Below are positions 1 to 64,000 of a stretch of 64,000 nucleotides of DNA, piece after piece (within the stretch, counting starts at the first letter, position 1; each line of letters starts with the position of its first letter). The stretch covers positions 7,904,001-7,968,000 of the forward strand of contig OZ245006.1 in NCBI GenBank assembly GCA_965223545.1, written 5' to 3'. A program made the position numbers and the translations under genes. The DNA comes from Planctomycetota bacterium. GTDB taxonomy: Bacteria; Planctomycetota; UBA1135; UBA2386. A model generated the notes under the pieces. It saw nothing but the letters and a program-made list of their open reading frames with translations, had not been told where the DNA came from and did not search any database.

Positions 1-603
1 CTCGTAGCCGTCGAGGCCGGCGGCGATGTTCATCGGCACGACCCGCAGCTCGGGCACTTCCTGCGCCGCGTTCTCGATGCGCGGCAGGTTGACGTTGATG
101 ACGTCGTGCTGGTCGAGCGGGTGCGTCAGGAGGCGGTCGATCACCTGCCGGGCGATCTGCGCGGCGCGGTCGTACTCGGTGCGCTGGCGATCGCCGAGCT
201 CGAGGCTGACCGCGATGGCGGGGACGCCCAAGAACGCCGACTCCACCGCGGCGCCGACGGTGCCCGAGTAGAGCACGTTGATGCCGACGTTGGCGCCCAT
301 GTTCATGCCGCTGATGGTGAGGTCCGGCCGACTGCCCTCGCCGAAGCGCTCGCCCCAAATGGCACGGAGCGCCAGCTTGACGCAGTCGGCAGGGCGGCCC
401 TCGACCGCGATGCCGGTGGCGTCGCCGGCGAAGGCGATCTCCTCGCACATCAGGGGCTCGTCGAAGGTGATGCCGTGGCCGGTTCCCGATTGGACGGTGG
501 ACGGCGCCACCGTCAGCACCTCGCCAATGCCGACGAGCGCGCGGTACAGGGCGCGGATTCCCGGGGCGTGGAGACCGTCGTCGTTGGTCAACAGAACGCG
601 CAT
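1..603 (-). CDS. surE: 5'/3'-nucleotidase SurE (3' end runs off the window)
   Basis: Not in the ORF track. Reverse strand from ATG at 603 reads MRVLLTNDDGLHAPGIRAL...VAPSTVQSGTGHGITF...GRPADCVKLA...SGMNMGANVGINVLYSGTVGAAVE, which are the SurE motifs. Confidence 0.95.
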   Translation of the reverse strand, partial: MRVLLTNDDGLHAPGIRALYRALVGIGEVLTVAPSTVQSGTGHGITFDEPLMCEEIAFAGDATGIAVEGRPADCVKLALRAIWGERFGEGSRPDLTISGMNMGANVGINVLYSGTVGAAVESAFLGVPAIAVSLELGDRQRTEYDRAAQIARQVIDRLLTHPLDQHDVINVNLPRIENAAQEVPELRVVPMNIAAGLDGYE

Positions 604-765
604 GCTCGGTGCCCGCCCGCGGTCCGCGCGGCGAGCGGCAGAGCATACCCGCCAGCCTGGCGTCCCCGGCGGCTTTTGTCGCCGGCGCGGCGGGCCGCCC
701 AAGCGCCGGCGGGAAGGAGGCTTGCGCGCCCGGGCGGCGCGCTGGCAGACTCCGGGTCCTGGGGG

Positions 766-1803
766 GTGCTGCCCTTGCCGCCAACCGATCACCACACTCG
801 ACCCGACTTGCCTGCCGCGGATTCGGCGCGGTTGCGGCGGCGCGCCGCGCGCTGGTCGCTTTGCATCGCGCTGTTGGTGTTTGGCGGCAAGCTCTGGGCC
901 TATGCCTTGACCGACTCGACCGCGGTGTTGTCCGACGCGTTGGAGTCGGTGGTCAACGTCGTCGCCGCGGTGATCCTGGTCGGCAGCCTGCGGTTGGCGG
1001 CGATGCCGGCGGACGACGACCACCCGTACGGCCACGGCAAGATCGAGTTCTTCTCCGCTGGCATCGAGGGTGGCTTCCTGTTCGGCGCCGGCGCTTTGAT
1101 TCTGTTCGAGGCGGGGCGCGCGCTCTGGCTGGGAGCCCAGCCCGGCCGGTTCGACCTCGGCTTGCTGGTGCTCGCGATCTTCGGCGCGATCAACGCGGCG
1201 TTGGGGAGCTACCTGGTGCGCGCTGGCAAACGCACCCATTCGGTGGCGTTGGAGGCCGACGGCCGGCACGTGCTGGCCGACGTCTGGACCACGGTCGGCG
1301 TGCTGGTCGGTCTCGCTCTGGTGTGGGCGACGGGCTGGAGCTGGCTCGACCCCCTGGTGGCGGCGGCGGTCGGAGTCCACGTCGTGCGCGAGGGCTTCAC
1401 GTTGTCCCGCAGGGCGGTGCGCGGCCTGATGGACCAAGCCGACCCAGCGACCCTGGCGCGCCTGGTCGAGGCCTTGGATGGGGCCAGAAAGGCCCCGTGG
1501 GTCGACCTCCACGGCCTGCGTAGCCGGCGCTCGGGCTCCCTGTTGCACGTCGACCTGCGCCTGGTCGTGCCGCGCTACTTCGACGTCCGCGACCTGCACG
1601 GCATCCACGACCACGTCGAGCGCACGATCGCCGCCGTCGCCGAGGCCTCCTCCGAAACCGTGGTCCACTTCGACCCCTGCCGTCCCGACGACTGCTCCGG
1701 CTGCGCCATGGATACCTGCCCCGAACGCACCGCCCCGCAGACCCACCGCCACCCGTTGACCCTCGACCGCGCCACGCGCACCGACACCCCCCACGCCCAC
1801 TGA
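766..1803 (+). CDS. Cation diffusion facilitator (CDF) family metal transporter
   Basis: SDALES, HPYGHGK(I)E and HVLADVWT CDF motifs; about 6 TM helices; Cys-rich C-terminus. Start is approximate (GTG 766 or TTG 775). Confidence 0.9.
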   Translation: MLPLPPTDHHTRPDLPAADSARLRRRAARWSLCIALLVFGGKLWAYALTDSTAVLSDALESVVNVVAAVILVGSLRLAAMPADDDHPYGHGKIEFFSAGIEGGFLFGAGALILFEAGRALWLGAQPGRFDLGLLVLAIFGAINAALGSYLVRAGKRTHSVALEADGRHVLADVWTTVGVLVGLALVWATGWSWLDPLVAAAVGVHVVREGFTLSRRAVRGLMDQADPATLARLVEALDGARKAPWVDLHGLRSRRSGSLLHVDLRLVVPRYFDVRDLHGIHDHVERTIAAVAEASSETVVHFDPCRPDDCSGCAMDTCPERTAPQTHRHPLTLDRATRTDTPHAH

Positions 1804-1861
1804 ACGTACGGAGCCAGGCTCCGATCCATCACGCCGCGGAACGTACCGAGTCAGACTCGAT
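1802..1861. repeat. Two imperfect GAACGTAC+hairpin units (REP-like)
   Basis: gaacgtacggagccaggctccgat (1802-1825) and gaacgtaccgagtcagactcgat (1839-1861), each with a short palindrome, lying between convergent genes. Confidence 0.5.
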
Positions 1862-1909
1862 TTTCTCGCGGCGCCGCTCCACCCCGCCCCGCGGCCAGCC
1901 CTCTTCGTG

Positions 1910-3076
1910 TCAGAGAGCCCGCACCAGATCGGGAACCAGCGCCAGCGTGGCCACGGTGAGGCCGGCGGCGACGAGCAGCGCGCCGATCGCCAGCAGCGCG
2001 AGCTCGGTCGCGTGCAGCCGGCGCACGGTGCCGGGGCTGCAGCCGATGCGGCGCAGGGTTCGCATCTCACCGGCGCGCAACCGCATCGACAGCAGGAGTT
2101 GCAGCCCCACGAGCAACGCCGTGCTCAAGCCCAGCAGCAGCGCCAGCACGTCGAGCACGCGCTTGACGCGGAGCACGGCGGCGAGGAGATCGTCGACGAC
2201 GGCCCTGGGAGTCACCATCTGCCACTGCCCGCTGCCGTCGAACCGCGCCTTGAGCAGAGTCGCTGCCTTCTCGTCGAACGGCAGCGCGATGATCGCGGTC
2301 AGCGGCAGCTGGGTGTCGTCGGCGTGCACATGGAACGTGTGCGCGTTGTCGTCGGTGACCTCCTGGTAGGAGCGCAAGGCGGGACCGAGGCTGACGACCT
2401 CGTCGGTCTGCGCCAACACCAACGAAGGGTCGGCGTCGCGCGCATCCTCGTGACCGTGCGCCAACCCCTCGAGGATCCACGCCGTCTTCAGGTCGACGAA
2501 CACCGCGCCGTCGTCCGCGCTGCCGGTGCGCGCCAGCACACCGCAGACCTGCATCTTCAGCGCCGGCGGCCGGGACAGGTCGTAGAGATCGGTCGGATCG
2601 GAGAACAGAGTGGCGCCGACGTCCAGGTCGAGCGCCGCCGCCACGTCATGGCCGAGGACCACCTCGCCCAAGCGCAGCGGCAGCGTGCCGCGCACCGCCC
2701 GCAGCCGGTGCAACTCGTAGTACTCGGGCGTCGTCGCGACGATCGGGTGGCGCTGCGCGGTGAACCGCTGGTGCAGCGGAATCGGTGCCGCCCAGCCGGT
2801 CGCGCCGATCGCCCGGACTTGGGCGAACGGTACCGTCGGCAGGGTTGCCGGCCGAAAGTAGAGCGCGGCGAGTGTCAGATCGAACCGGCTGCCGCGCGCG
2901 CCCGCCAGCAGAGGCGTGGCGTCGGCGCGCGCGGTCAAGTCGGTCTGGTAGCGCAGCAAGAGGAGCTGCGTCGTCACCGGCAAGAACACCGCCGCGGCGA
3001 CGCAGGCGATGGTGATTCCGCTCCGCACGCGGTGGTGGAGCAGGTGTCGCCACGACAGCCAGAGCACGCCGCGCAT
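1910..3076 (-). CDS. ABC transporter permease, MacB/FtsX type
   Basis: MRGVLWLSWRHLLHHRVRS start, one N-terminal TM, large periplasmic domain, C-terminal RxxEMxTLRxIG FtsX motif and TMs. Confidence 0.85.
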   Translation of the reverse strand: MRGVLWLSWRHLLHHRVRSGITIACVAAAVFLPVTTQLLLLRYQTDLTARADATPLLAGARGSRFDLTLAALYFRPATLPTVPFAQVRAIGATGWAAPIPLHQRFTAQRHPIVATTPEYYELHRLRAVRGTLPLRLGEVVLGHDVAAALDLDVGATLFSDPTDLYDLSRPPALKMQVCGVLARTGSADDGAVFVDLKTAWILEGLAHGHEDARDADPSLVLAQTDEVVSLGPALRSYQEVTDDNAHTFHVHADDTQLPLTAIIALPFDEKAATLLKARFDGSGQWQMVTPRAVVDDLLAAVLRVKRVLDVLALLLGLSTALLVGLQLLLSMRLRAGEMRTLRRIGCSPGTVRRLHATELALLAIGALLVAAGLTVATLALVPDLVRAL

Positions 3077-3090
3077 CGCCGGCCTCGGGT

Positions 3091-4376
3091 TCAGCGGCCG
3101 CCCCCGGCCGCGCGCGGATCCGTGCTGGAGGTGGCGATCACTTCCTGCGCGAGGATCTCGTGGTCGCGAATGCGCCAGCCGGTCGGCGTCCGCGCCACCG
3201 TGTAGCGCGCCTCGTATTCCTGCGTGCGCGCATGGCTGTGCCCCCAGTGGTACACCGCGCCGTCGACCTGCCAGCGGGAGTGCACGGTGAACCCCGGCCA
3301 CTCCTCTTCGCCGAGCAGGCCGATCTGCTCGACGCGGTTGTCGACCGTCCGCACCTCCTCGACCTGACTCACCGCGCCGCCCTCCTCGTGCAGGATCAAG
3401 CTCTGGTAGACCTGCCGGTACAGCCGATCGAGCAGGTCACCGTGCACGCTGCGCGCCAACGCGTCGTAGATCTCGCTCTCGTCGACGAACTCGAACGCGC
3501 GGTACACGTTGCGCTGCAGCGGCGTGAAGATCGCGAGCGCCTCGTCGGCGGTGGGCAAGCTCGGGCCCGCAAATGGCAGCGGCAGCTCGACCGGCCGGCG
3601 TCGCGGCCGAGCGCGGCCGCGCCGAACATCGCCAGCGAGGCGACCAGCAGTGGCCGCCGCCGCTGGCGCAGGGCGAGCCAGCCCAAACCGACTCCGGCGC
3701 ACAGCGCGCCGACGCCGATCAGCGGTACGCCCACGCCAGGCGGCGTCGAGGCCTCGACCAGGGGCACCGGGTCGAACGCGTCCAGCGCGCTGGCGCCGGT
3801 GTCGTGCCACGTGTACCCCGGCTCCTCGGTGCTCAGCAGCACGTGCTCGCGCACGCCGCGGGCGACCACCTGGACGTTGATGTTCATCGGCGGCGCGCCG
3901 CCGCCGAAGTCGAGCACCAGATCATCGGGAAAGGTGCCCCAGACCACCGAGACCCGCTCCGGCGCGGCGCTGGCCGGATACTCCAGCAGCAGGCGCATCT
4001 TGAGCAACGCCTTGACCCCCATCCGCGGGAACAGCGGCAGCAAGGTCAGGTCCGGCTCGCCGACTTCGAACGAACCGACCTCGGCGGTGACCTCGACGCC
4101 ATCGATCTCGACCCGATTGGTCGCCAGAAAATGCGCGGCGAGATCTTGGTGGTAGGACTCGTACTCGACCGGATGCAGCGCCGTCTCACTCTCCCGCGGT
4201 GTGTCGACGACCTCGTCGACGAACGCGAGGTTGAGCAGCAGGGCCATGGTCACTCCGCCCGGGCCGATCCGCAGCCGAACATCGATGTCGGGCCCGTCGG
4301 CCGGGTGGGCCGGTGGCCGGTCTCCGCTGTGGAGCGCGAGGCCGAGCATCGCGGCGACGAGCACGGCGTGGGACAT
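3091..4376 (-). pseudogene. Conserved-looking membrane protein with HWGHSH motif, split by a frameshift at about 3592
   Basis: The ORF from ATG 4376 (signal peptide, soluble domain, 2 TMs) continues in another frame (VELPLPF...HWGHSH). One extra G at 'ggccgg^tcgag' restores GRVELPLP. May be a sequencing error. Confidence 0.75.
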
Positions 4377-4620
4377 CGCCGGGATGCTATAGCGGCGCCG
4401 CGCATTGGCGGCGACGTTTCTCCGCCGGCGGGCGCGTCGCCGCGGCGCGCGGTCGGTCACCTCGATCGAGGAGTTGCGCCCGACTCGCGGGCACGGCGCG
4501 ATCGCCGATGCGCAGAGCCCCTTTACTTTGCCGCGGCCCGGGCCTCGCATGGCCCGGTCACCGGCCGTAGTGGCCGGTAGAACATCCGAAGTCTTCGCTC
4601 TCCGAGCTGGCCACGAATCC

Positions 4621-6246
4621 ATGGCGACCCACACCTCTCTCCAAAGCGCCGCGCTGTTGGCGGCGTTGCTCACCCCATGCCTGACCGCCCAGCGCCCGGA
4701 TCTGGTCGAGCGCGACCCCGAGGCGGCGCCGACGCGGCGTGCGTTGGAAGCCTCCGGCGAGCAAGTGCAGATCTTCGATCAGCACGTCACCACCCTCTCG
4801 AGTCCGTTTATGGAGGGGCGCGTGCCGGGTTCGCGCGGCATGGAGGTGGCGCGGGAGTACTTCGAGTACTACCTGCGTGAGGCCGGTACCCGACCGCCGT
4901 GGGGCGAAGGCCAGGCCGCCAGCTATCGCCAGCGGTTCCCCCTGCGGGGCAGCCGCGAGGTCGCGACTGAGCACGTCGCGGTGGCAGACGGCAGCGTCAG
5001 CTTCGTCGCCGGGCAGGACTACAACACGCTGGGCCTCGGCGGCACCGGCACGGTGACCGCGCCGGTCGTGTTCGTGGGCTACGCGATCAACGAGGGCAGC
5101 GACGGCTACACCAGCTTTCCGGCCAATGAAGACCTCAGTGGCAAGATCGCACTGTTGCTGCGCCACGAGCCGCTGAACCCCGACGGCAAGAGCCGCTGGT
5201 CGATGCCGCCGCGGCCGTGGACCCGCGAGGCGAGCCTGTCGCGCAAGGTGCGCGCCGTCGTCCGTCGCGGCGCGGTCGGAGTCATCGTCGCCAATACACC
5301 CGGTGCCAGTGATCCGCGCGCCGAGCAGCTGACGCGTTCGGGCGGCGGCGGCCGCACCCGCGGCGAGCTGCCGGTGATGCACTTCACCAGCGCCGCTGCC
5401 GATCGCCTGATCTCGGCCCTGGCGCCCGACGCGGATTCGCTGGCTGCCCTGCGCGCGCGGTGCGACGAGGCAGGATTGGTGGTCGATTTCCCTGGGCAGG
5501 TCACGCTGACCACCGAGCTCGTCGAGCAGGAGAACTTCGGCGAGAACGTGGCTGGCATGATCCCGGGCCGCGGCGCGTTGGCGGACGAGTGGATCGTCGT
5601 CGGCGCCCACCTCGACCACCTCGGCATCGGCCTCTACGGCGCGCGCGACAGCCAGCGCATCGGCCAGCTGCACCCCGGCGCGGACGACAACGCGTCCGGT
5701 TCGGCCGGCGTGTTGATGCTGGCGGAGCGGATGATGCGGCATTACGCCGAGCTGCCGGAAGGTGAGTCGGCGCGTTCGCTCTTGTTCGTCGGCTGGGACG
5801 CGGAGGAGGCCGGGCTGCACGGCTCGCGCTACTACGTCGAGAATCCGCTGGCGCCGATCGAGAAGCACGCGCTCTGCATCAACTTCGACATGATCGGGCG
5901 GATCGTGAACAAGCGCCTGTCGGTGAGCGGCACCAAGTCGGCGGCCGGCATGGAGGAGTGGTTGTTGCCGATGTTCGAGGAGTCACCGCTCGACGTCGTC
6001 GTCGCGGGCGGCATGGGTCCTGGAGGCAGCGACCACTTCGCCTTCAACTCCAAGCGTGTGCCGTGGCTGTTCGCCATCATTCAGGACTTTCACAACGACT
6101 ACCACACGCCGGACGACGTGGCCTGGAAGATCAACCGCGTCGACGCGGTGCACACCATCGATCTGTTCGAAAAGATCACGCAGCAGGCGGCGACCCAGAC
6201 CGCGCCGTTCGAGTACCAGCCGACGGGCCGCGGCCGCCGCGGCTGA
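4621..6246 (+). CDS. M28 family aminopeptidase with PA domain, secreted
   Basis: GAHLDHLG, GADDNASG, AEEAGLHGS, NFDMIGR, SDH and YHTPDD zinc-binding motifs; signal peptide. Confidence 0.92.
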   Translation: MATHTSLQSAALLAALLTPCLTAQRPDLVERDPEAAPTRRALEASGEQVQIFDQHVTTLSSPFMEGRVPGSRGMEVAREYFEYYLREAGTRPPWGEGQAASYRQRFPLRGSREVATEHVAVADGSVSFVAGQDYNTLGLGGTGTVTAPVVFVGYAINEGSDGYTSFPANEDLSGKIALLLRHEPLNPDGKSRWSMPPRPWTREASLSRKVRAVVRRGAVGVIVANTPGASDPRAEQLTRSGGGGRTRGELPVMHFTSAAADRLISALAPDADSLAALRARCDEAGLVVDFPGQVTLTTELVEQENFGENVAGMIPGRGALADEWIVVGAHLDHLGIGLYGARDSQRIGQLHPGADDNASGSAGVLMLAERMMRHYAELPEGESARSLLFVGWDAEEAGLHGSRYYVENPLAPIEKHALCINFDMIGRIVNKRLSVSGTKSAAGMEEWLLPMFEESPLDVVVAGGMGPGGSDHFAFNSKRVPWLFAIIQDFHNDYHTPDDVAWKINRVDAVHTIDLFEKITQQAATQTAPFEYQPTGRGRRG

Positions 6247-6273
6247 GAACCGCGGCGCGCGGCCACGCGGCGT

Positions 6274-7302
6274 TCACCGCAATGCCTCGCGCAGGCGCGC
6301 GAGGTTGGCGTGCATCGCCGCGAGATAGTCGTCGTCGCCCGGCGCCGGCAGGGTCTTGCAGGGACTGAAGACGACACTGCGTAGCGCGCACCGATCGCGC
6401 GCCGCCTGCTCCCAGGCCTGCGAGGGCGGGCTCTGCCACAGGATGACGCGGGCGGTGACTCCGTCGAGCCGTTGTTCGAGATCGCGCAGCGCGCTTTCGT
6501 CGGGCGCGGCGTTGGGGTCGAGATCGAGGTTGACCAAGCGCCAGCCGTAGCGCGCCGCTGCGTAGCCGTACGCCGGATGCGAGGCGACCAGCACCTCGCC
6601 GTCACCGAGCCGGATCTGGCCGAAGGCAGCGTCCAACGCCTGCAAGTCGGTGCGCAGCGCCGTCATGCGCTGCGCCAGCGCCTCGCCCGCGTTCGGCAAC
6701 GTGCGCTGCAGGGCGTCCAACAGCTCCTCCGCCTGCGCCGCCAGGTTCTGGGGATCGACCCAGGTGTGCGGGTCGATCCCGGTGTGGCTGTGCGTCGTGC
6801 CGTCGGCGTGCGTGTGGGTGACGGCGTTCTCGAAGCGCAAGAACCGCCGGCGGAAGGGGTGCGATGTGTCGACCAGTCGGCTGACCGGCAGTGAGGCGGT
6901 GAAGGCCCAAGCCTCGCAGTCGGCACCGTTGAGCACGATCAACGCGGCCCGTTGCATGTCCGCGATCTGTTGCCGCGACGGCTCGAAGTGCAGCGGATCA
7001 CTGCCGGCGCCTGCCAGGCAGGTCAACGTTGCCTCACTGGCGACCAGGCGCTGGGCGACCCAGTGCAACGGGTAGATCGTGGTCACCACGCTCGGTGAGC
7101 CGGTGGCGTTCGGCTGCGCGCCGGCCGGGTCGGTTTCGCCACAAGCCGCGGTGCTCAGCGCGGCCGCGGCCGCAACCAATCCCAGATGGCGCTTGTGCCG
7201 GAGTAGCTTCGAACGTCTGCCCGATCCGCCGCCGCGTTGAGCCAGGAGACACAGTCTCGGTGCGTGAAGCAGGGCGTGAAGCGTTCGCGGCGGTTTGGGC
7301 AT
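6274..7302 (-). CDS. Metal ABC transporter substrate-binding lipoprotein (ZnuA/TroA family)
   Basis: Lipobox-like TAAC, VVTTIYPL, DPLHFEP, LNGA, His-rich loop HTHADGTTHSH, DPHTW, HPAYGY. True start may be downstream of 7302. Confidence 0.88.
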   Translation of the reverse strand: MPKPPRTLHALLHAPRLCLLAQRGGGSGRRSKLLRHKRHLGLVAAAAALSTAACGETDPAGAQPNATGSPSVVTTIYPLHWVAQRLVASEATLTCLAGAGSDPLHFEPSRQQIADMQRAALIVLNGADCEAWAFTASLPVSRLVDTSHPFRRRFLRFENAVTHTHADGTTHSHTGIDPHTWVDPQNLAAQAEELLDALQRTLPNAGEALAQRMTALRTDLQALDAAFGQIRLGDGEVLVASHPAYGYAAARYGWRLVNLDLDPNAAPDESALRDLEQRLDGVTARVILWQSPPSQAWEQAARDRCALRSVVFSPCKTLPAPGDDDYLAAMHANLARLREALR

Positions 7303-7319
7303 TGCGGTGGTGCGTCCGG

Positions 7320-8027
7320 TCAGTGGGCTTGCAGGTGCGCTTCACTGTAGCCGTCGGTCGCGGTCGTGAACTCGATGACGCGGCCGAAGCGCGGCAGCGC
7401 GCTGTGGTCGTGGGTGACCACGATCGTGGTCGCGCCGCGCTCGCGGGTCTGCGCCAGCATCAGGTCGAGAACCGCGGCCGAAGTGACCGGATCGAGGTTG
7501 CCGGTGGGTTCGTCCGCCAACACCACCGCGGGTAGGGTGACCAGTGCGCGGCACAGCGCCACGCGCTGGCGCTCTCCTTGACTCAACGCCCGGGGGTGGC
7601 GGGGCAGCAGCTCTTCGATGCCGCTGGCCTGCGCCAGGGCGCGCACGCGTTGCCCCACGCGGTCGTCCCGGGCGGCCGCCGGCTGCACCAAGTACGGCAG
7701 CAGGATGTTGTCGCGCACGGTGAGGTAGTCGAGCAGCTCGAACTCTTGGAACACCTGACCGACGCGGGACAGCCGCCGTGCGCGCCGGTCGCGGTCGGTC
7801 TGGGCTGCCCAGGAGGTACCGTCGAGGACGACCTCGCCGCGGGCGGGCAGCAGGATCCCGGCGAGCAGCTGCAACAGGGTCGATTTGCCGCAACCGCTGG
7901 GGCCGATGCACACCGTCGCGCTGCGCGGGGGAAAGTCGAGACCCGGTGCCCGCAGACGGAAGCCGCCGGGAAACGAGAGCTCGATGTCGCGCACCGCGAG
8001 GTGGCCGTCGGTCGCAGGACTGGGCAT
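7320..8027 (-). CDS. ABC transporter ATP-binding protein (LolD/MacB-like)
   Basis: GPSGCGKS, LSQGERQR, LADEPTGNLD, VVTHD. Confidence 0.93.
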   Translation of the reverse strand: MPSPATDGHLAVRDIELSFPGGFRLRAPGLDFPPRSATVCIGPSGCGKSTLLQLLAGILLPARGEVVLDGTSWAAQTDRDRRARRLSRVGQVFQEFELLDYLTVRDNILLPYLVQPAAARDDRVGQRVRALAQASGIEELLPRHPRALSQGERQRVALCRALVTLPAVVLADEPTGNLDPVTSAAVLDLMLAQTRERGATTIVVTHDHSALPRFGRVIEFTTATDGYSEAHLQAH

Positions 8028-8266
8028 GGCGGCAGCCGGCAGCTGACCCCAACCAGGCCGCGAATCCAAGGTGCATGTCGGCGGGAGGGTGCTTGGCGGC
8101 CGTGGCCCCACACTCTCCTTGGCAGCGGGCGCTGGGGTTGGCGGGCCTCAAGATGACACCGGCGGCACAGCGGCACTTGCGGACGGGCCCACGGCATTGC
8201 CGATGAAACGACGGATACGCGCACACGCGGAGCTGCCGTTCAGCGCCGCGGCCGAAACGGGAGACG

Positions 8267-10144
8267 ATGACCACCCAACCGACCAGTACCGACCCCAGCG
8301 CCGCTCATCGCGCGCTGGTCGACACCTGGGTGGTGTTCACCAAGGCGCTGGCGATCTACCCGGACACCAACCAGCGGGTGCAGGCCACCCTGGCCGATTG
8401 GAGCGCCGCGATCGGCGCCGCGGCCCGCGGTTCGTCGGTGGAAGTGCTGTTCTTCCAGGACCACATTCTCGTCGACGAGCTGGAGCAGCCGCTCGATGAC
8501 AGCAGCAACAGCGCCTGGCTCAAGGAGAGGCTGGACCGAGTCGGGCTGGCGGGCGCGCGCTTCACCGCGCCGGCGGACGCCGCGGGTCTGTTGAGCTTCA
8601 GTCGGACTCTGCTCGATGCCAGCGCGCGCGGAGGGGCAGCGGCGGCCGCCGCCGCCGATCCGGCCTTGTTCGCTGTGCACCCCGGGTTGGAGCCGATCGA
8701 GCGGCGCTACGTCGCCAATCTGTTGGCCGAGCGCGGCTCCGGCGGTGAGAGCGACGGCGGCACCAGGCGCAACGCACGGATGCGTGCTGATGCCGTGACC
8801 CGGCGCCTCGAGGAGTCGGACGAGATCCGTGCCAGGCTGGAACGGCTACAGCAAGCCCTGCTCGGCGCGCAGGACCAACCGCAGCCGAGCGCGGCGGTCG
8901 AGCTTCTGGCCCGGCTGGTGCGCTTGATGCCGGCTGAAGTTCTCGCCGACCCCGGAGCCCTCGGCGCGCGCGTAGAGCAGATTCTGGACGGCATGATCGC
9001 CTCGGTCGAGAGCTGCGACGACGTGCAACGGTTGCCGGATGCGGCGCTGAGCCAGCTGATGTTCAGCGTCGGGCGCAAGCTCTTCTACCGCGATGCCGAC
9101 CCGGCGACGCCGGCGGCCGAGATGGTCGCGCCGAGCGGGCCGAGGGGACATGCCGGCGACGATCTCATCGAGGAAGATCTCGACACTCTGATCTGGGAGA
9201 TGGCCGCGCTGCCGGTGGTCACCGATCCCAGTGGCCTGCTGGACGAGCTCGAGTTCGACGACGAGCAGCTGCTCGTCTACCTCTACTTCCTGGTGCAGAG
9301 CAACGACATCGGCCAGCAGCGCAAGCTCTACGGCCAGCTGCACAACCTGCTCGCCGAGCCGACGCCCCGCGCCCTCGAAGTGCTGCGCGCGTTCTTCACC
9401 GGCCAGCTCGACTTCGTCGTCGACGACGGCATGACGCGGCTTTTGGTGTTCTTGCGCGAGGTCGGCTTGATGCCGTTGCTGCGCCGCATCGGCGTCATCA
9501 CCGAAGACCGCGTGATCGACTCGTTTCCCACGGGCTTCACCCTGTTCTTGGATTCTCTCGACGCCGAGGACGGCGGCGACCACGCCCTGCTGGCGCGGGT
9601 CGTCGGCGAGATCGGGGCCGTGCGGATCGAGGCCGCTGCCGAGGCGATCGCCGCCGACGGTGGGCTCGGCATCCACAACCGGGACTCCAAGGTCCTGGCC
9701 GCGGCGCAGCCGGCGACGATGCCGTTGGTCGGCATGCTGCTCGAGCAGGTGCCGCGGCGGGCCGCCGACGTCGCCGTGCTGCTGCGCGCCATGCAGCTGA
9801 GCGAGCGCGAGGCGACGCCGCTGCGGCTGCTTCCGGCCGACCAGCTGCCCGCCGAGTACGTCGCTTGCCTGGCGGCCAAGGTCGGCGGTGCGCCGTTTCC
9901 GGCGCGGATCAAGCGCATGGTGTCGCTGCTGCTGGTGCGATTCCTGCAGTCGACCATGGGGCAACCGGAGGAGGCGGAGCGTCGCTTGGTGGCGATCCAG
10001 CACCTGCGCCAGTTTCCCAGCCGCGAAAGTGCCGAGCTGCTCGAGGAGATCGTGCGGGGCAAGAAGCTGCTGACCTTCAAGCGGGAGCCGCTAGCGCTGC
10101 GCCAAGCGGCCGCCGCGGTGCTGGAGGCGCAGCCGAGGAGCTGA
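8267..10144 (+). CDS. Hypothetical alpha-helical (HEAT-like) protein, partner of the HD-GYP gene
   Basis: Long ORF with GC3-biased codons and an RBS (gggag); helical C-terminus (ERRLVAIQHL...LRQAAAAVLE). Confidence 0.7.
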   Translation: MTTQPTSTDPSAAHRALVDTWVVFTKALAIYPDTNQRVQATLADWSAAIGAAARGSSVEVLFFQDHILVDELEQPLDDSSNSAWLKERLDRVGLAGARFTAPADAAGLLSFSRTLLDASARGGAAAAAAADPALFAVHPGLEPIERRYVANLLAERGSGGESDGGTRRNARMRADAVTRRLEESDEIRARLERLQQALLGAQDQPQPSAAVELLARLVRLMPAEVLADPGALGARVEQILDGMIASVESCDDVQRLPDAALSQLMFSVGRKLFYRDADPATPAAEMVAPSGPRGHAGDDLIEEDLDTLIWEMAALPVVTDPSGLLDELEFDDEQLLVYLYFLVQSNDIGQQRKLYGQLHNLLAEPTPRALEVLRAFFTGQLDFVVDDGMTRLLVFLREVGLMPLLRRIGVITEDRVIDSFPTGFTLFLDSLDAEDGGDHALLARVVGEIGAVRIEAAAEAIAADGGLGIHNRDSKVLAAAQPATMPLVGMLLEQVPRRAADVAVLLRAMQLSEREATPLRLLPADQLPAEYVACLAAKVGGAPFPARIKRMVSLLLVRFLQSTMGQPEEAERRLVAIQHLRQFPSRESAELLEEIVRGKKLLTFKREPLALRQAAAAVLEAQPRS

Positions 10145-10171
10145 CCGCGATGGCGTCGAGGGAGGGGATCG

Positions 10172-11608
10172 ATGTGTGAGTTCGACCAGCACGGCCGCGT
10201 GCAGGAGGGCGCTGCCGGCTTCGTCGACGATCTGGTGACCGCCATGGTCAACAGCCGGATCTACTCGCAAGGGCATCCTCGGCTGCGAGACAGCGTCGAA
10301 GGCCTGGAGCAGCGGTTGGCCACGCATTTCGCCGGCGGCGGTGAGGACTACACGCTGCGGATCGCCGACGGCTACGTCATCTATGAAGAGCGGCCGCTGC
10401 TCGGGGCCACCATGTCGGCGCAGCGGTTGATCGCCGCGTTGGAGCAATTCCACGGCGGTGGCGTGCAGTTCCGCCGCGGTGCGACCCGGGCCGACGTCGA
10501 CGCGTTGATCTACCTACTCGGACAAAACGCGGGCGGACTCGGCGACCTCGCCGAGGTCAACCGCGCGCTCACGAGCTACGGCGGGTTGGCGGTGGGGATT
10601 CTGCCGCCGTACGACCCCGACGCCGAGCTGTGCCTCGGCGCGGGCACCGGCACCGGCGACGGCACTCCCGGTGAGGTGGCCGGTGCCCGCGAGGCCGAGC
10701 AGTTGACCCTGCCGCTGCAGCTGTACCAGGGCGTCGTCGACACGCTGCAAGCGATCACCATCGACGTCTGCCGGGGGGACCAGTTCAGCCTGGATACTGC
10801 CAAGGGGCAGCTCGAGCAGGTCTTGCGCCGGCTGGACCGGGACCCCAAGGCGGTGATGAACCTGGCGCGTTACGAGCACTACGACGCCTTCACCTTCGGC
10901 CACTCGATCCGGGTGGCGTTCTTGGCAATGACGTTCGCCCGCTCGCTCAGCTCGGACTCGCTGCTGATCCAGCGGATCGGGTTGGCGGGGCTGATGCACG
11001 ACGTCGGCAAGGCGCGGGTGCCGTTCGAGATCCTGCAATCGCGCACGCGCTTGACCGACGCCGAGCGGGCCGAGATGGAGCGGCACACGGTGCACGGCGG
11101 TGAGATCCTGCTCGAGCTTGCCGACACCGATCCATGGGCGGTGACGACGGCGTTCGGTCACCACCGCGGCCCGGACGGCACCGGCTACCCGCCGACGCCG
11201 CGGGGCTCGCGGCTGTCGACGGTCACCAAGCTGATCAAGATTTGCGATGTCTACGAGGCGTTGACCGCCGAGCGCCCCTACAAGGCCGGCATGTCTCCGG
11301 TGCGCGCCTACCGCATCATGATGTCGATGAAGCACTTCGACACCTCGATGCTGCGCCTCTTCATGCAGACCATCGGGCTGTTTCCGATCGGCACGCGGGT
11401 GCAGCTCAGCGACGGGCGCGGCGGGGTGGTCGAGGCGCAGACCGAGCACTTGCAGCGGCCGGTGCTGACGGTGGACACCACCCCGGACGGCGATCTCGTC
11501 GACGCCGAGCACCGCGAGCGGCTCGACCTCAGCGCGGTCGACGAGTCGCTGTTCGTCTTGCGAGGGATCGCGCTCAGCGACCGCGAGCGGGCACTGACGA
11601 GCGGCTGA
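10172..11608 (+). CDS. HD-GYP domain cyclic-di-GMP phosphodiesterase-like protein
   Basis: HSIRVA, LMHDVGK, HTVHG, HHRGPDGTGYP, DVYEALT-RPYK. Confidence 0.9.
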   Translation: MCEFDQHGRVQEGAAGFVDDLVTAMVNSRIYSQGHPRLRDSVEGLEQRLATHFAGGGEDYTLRIADGYVIYEERPLLGATMSAQRLIAALEQFHGGGVQFRRGATRADVDALIYLLGQNAGGLGDLAEVNRALTSYGGLAVGILPPYDPDAELCLGAGTGTGDGTPGEVAGAREAEQLTLPLQLYQGVVDTLQAITIDVCRGDQFSLDTAKGQLEQVLRRLDRDPKAVMNLARYEHYDAFTFGHSIRVAFLAMTFARSLSSDSLLIQRIGLAGLMHDVGKARVPFEILQSRTRLTDAERAEMERHTVHGGEILLELADTDPWAVTTAFGHHRGPDGTGYPPTPRGSRLSTVTKLIKICDVYEALTAERPYKAGMSPVRAYRIMMSMKHFDTSMLRLFMQTIGLFPIGTRVQLSDGRGGVVEAQTEHLQRPVLTVDTTPDGDLVDAEHRERLDLSAVDESLFVLRGIALSDRERALTSG

Positions 11609-11627
11609 GGGTCGCGGCCCTTCTCGG

Positions 11628-12980
11628 TCAGAGCTGGTCGAGATAGGTGTCGTTGTCGGGCGTGGCGGCGAGCTCTCGGAGCAGGGTCTCGAGTGCGTCC
11701 TGTCGGCTGACGGTGCTGAGTCGCTTGCGCAGCGCGCGCAGCTTGGCGGTCGTGGCATCGCCCAGCAGGTCGGTCTCGCGCCGCGTGCCGGTGTGGCCGA
11801 TGTCGATGGGCGGGTAGATGTGCAGCTCGGCCAGCGCCTCGTGCAAGACGATCTCGCTGTTGGCCTTGCCCTTGAACTCCTCGCCGATGACGTCGTTCAT
11901 GTGCGAGTCGGTGTCGGTGAGCACGGTGGCGATGACGGTCAGCGAGCCGCTGTCCTCGAGGTTGCGCGCCGAGCCGAACAATCGCTTCGGCTTCTGTACC
12001 GCGACCGCGTCGAGACCCGCACTGAGGATCTTGCCCGTATGCGGCGCCTCGGTGTTGAAGGCACGGGTCAGCTGCGTGAGCGAGTCGAGCAGGACGACCA
12101 CCTCGGCGCCGGATTCCGCCATGCGTCGCGCCTTCTCGGTGACGATCTCGGCGAGCGCGACGTGGCGGCTCGGCGGCTCGTCGAACGACGAGGCGATCAC
12201 CTCTCGTCGACTCTCCGGTCCGGTCTGCCGCTGCACCAGGGTGATGTCCTCGGGGCGTTCGTCGACCATCAAGATGATGACGTAGACCTCCGGGTGGTTG
12301 TGCAGCAGGGCCTGCGCCAACGAGATCAGCAGCTGGCTGCGGCCGGCGAGAGGGGGGGTGCGGATCAGCGTCCGCTGTCCCTTGCCGAGTGGCGCCAGCA
12401 GATCGAGCGCGCGCACGTCCAGCCCGCAGCCTCGGTACTCGAGCCGCAGGCGCTCGGCGGGGGGCAGCGCGGCGCGCTCCTCGAAGGGGATGCGGTCCCG
12501 CAGCTCACCGACCGTGCCCCCGTTGACCGCTTCGACCCGCAGCAGGGCGAAGTACTTCTCGCCGTCCTTCGGCGGGCGGACCGGTCCGGCGAGGACGTGG
12601 CCGGGCTTGAGGTTGAGCCGGCGGATCTGGCTCGGGCTGACGTAGATGTCGTCGGGGCCCGCGGCGTAGCTGTAGCGCGGCGAGCGCAGGAAGCCGAAGC
12701 CGTCGGGCAAGACGTCGAGCACGCCTTCGCCCCAGCCGAGGCCGGTGCTGGTCACGCGCCGGCGCAAGAGGAGGAAGATCAGCTCCTGCTTGCCGAGGCC
12801 CGAGTAGCCCTCGACCCCCTCGCGCTTGACCAGCTCGAGCAGCCGGGCCATCGGCAGCGCCTGCAGCTTGGGAATCTCGTAGTCGGCCTTCTTGGCCGCC
12901 TCGTAGATCTCGTTGCGGTCGCCGGCGTCGAGCTTGCCGACGTCGGGCGCGACGCGTTCGCGTTGCGATTCGGATGACAA
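11628..12980 (-). CDS. rho: Transcription termination factor Rho (divergent P-loop)
   Basis: GVLDVLPDGFGFLR, DIYVSPSQIRR, GKGQR, DERPE, FGSARN, EEFKG, GTRRE; TTG start. Confidence 0.93.
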   Translation of the reverse strand: MSSESQRERVAPDVGKLDAGDRNEIYEAAKKADYEIPKLQALPMARLLELVKREGVEGYSGLGKQELIFLLLRRRVTSTGLGWGEGVLDVLPDGFGFLRSPRYSYAAGPDDIYVSPSQIRRLNLKPGHVLAGPVRPPKDGEKYFALLRVEAVNGGTVGELRDRIPFEERAALPPAERLRLEYRGCGLDVRALDLLAPLGKGQRTLIRTPPLAGRSQLLISLAQALLHNHPEVYVIILMVDERPEDITLVQRQTGPESRREVIASSFDEPPSRHVALAEIVTEKARRMAESGAEVVVLLDSLTQLTRAFNTEAPHTGKILSAGLDAVAVQKPKRLFGSARNLEDSGSLTVIATVLTDTDSHMNDVIGEEFKGKANSEIVLHEALAELHIYPPIDIGHTGTRRETDLLGDATTAKLRALRKRLSTVSRQDALETLLRELAATPDNDTYLDQL

Positions 12981-13154
12981 AAGAGGACTCCGGTGGGTGC
13001 GAGTGCCGCCGGGGGTCGAGGTGGGGGCCGCGACGTGTGCCGCGGAGGTGGAAGGCCCGGAACGAGGTGGTGGGTCCTGAGGTGGGGCGCGAACAGGCTA
13101 CCGGGCCGATGGGTCAGCCAAGGGTCTTAGGGCAGGGGGGTAGGGCTTTGCAAG

Positions 13155-13787
13155 TCAGGAGCCGGGCCTTCGCCGGCGCGGGGCGGTGCAGGCGAGCAGC
13201 GCGGCGTCGAGCCGGCGGCCCAGCTGGGCGAGATCGCCATCGTTGGCGACGACCGCCGTGGCGCGCCGTCGCTTCTCTTCGATCGGTGTCTGGTGGGCCT
13301 CTCGGCGGGCGAGCTCGCCGTCGTCCCAACCGCGCGCGCGCGCGTGGGACTGCCGCATCCCGAGCGGCGTGTCCAGGAACAGGATGCAGTCACAGCGGTC
13401 GTGCCAGCCGTTCTCCAGCAGCAGCGGGATGTCGAGCACGACGGAATCGCCGCGTGCCAGCGCGTCGCCGAGCGCCTGCTCGAGCGCGGCGCGCACCGGC
13501 GGATGCACGATCGCCTCCAGGTCGCGGCGGGCGGCGGCATCGGCGAACACCGTGCGCGCGAGCGCGGGGCGGTCGACGGCCCCGGCGGCGTCCAGCGCCG
13601 CGTCGCCGAAGCGCTGGGCGATGGCGGCGCGCACGCCGGCGTCGTCGAGGACCGCGCGGGCCTTGCGGTCCGCGTCCACGACGACCAGGCCGCGGCGTGC
13701 CAGGTGGGCGGCCGCGGCCGACTTGCCGGCGGCGACGCCGCCCAGCAGGCCGATGACCAGGGGGGGATCGGGGCGAAATGGCGGCAC
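13155..13787 (-). CDS. coaE: Dephospho-CoA kinase
   Basis: IGLLGGVAAGKS, DAD, DRPALA-VF, LEAIVHP, DIPLLLE. GTG start approximate. Confidence 0.92.
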   Translation of the reverse strand: MPPFRPDPPLVIGLLGGVAAGKSAAAAHLARRGLVVVDADRKARAVLDDAGVRAAIAQRFGDAALDAAGAVDRPALARTVFADAAARRDLEAIVHPPVRAALEQALGDALARGDSVVLDIPLLLENGWHDRCDCILFLDTPLGMRQSHARARGWDDGELARREAHQTPIEEKRRRATAVVANDGDLAQLGRRLDAALLACTAPRRRRPGS

Positions 13788-13892
13788 AGTGGGCGGAATG
13801 GGGGACGAAGGGCGGCGAACCGGGCCGCGGCACGCTGCATCGTGGGGTAAGCTGGGTTGGCTCCGCAAGCCGTTGGTCCAGTGGTTCCCGCC

Positions 13893-13922
13893 TTGACCGA
13901 AGCCCGCGGACCCACCTAGAAT
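13893..13922 (+). promoter_or_regulatory. Sigma70-like promoter
   Basis: TTGACC-N18-TAGAAT about 140 nt upstream of ATG 14063. Confidence 0.55.
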
Positions 13923-14062
13923 CCCCGCCGCTTGCTTCGTCCCAACCCCGTGTCAAAGCTCCTACTTGGAGTCGCGGGGCGTCGGCGGGCACGGGTTCTG
14001 GCTCACCCCTCGGCCAGGACGCGAACCAACGCCCATCCCCACGGAAAACGAGAAACGGTCTG

Positions 14063-15355
14063 ATGCACACCCGCGAGCGCGGCGCAGCGCATATCAACAT
14101 CTTCTACTTCTTGATCATGCTCGTCTTGTTCTTGGGCGCGCTGGGCTTCGCCAGCGTGCAGATGACCGAGAACACGACGCTCCGCGAGGAGATCAAGAAC
14201 GTCCGGGCCGAGAGTGAGCAGGTCACCCACGACCTGGAGGTGCTGACGCACTACACCGAGGACATGGCCGAGGTGGTCGGCGAAACCGGTTCCTACGCCG
14301 GGCGCGACGGCTTCGTCTACGACCTGAAGGAAGGCGCCCTGACGCAGAAGTCGCTGGAGGGCGTCGCCCTGCCCAACCGGCTGAAGTCGCTGCTGCAGGA
14401 GTTCGCCCGCGACGCGTCGATCCCCGAGTCGACCGCGACGCCGGTGCAGAGCCTGCTGAGCCAGACCAAGCAGGTGCTCGCCTCCAAGGAGAAGCGGATC
14501 AGCGACGTGGTCGCCGAGAACGCCTCCTTGACCAACATGCGCGGCACGCTCGAGGCCAACGTCAGCACTGCCAACCAGCAGAAGACCGACGAGGTCAGCA
14601 AGCTCAACGACGCGCTCGCCGAGCTGCAGCAGGGCTTCGAGTCGGCGCAGACGGCGCTGCAGGAGACGATCACCGGCCTGCGTGACCAGGTGCGCAACAA
14701 GACCGAGGAGCTCGACCAGCTGCGCGAGCAGCACGTCGCCGACCAGCGGGCGTGGCGCAACATGGAGAACCAGCTGCGCGGCCGCAACAACGTGATGGCG
14801 GCGAAGATCGCTCTGGTCAACCCGCCGCAGGAGCCGGACGGCACCGTGATGAGCTCGTCCGAGGCGGCCGAGGTGGCGTGGATCGACCTGGGCCGGCGCG
14901 ACATGCTGCCGCGCGGCACCGTGTTCGAGATCATCTCGCCGGACACCGGGGCGACCAAGGGCTACGGCCGCGTCAACCGGGTCGAGTTCGACCGCTCCGA
15001 GCTCGCGCTCTACGGCGTCGTCGATCGCTACGACCCGATCACCAAGGGTGACCTGGTGCGCAACGACGTCTACTCCGCCGGCGTGCGTCGCAACGTCTTC
15101 CTGATGGGGCGCTTCGGCTACCCGATGGACAAGCCGAGCGTCAAGCTGGCGCTCGAGCAGCTCGGCAACACGGTGCACGACTCGATCGGTCCGGCCGTCG
15201 ATCTGGTGATCGTCGGTGGTGACACGATCAGCGAGGAGGGTGGCTTCACCGCGATCACCGAGTCGGACGAGTACAAGCAAGCGCTGCAGCTCGGCATCGA
15301 GATCGCGCCCTTCAACAAGGTGCGCGAGTTCGTCAAGCTGAGCACCGAGGAGTGA
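14063..15355 (+). CDS. Membrane-anchored coiled-coil protein with C-terminal BRCT-like domain
   Basis: N-terminal TM, long heptad region, then VFLMGRF...LEQLGNTV...VDLVIVG...KQALQLGIEI, a BRCT-like pattern. Confidence 0.75.
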   Translation: MHTRERGAAHINIFYFLIMLVLFLGALGFASVQMTENTTLREEIKNVRAESEQVTHDLEVLTHYTEDMAEVVGETGSYAGRDGFVYDLKEGALTQKSLEGVALPNRLKSLLQEFARDASIPESTATPVQSLLSQTKQVLASKEKRISDVVAENASLTNMRGTLEANVSTANQQKTDEVSKLNDALAELQQGFESAQTALQETITGLRDQVRNKTEELDQLREQHVADQRAWRNMENQLRGRNNVMAAKIALVNPPQEPDGTVMSSSEAAEVAWIDLGRRDMLPRGTVFEIISPDTGATKGYGRVNRVEFDRSELALYGVVDRYDPITKGDLVRNDVYSAGVRRNVFLMGRFGYPMDKPSVKLALEQLGNTVHDSIGPAVDLVIVGGDTISEEGGFTAITESDEYKQALQLGIEIAPFNKVREFVKLSTEE

Positions 15356-15400
15356 CGCGCGGCTGAGTGAGTGCGGCGGCGCCTGCCGCTGCGCTCCGCG

Positions 15401-15445
15401 ACAGCCCCGGTGGCCCGCCCGAACGGTGCCGCCGGGGCTGTTTTG
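15401..15445 (+). terminator. Intrinsic terminator
   Basis: acagccccggtggc / gccgccggggctgt stem followed by tttt. Confidence 0.7.
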
Positions 15446-15525
15446 CTTGGACCCAAAGGCGGCCGCGCTGGTCCGCGCCAGCTTGGAGCGTATCGTCTGG
15501 GCTGCGCCGTTCTTGAACGACGACG

Positions 15526-16545
15526 ATGGCCTCCGCACCAGCCAGCCCCGGACCCGAGCCGAACGACGAATCGCTCGCCAAGATGTCGTTCGGCGATCAC
15601 CTGGACGAGCTGCGCCGGCGGCTCATGCTGTCGGTGATCGCGGTCGCGGTGTGTGTCGTCGGCATGTTGCCGTTCAAGGACGCCGTGTCGGCGGTCTACA
15701 TGCAGCCGTACCGCGAGATGTGGCAGACCGGCTTTGCTGCCTATCTCGAGCTCAAGGATGCCGAGCTGGCCGAGCGCGGCGGGCTGCAAGCGCTGCGCGC
15801 GCGGGCAGCAGGGGACGCGGGCGCGCCGGCGGATCCGACGGCGGCGTTGCACGTGCAGCGGCACGAGTTCTTGGAAACACACCGCGAGGCGATCGTCGCG
15901 GGGGAGTTCGATTTCGAGGAGTTCGGCGAGTCCATCCAGAGCATCGGTGGCTTCAAGGTGCCGTACAACCTGGTGGCGATCGGCGGCATCGAGGAGTTCT
16001 GGACGTTCATGGCCGCCAGCGTGCTGTTCTCGCTGATCCTCGCGGCGCCGTTCGTGCTCTACCAGGTGTGGGCGTTCGTCGCCGCTGGTCTGTACAAACA
16101 CGAGCGCAGGGTCGTGCTGCGCTACTTGCCGGGCGCCGTGCTGTTGCTCATCGCCGGCGTCGCGTTTGGCTACTGGATCGTCGTGCCGACCGGGCTCTAC
16201 TACCTGGTCGAGCTGATGAACTTCGGCATGGTGCAGCCGATGTTCTCGGTCTCCAACTACTTCCGCCTCCTGTTCACGCTGACCGCGGCGCTGGGGGTCG
16301 TGTTCCAGCTGCCGTTGTTGATGCTGGCGCTCAACCGCGCGCACGTCGTCTCGCACGCGGCGTTCCGCAAGCACTGGCGAGTGATCGTGCTCTGCATGTT
16401 CGTCACGTCGGCGATGCTGACGCCTCCCGACCCGTTCACCCAAGTGATGATGGGCGTGCCGATGGTGGGGCTCTATCTGGTCGGGCTGTGGCTGACCGGG
16501 CGGGCGGAGCGCCGCGAGGCGCGGCGCGCGGGGAGCGCGGCGTGA
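15526..16545 (+). CDS. tatC: Twin-arginine translocase subunit TatC
   Basis: MSFGDHLDELRRRL, YQVWAFVAAGLYKHE, FQLPL, LTPPDPFTQ. Confidence 0.95.
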   Translation: MASAPASPGPEPNDESLAKMSFGDHLDELRRRLMLSVIAVAVCVVGMLPFKDAVSAVYMQPYREMWQTGFAAYLELKDAELAERGGLQALRARAAGDAGAPADPTAALHVQRHEFLETHREAIVAGEFDFEEFGESIQSIGGFKVPYNLVAIGGIEEFWTFMAASVLFSLILAAPFVLYQVWAFVAAGLYKHERRVVLRYLPGAVLLLIAGVAFGYWIVVPTGLYYLVELMNFGMVQPMFSVSNYFRLLFTLTAALGVVFQLPLLMLALNRAHVVSHAAFRKHWRVIVLCMFVTSAMLTPPDPFTQVMMGVPMVGLYLVGLWLTGRAERREARRAGSAA

Positions 16546-17795
16546 GCTCCGGTGGGCCGCGGGCGGAGATCCTGGCGATCGGTGACGAGCTGACGCACGG
16601 CATCACGGTGGACACCAACAGCGCGCACGTCGCCCGCGCGCTCGAGGAGATCGGCTATGAGGTCGGCCGCGTGACGGTCGTCGCCGACGAGCCTCAGGGG
16701 CTGACCGCCGCCATCGCCGAGGCCTGTGCGCGGGCCGCGGTCGTGATCGGCACCGGCGGGCTCGGGCCGACCGAGGACGACCGCACCCGGGCGGCGGCGG
16801 CGGCGGCGGCCGGGGTCGCGCTGCGCTTCGACGAGGCGGTGTGGCGCGGAATCGAGGCGCGCTTTCGCGCCGTGGGTCTGACGCCCCCGGCCAGCAACCG
16901 GCTGCAGGCCGAGGTGCCGGCCGGCGCCGAGGTGTTGGCCAACGACTGGGGCACGGCGCCCGGCTTTGCACTGCGGATCGGCGAGGGTGTCTTCTACGCG
17001 CTGCCCGGAGTGCCGCGCGAGATGCGCGCGATGCTGGCGGAGCGCGTGCTGCCCGCCCTGCGCGCGGCCGGTGGCGTGGCGACGCACGCGCTGTGGGAGC
17101 TGCACCTGGTCGGTGTCCACGAGGCCGAGCTCGGCGAGCGCATCGGCGGCTGGATGGGGGCCGATGCAAACCCGCGAGTCGGCATCACCGCCAAGGACGG
17201 CGTGCTGACGGTGCGCATCGTCGCCCGCGGTGCAGATGCCGACGACGCGCGCGCCCGGTGCGCGCGCACCGCGGCGGAGCTGCGGCCGCGGTGCGCGGAG
17301 TGGCTGCTACACGAGGGCGGGATCAGCCTCGCGGCCCGCGTGGTCGCCGTGCTCGCGGCGCGCGGGGCGCGGCTGGCCCTGGCGGAGAGCTGCACCGCGG
17401 GTTTGGTCGCCGCCACCCTCGGCGCCGTGCCCGGCTGCTCGGAGGTGCTCGAAGCCGGCTGGGTGACCTACTCGAACGCCGCCAAGCACCAGCTGCTCGG
17501 CGTCGGCGAGGACCTGATCGAGCGGCACGGGGCGGTGTCGGTCGAGGTCGCGGAGGCGATGGCGCGCGGTGCCGCGGCGCGCGCCCGCAGCCGGTTCGGC
17601 CTGGCGATCACCGGCATCGCCGGGCCGGGCGGTGGCACCGCCGACAAGCCGGTGGGCACCGTCTGCTTCGCCCTCGCCGACGGCGACAGCGTCCGCGCCT
17701 GGCGCCGCCGTTTCACCGACCTGGGGCGCGATTTCGTGCGCCGGAGGGCGTCGGTCGAAGCGCTGGCGGCACTGCTGCGCGCAGGTGAGCGCTAA
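16542..17795 (+). CDS. cinA: CinA family protein (MocF domain + PncC NMN deamidase)
   Basis: AIGDEL...DTNS, GGLGPTEDDRT, LPGVPREM, AESCTAG, GAVS, ITGIAGPGGG; GTG overlaps the tatC stop. Confidence 0.93.
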   Translation: MSSGGPRAEILAIGDELTHGITVDTNSAHVARALEEIGYEVGRVTVVADEPQGLTAAIAEACARAAVVIGTGGLGPTEDDRTRAAAAAAAGVALRFDEAVWRGIEARFRAVGLTPPASNRLQAEVPAGAEVLANDWGTAPGFALRIGEGVFYALPGVPREMRAMLAERVLPALRAAGGVATHALWELHLVGVHEAELGERIGGWMGADANPRVGITAKDGVLTVRIVARGADADDARARCARTAAELRPRCAEWLLHEGGISLAARVVAVLAARGARLALAESCTAGLVAATLGAVPGCSEVLEAGWVTYSNAAKHQLLGVGEDLIERHGAVSVEVAEAMARGAAARARSRFGLAITGIAGPGGGTADKPVGTVCFALADGDSVRAWRRRFTDLGRDFVRRRASVEALAALLRAGER

Positions 17796-17924
17796 GCGAA
17801 GCCGCGCCGATGCTCCCGCCGGAGTTCTACTCGGTCCGACAGTTTTGGTTGCGGGCGCGCAGGACGCAGCTATCCTTCGACCGCCCCGCATCCCGGGGTG
17901 GACCGGGCGCAATCCCGGTCGCGG

Positions 17925-17999
17925 TTCCGGATGGTGTAATTGGTAGCACGAGAGATTCTGGTTCTCTTAGTCAAGGTTCGAGTCCTTGTCCGGAAACCA
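17925..17999 (+). tRNA. tRNA-Gln (anticodon CTG)
   Basis: Cloverleaf: ttccgga/tccggaa acceptor, agaga-ttCTGgt-tctct anticodon arm, GGTTCGAGTCC, encoded CCA. Confidence 0.95.
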
Positions 18000-18032
18000 C
18001 TCCTTCGCGCCGGGGCGATCGCGCCCGGGTGT

Positions 18033-18104
18033 AGCCCGGTAGTGTAATCGGTAGCACAGCAGCTTTTGGTGCTGCTTGTCCAGGTTCGAGTCCTGGCCGG
18101 GTTA
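18033..18104 (+). tRNA. tRNA-Gln (anticodon TTG), no encoded CCA
   Basis: agcccgg/ccgggtt acceptor, gcagc-ttTTGgt-gctgc anticodon arm, ccagg-ttcgagt-cctgg T arm. Confidence 0.93.
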
Positions 18105-18345
18105 TTACCTCTTGGCCTTTGGTGGCAAGGAGTTACGGCGGTGGGCTAATGCCTGGGGAGCCGAGGGGGGAGCCGGCGTGGCACCCGAGAGGCGGTGGAG
18201 ACCGCCGCCATGGTCCTTAAAGAGGGACGCCCCCACAGCCGGCAAGCAAGAGGGGGCGAACGGATCTACGGACGCCGCGGAGAACCGCGACGTCCGGCAG
18301 GGCGGCCGGCAGCCCGACGCAAGCGTCCGCCACTCGGGGGTCGCG

Positions 18346-18936
18346 ATGACCGCCACCCCTCGCCTCGACGCGGCTGCGCATCGCCGCCGCGTGAGCTGGA
18401 TCCCGCTGCCGCTCGGAGATCGGCACTTGGCCGGTGAGCTACTCGCGCTTGTGCGGGCGGGTGTGCCTGTGTCGGCGTCGCCAACAAGCTGCGCGCGCCG
18501 TCTGGGTGTCTCGGTCTCGACCGCGGATCGTGCAATCCGAGCTGCGGAGATCGACCACCTACTCGTGCGCGACGGCGGGCAGCTCTCGCCAGGCCCTGAG
18601 TGGTCTCGCTGGTGGAGCGATCGTCACTCGGCAGCGCTGCCGCACCTGGTGCGGGCGAGGGGCGCCCAGGCGACCGAGGAGGTGCTCATTCTACTGCTGC
18701 ACCTCGGCTCCGCCGCTGCGAGGTCCGTCGGCGCGGCGCTGGTCTGGAGGCTGCGGAGGCTGCTCGCCGGTGGGCTCGACTTGGCGCTTCTCGAGGGCGA
18801 AGCGCCGTCGCTCGACGGTGCGTGCGCACGGCTGCAGACGGTTTGGGAGCGCGAGGCGCGCCCGAATAGGGGTAAGCTCTTAGTCCGTTTTGACGGAGGC
18901 AAACGGTCGAATGCACGATCCCAGCGACAAGTATGA
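18346..18936 (+). CDS. Helix-turn-helix protein (phage/MGE-like), possibly a remnant
   Basis: SPTSCARRLGVSVSTADRAIRAAE HTH pattern; lies inside the att-bounded segment. Confidence 0.45.
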   Translation: MTATPRLDAAAHRRRVSWIPLPLGDRHLAGELLALVRAGVPVSASPTSCARRLGVSVSTADRAIRAAEIDHLLVRDGGQLSPGPEWSRWWSDRHSAALPHLVRARGAQATEEVLILLLHLGSAAARSVGAALVWRLRRLLAGGLDLALLEGEAPSLDGACARLQTVWEREARPNRGKLLVRFDGGKRSNARSQRQV

Positions 18937-19059
18937 CCCCGACTTCGAGAGCCTCGAGGAGAGCCAGCTTCCTAAGCGGTGCAGTGCCCGAGGCGATGGA
19001 GTGCGAGGAGTAGCGACGAATTGTCGTATTTGCCTCCTCTTGAGTCCGGCTCATGCACC

Positions 19060-19542
19060 ATGAAGCCGTTCTTGGAACTGCTTCTTCTCTATGTCAAGTT
19101 GGCACGGGCGATTGCCATCGGCTACCACATACTCCCAACGATTTTCAACATATGGTGCACGTCGTGGCAGGCAGGGGAGGGCGTGATCATGATCGGCGTA
19201 GTGACACAGATCGCGATCTTGGCGTCCACACTCGCAATTGTCGTCTCGATCGGCCAATTGCGCTGGGAAGTGCGAATCACATGGGTGAGTCTGGCGGTGG
19301 TTCTCGTGTGGGTTGGAGCCGCTGGCGAGTTCTTGTGGGGCAGTCGTCCCCCGCGACCCGGAGAGTCGGTGCGATCAATCAGTCACCGGATGGAACATCG
19401 GGGTGCGGCTCTAGGGCGGGAGGGCGACGCCCGGACTAAGTTCCTGGATACATGTTTCGGTCACCTTGTACTGTACTATGTGTCCTCTGAGGGCGGAGTC
19501 GTGCGCAACGTATACGCGGTACCGGACTATGCGCTGAAATGA
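19060..19542 (+). CDS. Hypothetical membrane protein (island cargo)
   Basis: Two hydrophobic segments and atypical codon usage; start uncertain (19060 or 19189). Confidence 0.4.
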   Translation: MKPFLELLLLYVKLARAIAIGYHILPTIFNIWCTSWQAGEGVIMIGVVTQIAILASTLAIVVSIGQLRWEVRITWVSLAVVLVWVGAAGEFLWGSRPPRPGESVRSISHRMEHRGAALGREGDARTKFLDTCFGHLVLYYVSSEGGVVRNVYAVPDYALK

Positions 19543-21052
19543 TTCGGACCAGTACGCAAATCAGACGCGGCCCTCTCAGACTAGGACGCTTGGAGACGAC
19601 TATGGACTATGACGCACGATACCAAAAAGTAGACCGGGGCGGGTTCGAGTCCTGGCCGGGTTATTACCTCAAGCCAGCAAGCTGTGAGTGGGTTGGGGTG
19701 GCGTCCTCAGAGTCGGGTGCAGAGCCGGAGGCTGGTAGAGTGCCCAGTCCCATGGCGCAGGTGAGGAGCGACGTCCGGTGACACTCTTTCGGGCTTTTCT
19801 CTCTGTCTCGTTGGATGGATACCTCGCCGACGAGGACGGCAGTGTCGGCTGGCTCGATGCCTACATGACGTCCGAAGTCGACTTCGCTGGGTTCGACGCA
19901 GCGATTGGGGCGGTCGTGATGGGACGCACGACGTTCGAGTGGTCACGCAAACACGGACTCGAAAGGCTTGGGGGGTGTGGATCCGCTATTGAGCAACTCG
20001 ATCATGCGGCCACCTTCACGGCGGTACGTCGGGTTTCGTGGAGCTTGTGCATCGCTTGATCCCAACGGTCGCTGAGCGGCAGAGCACGCAGGCGGAGGAC
20101 GTGTTCGCCGGTCGTCGACTTCCAGCGCGATCCGGCGCGTTTCATACGCACGGCCACGAGTGTCTTGCAGGTGGCCTCGACAGCTCCGCTGCCAATTGGC
20201 AGACCAAGGCGCAGCGATCTGGCGAACCGCATGCGCTCGGCGTGGTTTTCGAAATAGGTGATGGCCTCATGGACGGGCCGCTTCGAGTCCCGCCAAGTAT
20301 CCTCGAGGCCGGAACCGCGCAGTTCGGCGCGGATCTCTTCGGCTGCGCTGTTCGCGCAGCGCAATCGAACGCGCCAACGGTGCAACTCCGACTTGGCGCC
20401 GTCTGCACCGAAGATCACCTCGGCGGCCGGCGCCAGCTTCTCGACCACGTGCCAGAAGTCGATGCCTTGCTCGACGTTGCCGAACACCGCGGCGGGGAAG
20501 TGAGTGTGGAGCAGGTTGCACATCTCGTGGGCACCGTCGGACAGCAGCTTCACTCGCAGGTCCGGGCTCTTCTGCAACAGCCTGTACGCCTCGCCGGCGA
20601 TCTGAGCGAACCACAGGTCGACGTCGCTTTCCGGCATGCACCCGTACCGGAGCGTGTGCAGGCTCGCCCCTTCGGCGTCGTGCAAAGTGATCGTTGCGCA
20701 GTAGGCCATCCGGAAGTTCCGGTCTACGGGCCGCTTTGGCGCGTCCTTGCGCGGTCGGCCCGCCCGACGCTTCGCGGCCTCTTCCATCGGCACGGACACG
20801 CGGTCGACTGCCACGCTCATGGCGACGGCTTCCGCTGGCACGTCGAACTCCTGCGTGAGCATGTCCTCGATGTCCGCGTGTTCGCGAAGCCAGTGCTCGC
20901 CGACATGGTGCGCGACGCGCTCGAAGCTGGCCCGCGAATAGGGAAACCGACCTGTCTGGCGGGCAGCATCCGCCGCATCGCGCGACGGGCCGCGCGTAAG
21001 CGTCCGGTGAAGGCATCTCGAAAGCCGCTGGCGGATCGGCAGGATGCGGCGG

Positions 21053-21388
21053 ATGACGAAGAGAATCCCCGTGTGGGCTCGGGCGGAGATGCGCGAGCTG
21101 CTTCAAGAGCTGGACAACTCAGGCGTGACGGTCGCCGAGTTCGCGCGCCGGCGTGGAGTCAACGCAAACCGCATCTACTGGGCAAGGCGGCAAGCCCGAG
21201 CTGCGGCGGCGCCCACGTCCGCGCCGGCGGTGTCGGACTTCGGGGAGCTGGTGGTCGCTGCGGCCCCATCGCCGCGACGAGCAGCGGCCATTGAGTTGCG
21301 GGTGCCGTCGGGCGCGGTTGTCGATGTGCAGCGCGACTTCGACGAGGCGACGCTCCGACGGCTGCTCGGAGTCTTGCTGCCATGCTGA
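21053..21388 (+). CDS. tnpA: IS66 accessory protein TnpA (HTH)
   Basis: SGVTVAEFARRRGVNANRIYW HTH; first ORF of IS66; start 21044 or 21053. Confidence 0.85.
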   Translation: MTKRIPVWARAEMRELLQELDNSGVTVAEFARRRGVNANRIYWARRQARAAAAPTSAPAVSDFGELVVAAAPSPRRAAAIELRVPSGAVVDVQRDFDEATLRRLLGVLLPC

Positions 21389-21762
21389 GCTTTCCGCCCT
21401 CGCCGCAAGTCAAGATCTTCGTTTGCCGGAAGCCGGTGGACATGAGGAAGAGCTTCAGTGGTCTGTCCGGTGCGGTCATCGACGTGGTCGACCACGACCC
21501 GCAATCTGGTCACCTCTTCCTCTTCTTCAACAAGCGCCGGACCATGATGAAGGCACTGGTGTGGGAGCCGTCCGGTTACTGGGTGCTGGCGAAGCGACTG
21601 ACGAGCGGCCGCTTTCAGGTCTTCGATCGCTCGGCTGAGAACAACAGCCGATTCGAGATTGCGAGTAGCGATCTCGCGCTCTTGTTGGACGGCATCGACC
21701 TCCGTGGCGCGCGACGCAGAGAAGTTCGCGATCAGGTGCTGCAACGACTGGCCGTGACTTGA
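21382..21762 (+). CDS. tnpB: IS66 accessory protein TnpB
   Basis: PVDMRKSFSGL, LFLFFNKRR, KRLTSGRF, LLLDGID. Confidence 0.93.
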   Translation: MLSFPPSPQVKIFVCRKPVDMRKSFSGLSGAVIDVVDHDPQSGHLFLFFNKRRTMMKALVWEPSGYWVLAKRLTSGRFQVFDRSAENNSRFEIASSDLALLLDGIDLRGARRREVRDQVLQRLAVT

Positions 21763-21792
21763 TCCGTCTCCGGTTTGTGTTAATCAGAGGGA

Positions 21793-23346
21793 GTGACGCC
21801 GCTCACGGACCTCGACGAAGCCAACTCGACGATCGTCAAGCTGCGCGCCGAGATCGAGCGCCTTCGCGGGCAGCTCGAACTGATGAAGCAGCGCACGTTC
21901 GGACGGCGCCGCGAGCACATCAATCCGAACCAACTGCTGTTGTTCGAGGCCGGCGTCGCGCAGCTCGAAGAGCTGCAGAAGCAGGCGCAGGAAGCGGAGC
22001 AGTCGAGCGAACTCGCGAAGCCTGACCCGAAGAAGAAGCGGAAGCGCGGTCACGGTCGCGGTCAGTTCGCCGAGCACCTGGATCGGCATGTCGTCGAGGT
22101 CGACGTGCCGGAAGCGGAGCGCTGCTGCCCCGAGTGCGGCGAGGCCATGCACTGCATCGGGACTGACGTCACCGAGCGTGGCCACATCATCCCAGCGCGG
22201 TTGGTCGTGAAGCGCTACGTGCGCAACAAGTACGCGTGCCCGCACGGGCACAGGATGAAGATGGCGTCGATGCCTGCCGGCGTCGTCGAGAAGGCGAAGT
22301 ACGAGCCCTCCGTCTACGCGCATCTTGTCACAGCGAAGTACGGCGACCACCTGCCGCTGAACCGCCTGCAGGGGATCTTCCGCCGCTTCGGGGCGCACGT
22401 CCCGAAGCAGACCATGTGGGACATGCTGGCGCGCTTCGACGAGATCGCGGCGCGTCCGATCCTGGCCGAGATGCGGCGCCAGCTGCTTCAAGAAGATGTT
22501 CTTCAAGCCGACGAGACCCCGATCAGGGTGCGACTGGAAGGCCAGAAGGGCACCCGGCGCGGTGTGCTCTGGGCCTGGCGGAACGCTCGCGGCAGCCCCA
22601 ACGAGATGGTCGTGGCCGACTTCAGGGACAATCGATCCGCGAAGGGGCCCAACGCTTTTCTCGGCGCGTGGTCCGGGACATTGTTGACCGATGGCTACGA
22701 CGGTGTGAACCCGAAAGCGCAGCAGAACGCGATCACGCGGGCTGGCTGCTGGGCGCACGCCCGTCGGAAGTTTCGGGATGCGCTCACTGCTGGTGCATCA
22801 CGGGCTGGTTTGGCGCTGCGACCGATCCAGAGGCTTTTCTGGATCGAGCGCGCCGTACTGTCCCGAGCGAAGGATCGGAACCTGACCCGTGAAGCCCTCA
22901 TCGAACTGCGTGAGACCGTTCGTAGCCGCAGATCCAAAGCGGTGCTCCACAGCCTCTACGAGATCGTGTTCGGCCTCCAGGAGGATCCGGCGACCGCGGG
23001 CAACGAACTGCTTCGCAAGGCGGTGAGCTACGCCATCCGGCAGCGGGACCCGTTGCTCGCGCACCTCGACGACGGCCGGCTGCCGATCCACAACAACGAC
23101 ACCGAACGTGACCTGCGCCACGTCGTGACGGGCCGGAAGAACTGGATGACGCTCGCCAGCGAGAAGGGTGGCAACGTGGCAGCTCGCCTCTACTCGATCG
23201 TGCTCAGCTGCAAGCTGGCGAAGGTCAACGTCGAGCGCTACCTCGAGGACGTCTTGGTCGCTGTCGCCACCACGCCGTCGTCGCGCATCGCCGAACTCAC
23301 GCCCTGGGGCTGGGCGAAGGCACGCGCTGCCGGCCAGTCCTGCTGA
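21793..23346 (+). CDS. tnpC: IS66 DDE transposase TnpC
   Basis: FGRRRE, CPECG, HLPLNR, ADETP, TDGY, CWAHARRKF, NNDTERDLR, LTPW. Confidence 0.95.
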   Translation: MTPLTDLDEANSTIVKLRAEIERLRGQLELMKQRTFGRRREHINPNQLLLFEAGVAQLEELQKQAQEAEQSSELAKPDPKKKRKRGHGRGQFAEHLDRHVVEVDVPEAERCCPECGEAMHCIGTDVTERGHIIPARLVVKRYVRNKYACPHGHRMKMASMPAGVVEKAKYEPSVYAHLVTAKYGDHLPLNRLQGIFRRFGAHVPKQTMWDMLARFDEIAARPILAEMRRQLLQEDVLQADETPIRVRLEGQKGTRRGVLWAWRNARGSPNEMVVADFRDNRSAKGPNAFLGAWSGTLLTDGYDGVNPKAQQNAITRAGCWAHARRKFRDALTAGASRAGLALRPIQRLFWIERAVLSRAKDRNLTREALIELRETVRSRRSKAVLHSLYEIVFGLQEDPATAGNELLRKAVSYAIRQRDPLLAHLDDGRLPIHNNDTERDLRHVVTGRKNWMTLASEKGGNVAARLYSIVLSCKLAKVNVERYLEDVLVAVATTPSSRIAELTPWGWAKARAAGQSC

Positions 23347-24510
23347 GACGCGTCGGCGGTCGCTCTTCAACCGCTGGCCGCCATGGCGTCACCGGACGCT
23401 TACGGCCGCGCTGAATGTCGTTCGCCATGCACTGGGCGGTGAGAGGAAGCCAACCGCGGCCGTAGGCACCGGTTCGCAGCTTGATCGGGTCGAGGATCGG
23501 TCCGTTGCGCACGCCGACTTGGCGATAGACGGTGCGCTCGACTTTGACCTCGCCCGCCATCGTGAAGTACGTGCCCGGCGTGCGCCGGAAACTGGCGTAG
23601 AGAGCGCCTCGGACCCGGATCCGTGGCGCGTCGACGTCGAGGGCGCGAAGCACCTCCGCGTGCGCTGCCCGCTCGACCGCGGCGGTCTGCTTGGCGATCG
23701 CCCTCTCCGTGTCCGCGTAGTCCACCGCGTGACCGCCGCGGCTCGACTCCGCCGCCGCCACCGTTGCGTCGACCAGGCTCTGCATCGACTCGGCGAGCCC
23801 CTTGTGCTCAACTGGCACCTTCACGAGGACGTACCCTCGTGAAGCGCCCCTCCCAGGACGCTGGTGTTGCATCCTGTATCCGATAGGGAGGGGCGCATGC
23901 TTGTACAAGTGTCTTCTACACAAATACTTGCGGCGAGCCAGCCTGCGACCACCAGATCTCGGGTGCGATCACGCTGCTCCGCTCAATGCCGGAGCCACAC
24001 CCGGCTTGGGGCGAGGCGCAGTGTGGTGCTGACGCATCGTTCGCTCGGCGAAGTGCCAGCGAATGTCGAGGCGTTCGCCGGCGACGTGCGTGAGCTTGCG
24101 GCGTCTTTGCGAGCCGAGCTGGGAACCGAAGGCAAGGACGTCTGGCTGATGGGAGGAGGTCTGTCACTCCAGACGTTTCTGGATGCCGGCCTGGTGGACA
24201 CGCTCGAGCTGTACGTGGTGCCCGAATTGCTGGGTGCTGGCACTCCACTCTTTCCAACCGGTGGCGAACGCAGCTCTTGGAACTTGACGTCGATGCGCAG
24301 CCTGTCGAACGGGATGGTCGAAGTCATCTACTCGCGCCGAGAGTGAGCGCCGACGGGCACGCCGCTCTTGCTGGAAGCCTGCATGGAGCAGCGACGCCGA
24401 GCGACTCCGCCAACTGCTCGACCGTCGGGCTGGTTGACGTTTGACGCGGTCACGATCGATGGGGGACGATCGGGGTTGGAGCGAGCGGCTGCGGAGGAAC
24501 CCCACGCACT

Positions 24511-24831
24511 GTGTCCGATTCCAACGAGCAACCCAGGGGCCAGCAGACCGAGGGGCCGCATCCGATGTCTCGATGGCACTTGTTGTTCAGCTCGCCCATG
24601 TTGTGGCTCGGCCTGTTCATGATGATCGCGGGCGCGCTCCCCCTGCTGGTGGTCGGGGGCGTGGCGTGGCTGACGGGGGAGACCTCCGAGACGGCGGTCG
24701 GTCCGGGGTTCTTCCTCTGGTGCATGGGGTGCCCGGGCCTCATCGTCGCCGCCGCCGGGGTGATGCATGGCGTCTGCGAGTCGATCACGCGGCGGCCAGA
24801 ACCCGACGCCTCTGGTGAGGTCGGGCGATGA
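24511..24831 (+). CDS. Small hypothetical membrane protein
   Basis: Two TM segments; ATGA overlap with the next ORF. Confidence 0.55.
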   Translation: MSDSNEQPRGQQTEGPHPMSRWHLLFSSPMLWLGLFMMIAGALPLLVVGGVAWLTGETSETAVGPGFFLWCMGCPGLIVAAAGVMHGVCESITRRPEPDASGEVGR

Positions 24832-25022
24832 AGCCCGCGGATGCGTCGCTCTTCCTTGGAGGAATGCTGCTGGGAGCCGCACTCGGCGCGCTCGGCGCCT
24901 ACGGCCTTTGGGGCGGCTACGCGCTCTTCATGCCCGGGGTGTGGGTGACCGTGGCCGCGTGCGCCGGGCTGACGCCGTTCGTCTTGGCTTGGTTCGTGCA
25001 GGAGTACGAGAAACTGGAGTGA
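24828..25022 (+). CDS. Small hypothetical membrane protein
   Basis: 64 aa with two hydrophobic helices; translationally coupled to the previous ORF. Confidence 0.55.
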   Translation: MKPADASLFLGGMLLGAALGALGAYGLWGGYALFMPGVWVTVAACAGLTPFVLAWFVQEYEKLE

Positions 25023-25074
25023 TCCCAACCAGTGGTGCTCGAGTGGCGCGAGGCCACCGGTCGATGACGCAAGC

Positions 25075-25515
25075 ATGAAGCCTCTCGCCTACGCGGTGCT
25101 GGCCGGGGTCCTGCTCGCGGGCTGCGCCAGACAATCCACACCACGCGCGGATGACGATGTCGTCCCGGCGCTGACCCCGGAGACCTTCGACCAAGCCATC
25201 GCCCAGGGCGCCGTGCTGGTCGACTTCTGGGCCGATTGGTGACTGTTCTGCCAGCAGATGGTGCCGTTGGTATCATCGACTGCGCGGGACCTCGAGGGCG
25301 AGGTCCGCGTTTGCAAGGTCGACGCGGACACTTGGAAAGAGCTCGACGAGCGCTTCGATCTGCCGGGCTTCCCGACCTTCATCCTCTTTCGCGACGGTCG
25401 GGAAGTCGAACGGCACCCCGGCGCCTTCGACGACATCGGCGAGTTCCAGATGTGGATTCGCGAGGCGCTGGAAGGCGACGACGAGGAAGCCGAGGACGAG
25501 GACTCCGGCTGGTAG
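25075..25515 (+). CDS. Selenocysteine-containing thioredoxin-fold lipoprotein (UxxC), in-frame TGA at 25240-25242
   Basis: MKPLAYAVLAGVLLAGC lipobox...ALTPETFDQAIAQGAVLVDFWADW-TGA-LFCQQMVP...KVDAD...PGFPTFILFRDG. The Trx fold is continuous across the TGA. Confidence 0.88.
25254..25284 (+). promoter_or_regulatory. Putative bacterial SECIS element
   Basis: Stem gatggtgcc/ggtatcatc closing a G-initiated loop (gtt) about 23 nt after the TGA; gcag/ctgc can extend the stem. Confidence 0.6.
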
Positions 25516-25546
25516 GCCCGCGCCGGAGCCTCGCACGCGTGTCGTT

Positions 25547-25993
25547 CTAGGGTCCGAACGACACCGATAGCCCGGCCGACAGCGCGAGGCCGCCGCTCTG
25601 GATCACGTCGACGCCCTGCAGGTGCAGGGTGACGCCCTGCAGCGAGGGCAGCGTCGGGTCGAACTCGATGTGGTACTCCCCCCCGCCGTCGAACTGACCC
25701 AGGATCGGCACGATGGGTGGGCCGACCAAGACCTCCGCGCAGCAGCCGAGCGGCAGCGCGGCGCGGTTGGCGGAGAACGCGACGATCGCGGGCTCGCCGG
25801 CGCCGCCGCCGACCAAGTCGATCGACGCGCTCTGCGGTCCGTGCTGCTGCGCCGACAGCACGAGGTTGGGGTCGACCATCGTGGCGAACAGGCCGCTGCG
25901 GCCATACGACTCCGAGGTCATGTTCTGGGCGTGCAGAGTGGTGGTGCAGATCGCCGCAGACAGAGCGGCGGCCGAGAGTGCTCGTAGCAGCAT
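25547..25993 (-). CDS. Secreted hypothetical protein
   Basis: Signal peptide ending LHA-Q, RBS (aaggag), beta-rich body. Confidence 0.7.
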   Translation of the reverse strand: MLLRALSAAALSAAICTTTLHAQNMTSESYGRSGLFATMVDPNLVLSAQQHGPQSASIDLVGGGAGEPAIVAFSANRAALPLGCCAEVLVGPPIVPILGQFDGGGEYHIEFDPTLPSLQGVTLHLQGVDVIQSGGLALSAGLSVSFGP

Positions 25994-26080
25994 CTCAGTG
26001 ACTCCTTCTTCTTCGTGGTGCGGCCGCGTCGTGGGGCGAGTTCGGCCGCGCTTCTGGTGGGGGGGGCGTCGGGGACGCCC

Positions 26081-26761
26081 TCACTCGAACTCTTCTAGCT
26101 CAAAGCCGTCTTCTGGTAACTGTCGATCCGGGGCATCGCGCCCGGGTCCGGCGGCGCGCCGTTGGCGGTAGGCGTGGATGCCCTCCACGTTGTGGTGCGT
26201 GACCAACACCGCGCCGTCGGCGGCATAGCGGGCAAAGAGGTCGCAGTAGAGGTCCTCTTCCGACGGCCAGGGGAACGCGAAGACGACGTCGCAGTCGGCG
26301 ATCTCGAGGTCGGCCTCACGCGCGCCGTGGCCGCTCACCAGGGTGCGGGTGTCGAGGTCCGACAGGGTCTCGTGCGCCGCGTACTCCTCGGGCACGAAGC
26401 TGCCGTCGAGGACTTCGGCGTCGATGTCGTGGTCGGCGAGCAGCCCGCGCGCACCGTCGACGAGGCGCGCCTCGATCTCGATGCCGTAGGCCTCGAAGCC
26501 GAGCATCGCGGCCAAGCCGGTGACCACCGCGTAGCCACAGCCCCACTCGCAGAAGCGCTCGAGCTCCGGGGATTGGCGGCGCAGTGCACACAGCGCGCGC
26601 CAAACCACGACGTAGTCACTGGGGTAGAAGCCCGTGCGCGCGTCGTGCCGGTGGTTGCGCAAGTACTCTTCGATGCGGCCGTCGGCGTCGGTGAGCAGGG
26701 CGTTCACCTCCGCCGGCAGCGGCGCGTCGACCAGCTGCAGCTCGACTGGGACCAGAACCAC
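26081..26761 (-). CDS. Class I SAM-dependent methyltransferase
   Basis: FCEWGCGYAVV motif I, AYGIEIE, DVVFAFPWP. Confidence 0.8.
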   Translation of the reverse strand: MVLVPVELQLVDAPLPAEVNALLTDADGRIEEYLRNHRHDARTGFYPSDYVVVWRALCALRRQSPELERFCEWGCGYAVVTGLAAMLGFEAYGIEIEARLVDGARGLLADHDIDAEVLDGSFVPEEYAAHETLSDLDTRTLVSGHGAREADLEIADCDVVFAFPWPSEEDLYCDLFARYAADGAVLVTHHNVEGIHAYRQRRAAGPGRDAPDRQLPEDGFELEEFE

Positions 26762-26780
26762 GGGGCGCGCGGCGGCTTGG

Positions 26781-28337
26781 TCAGCGCGGATAGCGATCGC
26801 CAGCCGCGGCGCCGCGCAGCTGGAACCGCTGGATCTTGCCGGTCGCTGTCTTCGGCAGCTCGGCGGTGAACTCGATCCACCGCGGCCGCTTGTAGGCGGC
26901 GATGTCGGTGGCGCAGTGCTGGATCAGCGCGTCGGCGAGCGCGGCACCCGGCTCGTGGCCTTCGGCCGCGACCACGTACGCCAGCGGCTTGACCAGATCG
27001 TCTCGGTCGGCCTGACCGACGACCGCGCACTCGACGACGGCCGGGTGGCGGATCAGCGCGGCCTCGACCTCGACCGGCGAGACCCAGATGCCGCCGACCT
27101 TGAGCATGTCGTCGCTGCGGCCGCGGTGCCAGTAGTAGCCGTCCTCGTCGATTTGGTACTTGTCGCCGGTGATCAGCCACTCGCCGCGGAAAGTCCTCTG
27201 GCTCTTCTCGTACTGCCGTAGGTAGCTCAACGCCGCGGTCTCGCCCTTGACCCACAGGTTGCCGACCTCGCCCGCCGGCACATCGTGGCCGTCGTCATCG
27301 ACCAGGCGCAGCTGGTAGCCCTCGAACGGCTTGCCGCTGCTGCCGTAGCGAATGTCGTTCGGTCGGTTGGACAAGAAGATGTGGTAGTTCTCGGTCGAGC
27401 CGATGCCGTCGACGATGTCGAGGCCGGTGCGCTCCTTCCACTGCTCGCCGATCGCCGCCGGCAGCGCCTCGCCGGCGCTGACACACAGCCGCAGGCTGCT
27501 CAGGTCGTAGCGCTCACGGAGGTCCTCCTGCGCCAACGCCATCGCGTAGCCGGTCGGCGCGTTGTAGAGGATCGTCGGCGAGAACCGCGCCACGGTGCCC
27601 ATGACGTTGTCGACGACGCGCGGCGAGCCGGCCAGCAGCACCGCGCTGGCGCCGACGTAGAACGGAAAGATCAGGTTGCCGCCGGTGCCGAAGGTGAAGA
27701 ACAGCTTGGCGGCGGCGAAGGTGCGGTCGTCCTCGCGCATGCCGAGCACGTTGACGCCCCACAGCTGCGCGGTCAGCGGCAGATCCTTGTGCGCGTGCGG
27801 GATGCCCTTGGCCTCGCCGGTGGTGCCGCTCGAGTAGTTGAGGCAGCAGATGTCCTCGCGGTGTGTGCGCGCCGCCTCGAGCTGAGGCGACGCCTGCGCC
27901 AGCCGCGCGCGGAAGTCGTCGGAGTCCAGCGCGAGCGCGTGCTGCAGGTCGGCCAACCGGTCGCGGATGGCGGCGACGGTGTCGGCGAAGGCAGCGTGGT
28001 GCAGCAGCACGACGGCGCGGCTGTCCGCCAGCATCAGCTGCAGATCGCGCCCGGTCAGCAGGGTGTTGAGGCTCAGGGCGATGGCGCCGATCTTGATCGT
28101 CGCGAAGTAGGCGGCGACCCACTCGATCGAGTCGTTGGCCAGGATCGCCACGGTGTCGCCCGGGCGGATGCCGAGAGCGATCAACGCGTTGCCGGTGCGG
28201 TTGACCTCGTCGCCGAGCTCGGCGTAGGTGACCTGTCGCTCGGCGCTCAGCAGGGCGACCTTGTCGGCGCGCCGGCTGAGATTGTGCTCGAGGATGGCGA
28301 CGGCGTTGTACTGCAGCGGCAGGTCACTGGCCTTCAT
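26781..28337 (-). CDS. Benzoate-CoA ligase family acyl-CoA synthetase
   Basis: YSSGTTGEAKG, AKLFFTFG, SAGEALP, DGIGSTE, GRSDDMLKVGG, PKTATGKIQR. Confidence 0.92.
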   Translation of the reverse strand: MKASDLPLQYNAVAILEHNLSRRADKVALLSAERQVTYAELGDEVNRTGNALIALGIRPGDTVAILANDSIEWVAAYFATIKIGAIALSLNTLLTGRDLQLMLADSRAVVLLHHAAFADTVAAIRDRLADLQHALALDSDDFRARLAQASPQLEAARTHREDICCLNYSSGTTGEAKGIPHAHKDLPLTAQLWGVNVLGMREDDRTFAAAKLFFTFGTGGNLIFPFYVGASAVLLAGSPRVVDNVMGTVARFSPTILYNAPTGYAMALAQEDLRERYDLSSLRLCVSAGEALPAAIGEQWKERTGLDIVDGIGSTENYHIFLSNRPNDIRYGSSGKPFEGYQLRLVDDDGHDVPAGEVGNLWVKGETAALSYLRQYEKSQRTFRGEWLITGDKYQIDEDGYYWHRGRSDDMLKVGGIWVSPVEVEAALIRHPAVVECAVVGQADRDDLVKPLAYVVAAEGHEPGAALADALIQHCATDIAAYKRPRWIEFTAELPKTATGKIQRFQLRGAAAGDRYPR

Positions 28338-28385
28338 GACCGGCAAAGTTACGCGGCCCCGCGCGGGGCGACAAGACAACCGGCC

Positions 28386-29693
28386 TCAGTCGCCGATCCC
28401 GTCGCTGGCGGCCTGCTGCAGCGCGCGGCAGAAGCGATCGAGCTCGGCGAGCGTCGTGTGCACGCTGGGGCTGACGCGGATGCCCTCGAAGTGCTCGGTG
28501 CGGATCGCGGTCACCAAGATGCGGTGTCGTCGCAGCAGCCAGCCAGCCACGCGTCGCGACGGCACGCCGTCGAGCTGCACGGTGGCGATCGCGCCAGCGC
28601 GGCCGGGGGCGCGGTCGGTGTGCACGGTGAACCGTCCCGGTGCGGCGTCGATGACCCGCTGCAACCAGTACTCACGCAGGTACACCAGGCGCTCCAGCTT
28701 GCGCGCAGCGCCCAGGCTGCGGTGGAACATCAGCGCTTCGGCAATCGCCAGCCGGTCGGCCACCGGGTGCGTGCCGACCTGCTCGAACTTGCGGATGTCG
28801 TCGTCGAGGACGGCGTCCGCCGCCATCAGCGGCCACAAATCGGTGATGCGATCGCGCGCTACGTAGAGCAGGCCCGTGCCGTGTGGGGCAAACAGCCACT
28901 TGTGCAGGCTGGCGCCGTAGTAGTCACAGCCGAGGTCTGCGATCTTGAAGTCGAGGTGCGCGAAGGCGTGCGCTCCGTCGACGATGCACGGCACACCGCG
29001 CTGCCGCGCGGCGGCGACGATGCGCGCCACCGGCAGCACTTGGCCGGTGGTGTAGAGCACGTGTGAGCACAGCAGCAGCGCCGGCTCGTGGGCGTCCATT
29101 TGTTGTTCGAAGGCGTCGACGACCGCATCGTCATCGGTGCACGGATGCGGCAGCGGCATCTTCACGAACCCCAGCTCCTCGCGCCGCTCCCGTTGGGCGA
29201 ACGTCGCCAGCATCCGCGGGTAGTCCTGATCGGTGGTCAGCACGGTCGCGCCGCGCGGCAGGTCGATGCCCTGCTGGCAGATCTGCAGGCTCTCGGACGC
29301 GTTGCGCGTGATCGCCAGCTCCTCCGGCGTCACGCCGAGCTGATGCGCCAGGCCGCGGCGCACGGCCTCGACCTGGGGCTCGAGGACGCGCCACATGTTG
29401 TGCGCCGGCGCCTGGTGAGAAAACTGCAAGTGCCGGCGCTGCGCATCCTGGACCACGGCGGGGGCCGGGCACACCCCGCCGTTGTTGAGGTTGAGCAGGC
29501 TGCGGTCGACGGCGAACGCGCGCGCGATAGCGGCCCAGAAGTCCTCGTCGGCGGCCACCGCGGCGGGCGCGCGCCGGTCGGCGGCACAGGTCGCCAGCGC
29601 GCTCGCCAGGGCATGACTGCGCAGCCGCGGCGCGGGCCAGCCGACGGCGGGTACCGAAAGCGCGCTGGTCAAGAACTCGCGGCGATCGGGCAC
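28386..29693 (-). CDS. Tat-exported class V PLP-dependent aminotransferase-like enzyme
   Basis: DRREFL twin-arginine signal; LNNGG, NASE, VDGAH, SLHKWL PLP lysine. Confidence 0.88.
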   Translation of the reverse strand: MPDRREFLTSALSVPAVGWPAPRLRSHALASALATCAADRRAPAAVAADEDFWAAIARAFAVDRSLLNLNNGGVCPAPAVVQDAQRRHLQFSHQAPAHNMWRVLEPQVEAVRRGLAHQLGVTPEELAITRNASESLQICQQGIDLPRGATVLTTDQDYPRMLATFAQRERREELGFVKMPLPHPCTDDDAVVDAFEQQMDAHEPALLLCSHVLYTTGQVLPVARIVAAARQRGVPCIVDGAHAFAHLDFKIADLGCDYYGASLHKWLFAPHGTGLLYVARDRITDLWPLMAADAVLDDDIRKFEQVGTHPVADRLAIAEALMFHRSLGAARKLERLVYLREYWLQRVIDAAPGRFTVHTDRAPGRAGAIATVQLDGVPSRRVAGWLLRRHRILVTAIRTEHFEGIRVSPSVHTTLAELDRFCRALQQAASDGIGD

Positions 29694-29769
29694 CCCGCCA
29701 TGGTAACGGCCTGCGGTCGCCGTGCGCCGGCGTTTGCCGCGGCGCCGGTGATCGGCCATCGTGGGCGCC

Positions 29770-31044
29770 ATGAACGCCTACCGTCGCGGCGCCATCGGCT
29801 TCGCGTTGTCCGTGCTCTCCTGTGGCAACGCTGCCGCGCAGGCCGGCCCGATGCTGCTCGTCGGCGCCCGCGTCCTGGCCGAGGACGCCGCCTCTTGGCG
29901 CGGGGACGTGGTCGTCCGCGTCGAGGGGGGTCGCATCGCCGCGGTCGGCGACCGCGCTGCGGTGTCGGCGGAGGGCGCCGAGGTGCTCGATGTGAGCGGT
30001 CGCTATCTGATCCCCGGGTTGATCGACCTGCACACCCACTTGCTGCTGCACCCGTACGACGAGACCCCGTGGACCGACCAAGTGCTGCGCGAGTCACTCG
30101 AGGCGCGCACGATCCGCGGCACCGTCGCGGCGCGGCGCACGGTCGAGGCCGGCTTCACCACCGTGCGCGACCTCGGCACCGAGGGCGCGGGCTTCGCCGA
30201 CGTCGCGCTGCGCGACGCGGTCGCCGCGGGCACCATCGTCGGTCCGCGGATCTTCGCCGTCACCCGCGCGCTGGTCGCCACCGGTTGCTACGGCCCGTCG
30301 GGGTTCGATCCGCGCTGGGTGATGCCGGTCGGTGCCCAAGTGGCCGACGGCGCCGACGGCGTGCGGGTCGCCGTGCGCCAGCAGATCGCGGCCGGCGCGG
30401 ATTGGATCAAGATCTATGCCGACTACCGCCGCCGCCCGGGGATGCCGGCGACGCCGACCTTCAGCGACGCGGAGATCGCGGCAGCGGTCGATGAGGCGCG
30501 CAGCGCCGGGTTGCGCGTCGCCGCCCACGCGGTGACCAACGCCGCGATGCAGCGCTGTGTCTTGGCCGGTGTCCACACCATCGAGCACGGCTACGAGGCT
30601 TCGGCCAAGACGCTGCAGCTGATGGCCGAGCGGGGCGTGGCACTGTGTCCCACGCTGACTGCTTCGGAGTCGATCGCGCGCTACTCGGGCTGGCAGGACG
30701 GTGAGCCGGAGCACCCCCGCGTGCGCACCGCGCGCGAGATGTTCGCGCGGGCGTTGGCCGCCGGCGTCACCATCGCCAATGGCAGCGATGTCGGCGTGTT
30801 CGCGCACGGCGACAACAGCCGCGAGCTCGAGCTCATGGTGGAGTATGGCATGCGGCCCCAGCAGGCTCTGGCGGCGGCGACGGTGGTCGCCGCCGGGGTG
30901 CTCGGTGCCGATCATCTCGGCGTGATCCGCGCCGGCGCGGCGGCCGACCTCGTGGTCTTGGCCGGTGACCCGCTCAGCGACGTCGACGCGTCGCGCGCGC
31001 CTGACCTGGTGATCGCGCGCGGCGCAGCGGTCTACGTCAAGTAG
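29770..31044 (+). CDS. Metal-dependent amidohydrolase (prolidase-like), secreted
   Basis: [37 protein letters not shown]. Confidence 0.9.
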
Positions 31045-31092
31045 GCAGAAAAGCGGGGTTTCCGCGACGCGGCGGCCCACACGGGGACCGCC

Positions 31093-33180
31093 ATGGCGGC
31101 GGACACGCGGCGCGGGGTGGTCGTGCTGTTCGGCGGCGCCCGCGCGTTGACCGGGGCCATGCTCGACGAGACCTGGGAGTGGGATGGCGCCACGTGGCGC
31201 TTGATTCCGACCGCCCCCGGGCCCGGACCGGTGGCGCGGAGCGGCCACGCCATGGCGTACGACGCGCGCCGGGGGCGAGTCGTGCTGTTCGGCGGGGTCG
31301 ACCGCGGCGGTCGCTTGCTGGGGGATACCTGGGAGTGGGATGGCGCGCGCTGGATCGCGATGGCCCCGGCCGCGAGTCTGTCGGCGCGCAATGGGGCAGT
31401 GATGACGTTCGACCGCGCGCGCAACCGGGTTCTGCTGTTCGGTGGCCGCGGTGGACCGCTCGCGCTCGGCGATTTCTGGGCGTGGGACGGCGCCCAGTGG
31501 CTCCCGCTGGCATCGGGGCCGCCGGGGCGCCGGTTGGCCGCGTTCGCTTACGACGGTGTCCGCGGTCGAGCGGTGTTGTTCGGCGGTTTCGATGGTTTCC
31601 GGCAGCTCGATGATCTGTGGGAGTGGGACGGAGTGCAATGGAGCAACCCGCGCCCTGCGTTCGCGCCTCCGGCGGTCGGGGGCGCGGGCATGTGCGAGTA
31701 TCCGGCGCGCGGCAGCGTGGTGTTGCCACAGGTCGCCGATCGCATCTGGGAATGGGATGGCACCGGCTGGCGCGCCCATGCGAACTACCGCTCGCAGGTG
31801 CCGCCGGGGCCGACGGTCTTCGACCCCGCGCGCGCGGCGACGTTGACGTTTTCGACGCGGCAGATCTGGGCTTGGGACGGAACCGTGTTCGGCGAACTGC
31901 AACCCACAGGTCCGGCGCCGGAGGGCGATCTCCGGCTGGTCGATGACGATCGGCGCGGCGTCGTGGTGGCGGTGACCAATGACGATCCGTATCTCGGGAC
32001 CCGCGTGAGGACCGAGACCTGGGAGTGGAACGGTGTGGTGTGGAATCGCCGCAGCCCCGCAGTCTCCCCGCCGCTGCGGTCGGGTGCCTGCATTGCCTAC
32101 GATAGGAGTCGCGGCCGGGTGGTGCTGTTCGGTGGCCGCTCCGGGGCGACGCTGTCGGCCGACGTTTGGGAGTGGGATGGCCAGCAGTGGCGCAAGCCGG
32201 TCACGACGGGCGGGCCGACCGCGCGGGCTTGGGCCAGTGCGGCCTACGACACGGTGCGCCAGCGCGTGGTCGTGCACGGCGGTGGGGACGGCGTGCGCTG
32301 GCTGGTCGACACGTGGGAATGGGACGGAATCGGTTGGCGGCAAGTGTCGGCGGCGGGGCCGGCCAGTGAGAACACCGCGATGGTGTGCCACGAGGCCCTC
32401 GGCGTGCTGGTGCTGCACGGTGGGCGGCCCAACGAGACCTGGACCTGGGACGGGCGCGCCTGGCGCCGCCGGTCGGTCGGCAGCACGGCCCAGAACCTGT
32501 GGCAGCCGCAGCTCGCCTACGACGCCCACCGCGAGCGGGTGGTGTTGTTCGGTGGCTACGACGGGGGCTACCCGGTGGCGACCTGGGAATGGAACGGGGC
32601 GTGGGTGCGGCGCGGTGATGCGCCGGCGCTGGGGCGTCAAGCGCACGGCATGGCCTACGATCGCGCCCGTCGCCGCGTGATCGTCGCCGGTGGCCAATGG
32701 CAGGACTACTCGCAGTTCAGCCAGGCCTTGAGCGACACCTGGGACTACGCGCCGGTGCAGCCGGCGGCGGCCGCCCCCTACGGAGTCGGCTGTGCGGGCG
32801 CAGCCGGAGTGCCGTCGCTGGTGGCCAACAGCGGGCCTTGGTCCGGTGGGCACCTCGATCTGGCCGTGACCAGGCTGGCGCCCGGCGCCCCGGTCCTGTT
32901 CGTCGTCGGTGTGTCCGACCAGAGCCTCGGACCGTGGCCATTGCCGCTGCAGCTGTCGTCGACGCCTGCACCGGGATGCTGGCTGTGGAGCAGCGCGGAG
33001 GCGGTGGTGCCGCTGGTCAACGTCGCGGGCAGCGCCACGCCCCGGTTCTCGGTGCCGCCGTCGCCACCGGGCATGCTCGGCGCCGCCTTCTTCGGCCAAG
33101 CGTTGGTCGGCGACCCGGCGGCCAACCCCCTCGGCCTGGTCGTCTCCAACGCGCTGCGCTTCGTGGTCGGCGGGCTCTGA
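31093..33180 (+). CDS. Kelch-like beta-propeller repeat protein with C-terminal beta domain
   Basis: About 12 repeats of (M)AYDxxRxRVVLFGG...DTWEWDGxxW; no signal peptide visible. Confidence 0.85.
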   Translation: MAADTRRGVVVLFGGARALTGAMLDETWEWDGATWRLIPTAPGPGPVARSGHAMAYDARRGRVVLFGGVDRGGRLLGDTWEWDGARWIAMAPAASLSARNGAVMTFDRARNRVLLFGGRGGPLALGDFWAWDGAQWLPLASGPPGRRLAAFAYDGVRGRAVLFGGFDGFRQLDDLWEWDGVQWSNPRPAFAPPAVGGAGMCEYPARGSVVLPQVADRIWEWDGTGWRAHANYRSQVPPGPTVFDPARAATLTFSTRQIWAWDGTVFGELQPTGPAPEGDLRLVDDDRRGVVVAVTNDDPYLGTRVRTETWEWNGVVWNRRSPAVSPPLRSGACIAYDRSRGRVVLFGGRSGATLSADVWEWDGQQWRKPVTTGGPTARAWASAAYDTVRQRVVVHGGGDGVRWLVDTWEWDGIGWRQVSAAGPASENTAMVCHEALGVLVLHGGRPNETWTWDGRAWRRRSVGSTAQNLWQPQLAYDAHRERVVLFGGYDGGYPVATWEWNGAWVRRGDAPALGRQAHGMAYDRARRRVIVAGGQWQDYSQFSQALSDTWDYAPVQPAAAAPYGVGCAGAAGVPSLVANSGPWSGGHLDLAVTRLAPGAPVLFVVGVSDQSLGPWPLPLQLSSTPAPGCWLWSSAEAVVPLVNVAGSATPRFSVPPSPPGMLGAAFFGQALVGDPAANPLGLVVSNALRFVVGGL

Positions 33181-33211
33181 TCCGCGCCCGCTTCGGTTTA
33201 GCGTGGCGCGC

Positions 33212-34687
33212 ATGTGCGCAGCGTTTCTCGCCCTCGACCAGGGCACAACGTCGAGTCGAGCACTCGTGTTCGACGCCCACGGCCGGGTGTTGGGCGCGGG
33301 CCAGCTCGACTTCGAGCAACACTTTCCGCAGCCGGGGTGGGTCGAGCACGACGCGAACGAGATCTTCGCGACGCAGTGGCAGGCGGCACAGCAGGCGCAC
33401 GCGGCCGCGGGCGCACCGCAGATCGATGGCGTCGGCATCACCAACCAGCGCGAGACCGTCGTCGTCTTCGACCGCCGCACCGGGGTGCCGGTCCACCGCG
33501 CGATCGTCTGGCAGGACCGCCGCACCGCGGAGCAGCTGCGCGCCCTGTCCGAGGCCGGGCACGCCGAGCGGGTGCGGGCGAAGACAGGGCTGCCCCTCGA
33601 TCCGTATTTCTCCGCCGCCAAGATCGCGTGGATCCTGGACCACGTGCCCGGCGCGCGCGCCGCCGCCGCGCGCGGCGAGCTGGTGGCGGGCACGATCGAC
33701 ACCTGGTTGCTGCACCGGCTGACCGACGGAGAAGTGGTGGCCACCGAGGCGAGCAACGCCGCGCGGACGTCGCTGTTCGATCTGGCGCGCGGCGACTACG
33801 ACGACGAGCTGCTCGAGCTGTTCGGTGTGCCACGCGCGTGCTTGCCCGAGGTGCGGGACAGCGCCGGCGCGTTCGGCCGCGTGGCGGCGACCGGTTGGCC
33901 GATCACCGGGGTCCTGGGCGACCAGCAGGCCGCGCTGTTCGGGCAGGGCTGCGTCGGTTTGGGCGGTGCCAAGTGCACGTATGGAACCGGCGCGTTCATG
34001 CTGCGCACTTGCGGTGAGCAGCCGCCGGCGGCAGCGCACGGCTTGCTGTCGACCGTCGCGTGGCGGCTGGACGGCACCGACACGTTCGCGCTCGAGGGCA
34101 GCGTGATGGTGTGCGGCGCGCTGATCCAGTGGCTGCGCGATGGGTTGGGGATGATCGCCGAATCGAGCGAGGTGGAGGCGTTGGCGCGCTCGGTCGACGA
34201 CAGCGGCGGCGTGGTGATGGTGCCGGCGTTCGCGGGCTTGGGCACGCCGCACTGGGATGCGGACGCGCGCGCGCTGCTGATCGGCATGACGCGGGGCACC
34301 GGGCGCGGGCACGTCGCGCGTGCCGCGCTCGAAGCGATGGCGCTGCAGGTGCGCGAGCTGCAGCTGGCGATGGAGGCGACCACCGGCACGCCGCTCGCCG
34401 AGCTGCGCGTCGATGGCGGCGCTGCGGCCAACGACTTGCTGCTCGAGATGCAAGCGACCCTGTCGGGAGTGGGTGTGCGGCGCGCGGCACAGCTCGAGAC
34501 CACCGCGCTCGGCGCCGCTCGCATCGCCATGCTTGGAGCCAGGCTCGCGGCGAGCGCCGATGCCCTGCCGCCGGTGGCCGGCGAGGCGACGGTGATCGCA
34601 CCGGGCGGTGGCTTGCGCGATCCGGCTGGCACCTGGCGGCGCTGGGGCGCCGCGGTCGAGCGGGCCAAGGGCTGGGCGCGCGTTTGA
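33212..34687 (+). CDS. glpK: Glycerol kinase
   Basis: ALDQGTTSSR, GWVEHD, ITNQRET, WQDRRT, GDQQAALFG, KCTYGTG, ALEGS, DGGA. Confidence 0.95.
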   Translation: MCAAFLALDQGTTSSRALVFDAHGRVLGAGQLDFEQHFPQPGWVEHDANEIFATQWQAAQQAHAAAGAPQIDGVGITNQRETVVVFDRRTGVPVHRAIVWQDRRTAEQLRALSEAGHAERVRAKTGLPLDPYFSAAKIAWILDHVPGARAAAARGELVAGTIDTWLLHRLTDGEVVATEASNAARTSLFDLARGDYDDELLELFGVPRACLPEVRDSAGAFGRVAATGWPITGVLGDQQAALFGQGCVGLGGAKCTYGTGAFMLRTCGEQPPAAAHGLLSTVAWRLDGTDTFALEGSVMVCGALIQWLRDGLGMIAESSEVEALARSVDDSGGVVMVPAFAGLGTPHWDADARALLIGMTRGTGRGHVARAALEAMALQVRELQLAMEATTGTPLAELRVDGGAAANDLLLEMQATLSGVGVRRAAQLETTALGAARIAMLGARLAASADALPPVAGEATVIAPGGGLRDPAGTWRRWGAAVERAKGWARV

Positions 34688-34723
34688 TCGAGGCGCGCCG
34701 CCGGCTTACAACCGCGCCGGCGC

Positions 34724-37147
34724 ATGAGCGAATCCAACGGCCAACAACCCGACGCCGCGCCGCCGCCGACGATCACGGTCGGCGGGGGTGGGGGTGGAGG
34801 GGCGATCGTCGTCCACGACGACATCCCCGAGACGCTGCTGGTGTTTCCGCTCCGGCAGGCGGTGCCGTTCCCCAATCTGATGCTGCCGGTGTTGCTCGAT
34901 ACGCCGCGCGCGCGGGACATCGTCGCCAAGGCCGAGGCCGGCAACGGTTTCTTGCTCTTGCTGACGCAGCGGGAGCCCGATCTCGAGGAGCCGGGTCCCG
35001 CCGACTTCTACGAGGTCGGCGTCGCCGCGCGCGTGCTCAAGACCCTCAAGCTGCCCGACGGAAACTCCTCGGCGATGTGCCAAGGGCTGCGCCGCACCAA
35101 GGTGACCCGCTTCGTGCGCAAGAAGCCGTTCTTGGTGGTCAAGGCCAAGACCATGGTCGACCTGCCGGCGTCCGGCAAGCGCACCGAGGCGGCGTTCCGC
35201 AAGCTGCGCGAGAACCTGAGCAAGGTGGTCGCGGTGTCGGATGCCTACGGCGAGGACTTCGGCACCGCGGTGCTCAACATCGAGCGCGCCGACCAGCTGG
35301 CGGACTTCACCGGCAGCTACTTCTTGAAGAAGCAAGAGGAGCGGCAGGCGCTGCTGGAGGCGATCGACGTCAACCAGAGGGTCGAGCTGGCACTCGAGTA
35401 CGTGCTCGCCGAGCTCGAGCTGGCCGAGCTCGGCAATCGCATCCAGGCCGAGATCCGCGCCAAGGCGGAGCGCGCGCAGAAGGAGTACTTCCTGCGCGAG
35501 CAGCTGAAGATCATCCGCCGCGAGCTCGGCGAGGAGACCGACGCCCGCGAGGCCGAGATGCAGCGCCTCGAGCAAGCCGTGCGCGACGCCGGCTTGCCCG
35601 ACGCCGCGCGCGCCCGCGCCGAGGACGAGCTCGGCAAGCTGCGCACCACGCCGGTGGAGTCGGCGGAGTACAGCGTGGTGCGCAACTACCTCGATTGGTT
35701 GGTGGCGCTGCCGTGGTCGAAGGCGTCCAAGGATCGCCAGGACCTCAAGGCGGCGGCCGAGGTGCTCGACGCCGACCACTACGGCCTCGAGGACATCAAG
35801 GACCGGATCCTCGAGTTCCTGGCGGTGCGCAAGCTCAAGCCCGCGCACGGCGGCTCGATCCTGTGCTTGTCGGGACCGCCCGGCGTCGGCAAGACCAGCC
35901 TGGGCCGCAGCATCGCGCGGGCCATGGGGCGCGAGTTCTGGCGATTCTCGCTCGGTGGAATGCGGGACGAGGCCGAGATCAAGGGCCACCGGCGCACCTA
36001 CATCGGCGCCATGCCGGGGCGGATCCTGCAGGGGCTCAAGGCGTGCGGCACCAACAACCCGGTGCTCATGCTGGACGAGATCGACAAGCTCGGCGCCGAC
36101 TTCCGCGGCGACCCCGCGTCGGCGCTGCTCGAGGTGCTGGATCCGGAGCAGAACTCGGCCTTCCTCGATCACTACGTCGACGTGCCGTTCGACCTCTCGA
36201 GGGTGATGTTCATCGCCACGGCCAATGCGCTGCCGCAGATCCCCGAGCCGCTGCGCGACCGCATGGAGGTGGTCGAGATCCCGGGCTACCTCGAGGCCGA
36301 GAAGGTGGAGATCGCCCGGCGCCACCTGGTGCCCAAGCAGATCGAGCGACACGGCCTCGGCAAGGCGCAGCTGTCGCTCGGTGCGCCGGTCTTACGCCAG
36401 ATCATCCGGCGCTACACGCGCGAGGCCGGCGTGCGGGGTCTGGAGAAGTGCGTGGTGCGGCTGTGCCGCAAAGCCGCCAGCGCCGTGGCCGGCCGGCGCA
36501 AGCCGCCCGCCCGCGTGGCGATCGGCGATCTGGACAAGCTGCTCGGACCGCTGCGCTTCGGCGAAGAGGGCGAGCGCAAGGTGCGCGTGCCCGGCGTGGT
36601 GCAGGGCTTGTCGTGGACGCCGCACGGCGGTGACGTGCTGTTCATCGAGGCCGCGGCGATGCCCGGCCGCGGCCAGCTGCAGACGACGGGCAGCTTGGGC
36701 GACGTCATGGCCGAGTCGTGCCGCATCGCGCTCGGCTATCTGCGCAGCCACGCGACTGCCCTCGAGCTGGACCCGGCCTTCTTCGACCGGCACGACGTGC
36801 ACGTGCACTTCCCCGCCGGCGCCATCCGCAAGGATGGTCCGTCCGCCGGCATCGCGATCGCCTGCGCGCTGATGTCGGTCGCCCGCGGCGTGCTGTGCCC
36901 GCGCGACTTGGCGATGACCGGCGAGCTGACGCTGGTCGGCGAGGTGCTGCCGGTCGGCGGCGTACGCGAGAAGGTGCTGGCCGCCCGGCGCGAGCGGCTC
37001 AAACGCGTCGTGCTGCCCGCCGAGAACCGGGTCGACGTCGACGAGCTCAAACCCGACCTGGTGAAGGGCCTCACCTTCGTCTACGTCGACCGCTTCACCG
37101 ACGTGGTCGAGGCGGTCTTCGCCAGCGGCCGGCGCCGGCGGCGCTGA
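34724..37147 (+). CDS. lon: ATP-dependent Lon protease
   Basis: [40 protein letters not shown] Ser-Lys dyad. Confidence 0.97.
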
Positions 37148-37260
37148 GTCGGGCTTTGCCGTCGTCGCCTTGCGACGGCGCGTTTGCAGAACGCCTCAAT
37201 TTTCGCTTCCCCGTACCACGATGAAGCCGGCACCGGCGGAACTCCGCCAGGGGGACATCA

Positions 37261-39003
37261 ATGGGGAAGCATCAGGGTCTTGGTTTCGTGGCGCTCGCCG
37301 GTGCGGTGGCGCTCATGTGCACGAGTTGCGGCAGCGGCGTCGGCAATGCCGGTCCACGGGTTGGCGCGATCCCGAGCCAGCAGGTCAACGGCGGTGAGAC
37401 CTTGTCGCTGGACCTGGCCGACTACGTGAGCGATCGCGAGAACGATCCTCTGACCTACGCGGTGGTCTCGGGTGGCGGCAGCATCGCCGGCAGCGTCTAT
37501 ACCCACATGTTCGACACCGTCGGCGGCTACACGGTCGAGTTCGACGTCTCGGACGGCGACAAGGTCACCCGCGGCACGATCGACGTCGTCGTGCTTTCTG
37601 CCAACCTGGCGGTGGTCACCAGCGGCGACGACCTGCTGTTGGTCGACACCGACACGCAGGCGCAGGTGTCGGTGAGCTCGACGCTGGGTGTGCCGGATCG
37701 GTTGGTGGCGACGACGGACGCGGGCCTCGTGGTCTACGAGCGCGACGCGGGCACGACGCGGCTCGTGGCGTTCGACCTGCAGACGCGCGCAACGCACGTG
37801 ATCAGCGACTCCGCCACCCACGATGCCACCTACGTGGGGCACAGCGACGACGTGGTGCTGTTCGAGCGCTCGCCTGCCAGCGATCCGAGCGACACCGATC
37901 TGCTGTTGTGGCGGATCGACACCGCGCAGGTGACGGAGATCGCGGCCGCGGTTGGCTCGCCCGAGGGCAACCCGATGTTCGCCAGCGACGGTCGCATCTT
38001 CTACGAAGCCGGCGCGCCCAGCGACATCCTGATCTACGACCCCGACACGCGGACCTCGTCCGGTCTGGCGACGGCGGCGACGGCCGAGGCGCTCAGCGGC
38101 GTGCTGGCTGGCGACGTGGTGGTCTTCAGCCGCGTCGGCGGTGGTGGCGAGCGTGACCTGTACCACTACAGCACCGCAGCCGGCATCGTCGAGATCGGTG
38201 CCGACCTCGGCGCGACGGTGCAGGCCCAGAGCAAGGCCCTGGCGGGGGCGCTGTCGACCGGCGAGATCGTGTTCCAGGTCACCGCAGCGACGCAGGACCT
38301 CTACGTCTGGGATCCCGCCTTGGGCCAGTCGACCGCGGTCGGCGTGAGCACGACCGCGGACGAGGTCGCGCTCCAGGTCACCGTCACCGACGAGCTGGTG
38401 TTCTCGCTGGTCGAGAACGCGTCGCCGGCCAACACCGACCTCTACGCCTACCGCCACGGCCAGTCGCCGGCGGTGCGCACCGTGTCCAGCGACGCCGCGG
38501 ACGACGCCTACCAAGCGCAGCTGAGCACCGGCGACGTGGTGTTCCTGCGCGGCAGCGACGTGCTGTTGTTCGACACCTCCGCCGGCGGCGTCGCGACGCT
38601 GTCCTCGGCCGGTCCGTTCACCTTCCACCAGGTGTTGAGCGACGACAACCTGCTGCTGCAGGCCGGCGCCGACCTGCACTTGGTGACGCCGGCGGGCGCG
38701 TCGACCGTGTTCGCCAACAGCCAGCTCGGCGGCGCGACCTCCGGCGGCAGCTTCGTGTTCTCGGCGCCGACCGGCCTCGAGCTCTGGGATGCGACCGGAC
38801 CGAGTCAGGTCACCGTGACCACCGATCCCGCCGACACCTTCGGCGCGGGCACGGCGGCCGGCGACGTCTTGTTCGAGCGCACGGCGACCGGCAAGACGAC
38901 CACGGACCTGTTCCTCTGGGTCCGCTCGAGCGGCAGCATCGTGCAGCTCACCGACGGCACCGCCGACCACGACGTGATCGGCGAGTTCAGCGCCGGCATG
39001 TAG
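37261..39003 (+). CDS. Lipoprotein with Ig/cadherin-like N-terminus and beta-propeller-like repeats
   Basis: Lipobox TSC, DRENDPLTY, repeated GDVVF/DLY beta motifs. Confidence 0.7.
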   Translation: MGKHQGLGFVALAGAVALMCTSCGSGVGNAGPRVGAIPSQQVNGGETLSLDLADYVSDRENDPLTYAVVSGGGSIAGSVYTHMFDTVGGYTVEFDVSDGDKVTRGTIDVVVLSANLAVVTSGDDLLLVDTDTQAQVSVSSTLGVPDRLVATTDAGLVVYERDAGTTRLVAFDLQTRATHVISDSATHDATYVGHSDDVVLFERSPASDPSDTDLLLWRIDTAQVTEIAAAVGSPEGNPMFASDGRIFYEAGAPSDILIYDPDTRTSSGLATAATAEALSGVLAGDVVVFSRVGGGGERDLYHYSTAAGIVEIGADLGATVQAQSKALAGALSTGEIVFQVTAATQDLYVWDPALGQSTAVGVSTTADEVALQVTVTDELVFSLVENASPANTDLYAYRHGQSPAVRTVSSDAADDAYQAQLSTGDVVFLRGSDVLLFDTSAGGVATLSSAGPFTFHQVLSDDNLLLQAGADLHLVTPAGASTVFANSQLGGATSGGSFVFSAPTGLELWDATGPSQVTVTTDPADTFGAGTAAGDVLFERTATGKTTTDLFLWVRSSGSIVQLTDGTADHDVIGEFSAGM

Positions 39004-39060
39004 CGGCGCGCGCGCGGCGTCTATGGTGTTGTCGGGGCGCACGGCGCCCCGACTCGACCG

Positions 39061-39993
39061 ATGCTCTGCGCGCTCGACAGCTGGACCGCCTCCGCCGTCA
39101 CGGGGGCGGCCGATGGCACCGACTACGGCGCCGTCTTCCTCGGTGGTCTGGCGGACTACGCGCGCTACCTGGCGCGCGAGGTCACGACTCCGCACTGGGG
39201 CAACTACTTCTACTGGCTGCTGGGCCTCTCCCTGCTGGCCTACGCGCTAGAGCTGTTGTGGCCGTGGCGGCGCCACCAGCCGCGGCTGCGGCGCGACTTC
39301 TGGTTGGACGCGTTCTACATGCTGTTCAACTACTTCCTGTTCTCGCTGGTGGGCTTCCACGCCGCGAGCCAGGTCGTCGTCCACGCCTGGCACGATGCGC
39401 TCGCGGCGATCGGCATCGACAACCCGGTGGCGGTCTCGGTGGCGGCGTGGCCGGTAGCGGCGCAGGTCGCCGTGCTGTTCGTCGCCCGCGACTTCGTGCA
39501 GTGGTGGATCCACCGCCTGCTGCACTGCGTCCCCTGGCTTTGGCAGTTCCACAAGGTGCACCACTCGGTGGAGCAGATGGGGTTCGCCGCCCACCTGCGC
39601 TACCACTGGATGGAGAACGTCGTCTACAAGAGCTTGCAGTACGTGCCGCTGGCGCTGATCGGCTTCGGCATCCAGGAATTCTTCTGGGCTCACATGATCG
39701 CCACCGCGATCGGCCACCTGAACCACGCCAACTTCGCCCCGCGGCTGGGACCGCTGCGCTACGTGCTCAACAGTGCGCGGATGCACATCTGGCACCACGC
39801 CTACGCGCTGCCAGAGGACCGCGCCCACGGCGTCAACTTCGGCCTCAGCCTGAGCGTCTGGGACTATTTGTTCGGCACCGCCTGGGTGCCGTCGGACGGC
39901 CGCGATGTGCGGCTGGGCTTTCCCGGCATCGAGCGCTTTCCCAAGGGACTGCTGGGCCAGCTGGTCTACGGCTTCGGCCGGCGGTCCAGCTGA
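39061..39993 (+). CDS. Sterol desaturase / fatty acid hydroxylase family protein
   Basis: His boxes HRLLH, HKVHH, HLNH, HIWHH; WDYLFGT. Confidence 0.9.
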   Translation: MLCALDSWTASAVTGAADGTDYGAVFLGGLADYARYLAREVTTPHWGNYFYWLLGLSLLAYALELLWPWRRHQPRLRRDFWLDAFYMLFNYFLFSLVGFHAASQVVVHAWHDALAAIGIDNPVAVSVAAWPVAAQVAVLFVARDFVQWWIHRLLHCVPWLWQFHKVHHSVEQMGFAAHLRYHWMENVVYKSLQYVPLALIGFGIQEFFWAHMIATAIGHLNHANFAPRLGPLRYVLNSARMHIWHHAYALPEDRAHGVNFGLSLSVWDYLFGTAWVPSDGRDVRLGFPGIERFPKGLLGQLVYGFGRRSS

Positions 39994-40427
39994 GCCAAGA
40001 ACTCGTCCTTCCAGTGGTAGCCGTCGAGCAGGGTCCGGTCGTCGTCGCCGAGGATCCGGCGGGCCAAGTACAGCGCTTCGACGGAAGCGAGCCCACGGCT
40101 CGGGTCGTCGAACACCTTGCTGACGCGCGGATACGCGGTGCGCGCCCATGCCGGTAGGGAGCGGTGGATCGGCTGGCCGTCGACGCGCGCCACCAGGGCG
40201 GGCAAGTGCCGCCAAGTGCTGTCGAGGAGGAGCAGCGGTGGGCCGGCGTCGGCGGGCGACAGCTCGGGGGCGTCGACGGCGAGCAGTAGCATGCCGGTGG
40301 CGTCGATGCGGAAGCCGCGCGTCGCGCGGTGGAACTCGACGTCCTGCCGCCCGTGTAGGTGGCGCAGGGAGCACTTGGCGATGCGCTCCTTGGGGTGGCG
40401 GACGACGATGACGCGGGGCGAGGTCAC
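39966..40427 (-). CDS. Tsr3/DTW-like RNA aminocarboxypropyltransferase family protein
   Basis: HPKE..KCS, LSPAD, LLLDSTW, RSLP, LASVEA, HWKDEFL; GTG 40427 overlaps the upstream stop. Confidence 0.7.
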   Translation of the reverse strand: MTSPRVIVVRHPKERIAKCSLRHLHGRQDVEFHRATRGFRIDATGMLLLAVDAPELSPADAGPPLLLLDSTWRHLPALVARVDGQPIHRSLPAWARTAYPRVSKVFDDPSRGLASVEALYLARRILGDDDRTLLDGYHWKDEFLAQLDRRPKP

Positions 40428-41446
40428 GATGGCTGCTCGCGGGGCGTCGGCGTGTCGCTCGGCGCCAGGTTCCAGACCTCCTGGACCGCGGCCTCGACGT
40501 CGCCGACGGCGATGCCGAGCACGCACTGCGGCGACGCGCACTGCCGCCGGCGGCACGGCCGGCAAGGAGTCTCGGCGAACAGTACGCGGTGGTCCTGGCC
40601 GCGCGGCCCGTACAGCGCGGCGTCTTTCGGCCCGAAGAGCGCGACCACCGGCGTGCCGGCCGCGGCCGCCAAGTGCAGGGGACCGGTATCGGCGGCGACG
40701 ACGACGCGGGCGCGGGCGAGTGCGGCCGCCAGCCCGCGCAACCCGAGCGCGCTGCCGTCGAGGTGGGCGGCGCCCGCCGCGCACAACTCGGCCGCCAGCG
40801 CGTGCTCGCCGGGCCCGGTGCTGACGGCGACCGGCAGACCGTGCCCGACCAAGCGTTTGGTCAGTGCGGCGAAGTGCGTCGTCGGCCAACGCTTGAACGC
40901 GGCGAACGCGCTGGTGCCGGGGTGCAACACGACGGCGCCGTCGGCGGCGGTGGGTTGCGCGGGCGGCAGCCCCAGCCGCGCGCGTGCCGGGGCTGCCCGC
41001 AGGCCGAGATGGCGCAGCAGGTGGTAGCCCTGCTCGGCGCGGTGTGGCCGGGCTTCGGGCAGGCGCACCGCGGTGTGATAGAGCAGGTCGGCGCGCTCGC
41101 GCGCGATGGGGTGGGAGTAACCGAGCCGCAGCCGGCTGCGCGCGAGGCGGGCGTGGACCGCGCTCTTCAGGTTGCCGTGCAGGTCGAGCACGCAGTCGTA
41201 GCGCTGTGCGCGGAGGGCGCGGAGTGCGGCCAAAATCGCCGGCTTGCGCCGGCGGGGATAGACCAGCAGTCGTTCGATCTGCGGGTGCCCTTCGAGCAGC
41301 GCTGCGAAGCGGTCCTCGACCAAGAAGTCGATGCGCACGTCGGGCCGTTCGGCCTTCAGCGCCGCCAGGGTTTCCAGGGAGAACAGCACGTCGCCCATCG
41401 CCGAGAGGCGAATGAGCAGGACGCGGGCGTTCTCCGGCAACGGCAT
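40424..41446 (-). CDS. Glycosyltransferase family 9 (LPS heptosyltransferase)
   Basis: IRLSAMGDV, DLHGNLKS, KRWP, DTGPLHLAAA, ALFGP. Confidence 0.92.
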   Translation of the reverse strand: MPLPENARVLLIRLSAMGDVLFSLETLAALKAERPDVRIDFLVEDRFAALLEGHPQIERLLVYPRRRKPAILAALRALRAQRYDCVLDLHGNLKSAVHARLARSRLRLGYSHPIARERADLLYHTAVRLPEARPHRAEQGYHLLRHLGLRAAPARARLGLPPAQPTAADGAVVLHPGTSAFAAFKRWPTTHFAALTKRLVGHGLPVAVSTGPGEHALAAELCAAGAAHLDGSALGLRGLAAALARARVVVAADTGPLHLAAAAGTPVVALFGPKDAALYGPRGQDHRVLFAETPCRPCRRRQCASPQCVLGIAVGDVEAAVQEVWNLAPSDTPTPREQPS

Positions 41447-41548
41447 GGCGCGAACTTAGCGTGCCGCACCCCCAGCGGCGACCGGATGCATGCCGCGCAG
41501 GCTTGCTCTAAGGTGCGGGCGTGGCGCCCGTCTCGGCGCGATAGCGAA

Positions 41549-42346
41549 ATGACCGTGCCCGAGGGATTCCACCGCCGAGAGCTCCCCGACGGTCACGCCG
41601 TCGTGCACGATGCGTTGGTCGGGGTGCCGACCGAGCGGCTGTGGTCACCGGGTGCCCCGCTGCCGGGTGCCGCCGGCCGCGGCGGCGTGGGGGTGCTGGA
41701 TCTCGAAGGCGTGGGCCGCGCGGTCACCCGGCCGCTGCGCCGCGGCGGGCTGCTGCGCGCGTGGCTGCCGGCTGCCGTCGCCGACGCGGAGCGGACGGCG
41801 AGGGAGCTCGTGGTCTTGGCCACGTTGGCGGCGAAAGGCGTGCCGGTGGTCGAGCCGCTGGCGGCGCTGGCCCGCCGGCGCGGGCGCGGCTACGAACAGC
41901 GGTTGGTGACGCGCTGTGTGGAAGGCGCGTCGCCGTTGCCGGCGTTCGTCGCGGCCAGCCCGCAGTGGCGCCGCGCCGCGGTGCGCGGAGCCGGCCAAGT
42001 CGTCGGCGCGGCGTTCGTCGCTGGCCTACGGCACCCGGACCTTCACCCCGACAACTTCATCGCGCGCGCGGCGGACGGCGAGTGCGCGGTGTGGCTGCTC
42101 GATCTCGACCGCGCCTCGTGCGGCGGGGGACCCACCGCTGCCGCCGACCGCGACTGGATGCTGTTGCGGATGGCGCGCTACACCGTGCGGCACGCGGCGC
42201 GGTTGCCGGCAGTTCGGGGTGTCGACACGCTGCGATTCCTCGCCGGCCTCGGTCTGGATCGACGCCGGCGGCGCGCGTGCGTGGCGGCGTTGGCGCCGCG
42301 CCTCGCCCGTGCGGTGCGCTGGCATCGACTGAGCTGGCGCTCGTGA
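41549..42346 (+). CDS. Kdo/WaaP family lipopolysaccharide kinase
   Basis: GRGG, RRGG, HPDLHPDN, LLDLDR; divergent from the GT9 gene. Confidence 0.85.
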   Translation: MTVPEGFHRRELPDGHAVVHDALVGVPTERLWSPGAPLPGAAGRGGVGVLDLEGVGRAVTRPLRRGGLLRAWLPAAVADAERTARELVVLATLAAKGVPVVEPLAALARRRGRGYEQRLVTRCVEGASPLPAFVAASPQWRRAAVRGAGQVVGAAFVAGLRHPDLHPDNFIARAADGECAVWLLDLDRASCGGGPTAAADRDWMLLRMARYTVRHAARLPAVRGVDTLRFLAGLGLDRRRRRACVAALAPRLARAVRWHRLSWRS

Positions 42347-42488
42347 GCGCGACCCCGGGTGGCCGAATGCGCGCCCGCATGGGCCATTGGCGTTTGCTCG
42401 CCAAGGCGTGCACAGTCCCTACAATCGCGAGCCACTCCCGTGCGCTGTCGTCCGCGCTCCCCTTCGACCGAACCCTCGCCTCACCGTG

Positions 42489-43289
42489 ATGACGCTGCGA
42501 ACTCCCCTCTTGCTGTCGGTTTTGCTCGTGTCCGCCGGTTGTCATGGCGTCGAGCTGACGACCGGCGCGGCCTACCTCAACACCAACCTGCGCGGTGACG
42601 CCGCGCTCGGGCCGAGCACCGGTTCGGTTGCCATCGGCGAGCGCCTCGTCGATCTCGACGGGGACGCCGGCTTGGAAGACCGCGACAGCTCGGTCTACAT
42701 GTTCGGCGAGGCCGTCGCCCAGCGGTGGCGGTTGCACGCGAGCGCGTTCCGCCGCGATGACGCCGGCAACGGCACGCTGCCCGCGGGGTTCGGCGACATC
42801 CCGGCCGGCACGCCGGTCGCCGCCGATATCGACCTGACCAACATCCGCGTCGCGCTGACCTACGACGTCGTGTCCGAACCGGGGTACTGGGTCGGGTTGG
42901 GGGTCGCCGGCGACTACTTCGACTGGGACCTGGACGTGGTCTCGCACGCGACCCTCGCGCGCGAGTCGGTGCGCTCCGACGTTCTGGTGCCGATGCCATA
43001 CGTCCGCGCGGGCTTCACCGACAAGGGCATGACCGGCACTCTGGCGTTCGGCGGCATGGGCGGCGACCTGGGAGATGGCGACGGCACCTGGCTCGACTTC
43101 GAGGCAATGCTGTCCTACCGCGTGACGCGTTGGTTCGAGGTGCTCGGCGGTTATCGCTGGGCGCGCATCGACGGCGACGGCGTCGTCGACGGCCGGGCCT
43201 ACATCGGCGACTTCGACCTGTCCGGCTGGTTCGTCGGCGGCGCGCTGCACTTCGGCGGTGCCGAGCAGCCGCGCGCGACGTTGTACTGA
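42489..43289 (+). CDS. Outer-membrane beta-barrel-like protein
   Basis: Lipobox-like SAGC, amphipathic beta strands, GGYRW, terminal GWFVGGALHF. Confidence 0.7.
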   Translation: MTLRTPLLLSVLLVSAGCHGVELTTGAAYLNTNLRGDAALGPSTGSVAIGERLVDLDGDAGLEDRDSSVYMFGEAVAQRWRLHASAFRRDDAGNGTLPAGFGDIPAGTPVAADIDLTNIRVALTYDVVSEPGYWVGLGVAGDYFDWDLDVVSHATLARESVRSDVLVPMPYVRAGFTDKGMTGTLAFGGMGGDLGDGDGTWLDFEAMLSYRVTRWFEVLGGYRWARIDGDGVVDGRAYIGDFDLSGWFVGGALHFGGAEQPRATLY

Positions 43290-43324
43290 GCGGCGTTGGG
43301 CGGCAACGAAGAGCCCACCCTTCG

Positions 43325-43855
43325 TCAACCCCGCTCGAGCTCGTCGACGAAGGCGCTGAGCTCGTCGGCGCAGTCGAGGTCCGGCGCGCGCAACGCCTGG
43401 CGATAGGTTGCCAACGCGCCGCGCACGTCGCCGGCGAGGTACTGGGCCGTGCCGAGGGTCACCAGGACGCGCGCGTTGGGCTCGAGGCTCGCGGCGCGGG
43501 CGCGGGCCGCGGCGGCGGCCGCCCGCGCCGGGTCGCGGTGCGCCGGGGGCGTGTCGGGGTCGATCAGGCACTGGGCGAGCAGCAGCCAGGCCTCGCCCGA
43601 GTCGGGGTTGGCGCGGGTCCATCGCTGGCACACGGCCAGGGCTTCGAGCAACGCGTCGCGGGCGAGGTGCGCTTCGACGGCCGTGCGGAACGCGGTCTCG
43701 CGTTCGCTGTCGGAGAGTCGAGCCGTGGCCTCGGTCGGCTGGCCGCTGCTGTTGCTCGGTGGTCGCGGCGCCTCGGTCCGCGCCGGACCGCGGCACGCGC
43801 CGTGGAGGAGCGCCAGCGTCGCCAACAGCGCGAAGCGTGAAACCTGGGGCCGCAT
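43325..43855 (-). CDS. TPR-containing lipoprotein
   Basis: Lipobox HGAC; TPR helices NPDSGEAWLLLAQ and TLGTAQYLAGDVRGALATYRQAL. Confidence 0.75.
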   Translation of the reverse strand: MRPQVSRFALLATLALLHGACRGPARTEAPRPPSNSSGQPTEATARLSDSERETAFRTAVEAHLARDALLEALAVCQRWTRANPDSGEAWLLLAQCLIDPDTPPAHRDPARAAAAAARARAASLEPNARVLVTLGTAQYLAGDVRGALATYRQALRAPDLDCADELSAFVDELERG

Positions 43856-43923
43856 GAGGAGCCTCAAGCCTAACCCGCGGTGGCCACGGGTCGCGCCGTG
43901 AGGCCAAGAATCCGTGGCCGGGC

Positions 43924-46900
43924 TCACCAGCCGCGCGTCCGCCGCAGGGCCAGGTGCTGCCGCAGCCGGCGGCGAAACGCGCCGCCGGGGGCGCGCGCCG
44001 CGACCGCGGCGACCATTGCGTCGGCGGCGGGCTCCTCACCGGTGGCGTCCAGTAGGATGAGGCGCAACGCCAGCGGCAGCGCGCACGCCCGCTCCAGGGC
44101 GGTGGCCTCTGCCAGCGCCTCGGACGCGCCGGCGGCATCCCCGCGCGCGCTGCGGCGGTCGCGCTGGAGCAGCCACCACTCGGCGCGCAACGCCGCGTGG
44201 TCGGTCTGTTCGACGTCGCGCGCCAAGCCCGCGCACGGCACACCGAGCCGTTCGAGGGCGAGACCGGCGCCGACCCGGATCGGCCGCAGCCGGGTGTCGT
44301 TGGCGCCGGCCAGGGTGTCGGCCAGATGCACGGCCGCGCTTTGGCGGTCGTTGCGGGCGATTGCCAGTCGGCCGAGCTCGAGGCCCGCCGCCAAGCGGCC
44401 ATGGTTGTCGGCGCCGCGGCGGCTGCGCTCGTAGGCCGCGTCGAGCTCGGCCTGGGCGGCGACGTAGTCGCCCACTTCCCGCAAGACCGCACCGCGGACG
44501 GTCTGCAGGGTGGTCATCGCGCGCGCCGACGGCGCTTCGCGCAAGCCCGCCGCGGCATTGTCGAGGGCCTCGAAGGCGGCGCCGAACTCGCCGTCCCGCG
44601 CGTGCAGCCTGCCGAGGAGCAGCAGGGCCTGCACGGGATCACCGGCGTGGCCCGTGGCGGTCGCGACGGCGAGCGCCCGGTCGGCGTCGGCGCGGGCGCG
44701 TTCGCTTTCGCCGAGCTGCGCCCGCAGCGTTCCACGCAGCGTCAGAGCCGCCGCCAGGGTTGTGCCTTCGTCGAGGTCGCGGGCCGCGCCGTCACTCAGG
44801 TCGAGCGCGGCGAGCAGCTGGCCGCGGTCGTGTGCCAAGCGGGCCAGTCCGAGGCGGGCGCGCGCCGCTGCCGCGCGGTCGCCGGCCGCAAGGGCCCGCT
44901 TCAGCGCGGCCGCCAATGCGAGCTGCGCTTGGCGATCCTCGCCGAGCTCGAGGTTGGCTTCGGCTTCGACCAACAACACCTCGCGGTGCAGCGCCTCGCG
45001 CTCGGCCGACGCCGGTGCCGCGTCGAGGTGCTTGCGCATTCGCTTCGCCACCCGGGCGACGTTGCGCGAAGAACCGGCGCGGACCAGGGCGCGCAGGGCG
45101 CGCTCCAGCGGGGGCAGGGCGGCGACGTGCTCGGCGGCGGCGGAGAACTGCAGTCCGACCTCCAGCGGCGGCGCGCCCCGCGCCTCGAGGATCCACGCCG
45201 CCGCGCGGTGCATGCGCTGGCGACTGATCGACGGCAGCAGCTCGAGGATCGCAGTGCGGTAGTCGCGGTGGCGGAACGCGGCGCGCCCGCCGCTGGCCGA
45301 GATGACGTCGTCGAGCATCGACAGCGCCTCGAGCACCATCAACTCGGTCTGGCCGGTGAGCGCGCGGAGGTCGGCCAGGGCGCAGGTCTCGCCGAGCACG
45401 GCGGCGGCCTTGAGGACGTAGCTCTGGCGCGGGGCCATCGCTTCGACCAGCTCGCGCAGCCGTTGCAGGGCCGGGGCTGCCGGCCGGAGCTCCGCCACGC
45501 GGAGCCCGCCGTATCGTCCCGGCCGCCCGGTGAGCTCGCCGGCCTCGGCGTGCGCGGCGAGCGCGTCGAGTAGGTTTCCCGGGCTGCCGCCCGTGCTGGC
45601 GTGCGCGCGTCGCAGGAAGGCGTCGAGCCCCTCGCCACGGGTGTCGGGCTCGAACAGCGAGGCACCAAAGCGGAGGAACGCGTCTTCCTCGAGACCGCCG
45701 AGCGGCAGGTGATCGACGGCGGCGCCCTCGATCGCTTGGCCTGCGGGACCGACCAGGAGCAGCAGCAAGCGGTGTTCGCGCAGGTGCGGCAGAAGCTGAC
45801 CGATGACGAGCCTGCCGGTCGGCGACAGGTTGTCGACCCGATCGACGCGGAGCACGACCGTGTGGCCTGCGCGGCACAGTGCCAGCACTCCGAAGGCCAA
45901 GCGCTCGGCGCGCAGCCGCGCCGATTCGTCGCCTTGCTCGCCGCACAACAACGCCGCGAGCCGGTCGCTGTCCTCGCCCCCGAGGTCGGTCTCGGCGGCG
46001 ATGCGCGCGCCGAGGCGGGCGCGCGAGTGGGGCGAGTCCGGCGCGTCGCCGCGCAGGAACCAGCCGAGCAGCATCGCCGGAAACGGCTCGCCGTGCGTCG
46101 CTTCGCCGTGCCGCGGCGGCTCGCCGCCGAGCAGCACCAAGCCGCGGTGGGCGCGCAGCCAGGCCGCCAGGCACTCGTCCAGCAGGCGGCGCCGGCCGAT
46201 GCCGCGCGGGCCGGTGAGCAGGATGGCGCCGCCGCGTCCGGCGAGTGCGGCGCGCAGCGCGCGGTCGAGCAGCCGGCGCTGGTCGCGGCGATCGAAGAAC
46301 CGAGTCGGCGCGGCGCGGCGCATCGCGCGCAGTCGCTGCTCGGCGAAGAGCACCGGCGCCTCGCGCTGGTGGCGGCGCCAGTAGCGGGACCCCTCGCCGC
46401 CCTGCAGCGCGTCCGCCACCGTCTCGGCGCTCGGCGGCCGGGCGGCGGCGTCCTTCTCCAGCAGCTCGCCGATCAGCTGTTCCAAGAACGCCGAGCAGCG
46501 CGGCTCGAAGTGCGAGGCGCGGGGCGGTGGGCGGTGCAGATGCGCGTACAGCATGTCGTCGGCGGTGCGCGCGGCGGCGAACGGATGGCGGCCGGTCAGG
46601 CTCTCGAACAGCACCAGGCCGAGGGCGTAGAGGTCGGCGGAGGCGGCGGCGCGTTGGCCGGCGAGCACCTCGGGCGCGGCGTAGGCGACGCTGCCGTAGA
46701 AGCCGCCGCTGCTCGGCGGCCCCACGGCGCCGCCGCGTCGGGCCAGGCCGAGGTCGACGATGACGATCTGACCCTCCGGCGTCAGCACCAGGTTCTCCGG
46801 CTTGACGTCGCGGTGGACCACGCCGCGGCGGTGCAGCGCGCCGAGTCCGCGCGCGGTATCGAGCCCGATGCGGCGCACCAGGTCCTCGACCGCCGGTGCG

Positions 46901-47259
46901 CCGTCGGCGATGACACGGCGCAGGGGCCGGCCCTGTACCAGCTGCATCACCAGAAAGACGAACGGCGCGCCGTCGTCGTCGACGGTCTCCTCGAGGCTGT
47001 AGATGCGGGCGACGTGCGGGCTCCGCACCCGGCGGCCGATCGCGGCCTCGGTGCGCAGCTGCCGCAGCGCCACGTCGTCGCCGGCCTGCTCGGGATGCAG
47101 CACCTTGACCGCGATCGCTTGACCGCGGCGGCGGGGCGCCGCGTCGGTGAAGCGGGCCGCGTAGACCGCACCGCTCGAACCCGCCCCCAAGCGTGCCTCG
47201 AGCTCGATGCCGGCGCGCCGCAGCAGTGCGACCGTGGATGGGGGGGCGGCTTCGGTCAT
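43924..47259 (-). CDS. Ser/Thr protein kinase - AAA/STAND-like ATPase - TPR fusion
   Basis: LGAGSSGAVY, AVKVL, HRDVKPEN, DLGLA, YAAPE; degenerate P-loop GPRGIGRRRL; GSPG; FRH; helical C-terminus. Confidence 0.88.
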   Translation of the reverse strand: MTEAAPPSTVALLRRAGIELEARLGAGSSGAVYAARFTDAAPRRRGQAIAVKVLHPEQAGDDVALRQLRTEAAIGRRVRSPHVARIYSLEETVDDDGAPFVFLVMQLVQGRPLRRVIADGAPAVEDLVRRIGLDTARGLGALHRRGVVHRDVKPENLVLTPEGQIVIVDLGLARRGGAVGPPSSGGFYGSVAYAAPEVLAGQRAAASADLYALGLVLFESLTGRHPFAAARTADDMLYAHLHRPPPRASHFEPRCSAFLEQLIGELLEKDAAARPPSAETVADALQGGEGSRYWRRHQREAPVLFAEQRLRAMRRAAPTRFFDRRDQRRLLDRALRAALAGRGGAILLTGPRGIGRRRLLDECLAAWLRAHRGLVLLGGEPPRHGEATHGEPFPAMLLGWFLRGDAPDSPHSRARLGARIAAETDLGGEDSDRLAALLCGEQGDESARLRAERLAFGVLALCRAGHTVVLRVDRVDNLSPTGRLVIGQLLPHLREHRLLLLLVGPAGQAIEGAAVDHLPLGGLEEDAFLRFGASLFEPDTRGEGLDAFLRRAHASTGGSPGNLLDALAAHAEAGELTGRPGRYGGLRVAELRPAAPALQRLRELVEAMAPRQSYVLKAAAVLGETCALADLRALTGQTELMVLEALSMLDDVISASGGRAAFRHRDYRTAILELLPSISRQRMHRAAAWILEARGAPPLEVGLQFSAAAEHVAALPPLERALRALVRAGSSRNVARVAKRMRKHLDAAPASAEREALHREVLLVEAEANLELGEDRQAQLALAAALKRALAAGDRAAAARARLGLARLAHDRGQLLAALDLSDGAARDLDEGTTLAAALTLRGTLRAQLGESERARADADRALAVATATGHAGDPVQALLLLGRLHARDGEFGAAFEALDNAAAGLREAPSARAMTTLQTVRGAVLREVGDYVAAQAELDAAYERSRRGADNHGRLAAGLELGRLAIARNDRQSAAVHLADTLAGANDTRLRPIRVGAGLALERLGVPCAGLARDVEQTDHAALRAEWWLLQRDRRSARGDAAGASEALAEATALERACALPLALRLILLDATGEEPAADAMVAAVAARAPGGAFRRRLRQHLALRRTRGW

Positions 47260-47376
47260 CGGCGGGACGGCGTCCAGCGTCGCAGATGGTGTCGGGCAGC
47301 GCGAGAGGGCAGTCGCCGCCCGCCGTGCATCGGCCGAGCCGCGCGGCTAAGTTGAGCGGCCCGACCGGAGCCGACC

Positions 47377-48813
47377 TTGCTGCGCCTCTACAACAGCCTC
47401 CACCGAAAGCTCGAACCGCTGACCCCGATCCAGCCCGGTCGGGTCTCGATGTACCACTGCGGCCCGACGGTGTATTCGTCGCCCCACATCGGCAACTTCC
47501 GTTCGTTCTTGCTCGCCGATCTGCTGCGCCGCTTTCTGGAGGATCGCGGCGTGCGCGTGCACCAGGTGATGAACATCACCGACGTCGGCCACATGACCGA
47601 CGACGACGAGGACCGCGGCGAGGACAAGCTCGAGGCGGCGGCGCGCCGGACCAAGCGGGACCCGTGGCAGATCGCGCGCGGCTACGAAGAAGAGTTCCGC
47701 ACTTGCCTGGCCGAGCTCGGGTTTCGCATGCCGCACGAGCTGCCGCGCGCCACCGATCACATCGCCGAGATGGGCGCCATCATCGAGCGGCTGTTGCAGC
47801 GGGGCTTCGCGTACCAAGTCAACGGCAACGTCTACTTCGAGATCGCCAAGTTCCCGGCCTACGGACGGCTGTCGAACAAGGATCTCGACGAGCTCGGCGG
47901 CGAGCACGCCCGGCTCGGCGCCAACCCCGACAAGCGCGACCCGCGCGACTTCGCCCTGTGGAAGGTCGACGAGAAGCACCTGATGCAGTGGGACGCGCCG
48001 TTCTCGGGCGGCGTGCGCGGCTTTCCGGGCTGGCACATCGAGTGCTCGGCGATGGCGATGAAGTACCTCGGCGAGAGCTTCGACCTGCACACCGGGGGCG
48101 AGGACAATCTGTTCCCGCACCACGAGTGCGAGATCGCGCAGTCGGAGGCCGCCACCGGCGTGCCGTTCGTCGGCATGTGGCTGCACGTCAAGCACCTGTT
48201 GGTGGACGGCGAGAAGATGTCGAAGAGCAAGGGCAACTTCTTAACCGTGCAGGATGTGCTGCAGCGCGGCTTCAGCGGCGCGGAGCTGCGCTATGCGCTG
48301 CTCCGCGTGCAGTACCGGCAATCGCTCAACTTCACGTTCGCGGGGCTAGAAGAATCGCGGCGCGCGATCGCGCGCGTGCGCCAGGCCCGCGCCCGGTTGG
48401 TCGCCCAGCGCGCCGGCGGAGCGGAGGCGGGCGATGATCTGCGCGCGCCGGTCGAGCGCGCCGACGCGGCGTTCACGGCGGCGCTGGAAGACGACCTCAA
48501 CAGCAGCGAGGCGTTGGCGGCGGTGTTCGGCTTGGTCTCGGCGGTCAACAAGGCGGCGCCGAGCGCGGTGGGGGCGGAGCGCGCTTTGGTCGCGTTTGCC
48601 CGTTTCGAGGATGTGCTGGGCTGTTTCGGCCCCGAGCCCGCCGCGCCGGCGGCCACCGAGGTGCCGGCGGCGCTGCTCGAGCTCCTCGAGCAGCGGCAGG
48701 CGGCCCGCGCTGCCAAGGACTGGGCAGAGGCCGACCGCTTGCGCGACGCCCTGGCCGAGCACGGCTACCGCGTCGTCGACGGGCCCGACGGCGCACGGCT
48801 AGAGCCGCGTTGA
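47377..48813 (+). CDS. cysS: Cysteine--tRNA ligase
   Basis: CGPTVY, HIGN, NITDVGH, DFALWK, GFPGWHIECSAM, FPHHECE, KMSKS. Confidence 0.97.
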   Translation: MLRLYNSLHRKLEPLTPIQPGRVSMYHCGPTVYSSPHIGNFRSFLLADLLRRFLEDRGVRVHQVMNITDVGHMTDDDEDRGEDKLEAAARRTKRDPWQIARGYEEEFRTCLAELGFRMPHELPRATDHIAEMGAIIERLLQRGFAYQVNGNVYFEIAKFPAYGRLSNKDLDELGGEHARLGANPDKRDPRDFALWKVDEKHLMQWDAPFSGGVRGFPGWHIECSAMAMKYLGESFDLHTGGEDNLFPHHECEIAQSEAATGVPFVGMWLHVKHLLVDGEKMSKSKGNFLTVQDVLQRGFSGAELRYALLRVQYRQSLNFTFAGLEESRRAIARVRQARARLVAQRAGGAEAGDDLRAPVERADAAFTAALEDDLNSSEALAAVFGLVSAVNKAAPSAVGAERALVAFARFEDVLGCFGPEPAAPAATEVPAALLELLEQRQAARAAKDWAEADRLRDALAEHGYRVVDGPDGARLEPR

Positions 48814-48887
48814 CGCCGGGCGTTGGGGTCGGCATCGATTCACCTTGCACCACGGCAGCCGGCCGGCATGATGCGCCCTGCTGGTAC

Positions 48888-48986
48888 GGGAGCGGATCGG
48901 GGCTGGTGTCCTGCCTGGTCTTCAAAACCAGTGGGGGTCGCCCCAGAGGCGGTCTCGGTGGGTTCGATTCCCATGCGCTCCCGCCA
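48888..48986 (+). tRNA. selC: tRNA-Sec (anticodon TCA)
   Basis: 99 nt; 8-nt acceptor strands; 6-bp D stem with 4-nt loop; ctggt-cTTCAaa-accag; long variable arm; gtggg-ttcgatt-cccat; G73 + CCA. Confidence 0.95.
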
Positions 48987-49113
48987 CTCTCGGCCGTGCT
49001 CCGCGCAACCCGTGTGGGGCGGTCGGGTTCTCGGGCCGGTTTCTCAGGCCGGGGGCTCGCAACTCGGCGACCGATCGTTACCCTGTTTCGCCCTTCTCCT
49101 CCCGGAGTAGCTG

Positions 49114-49305
49114 GTGTCCGACCTGTTTCTCCCCGTGCTGGTGATGGCCGTCCCGGTCCTCGTAGTCGTGCTGGTGGCCCTGACGACGGGCCGCAAGCTG
49201 AGCGGCTCGTGTGGCGGTGTCGGGCCGGACGGAAGCTGCACGCGCTGCGGTCGACCCGCGGCGGAGATCCCTGCACCGCGGCAGCGCGGTGAGCGTTGTC
49301 CATAG
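49114..49305 (+). CDS. nqrM: Na+-NQR maturation factor NqrM-like protein
   Basis: Single TM followed by GRKLSGSCGG...CTRC; directly upstream of nqrA. Confidence 0.7.
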   Translation: MSDLFLPVLVMAVPVLVVVLVALTTGRKLSGSCGGVGPDGSCTRCGRPAAEIPAPRQRGERCP

Positions 49306-49409
49306 GCGAGCGGAGCCCGAATGGAGACCGTCCGAACCACCGAGGCCCGCGCCGCAACTCCGTAGACCGCCCAGGCGTTGCGCCGGCACCAGGAAACTCG
49401 AGCGTTTCG

Positions 49410-50759
49410 ATGAACACCCACACCATCCGCCGCGGCTTCGACATCAAGATCGCCGGGGCCGCCAGCCCCGAGGTCGAGAGCTGCCCCGAGCCCCCGGTGG
49501 CGGGCCTGCGGCCCGACGATTTCCTCGGCCTTCGCCCCAAGGTCTTGGTCAAGCCCGGACAGCGCGTGCGCACCGGGGAGCCCCTGCTGCGCGACAAGGG
49601 CCGGCCGGGCGTGGTCTACTGCTCGCCGGCGACCGGCGAGGTCGCCCGCATCGAGCTGGGTGCGCGGCGGTTTCCGCTGCGGATCGAGGTCACTGTCGGC
49701 GACGACGACTTCGCGCCGGTGCCGCGCATCGATCCGGACAAGATCGCCAGCGCGCCGCGCGACGAGCTGATCGCCGCGTTGCAGGGCGCGGGCCTGTGGC
49801 CGCTGTTGCGGCAGCGGCCGGTGGGCAAGATCGCCGACCCGGCGGCGCTGCCGGCGGCGATCTACGTCAACGGCCTCGACACCGAGCCACTGGCGTGCGA
49901 CCCCGCGATCGCGGTGCGCGGTCGGGGTGAAGCGTTGCAGCTGGGGATCGATCTGCTGGCGCGGCTGACCGAGGGCAAGGTGTTCGTCACCCGGCGCGCC
50001 GGCGCACTCGCGCCGGAGCTGGCGGGATTGCGCAACGCCGAGGTGCACGATTTCGCGGGGCCGCACCCGGCGGGGTTGGTGGGCACGCACATCGCGATGA
50101 TCGCGCCGCTCGGGGCCGGCCGCGTGGCCTGGTATCTCAAGGCGCAGGAAGCCGTCGCCATCGGCGAGTGGTTGGCGACCGGGCACTATCCGACGCACCG
50201 GGTGGTCGCCGTCGCCGGCTCGGCCGCGCCGCGCCGCAGCTACTGCCGGGTGCGCAACGGTGCGCTGTTGTCGGCCGTGATGGGCGGTGCGCCGCCGGCC
50301 GATGCGCGGGTCATCGACGGCACCGTGCTGAGCGGAGTCAAGTCGGCGGCGGATGGCCTGCTCGGCTTCTACACGCACACCGTGACCGTCATCCCCAGCG
50401 GGGCCGACACCCGCGACTTGTTCGGCTGGGCGACGCCGCAGTTCGGCCGCCACAGCGCGTCGCGGTCGGTGTTCGGCTGGGTGGCGCCCAAGGACCAGTA
50501 CGAGCTGGACGCCCGCATGAACGGCGGGCCGCGCAATATCGTCAACATCGGCGCGTGGGAAGACATGACCCCGCTCGACATTCACCCGACGTTCTTGGTG
50601 CGGGCGATCCAGGCCGGCGATCTCGAGGAGGCCCTCGGGCTCGGCTTGCTCGAGGTCACCGAGGAGGACGTCGCGCTCTGCACGTATGCCGACCCCTGCA
50701 AGATCGAGGTCGGTGACATCGTCCGCAAGGGGCTCGACTTGTTCGAGAAGGAAGGCTAG
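49410..50759 (+). CDS. nqrA: Na+-translocating NADH:quinone reductase subunit A
   Basis: IRRGFDIKIAG, SPATGEV, GPHPAGLVGTHI, LGLLEVTEEDVALCTYADPCK. Confidence 0.95.
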   Translation: MNTHTIRRGFDIKIAGAASPEVESCPEPPVAGLRPDDFLGLRPKVLVKPGQRVRTGEPLLRDKGRPGVVYCSPATGEVARIELGARRFPLRIEVTVGDDDFAPVPRIDPDKIASAPRDELIAALQGAGLWPLLRQRPVGKIADPAALPAAIYVNGLDTEPLACDPAIAVRGRGEALQLGIDLLARLTEGKVFVTRRAGALAPELAGLRNAEVHDFAGPHPAGLVGTHIAMIAPLGAGRVAWYLKAQEAVAIGEWLATGHYPTHRVVAVAGSAAPRRSYCRVRNGALLSAVMGGAPPADARVIDGTVLSGVKSAADGLLGFYTHTVTVIPSGADTRDLFGWATPQFGRHSASRSVFGWVAPKDQYELDARMNGGPRNIVNIGAWEDMTPLDIHPTFLVRAIQAGDLEEALGLGLLEVTEEDVALCTYADPCKIEVGDIVRKGLDLFEKEG

Positions 50760-50766
50760 AGGCGCG

Positions 50767-52086
50767 ATGAAGCTGCTCCGCAACCTCGTCGACTCCGGGC
50801 GCAAGCTCTACCACGCGCCGGACAGCAAGCTGCACAAGGCGTGGCCGCTGTTCGACGCCATGGAGACGTTCCTGTTCACGCCGTCCAACACGACGCCGGC
50901 GCGCGGTCCGCACGTGCGTGACTACATCGATCTCAAGCGGACGATGTGGACGGTCATCATCGCGTTGGTGCCGTGCTTGCTGTGGTCGTTCTACAACACC
51001 GGCTACCAGCACTTCGCCGCGCTGGCGGCGATGGCCGGCGATGGCGGCGCGTCGGCGTATCCCGAGCAGGTCGGCTGGCTGCAGTCGCTGCTGTTCGGCG
51101 CGGCCTACGCCCCGGATGTCGCCAACCCGGGGTTCGGCGACATCATCGCCTTCGGCTTCCAGCAGATGCTGCCGATCTTGTTCGTCAGCTACTTCGTCGG
51201 GCTGAACATTGAGGGCGCGTTCGCCGTCTGGCGTAAAGAAGAGATCAGCGAGGGCTATCTGGTCACCGGCATGCTGATCGCGCTGATCGTGCCGCCGTCG
51301 ATCCCGCTGTGGCAGCTGGCGCTCGCCGTCGCGTTCTCGGTGATCCTGGTCAAGGAAGTGTTCGGCGGCACCGGCCACAACATCTTCAACGTCGCGCTGA
51401 TGGCGCGCGCGTTCTTGTTCTTCGGCTACCCGGCGCAGATCAGCGGCGACTTCGTCTGGGTCGCGGGCAACGCCGAGCGTTCGCTGATCGACGGCTATGC
51501 CCACCCGACGCCGCTGGCGGCGGCGGCCAAGGCGCAGCTTTCGAGCAACCACCTGCCGAGCGAGGGGATCCCCGACCTCGCCGCCAGTGCTGCCGACGCG
51601 GTGCAGCACGCCGGCTACTCGTGGTGGGACCTGTTCTTCGGTCTGGTGCCCGGCAGCGCCGGCGAGACCAGCACGTTCTGTGCCCTGCTCGGGGCGGTGC
51701 TGCTGCTGGTCACCGGTATCGGTTCGTGGCGCACGATGGCGGCCTGTGTGATCGGTGTCGTCGGCACGGCTTGGCTGATGAACATCGCCGCCGGCCACCT
51801 CGACGGCATCGGCGGCTTGCCCCCGCACTACCACCTGGTGATGGGGGGCTTCGCGTTCGGTGCGGTGTTCATGGCGACCGATCCGGTCTCCAGCCCGGAA
51901 ACCAACCGCGGCAAGTGGATCTACGGCATCCTGATCGGAGTGCTGACCGTCCTGGTGCGGGCCGTCAATCCGGCCTACCCCGAGGGCGTGATGTTGGCGA
52001 TCTTGTTGATGAACGCCTTCGCCCCGACCATCGACCACTTCGTCGTCGCCGCCAACGTGCGGAGAAGGAAGGCCCGTCTTGGATAA
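50767..52086 (+). CDS. nqrB: Na+-NQR subunit B
   Basis: PHVRDYIDLKRTM, KEVFGGTG, YPAQISGD, GSAGETS, FMATDPVS, YPEGVMLAIL. Confidence 0.96.
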   Translation: MKLLRNLVDSGRKLYHAPDSKLHKAWPLFDAMETFLFTPSNTTPARGPHVRDYIDLKRTMWTVIIALVPCLLWSFYNTGYQHFAALAAMAGDGGASAYPEQVGWLQSLLFGAAYAPDVANPGFGDIIAFGFQQMLPILFVSYFVGLNIEGAFAVWRKEEISEGYLVTGMLIALIVPPSIPLWQLALAVAFSVILVKEVFGGTGHNIFNVALMARAFLFFGYPAQISGDFVWVAGNAERSLIDGYAHPTPLAAAAKAQLSSNHLPSEGIPDLAASAADAVQHAGYSWWDLFFGLVPGSAGETSTFCALLGAVLLLVTGIGSWRTMAACVIGVVGTAWLMNIAAGHLDGIGGLPPHYHLVMGGFAFGAVFMATDPVSSPETNRGKWIYGILIGVLTVLVRAVNPAYPEGVMLAILLMNAFAPTIDHFVVAANVRRRKARLG

Positions 52087-52885
52087 GAACAGCAACACCT
52101 ACACGCTCGGCTTCGCCGCGGCGCTGTGCTTCGTGCTCGCCGTCTGCCTGGCGGCCACCTACAACGGGCTCAAGGCGCGGATGGACGAGAACGCCCGGCT
52201 GGACAAGCAGCGCAACGTGCTGCTCGCCATGGGGCTGGTCGACCCGGCTGCGCCGCTCTCGGGCGACGAGCTGGCGCGGCTCTACGAGGAGCGCGTCGAG
52301 CGTCAGGTGCTCGAGGTCAAGCGCGAGCAGGTCACCGAGGAGGTGATGCGCGGCGGCGAGCGCCTGCAGGAGAGCGTGCAGCGGGTCGTCGAGCTGGTGC
52401 CGGTCGAAGCCGAGGCCGACGCGCTCGACGCGATGGCGTCGACGTCGGCCAAGCTGCCCAAGGCGGAGCGCGAGCACGTCGAGCTGTTCCGCGGCCGCGA
52501 CGATTCAGGCAACACGATCTACTGCATTCCGATCGAGGGCTACGGCCTGTGGAGCACGCTCTACGGTTTCTTGGCCCTGGAGCAGGATCTCGACACCGTG
52601 CGCGGCATCACCTTCTACGCGCACAAGGAGACGCCGGGACTGGGCGGCGAGGTCGACAATCTCGCCTGGCAGCGCAGCTGGCGCGGCAAGAAGATCCTCG
52701 ACGAGCGCGGCAACCTGCGCTCGGTCACCGTCAAGAAGGGCGTCGTCGACGCCAACATCGCCGCCGAGCAGCGCCACATGGTCGATGGCCTGTCGGGTGC
52801 GACGATCACCAGCAACGGCGTGACGAACTTCGTCGCCGCCGACCTGCAGACCTACCAGCCGTACTTCAAGAAGCTCCGCTCGTGA
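52079..52885 (+). CDS. nqrC: Na+-NQR subunit C
   Basis: GYGLWS, HKETPGLGGE, VDGLSGATITS FMN motif. Confidence 0.96.
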   Translation: MDKNSNTYTLGFAAALCFVLAVCLAATYNGLKARMDENARLDKQRNVLLAMGLVDPAAPLSGDELARLYEERVERQVLEVKREQVTEEVMRGGERLQESVQRVVELVPVEAEADALDAMASTSAKLPKAEREHVELFRGRDDSGNTIYCIPIEGYGLWSTLYGFLALEQDLDTVRGITFYAHKETPGLGGEVDNLAWQRSWRGKKILDERGNLRSVTVKKGVVDANIAAEQRHMVDGLSGATITSNGVTNFVAADLQTYQPYFKKLRS

Positions 52886-52892
52886 GACGTCC

Positions 52893-53582
52893 ATGACAGC
52901 GACAGCCGAAGCCCCTCCGGTTACCGAATCACCGGCGCCAAAACCGCCGCTGTTCGGCAAACAGGAGAAGAGCGCGGTCCTCGACCCGCTGATGAACGAC
53001 AACCCGATCGCCACCCAGGTGCTGGGCATCTGCTCCGCGCTGGCGGTGACGGTCAAGTTGGAGACCGCCGTCGTGATGTCGGCGGCGGTGATCGCGGTGC
53101 TGTGCTCCAGCAACGTGGTCATCTCGCTGCTGCGCGACCGAATTCCGAACAAGATCCGGATCATCGTCATGCTGACGGTGATCTCGAGCCTGGTGACGGT
53201 GGTCGACCTGACCCTGCGGGCGTTCGCCTTCGACGTCTCGAAGCAGATGACGGTGTTTGTCAGCCTGATCGTCACCAACTGCATCGTGATGGGGCGGGCC
53301 GAGGCGTTCGCCATGAGCAACCCGCCGTGGCGCGCCTTCCTCGACGGTTTGGGCAACGCGCTGGGCTATGCCTGGATCCTGCTGGCCGTGGCCGCCTGCC
53401 GCGAGCTGTTCGGCTCCGGCGCGCTCTACGGCCTGCGCGTGATCCCCGACAGCTGGTACGCGGCCAACGGCGGCTGGTACTTCAACAACGGTCTGCTGCT
53501 GCTGGCGCCGGGCGCGTTCATTCTGCTCGGCATCATCGTCTGGGTGCAGCGGGCGATCTCGGCCCGGCGGGAGGACTACTGA
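52893..53582 (+). CDS. nqrD: Na+-NQR subunit D
   Basis: [33 protein letters not shown]. Confidence 0.96.
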
Positions 53583-54229
53583 TGATTGCACTGCTCGCGC
53601 AAGGCGGTGACCCCGGCAGCATCAGCGCGCTGATCAGCCTGGCCGTCAAAGCGATCTTCGTCGAGAACATCCTGCTCGCGTTCTTCCTCGGCATGTGCTC
53701 GTACCTGGCGGTGAGCAAGCGGGTCGAGACCGCGGTCGGGCTGGGCTTGGCCGTCATCTTCGTCGAGACCATCACCTGCCCGGTGAACTGGCTCATCCAC
53801 GAGTACGTGCTGCGCGAGGGCGCGCTGGCGTGGGCGGGGCTGCCCGACACCGATCTGCGCTATCTGGGGCTGATCTTCTTCATCGCGGTGATCGCCGCGA
53901 TGGTGCAGATCGTCGAGATGGCGATCGACAAGTTCAGCCCCAAGCTCTACATGGCGCTCGGCATCTTCCTGCCGCTGATCGCCGTCAACTGCGCCATCCT
54001 GGGCGCGTCGCTGTTCGTCGTCGAACGCAACTACACCCTGGTCGAGTCGACCGTCTTCGGTTTCGGCTCGGGCATCGGCTGGGCTCTGGCGATCATCTCG
54101 ATGGCCGCCATTCGACAGAAGCTGCGGGTGGCGCACGTGCCCGGCCCGCTGCGCGGGCTCGGCATCACCTTCATCGTGACCGGTTTGATCGCGATGGCGT
54201 TCATGACCTTCGCGGGCATCCAGCTGTAA
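53582..54229 (+). CDS. nqrE: Na+-NQR subunit E
   Basis: [39 protein letters not shown]. Confidence 0.96.
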
Positions 54230-54232
54230 GCC

Positions 54233-55471
54233 ATGAGTTTTCTCGGCTCGATCCTGGTCGGCATCGCTTGCCTGACCGTCGTCATTCTCCTGCTGGTCTT
54301 GGTGCTGATGTTCGCCGAGAGCAAGCTGGTGCAGAAGGGCAAGGTCAAGATCGTCGTCAACGACGATCCGGACAGTTCGCTCGAGGTCAATGCCGGCGGC
54401 ACCCTGTTGTCGGTGCTCAGTGGGCAAAAGGTGTTCCTGCCCTCGGCCTGCGGTGGTGGTGGCACCTGCGCGATGTGCAAGTGTCAGGTGACCGAGGGCG
54501 GTGGCGACATCCTGCCGACCGAGAAGACGCACATCTCTCGCTCCGAGGCCAAGGAGCACTGGCGGCTCGCCTGCCAGGTCAAGGTCAAGGAGGACATGAA
54601 GATCCGCGTCCCGGACGAGGTCTTCAGCATCAAGAAGTGGGAGTGTGAGGTCGTCTCCAACGAGAACGTCGCCACCTTCATCAAGGAGTTCGTGGTCAAG
54701 CTGCCGGAAGGGGAGTTCCTCAACTTCGAGTCCGGCGGCTACATCCAGATCGACGTTCCGGAGTACCGCGGCATCAAGTTCAAGGACTTCGCCATCGAGG
54801 AGCAGTTCCACGAGGACTGGGACCGCTTCAAGGTCTGGGACTACGTCGCCAACAACCCCGAGCCGTGCTTTCGCGCCTACTCGATGGCCAACCACCCGGC
54901 CGAGGGCAACATCATCATGCTCAACATCCGCATTGCGACTCCACCGCCGCGGACGGAGGGCATCCCGCCGGGAATCTGCTCGAGCTACGTGTTCAGCCGC
55001 AAGCCGGGCGACAAGGTCACCATCTCGGGCCCGTACGGCGAGTTCTTCATCCAGGAGACCGATCGGGAGATGGTCTACATCGGCGGTGGAGCGGGCATGG
55101 CCCCGCTGCGCAGCCACATCTTTCACCTGTTCCACACGCTGAAGACCGGCCGCAAGGTCAGCTACTGGTACGGAGCGCGCAGCAAGCGCGAGATCTTCTA
55201 CGAGGACCATTTCCGCGCGATCGAGCAGGAGTTCCCCAACTTCTCGTTCCACATCGCCCTGTCGGATCCGCTGCCCGAAGACAACTGGGACGGCTACACG
55301 GGGTTCATCCACCAAGTCGTGCGCGACAACCATCTCGATCAGCACGAGGATCTCGACGAGATCGAGTTCTACCTCTGCGGTCCGCCGATGATGCTGTCTG
55401 CGTGCCTGAAGATGTTCGACGAGCTCGGCATCGAAGACGACATGGTGCGCTTCGACGACTTCGGCTCGTGA
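54233..55471 (+). CDS. nqrF: Na+-NQR subunit F
   Basis: [42 protein letters not shown]. Confidence 0.97.
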
Positions 55472-55484
55472 GCCGCGGCCGGCG

Positions 55485-56501
55485 GTGCTGAACCGGCGGG
55501 CGCGCATCTGGGTCACGGCCGCGCTGGTGGCGGGGGCCGCCGTCTATCTGCTCGGGCTGCGCCCCGCCGTGCAGCAGATGCACGGCGGCACCATGGGCAC
55601 CAGCTTCGCGGTCAAGTACGTCGCCACCGCGCCGCGGGACGATGTCGAGCAGGCGGTGCGCGAGACAGTGGCTTGGGTCGACGGCTTGTTCAGCACGTAT
55701 CGTGAGGACAGTCCGCTGTCTCGCTTCAATGCGCATGCTTCCACGGCGCCGTTCGAGGTGCCCGAGGAGGTCGTCGACGTGTGCCGGCTCGCCCTGCGTG
55801 TCGCCGGCGCCAGCGACGGCGCGTTCGATCCGACGGTACGACCCTTGGTCACCGCGCTGGGCTTCGAGGATCGTGAAGTGCCGCCACCTTCGGCCGAAGA
55901 GCTCGCCACCGCGCGCGCGCGGGTCGGTTTCGCCAAGCTGCGCGTCGTCGACGACAGCCATCTCGCCAAGGCGATTCCGGAGCTCGAGATCGATCTGAAC
56001 GCCGTCGCGAAAGGGTGGGCAGTGGATCGGGTGATCGATCGGCTGACGGAACTCGACATCGCCGCGTGTATGGTCGAAGTCGGCGGCGAGACCCGCTGCC
56101 GGGGCGAAAAACCCGACGGCGTGCCGTGGCGGATCGGCATCGAGCAGCCGCCGTCGTCGTCGTCGCCTCCGGCCGGCCTGGCGGAGGTCGTCGAGGTGCG
56201 TGATTTCGCCGTCGCGACCAGCGGCGACTACCGCAACGTGCGCGCGGTCGGCGGCGAGCAGTTGCATCACATCTTGGATCCGCGCTCCGGGCGCAATGTG
56301 TCCACCAATGTGCTCAGCGTATCGGTGCGCGCCTCGACCTGCGCGTTGGCCGACGCCCTGGCGACCGCACTGATGCTGGTTGGCGTAGACGGGGCGACCG
56401 CGCTGTTAGCGGAATTCGACGATTCCGAGCTCGGGGTTTTGTTCCTGCTCCGCGGTGCCAATGGGGAGATTTCTCGCCACTTGGTGCGTTGGTCGTCTTA
56501 G
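55485..56501 (+). CDS. apbE: FAD:protein FMN transferase
   Basis: TMGT, FDPTV, AVAKG, EVGGE, ATSGDYRN, HILDP, ADALATA. Confidence 0.95.
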   Translation: MLNRRARIWVTAALVAGAAVYLLGLRPAVQQMHGGTMGTSFAVKYVATAPRDDVEQAVRETVAWVDGLFSTYREDSPLSRFNAHASTAPFEVPEEVVDVCRLALRVAGASDGAFDPTVRPLVTALGFEDREVPPPSAEELATARARVGFAKLRVVDDSHLAKAIPELEIDLNAVAKGWAVDRVIDRLTELDIAACMVEVGGETRCRGEKPDGVPWRIGIEQPPSSSSPPAGLAEVVEVRDFAVATSGDYRNVRAVGGEQLHHILDPRSGRNVSTNVLSVSVRASTCALADALATALMLVGVDGATALLAEFDDSELGVLFLLRGANGEISRHLVRWSS

Positions 56502-56585
56502 CTACGCGTCGGTATCCTCCAGCCCCTCGCTCTTTGCGAGGAGCCAGTTTCACGGGAACCACAACTCCAAAAAGAAGCGCAAGCA

Positions 56586-57176
56586 ATGATGACACGTTGG
56601 ACTCTGACCGCCGCGTTGGCGGCAATGACGCTCGCGGGCAGCGCTGCCGCCCAGCTCCAGGCCTTCGCCGGGACCTCCGACCGCAAGACCGCGCAGGTCT
56701 TCCTCTTCACCCAAGACGGCGGTTTCAACGTGCACGGGCTGGTGTCCGTGCACTACGGCCAGCCCGAGTGGAAGGACAGCTACGCCGAGCAGATCAAGGG
56801 CGCCGAGGCCGGTACCCGCGCGCGGCTCGGCAAGGACATCTGGACCACCCTCGACACCAGCTGCGCGCTGAAGGCGGGTGACACCACCATTCCCGCCGGC
56901 TTCTACTACCTGCTGGCGGAGATGGGCGCCGAGGGCAAGCTCAACCTCGTGCTGCTGGACCCCAAGGCGGCCACCGAGCAGAAGCTCAACCCGAGCACCT
57001 CGAACATGGCCGAGGGCGGCATCGTCGTGCCGCTGACGACCGACATGGAAGCCGAGCCACAGCAGAAGCTGACCATGGAGATCAAGACCGGCGACGACGC
57101 CAAGAACCTCTCCTTGGTCATCCACTGGGGGCCGGTGCAGGCCACCGCGAAGATGGTCGCCCAGGTCGATGCCTGA
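56586..57176 (+). CDS. Secreted protein, DUF2911-like
   Basis: Signal peptide; VHYGQP, RLG, IPAGFY, IHWG pattern. Confidence 0.6.
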   Translation: MMTRWTLTAALAAMTLAGSAAAQLQAFAGTSDRKTAQVFLFTQDGGFNVHGLVSVHYGQPEWKDSYAEQIKGAEAGTRARLGKDIWTTLDTSCALKAGDTTIPAGFYYLLAEMGAEGKLNLVLLDPKAATEQKLNPSTSNMAEGGIVVPLTTDMEAEPQQKLTMEIKTGDDAKNLSLVIHWGPVQATAKMVAQVDA

Positions 57177-57183
57177 GCGGCCG

Positions 57184-57218
57184 GCGCCGGGGCCGCGATC
57201 TCGTTCGCGGCCCGGCGC
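57184..57218. terminator. GC-rich hairpin between convergent genes
   Basis: gcgccggggccgcga / tcgcggcccggcgc; no U-tract. Confidence 0.45.
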
Positions 57219-57221
57219 AGC

Positions 57222-59660
57222 CTAACGCGAGCCGTCGCCCGAGGGCGCGCGTTGCAGGCCGGCTTCGGCCGCTGCCGGCCGCGCCGCGGCGTTCTTCACG
57301 TGCTCGTCGAGCCATGCGACGGTTTCGGCGACGCAGTGCAGCACCGACTCGCGCGCCCGGTAGCCGTGGCTCTCGTGCGGCAGCATCACCAGCCGCGCGG
57401 TGCCGCCGTGGCCCTTGATGGCGTGGTAGAAGCGCCGGGACTGGATCGGGAAGGTGCCGGAGTTGTTGTCGATCTCACCGTGGATCAAGAGCAGCGGCTC
57501 GTCGACCTTGTTCGCGTGCATGAACGGCGACATGCCGAAGTAGATCTCCGGCGCCTGCCAGAAGGTGCGCTCCTCGTTCTGGAAGCCGAAGGGCGTCAGG
57601 GTGCGGTTGTAGGCGCCACTGCGCGCGACTCCAGCGCGAAACAGGTCACTGTGCGCGAGCAGGTTGGCCGTCATGAATGCGCCATAGCTGTGGCCGGCGA
57701 TGGCGCAGCGATCGCGGTCGGCGACGCCAAGCTCGACCACCGCGTCGATCGCCGCCTGTGCGTTGGCGACCAGCTGGGGCACGAACGTGTCGTTGGCGGT
57801 CTCGGTCGGTCCGATGATGGGCATCGAGGCGCTGTCCAACACCGCGTAGCCGGCCAGGGTGAGGAGCAGGGGCGAGGTGCCGGCCAGCCGGGTGTAACGA
57901 TGCGGCGAGCCCCGTACCTGGCCGGCGTCGGCGGCGCGGGTGAACTCGCGGGGATAGGCCCACACCAAGAGCGGCAGCCGCTGGGTCTTGTCGTAGCCCG
58001 GCGGCGTGTAGAGGGTGCCCGACAACGGCACGCCGTCGCCGCGCTCGTAGTGCAGCAGCTGTTTCTCGATGCCGGCCGTCATGGTCGCCATCGGGTCCTC
58101 GAAGTGGGTCAGCTGGCGGCGCTCACCAGTGCCGGTCTCGACGACGAAGTAGTTGGCGGGTTCGGTGGTCGATTCCGCCCGCAGCAGAATGCGCGTCGCC
58201 TCGGCGTCGAGCACCGCGACGACCTGCTCGTAGCGGCCTTCGGCACACTCGAACAGCCGCTGCGCTACAGTGTCTCCCAGCGGGCCGCGGTCGAGGAAGG
58301 GCCGGTCGCCGGTGGGGGAAGCACCGCTTCCCGCCAGCAGCAGATCGCCGTCGATCGTGTGCAGCACCGAGCGCCCCCGCGGGTCGAGCCGGCGCAGCGG
58401 CCGGCCGGGATCGCCATAGCTGTCTTGCGTCGAGCGGTCGAGCAGTAGCTCCGGCGTGGCGTCGGTCATGCGCGGATGCACTCGCCAGGAGCGGGCGCGC
58501 CGCGCGTCTCGGTCATACTCGCTGAGCAGCGCCCAGTCGCCATCGGCGGCGAAGTCGAGGCCGCGGAACCGGTGCTCGATGCGCAACCAGGCGGTCGGTG
58601 CGGCCTCCCCCGCGGTCCAGGTCATCAGCTCGTCGCGATGGGGGACCTCGCGTTTGGGATCACCGCCGTCGCGGGCCTCGACCCAGTGCAGCGTGCGCGG
58701 TTCGCTCGGGATCCACGCGACGCGCCGCGGCCCCTCGATGACGCCGCCGATCGGCACGCGATCGGCCAGCGGCCGCACGCAGATCTGGCGCACCTCGTCA
58801 CCTTGCAAGTCGATGACCGAGGTCGTCTGCGGGAACGAGCGGCTGGTCACCAGGTAGGAGAACGGTCTCTGCAACGCGGTCACCAGCAGCAACTCGCCGT
58901 CGGGCGAGGGTGCTACCGAGGTGTACAGCGCTGGCGCGCCGATCGCACGCACGGCGTTGGTCTCGGTGTCGACCGACACCAGCTGGCTCTCGGCGAAGTG
59001 CTCGAACAGATCGGCGTCGTGCGGGGTCTGCAGGAGGTCTTGGTAGGTGCGCACCGGAGCGGCGCCACCGCGGGTCTCCTGCACATTCGGACCGGACGGG
59101 GCGTTTGGCGGCGCCGGCGGTGGAGTCGTGCGGGCGACGGTCAGACACAAGAGGTGGCGCTGGTCGGGCATCCACTGCAGCGTGGTTCCGATCGTGCCGT
59201 TGAGACGGATCCCGTCGATCTTGGCCGCCGCGCCGCCGGCGACTTCGGCGACCCAGAGCTCGATCGCGTCGGAGGTGGTGTTGGTGAAGGCGATCCGGCT
59301 GCCGTCGGCGGAGAAGCGCACGCTGCCGAGGTCGGCGTCGTCGGGACCGCGTACTGCCCAACGGCGGCCATCGTCGATGCGCATCAGCTCGAGCTGCCGC
59401 GTGCGCGCACCGCGCTGGCGGCCGCGCGACTGCGGGTCGATGCGGTGCCCTGCCAGGCGCAGCAACGGGCGAGCCATGATGTCGATCGTCGGCATCGCCT
59501 CGCGCGTCGATAGCAGCAGCGTGGTGCGGTCCGGACTGACGCTGACCGACGGCGGTGGGTTTTGGTCGATGCAGTCGACGAGCGGCTGCGGGGGAAGCTG
59601 ATACCCCTGCGCGGCGAGACTCGCCGCACAGGCCACAGCACAGAGCACGGCTGGGCGCAT
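57222..59660 (-). CDS. S9 family peptidase (glutamyl peptidase-like), secreted
   Basis: GHSYGAFM, GAYNRTLTPFGFQ, IHGEIDNNSGT, LPHESHGY. Confidence 0.93.
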   Translation of the reverse strand: MRPAVLCAVACAASLAAQGYQLPPQPLVDCIDQNPPPSVSVSPDRTTLLLSTREAMPTIDIMARPLLRLAGHRIDPQSRGRQRGARTRQLELMRIDDGRRWAVRGPDDADLGSVRFSADGSRIAFTNTTSDAIELWVAEVAGGAAAKIDGIRLNGTIGTTLQWMPDQRHLLCLTVARTTPPPAPPNAPSGPNVQETRGGAAPVRTYQDLLQTPHDADLFEHFAESQLVSVDTETNAVRAIGAPALYTSVAPSPDGELLLVTALQRPFSYLVTSRSFPQTTSVIDLQGDEVRQICVRPLADRVPIGGVIEGPRRVAWIPSEPRTLHWVEARDGGDPKREVPHRDELMTWTAGEAAPTAWLRIEHRFRGLDFAADGDWALLSEYDRDARRARSWRVHPRMTDATPELLLDRSTQDSYGDPGRPLRRLDPRGRSVLHTIDGDLLLAGSGASPTGDRPFLDRGPLGDTVAQRLFECAEGRYEQVVAVLDAEATRILLRAESTTEPANYFVVETGTGERRQLTHFEDPMATMTAGIEKQLLHYERGDGVPLSGTLYTPPGYDKTQRLPLLVWAYPREFTRAADAGQVRGSPHRYTRLAGTSPLLLTLAGYAVLDSASMPIIGPTETANDTFVPQLVANAQAAIDAVVELGVADRDRCAIAGHSYGAFMTANLLAHSDLFRAGVARSGAYNRTLTPFGFQNEERTFWQAPEIYFGMSPFMHANKVDEPLLLIHGEIDNNSGTFPIQSRRFYHAIKGHGGTARLVMLPHESHGYRARESVLHCVAETVAWLDEHVKNAAARPAAAEAGLQRAPSGDGSR

Positions 59661-59709
59661 GGCGCCGAGCTTAGCCGGATCGGGTTGCGGCCGCTCGGCC
59701 TGCTTGCGT

Positions 59710-61995
59710 TCAGCGCGTGGGAGGTGGCACGTCCTGGCTGCCGGAGATCATCTCGACCTCGCTGGATCCCGGCCGCGGCCCGAGGCGGTAGGTGCCCACC
59801 GGCAACGCCAGACCAACGTCGGGCACGCACAGACCTGCCCGGCTGAGAACGAGGGGGTGCATCCGGGTCAGCGGGACCGAGGAGTCGGGCGCGGTGCCGA
59901 GCAGCCGCGGCAGCGCCGGGCGCGGCAGGTCGATCGCCGACACCGGGCTTTGGCCGCCGGCGAAGACCTGCACCGGCGGCAGTGTGCGCCAGGGCGTCCC
60001 GGCGCCGCCGATCTCGACGCCGTAGGTGGCCTGCGGCAACCCCTCGAGCACCGTGCGACCGTCTTCGCCGGTGTGTGCTACGCGTGTTGCCTCGTCCAGC
60101 GCGGAGTTCCACACCCGCACCTCGCAGCCGGCGAACGGCACACCGTGGTCGTCGCGGGCCTCGACCTCGAGCGCCCCCGCCGCGGTCGCCGCGGCGTCGA
60201 CCGCGAACGTCGGCTCGGTGCCGGGCATGACCGCGGCGCGTTGCCAAACCATGTGCGCGACCTTTGGCGGTCGCGCGCGCAGGCGGTAGGGGCGCAGATC
60301 GACGTTGGGGATCGCGAACCAGCCATCGGCGTCGGTGCGCGCGACGTCGACGGTGGTCGCGCTGCCGTCGTCGGGTTCGATCTCGACGAACCACTCGGCC
60401 AACGGCGCGCCGTCAGGGCTCAGCAGGCTGGCGCGCAGCTCGGTGCCGCGCGCCAGCGTCGGGTTCCACGGGACCCGGGCGGAGGCGTCCACGGCGAGGT
60501 GGGTCGTCGCTCGGCCGAAATCGCCACCGCCGGCCCGGAGGAAGTACTCACCGGGCGGGAGCGCCAGCTCGAACGTGCCGTCGTCGCCAGTGCGCACGAC
60601 GTGTCGTTGGGTCCAGTCTTCGCTTTGGCTGGCGACGACCAGCGCGGCCTGCGCCGGCGTCCCGTCGGCGGCGGTGGCCGTGCCGAAGATCACGGCGCTG
60701 CGGTTTTCGGCTTTGGCATCGTCGAAGAGCACGAAGTTGGACGCTGTGGAGACGGTGATGCCCTGCCACATCTGGACGGCCTCGGCGCCGCTGGTGACCG
60801 GCGTGCGCGGTGTCTCGAACCAGTGGGTCCCGTCGTTGGCCTGAAATAGTTCCGGGATCGGGGTCGACGCGCCGCCGATCTCCACGCGAGACCAGCTCAC
60901 CAGTCGGCCCATGACCGCGACTCTGGACCCCGCGGCCGGTGAGGCGATGGAGACCACCACCCGGTGAGATTGGCCGGCGTGCAGGCGGGTGCGGCGCAGG
61001 CGCGTCCCCTTGCTGTAGTCCGCGGGACTTCCCCACAGCAGCTCCATCGTGGGCTTGCGGCCACGCCAGCGCAGCAGTGCCCGGCCGTGTGCATCGGTGC
61101 GCACGTGGTTGAGTGCATGCCCTTGTGGTGCGACCCACAGGGTGGCGCGCTGAGCCGGAAGGTCGCCATTGTCGAACGCGAGCATCTCGAGCTCGTACGA
61201 ATACGGGGCCAGGGCCTCGACCGGGTCGGCGGTGGTGACCGGACTGCGCTCGGCGGTTGCCGGCGTGGCGGCGGCGGCGCCGGAGAGCGTGGTCGGGGCC
61301 GCCGGGGGCTCTCCCCCCCGGGCCACCGCTGTCGGCGGTGACGATGGCGGCGTCAACAGCAGGGCGGTGCTCAGGATTCCCGCGGCCGTGGCCACGGCGA
61401 TGATCTTCTTGCTCGCCATCAACAGTGCTCCGGTGGCTATCGGTCCGCGCCAGCCGTGCCGCCAGGCTGCCGGCAGCAACAGCCCAACGCGCGCGCGCCA
61501 GCGATGTCCGGACCCAAGGCGACGCGCCAGCGAGGCGCGGAGCGCCACCCGGGCTCGCTCGAGATCGCGGTAGACCGTGCGCACGTCGACCCCGCGCCGG
61601 CGGGCGATCGCGCGGGGCGGGCGGCCCTCGAAGTAGCGTGCGAACACCACGTCCTGCTGCGCCGGCGGCAGCGTGTCGATCGCCTGGCTCAGCGCCGCCA
61701 GCGTCTGCCGCCATTCGGTGGCATCCGCCGCCGACGCCACCGCTTCGGGCCGCGCCGCTGCGTGCTCGCGTTGCGCTCGGCGGGTCTCCGCGCGGTGCCG
61801 GTGGCGGACGACGTTGCGCAGCACGGTCTCCAGCCACGCCGCGGGCCGCGGTCCGGTGGGCGGCGCCTGCACGGCGCGCAGCCAGGTTTCCTGCACTGCG
61901 TCGGCGGCGGCGTGATCGTCGGCGAGCAGCCGCCGTGCGAGCTGGCGCAGCGCTGAGGCGTGCTCGGTCAGCAGGATCGGGATCGCGTCGGTCAT
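59710..61995 (-). CDS. ECF sigma factor fused to a TM and carboxypeptidase-regulatory-like beta domains
   Basis: DAVQETWL and WLETVLRN (region 2), LPPAQQDVV...IARRRGVDVRTV (region 4), TM, repeated RTDxxG motifs. Confidence 0.88.
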   Translation of the reverse strand: MTDAIPILLTEHASALRQLARRLLADDHAAADAVQETWLRAVQAPPTGPRPAAWLETVLRNVVRHRHRAETRRAQREHAAARPEAVASAADATEWRQTLAALSQAIDTLPPAQQDVVFARYFEGRPPRAIARRRGVDVRTVYRDLERARVALRASLARRLGSGHRWRARVGLLLPAAWRHGWRGPIATGALLMASKKIIAVATAAGILSTALLLTPPSSPPTAVARGGEPPAAPTTLSGAAAATPATAERSPVTTADPVEALAPYSYELEMLAFDNGDLPAQRATLWVAPQGHALNHVRTDAHGRALLRWRGRKPTMELLWGSPADYSKGTRLRRTRLHAGQSHRVVVSIASPAAGSRVAVMGRLVSWSRVEIGGASTPIPELFQANDGTHWFETPRTPVTSGAEAVQMWQGITVSTASNFVLFDDAKAENRSAVIFGTATAADGTPAQAALVVASQSEDWTQRHVVRTGDDGTFELALPPGEYFLRAGGGDFGRATTHLAVDASARVPWNPTLARGTELRASLLSPDGAPLAEWFVEIEPDDGSATTVDVARTDADGWFAIPNVDLRPYRLRARPPKVAHMVWQRAAVMPGTEPTFAVDAAATAAGALEVEARDDHGVPFAGCEVRVWNSALDEATRVAHTGEDGRTVLEGLPQATYGVEIGGAGTPWRTLPPVQVFAGGQSPVSAIDLPRPALPRLLGTAPDSSVPLTRMHPLVLSRAGLCVPDVGLALPVGTYRLGPRPGSSEVEMISGSQDVPPPTR

Positions 61996-62060
61996 CGGCT
62001 ACGGTGGCTGTCCTTCCACATTCCGGCGCCGCCGGTTCTCCCCGAAAAAAGCACCGAGGT

Positions 62061-63602
62061 TCAGGGGCGGATCGAGACGGCGACTGCGTTGGAGGCGAAG
62101 TCGATCGGCGCGAGGAGGGCGTAGGCGAAGTGGAGCTCGGTGCCGGCGAGCGGCGCGAGCAGCGGCCCAGCGGGGGGCGTGAACGCCGCGTCGGCGCGGC
62201 CCTCGGCGTCGAGCAAGCCGGCGGTGTTGACGAGCACCGGGCTGTTGGCGAGCAAAAGCGAGGCGCTCACCAGGGGGTCGGCGTTGAGCGGAAGCCGGAT
62301 CGCGCCGAGCGCCGTGCCGGGAGTCGTACCGCTGGCACCTGCCGCCAGCGCGTAGGGGCGCCCGGTGCGCGCCGCGCCGGCGTGCAGGGTGAGGGCGACG
62401 GTGCCGCCCGTGCGCGCCGACAGCGTGGATGAACCCGCCCAAAGTGCGTCGCCGGTGACCGGGATGTCGAGCGGGGGCCACAGCAACACCGGCCGGCCGC
62501 CGTCGTCGGCGGTGACGCGCAGCGTCGCCTGGCCGGCGGCGCCGCCCGCGGTGATCTGGAACGAGTAGCTGCCATCGCCATGGTCGACGACGGCGCCGAT
62601 GCCGACCGGCGCCGTGCTGAGCGGGTCGGGCGCGACGCGGAGCGTGGCGCCGCCCCGGGGCAAGCGGGTGCCGCGCCAGTCGCGCAAGACGACCGTCACT
62701 CGGCTGCTCGAACGACCGTCGGCGATCAGCTGCGGCGGTTCCGCCGACGTGCTCGACAGGTGATGGTCGGGCCGGCCGACTTGCAGTGCGCGCCAGCCAT
62801 CGAAGTAGTAACGCAGCTGCTGCGTCGGGTCGGGAGAGGCGTTGCGACCGACGTAGTCGATCGCCAGGTAGTAGTCGCCGTGCGCACAGCCGAGCGCGGT
62901 GCTGGTGCAGGTGCCATCCCGGTCGCCTTGGCGCGCCACGAGCATGAAGCCGACGTGCGCCGACTTGCGAAAGCTCGCCGGCGGTGCGCCACAGCTGGTC
63001 GGCCCACCGGTCGTGCACGAGCAGCGGCCATCGCCCCCCATGGAGTGCGCGGCTTCCATGGCCGCCATCAGCTTCTCGGCGAGGTCGCCAGCCGTGCTGC
63101 GCACGGCGCGCTCCGCGGCGCCGACGACCGCAGCACCGGTGAGCACGTTGCCCTGGATGGCGTAGCGGATCGTGCCGACCGTGCCGACCACACCGCCCGA
63201 CCAGATGCCGGTTTGAAAACCCGAGAACGTGTTCGCCGCGCGCGCGGTGACGATGCCGTACTGGCGCCGGCTGTGGTTCGGGTCGGAAGCGCGCAGCTCG
63301 GCCAGGATGCGCGCCGGCGCCGTGCCGGCGTGCAGGCCCCGCCAAATCAGCGCGCGGTTGGCGATCGAACCCGGGACAGCGGCCTGCGCCGTCGCCGCGC
63401 CGCGGCCGACCACGACGACCGGGGTGACGCTGCGCAGGTTGATGCCGGAGACGCAGGTCGCCGATCCGACGGCGATCTCACCGGTGGTGGTGTCGAGCAG
63501 CAGGATCGACCAAGTGGCGGGGACCGGCGGCGCCAAGCACAGCAGAGCAGCTGCGGCGAGGCGCCGGGCCCGGCGGGCGGAGCGGGATGGGGCACTTGCC
63601 AT
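62061..63602 (-). CDS. DUF1028 (Ntn-hydrolase-like) protein with Ig-like and C-terminal beta domains
   Basis: Signal peptide then TWSI, ATAQA, RQYGIV, IQGNVL, GGDGRC; IADG and DHGDGSY Ig-like motifs. Confidence 0.85.
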   Translation of the reverse strand: MASAPSRSARRARRLAAAALLCLAPPVPATWSILLLDTTTGEIAVGSATCVSGINLRSVTPVVVVGRGAATAQAAVPGSIANRALIWRGLHAGTAPARILAELRASDPNHSRRQYGIVTARAANTFSGFQTGIWSGGVVGTVGTIRYAIQGNVLTGAAVVGAAERAVRSTAGDLAEKLMAAMEAAHSMGGDGRCSCTTGGPTSCGAPPASFRKSAHVGFMLVARQGDRDGTCTSTALGCAHGDYYLAIDYVGRNASPDPTQQLRYYFDGWRALQVGRPDHHLSSTSAEPPQLIADGRSSSRVTVVLRDWRGTRLPRGGATLRVAPDPLSTAPVGIGAVVDHGDGSYSFQITAGGAAGQATLRVTADDGGRPVLLWPPLDIPVTGDALWAGSSTLSARTGGTVALTLHAGAARTGRPYALAAGASGTTPGTALGAIRLPLNADPLVSASLLLANSPVLVNTAGLLDAEGRADAAFTPPAGPLLAPLAGTELHFAYALLAPIDFASNAVAVSIRP

Positions 63603-63841
63603 GCAGCGCATTCTACGGCGCCCATTCGGGAAAGATCGGCCGTCACGACGGTTGGGTCGGTGACGCGGAACTGCCGATCACATGGGAGTGCCGGCTCCGC
63701 GTTCTCGGTCGTCTGCGCGACCGTAAGGTGGTTTCGAATAACCGGCACCGCTGCCCGCACCGTGCCCCCCCGACTGGGTGACCTCGCCCGCGACCGCTGG
63801 TGTGCAGCGCCCCCGACAGGTCTCAACGAAAGGCTCCGACT

Positions 63842-64000
63842 GTGCAGTACCCGTCCTCTTGCCGCGCGATCCTCGCGGCCACCGCTTTCGCCCTGGCCTG
63901 CGCGACGCCGCGGGCGCAGGAACCGAGCGCCCGCTTCCACGAGGCCTACTACCTCGAGTGCGAGCGCGCCGACTACGAGCGCGCGCTCGAGCTCTACCGC
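63842..64000 (+). CDS. Secreted TPR-like protein (partial, runs off the window)
   Basis: GTG 63842 reads MQYPSSCRAILAATAFALACATPRA-QEPSARFHEAYYLE...DYERALELYR. Confidence 0.55.
   Translation, partial: MQYPSSCRAILAATAFALACATPRAQEPSARFHEAYYLECERADYERALELYR

What the first reader, a model, noticed from the sequence alone, without database searches (positions are those of the whole stretch)
25075..25515. Hidden selenoprotein: lipid-anchored thioredoxin with a UxxC active site and SECIS-like hairpin
Seen: the frame from ATG 25075 encodes a lipoprotein signal (LLAG-C) and a thioredoxin N-terminus (LVDFWADW). TGA (25240-42) then sits exactly where the attacking Cys of WCxxC belongs, followed by LFC and the rest of the fold, including the cis-Pro loop (GFPT), and an acidic tail. 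A 9-bp stem with a G-led loop lies about 23 nt downstream. Known: bacterial SECIS elements lie immediately 3' of the UGA, and UxxC replaces CxxC in Trx-fold selenoproteins. Inference: an exported, membrane-tethered Sec-thioredoxin with an unusual LF dipeptide, behind two small membrane-protein genes in an accessory region. Standard callers split it; the ORF track shows only the 85-aa tail.
Basis: partly seen in the sequence, partly recalled or inferred. Interest (0 to 1): 0.85.

Follow-up and report, generated by a model that had tools for sequence, protein, structure and literature searches.

The report
Membrane-anchored selenocysteine thioredoxin gene
An apparent stop codon sits exactly where thioredoxins have their active-site cysteine and is very likely read as selenocysteine, giving a predicted membrane-anchored, exported redox enzyme that likely keeps cell-envelope proteins reduced; this is a sound but fairly ordinary addition to a known class of bacterial selenoproteins.

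Summary
Confirmed. Window 25075-25515 is one 146-codon frame: lipoprotein-type signal, classical thioredoxin domain, acidic tail, and an in-frame TGA (25240-42) at the attacking Cys (W-U-L-F-C). Contigs from two studies carry the TGA. The genome has selA, selB, selC (in this window) and selD. Six of 12 W-[C/stop]-x-x-C motifs have TGA; none has TAA or TAG. The hairpin meets all four bSECIS criteria. It uses two of the gene's three rarest codons, and only 0.5% of synonymous recodings fold as well. Two relatives (62-68% identical) are called from the same Met after the TGA position and keep the hairpin-encoded MVPLVSS; their DNA could not be seen. Sec read-through is about 93% likely. Best mechanism (inferred): an envelope dithiol reductase fed by the genome's DsbD, possibly serving lipoprotein-like MsrA/MsrB. 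UxxC thioredoxins are a known, verified selenoprotein family, and this scan has already noted exported UxxC thioredoxin-like lipoproteins in other genomes. What is particular here is a rare three-sequence lineage, a dipeptide without proline and a lipid anchor. The upstream membrane genes show no conserved link. Interest is modest.

The parts
25075..25515 (+). Full coding sequence, 146 aa when TGA56 is read as Sec
   Evidence: Both halves have genome-typical codon scores (0.22 and 0.30; training median 0.21); the in-frame DNA upstream of the ATG scores -0.55
25075..25125 (+). Predicted lipoprotein signal peptide (MK, hydrophobic core, lipobox L-A-G|C); Cys17 at 25123-25125 is the predicted lipid-bearing residue
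   Evidence: Sequence; lipobox pattern; Lgt and LspA in the genome. Processing is inferred
25165..25476 (+). Classical thioredoxin domain (residues about 31-134), with no TlpA-type insertion
   Evidence: PF00085 82.4 bits; AlphaFold2 mean pLDDT 81.6; Foldseek to E. coli Trx 2trx_A rmsd 1.2 A over 104 columns
25240..25242 (+). In-frame TGA at the attacking position of W-U-L-F-C; inferred selenocysteine codon
25249..25251 (+). Cys59, predicted resolving cysteine
   Evidence: Alignment with thioredoxins
25257..25277 (+). bSECIS-like upper hairpin: 9-bp stem, GUU loop at +24 to +26; encodes M-V-P-L-V-S-S; can extend into a lower stem 25245-25290
   Evidence: criteria from PMC13188914 Fig. 2 legend
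25282..25310 (+). Second stable hairpin (AGGG loop); competes with the lower SECIS stem; role unclear
   Evidence: z -3.2 against shuffles, but 4.3% of synonymous recodings fold as well
25366..25377 (+). cis-Pro loop G-F-P-T (Phe99-Pro100)
25471..25512 (+). Acidic C-terminal tail, also present in both relatives
   Evidence: lower pLDDT
24565..24831 (+). Upstream 88-aa two-helix membrane ORF; contains W-C-M-G-C, which is not conserved
   Evidence: Coding score 0.14; 2 homologues among 300 other genomes, neither with CxxC nor a neighbouring thioredoxin
24828..25022 (+). Upstream 64-aa hydrophobic ORF overlapping the previous stop (ATGA)
   Evidence: Coding score 0.28; no family above a cut-off
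48888..48986 (+). selC, tRNA-Sec (UCA anticodon), 24 kb downstream in the same window
   Evidence: RF01852 74.2 bits, gathering score 47; ARAGORN

Best explanation
The TGA lies at the attacking-cysteine position of an intact thioredoxin frame and is very likely decoded as selenocysteine through the hairpin 23 nt downstream, giving one 146-aa protein that is predicted to be exported and lipid-anchored at Cys17 and that likely works as a dithiol reductase in the cell envelope. Proposed cycle: the Sec56 selenolate attacks a substrate disulfide; Cys59 resolves the mixed bond to a selenenyl-sulfide; the genome's three-domain DsbD re-reduces it with electrons from cytoplasmic thioredoxin. The substrates I favour are the genome's MsrA and MsrB, which have lipoprotein-like N-termini, as in the pneumococcal CcdA-Etrx-MsrAB2 path. 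Shown: frame, codon, fold-level match, Sec machinery, predicted hairpin and its codon bias. Inferred: Sec insertion (about 0.93), export and lipidation (about 0.9), reducing rather than oxidising role (about 0.75), DsbD as donor (about 0.65). Msr as the substrate is a guess (about 0.3) and is not counted in the confidence below.
For: Machinery: selA 464 bits, selB 318, selD 346 (itself with an in-frame TGA), tRNA-Sec 74 bits, all over cut-off. Genome pattern: 6 of 12 W-[C/stop]-x-x-C motifs carry TGA, 6 carry TGY, 0 carry TAA/TAG; stop-x-x-C occurs at 20 of 360 TGA against 5 of 482 TAG with coding-like flanks. Hairpin: meets the four bSECIS criteria. GTA and TCA (2% synonymous use each) form its 3' arm; 0.5% of 5000 synonymous recodings fold as stably and 2.4% reach a 9-bp stem. 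Relatives: P0003 and P0074 both begin at Met62 and keep MVPLVSS, 7 of 7 columns invariant against 45 of 85 overall; 0 of 28 Cys-thioredoxins have Ser at either of the last two positions. Reducing role: the thioredoxin core residues D50, W52, W55, P64, P100, T101, G108 align. E. coli Trx with Phe before the cis-Pro keeps a near wild-type potential (PMC2665069, passage). The genome has DsbD with DsbD_N, DsbD_TM and a TGA-x-x-C thioredoxin-like end, and no DsbB or VKOR was found. Lgt and LspA are present. PMSR and SelR proteins have lipobox-like N-termini, read by eye. Precedents: PMC3914529 (abstract), PMC3322552 (passages).
Against: There is no expression or protein evidence. The relatives' DNA was not obtainable, so a conserved TGA and covarying base pairs were not seen; the shared Met62 start is indirect. 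No orthologue was found in 90 family, 338 class or 400 phylum genomes, so there is no conserved gene context pointing to a partner. The dipeptide lacks the Pro found in 28 of 28 compared thioredoxins, and dipeptide swaps can shift the potential towards oxidising (PMC2665069). The bSECIS criteria alone are met by 43% of random TGAs here. About 11 other TGA-x-x-C thioredoxin-fold candidates, most with hydrophobic N-termini, could serve the same substrates. The genome is 91% complete, so a missing DsbB or VKOR is not proven. A gene 1.2 kb upstream is broken by IS elements.
Confidence: 0.66

Rival explanations
1. It is a real exported selenoprotein, but it works as a disulfide isomerase or oxidase in envelope protein folding (PDI-like or DsbC-like), not as a terminal reductant.
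For: Non-Pro dipeptide. GFPT/GYPT loop and acidic tail resemble eukaryotic PDI domains, which score well (TXNDC5 domain 57 bits; TIGR01126 59 bits). No DsbB or VKOR was found, so an unknown oxidative route may exist.
Against: Single domain with no dimerisation or helical insert. The best single-domain sequence and fold matches are ordinary thioredoxins. In a quick tree it falls with bacterial thioredoxins, not PDIs (SH-aLRT 94, below the 95 mark). A hydrophobic residue before the cis-Pro is reducing.
Confidence: 0.15
2. It is a real exported selenoprotein whose U-x-x-C site acts on small molecules (peroxide, polysulfide, selenite) or binds soft metals, rather than exchanging protein disulfides.
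For: The lineage is long-branched (1.05 changes per column) with a bulky LF dipeptide. A periplasmic selenoenzyme for polysulfide is known (bioRxiv 10.1101/2025.11.18.688581, passages).
Against: The protein-substrate features of thioredoxin (W55, cis-Pro loop, G-A near residue 116) are kept. No peroxiredoxin, glutathione-peroxidase or metal-binding family was hit.
Confidence: 0.1
3. It is a nonsense pseudogene: a TGC/TGT codon mutated to TGA in a decaying region next to IS elements.
For: A RibD_C-family gene 1.2 kb upstream is split by nested ISKra4 and IS66 elements. The gene is absent from all relatives searched. Cys-to-TGA needs one base change.
Against: Both halves are intact with normal codon usage. 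Two relatives at 62-68% identity are called from the same Met. Rare codons build the hairpin. Five other W-TGA-x-x-C motifs and no TAA/TAG occur in a genome with full Sec machinery. The same TGA is in a second study's contig.
Confidence: 0.04
4. TGA ends a 55-aa lipopeptide, and an 85-aa protein is made separately from ATG 25258, or TGA is read as Trp or Cys.
For: Gene callers make this split. A sigma-70-like match overlaps 25248-25276.
Against: The split cuts the fold at its active site. The promoter-like match overlaps the ATG it would have to precede. TGA is the main stop codon (1910 of 2495 long ORFs). The tRNA with a UCA anticodon is the Sec type.
Confidence: 0.03

Closest known systems
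Bacterial Sec-thioredoxin, PF00085, UxxC (listed as experimentally verified in Table 1 of PMC13188914, representative WP_010956703.1; that this is the Treponema denticola protein is recalled)
   Same: Same Pfam family, Sec at the attacking position, in-frame hairpin just after the UGA.
   Different: This protein has a lipoprotein-type signal, a dipeptide without Pro and an acidic tail. I did not compare it with WP_010956703.1 directly. It scores below the TIGR01068 equivalog cut-off (75.4 against 96.8).
Streptococcus pneumoniae Etrx1/Etrx2 surface thioredoxin lipoproteins in the CcdA-Etrx-MsrAB2 pathway (PMC3914529, abstract and outline read)
   Same: Thioredoxin-fold lipoprotein outside the cytoplasm; a membrane electron transporter and Msr proteins with export-like N-termini exist in this genome too.
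   Different: Sec is inferred here. No ccdA or msr gene lies next to this gene. The transporter here is a three-domain DsbD. That Etrx proteins are Cys-only and of the TlpA/ResA type is recalled.
Caulobacter ScsB-TlpA-PprX envelope reducing pathway and Neisseria periplasmic Msr (PMC3322552, passages read)
   Same: An exported thioredoxin-like protein relays electrons from a DsbD-family transporter to envelope antioxidant enzymes.
   Different: This protein is a classical thioredoxin by profile and fold: TlpA/DsbE/ResA models give only 16-20 bits. The link to DsbD is untested.
Predicted UxxC selenoproteins 'thiol:disulfide interchange protein' (PF13098), 'thiol-disulfide isomerase-like' and 'UGC-containing TlpA' (cd02966), 'redoxin' (PF08534), Table 1 of PMC13188914
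   Same: Thioredoxin fold with UxxC; several such genes occur elsewhere in this genome.
   Different: PF13098 gives 25.7 bits, below its cut-off of 27, and PF08534 was not hit. The only NCBIfam selenoprotein model hit is TsoB at 16.6 bits against a cut-off of 805.

Membership tests
Bacterial selenoprotein (UGA recoded to Sec) | In-frame UGA aligned to a catalytic Cys of homologues | tested here: met
Bacterial selenoprotein (UGA recoded to Sec) | selA, selB, selC and selD in the genome | tested here: met
   all over cut-off
Bacterial selenoprotein (UGA recoded to Sec) | bSECIS: 3-9 nt loop, 4-16 bp stem, G in the first two loop positions, 16-37 nt spacing, MFE at or below -7.5 kcal/mol | tested here: met
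   Loop GUU, 9 bp, 23 nt, -15.8 kcal/mol; criteria. The criteria alone are loose (172 of 400 random TGAs pass)
Bacterial selenoprotein (UGA recoded to Sec) | UGA and hairpin conserved in orthologues at DNA level | tested here: inconclusive
   Only protein sequences of the two relatives were available; the same Met62 start and invariant MVPLVSS are indirect. No locus found
Bacterial selenoprotein (UGA recoded to Sec) | Selenium shown in the product | not testable with these tools
   Needs 75Se labelling or MS
Thioredoxin family PF00085 | Profile score above the gathering cut-off | tested here: met
   82.4 against 23.5 bits
Thioredoxin family PF00085 | Thioredoxin fold with W-C/U-x-x-C at the start of a helix and a cis-Pro loop | tested here: met
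   Predicted model matches 2trx_A at rmsd 1.2 A; the cis geometry itself was not checked
Housekeeping thioredoxin TrxA/TrxC (TIGR01068, NF006898, NF008229) | Score above the equivalog cut-off; Pro-containing dipeptide; no export signal | tested here: not met
   75.4/96.8, 52.3/138 and 72.8/125 bits; ULFC motif; N-terminal signal. The genome has separate WCGPC thioredoxins
TlpA/DsbE(CcmG)/ResA redoxins | Score above family cut-off; inserted strand-helix segment | tested here: not met
   16-20 bits against cut-offs of 123-230; the model has the plain thioredoxin topology
Bacterial lipoprotein | Positive N-terminus, hydrophobic core, lipobox [LVI][ASTVIG][GAS]C (pattern recalled) | tested here: met
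   MKPLAYAVLAGVLLAG|C; Lgt and LspA present
Bacterial lipoprotein | Lipidation and membrane location shown | not testable with these tools
   Needs palmitate labelling, globomycin sensitivity or fractionation
Etrx-type or DsbD-fed envelope reductant | Reduced by CcdA/DsbD and reduces Msr or peroxiredoxin | not testable with these tools
   Partners exist in the genome but are not adjacent; no assay

The most novel reading that the evidence does not exclude
This protein is the last relay of a selenium-to-selenium reducing chain in the planctomycete envelope: a Sec-bearing DsbD passes electrons to a lipid-anchored, classical Sec-thioredoxin that regenerates membrane-anchored MsrA/MsrB. It founds a rare subfamily in which the SECIS hairpin has rewritten helix 2 (Val-Ser-Ser where the compared thioredoxins never have Ser) and the active-site Pro is lost.
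Probability: 0.22. Interest if true: 0.6.

Novelty: new member of a known kind. Interest (0 to 1): 0.34.

Why it matters
It corrects an annotation: two short database proteins are very likely one selenoenzyme. It adds to the picture of a likely planctomycete that has moved much of its envelope redox machinery to selenocysteine (about 12 thioredoxin-fold TGA-x-x-C candidates by my reading, including DsbD). Neither review of prokaryotic selenoproteins that I searched mentions planctomycetes. The gene is also a small, clean test case for how an in-frame SECIS constrains the protein it encodes. On its own it opens no new mechanism: Sec-thioredoxins and exported bacterial selenoproteins are both known.

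Tried and rejected
1) The upstream 88-aa membrane protein as a mini-DsbB/VKOR partner, because of W-C-M-G-C at the start of its second helix. Rejected: its two homologues (L067, L068; 2 of 300 other genomes) lack the CxxC and have no thioredoxin nearby; the atlas gave only unnamed clusters under 0.9.
2) Loci of close relatives. Genome contigs: none with P0001, one weak 25-residue hit with A2. Metagenome contigs: 23 loci at 34-46% identity, all weak (E 4e-9 or worse), not used. Viral contigs: none. Whole genomes: 60 relatives gave only generic thioredoxins at 44% or less; 0 of 90 family and 0 of 400 phylum genomes; 4 of 338 class genomes gave weak hits that are WCGPC TrxC-like proteins. The N-terminal 55 aa found only itself among 2 candidates.
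3) Expression: no RNA holder listed; this is no evidence either way. Five of the eight runs laid (X5, X7-X10) do not cover the codon.
4) The second hairpin as a second SECIS: not supported beyond 4.3% in the synonymous test; a similar D/E-L-A-G-x-V stretch occurs in Cys-type TrxC proteins.
5) Eukaryotic PDI origin: not supported by the quick tree; the careful tree did not finish.
6) Location inside a tRNA-integrated island: the att-like repeat closes at about 19661, 5.4 kb upstream.
7) No complex prediction was run. The sources of P0003/P0074 stayed unknown, and the primary paper on Sec-thioredoxin (PMC5094351) was not held.

Full report
Observation. The frame from ATG 25075 to TAG 25515 holds one internal TGA at codon 56. 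Read through, it gives MKPLAYAVLAGVLLAG|C, a short linker, a thioredoxin domain with W-A-D-W-U-L-F-C and G-F-P-T, and an acidic tail. It scores 82.4 bits on PF00085 (cut-off 23.5). An AlphaFold2 model from an 8-row alignment has mean pLDDT 81.6 and matches E. coli thioredoxin 2trx_A at rmsd 1.2 A. Both halves have genome-typical codon scores (0.22, 0.30; training median 0.21), and the frame upstream of the ATG does not (-0.55).

Is the TGA real? Of 8 runs laid, 3 cover the codon, all without differences. X1 and X4 belong to study P1 and may be the source of the assembly. X6, from study P3, is one 283-nt contig at depth 3.8. No RNA holder was listed, so expression is untested.

Can the organism decode Sec? 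Yes by gene content: selA (464 bits), selB (318), selD (346, with its own in-frame TGA) and tRNA-Sec (74 bits; window 48888-48986). TGA is otherwise the main stop (1910 of 2495 long ORFs). Of 14 PF00085 matches in the genome, 5 hold one TGA. A motif scan found 12 W-[C/stop]-x-x-C sites: 6 TGA, 6 TGY, no TAA/TAG. A homology-free scan found stop-x-x-C at 20 of 360 TGA and 5 of 482 TAG codons with coding-like flanks. Four of the 20 are copies of one repeated sequence; about 12 look like thioredoxin-fold sites by my reading. Nine PSCyt1 matches fit the Planctomycetota label given in earlier scan notes; I did not place the genome otherwise.

The hairpin. Bases 25257-25277 form a 9-bp stem with a GUU loop 23 nt after the UGA, pair probability 0.82-0.83 in context. 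This meets the four bSECIS criteria in PMC13188914. The criteria are loose in this genome: 172 of 400 random TGAs pass my version, as do 2 of 6 Cys codons, while 1 of 6 TGA motifs fails; only 11 of 400 reach 9 bp. The stronger test is codon choice. The 3' arm is made of GTA and TCA, each 2% of synonymous use and two of the three rarest codons in the gene. Of 5000 synonymous recodings 0.5% fold as stably and 2.4% reach the same stem length. A second hairpin (25282-25310) is stable against shuffles (0 of 200) but is matched by 4.3% of recodings, so I do not count it.

Relatives. Only two close ones were found: P0003 and P0074, 68% and 62% identical over their length. Both are called from the Met that lies six codons after the TGA position, as this genome's own 85-aa fragment is. 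That is what a shared stop codon upstream would cause, but their DNA was out of reach, and a contig end is not excluded. The hairpin-encoded MVPLVSS is invariant in all three (7 of 7 columns; 45 of 85 overall). Met and Pro are common thioredoxin residues there, but 0 of 28 Cys-thioredoxins (23 from loci, 5 protein hits) have Ser at either of the last two positions. All 28 have Pro as the second dipeptide residue; this protein has Phe. The relatives' dipeptide is unknown. In a quick tree of 60 rows (23 locus domains, the best 30 of 149 representative hits, 4 of 5 protein hits with P0006 left out, and the trio), the trio forms a long-branched clade (99) among bacterial thioredoxins (94, below the 95 mark); the careful search did not finish. 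No orthologue appeared in 60 relatives, 90 family, 338 class or 400 phylum genomes (the sets overlap and many genomes are incomplete), nor in contig scans.

Surroundings. Two small membrane ORFs precede the gene on the same strand (24565-24831, 24828-25022; ATGA overlap), then a 52-nt gap. Both look coding. The first has a CxxC that its two homologues lack, and neither homologue lies next to a thioredoxin. Further upstream, a RibD_C-family gene is split by an ISKra4-like element that itself carries an IS66. The 3' end of tRNA-Gln is repeated at 19642, which bounds a 1.6-kb islet that does not include this gene. So the gene is lineage-restricted and near mobile DNA, but not shown to be on an island.

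How it likely works. Export and lipidation are inferred from the lipobox and from Lgt and LspA. Among 12 TGA-x-x-C candidates screened at their first three Met starts, my lipobox pattern fired on 2: this gene and a non-thioredoxin protein. A reducing role is inferred from the thioredoxin core residues and from Phe before the cis-Pro, which leaves E. coli thioredoxin at -257 to -270 mV (PMC2665069; the values are in its supplement, which I did not read). It also fits the genome: one three-domain DsbD with a TGA-x-x-C C-terminal domain, and no DsbB or VKOR found in a 91% complete assembly. One PMSR and one of two MsrB-motif proteins begin with lipobox-like sequences, read by eye. Exported thioredoxin-like relays to Msr or peroxiredoxin are known (PMC3914529; PMC3322552). 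No gene linkage ties this protein to them, and other exported candidates exist, so the substrate is a guess. The missing Pro leaves an isomerase or oxidase role open.

Comparison with what is known. UxxC thioredoxin (PF00085) is listed as experimentally verified. A periplasmic bacterial selenoenzyme with a cleaved signal peptide has been shown. The protein falls below the TrxA/TrxC equivalog cut-offs and far below TlpA/DsbE/ResA, and no NCBIfam selenoprotein model fits. Searches listed no paper on a lipid-anchored Sec-thioredoxin or on this lineage; I judged from listings, and the library lacks most subscription journals. The scan's own notes hold 67 findings with these words in at least 66 genomes, so the type is common in this scan.

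Papers seen: PMC13188914 (abstract, passages, part 1 of 3 of section 7 with most of Table 1); PMC2665069, PMC3322552, PMC1794560, PMC9312934 and bioRxiv 10.1101/2025.11.18.688581 (passages); PMC3914529 (abstract and outline); others as listings only. No supplements were read; supplementary lists of predicted selenoproteins could already contain this gene.

Verdict. Observation confirmed, interpretation supported. Sec read-through about 0.93; the full mechanism (exported, DsbD-fed reductant) about 0.66. New member of a known kind, interest 0.34.

Noticed in passing
window 48888-48986 (+): The genome's tRNA-Sec gene (selC) lies in this window, apart from selA/selD (C1:1.264-1.266 Mb) and selB (C1:7.665 Mb).
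   Followed up: yes
window 19778-24346: A RibD_C/DHFR-like gene is split by an ISKra4-like element (about 20002-23923, minus strand), which is itself interrupted by a three-gene IS66 with inverted repeats near 20995 and 23404: a nested insertion.
   Followed up: partly
window 17925-19661: Tandem tRNA-Gln genes (CTG, TTG). The last 20 nt before the 3' end of the second recur at 19642, bounding a 1.6-kb islet, partly low in GC, with ORFs that hit no Pfam or NCBIfam family.
   Followed up: partly
G000:C1:4306331-4308259 (-), locus L075: Three-domain DsbD whose C-terminal thioredoxin-like domain has T-TGA-V-N-C with a 10-bp hairpin (GGAA loop, 20 nt).
   Followed up: partly
G000:C1:3109222 (-) L073 and C1:3398867 (+) L074: MsrA (PF01625) and MsrB (PF01641) with lipoprotein-like N-termini; a second protein with the MsrB motif at C1:4230105 has no such signal.
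   Followed up: partly
G000:C1:2778174 and 2778552 (+): Two adjacent thioredoxin-like domains about 380 nt apart, the first with W-TGA-G-A-C and the second with W-C-H-A-C: a Sec/Cys pair.
   Followed up: no
G000:C1:1338116, 3116011, 3529969, 3793782, 4468926, 4588495, 4702574, 5051261, 5604750, 6226245, 6556018, 6727831, 7238172, 7383758: Further TGA codons in UxxC or CxxU contexts with coding-like flanks; several were noted earlier by the scan.
   Followed up: partly
window 25248-25276 (+): A sigma-70-like match (CTGCCA-17-TATCAT with TG) overlaps the SECIS stem; probably a by-product of the A+T-rich arm.
   Followed up: no
window 25312-25314: A third cysteine (Cys80, V-C-K-V-D) is invariant in all three family members; its role was not examined.
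   Followed up: no
window 25021 and 24624: Short contigs from different studies begin matching at the same bases (X6 and X7 at 25021; X7 and X10 at 24624). Unexplained; it slightly weakens the independence of those runs.
   Followed up: no
window 25547-25993 (-): A 148-aa ORF with a signal-like N-terminus converges on the thioredoxin gene across a 31-nt gap; no family hit, and no terminator-like site by the scan.
   Followed up: no
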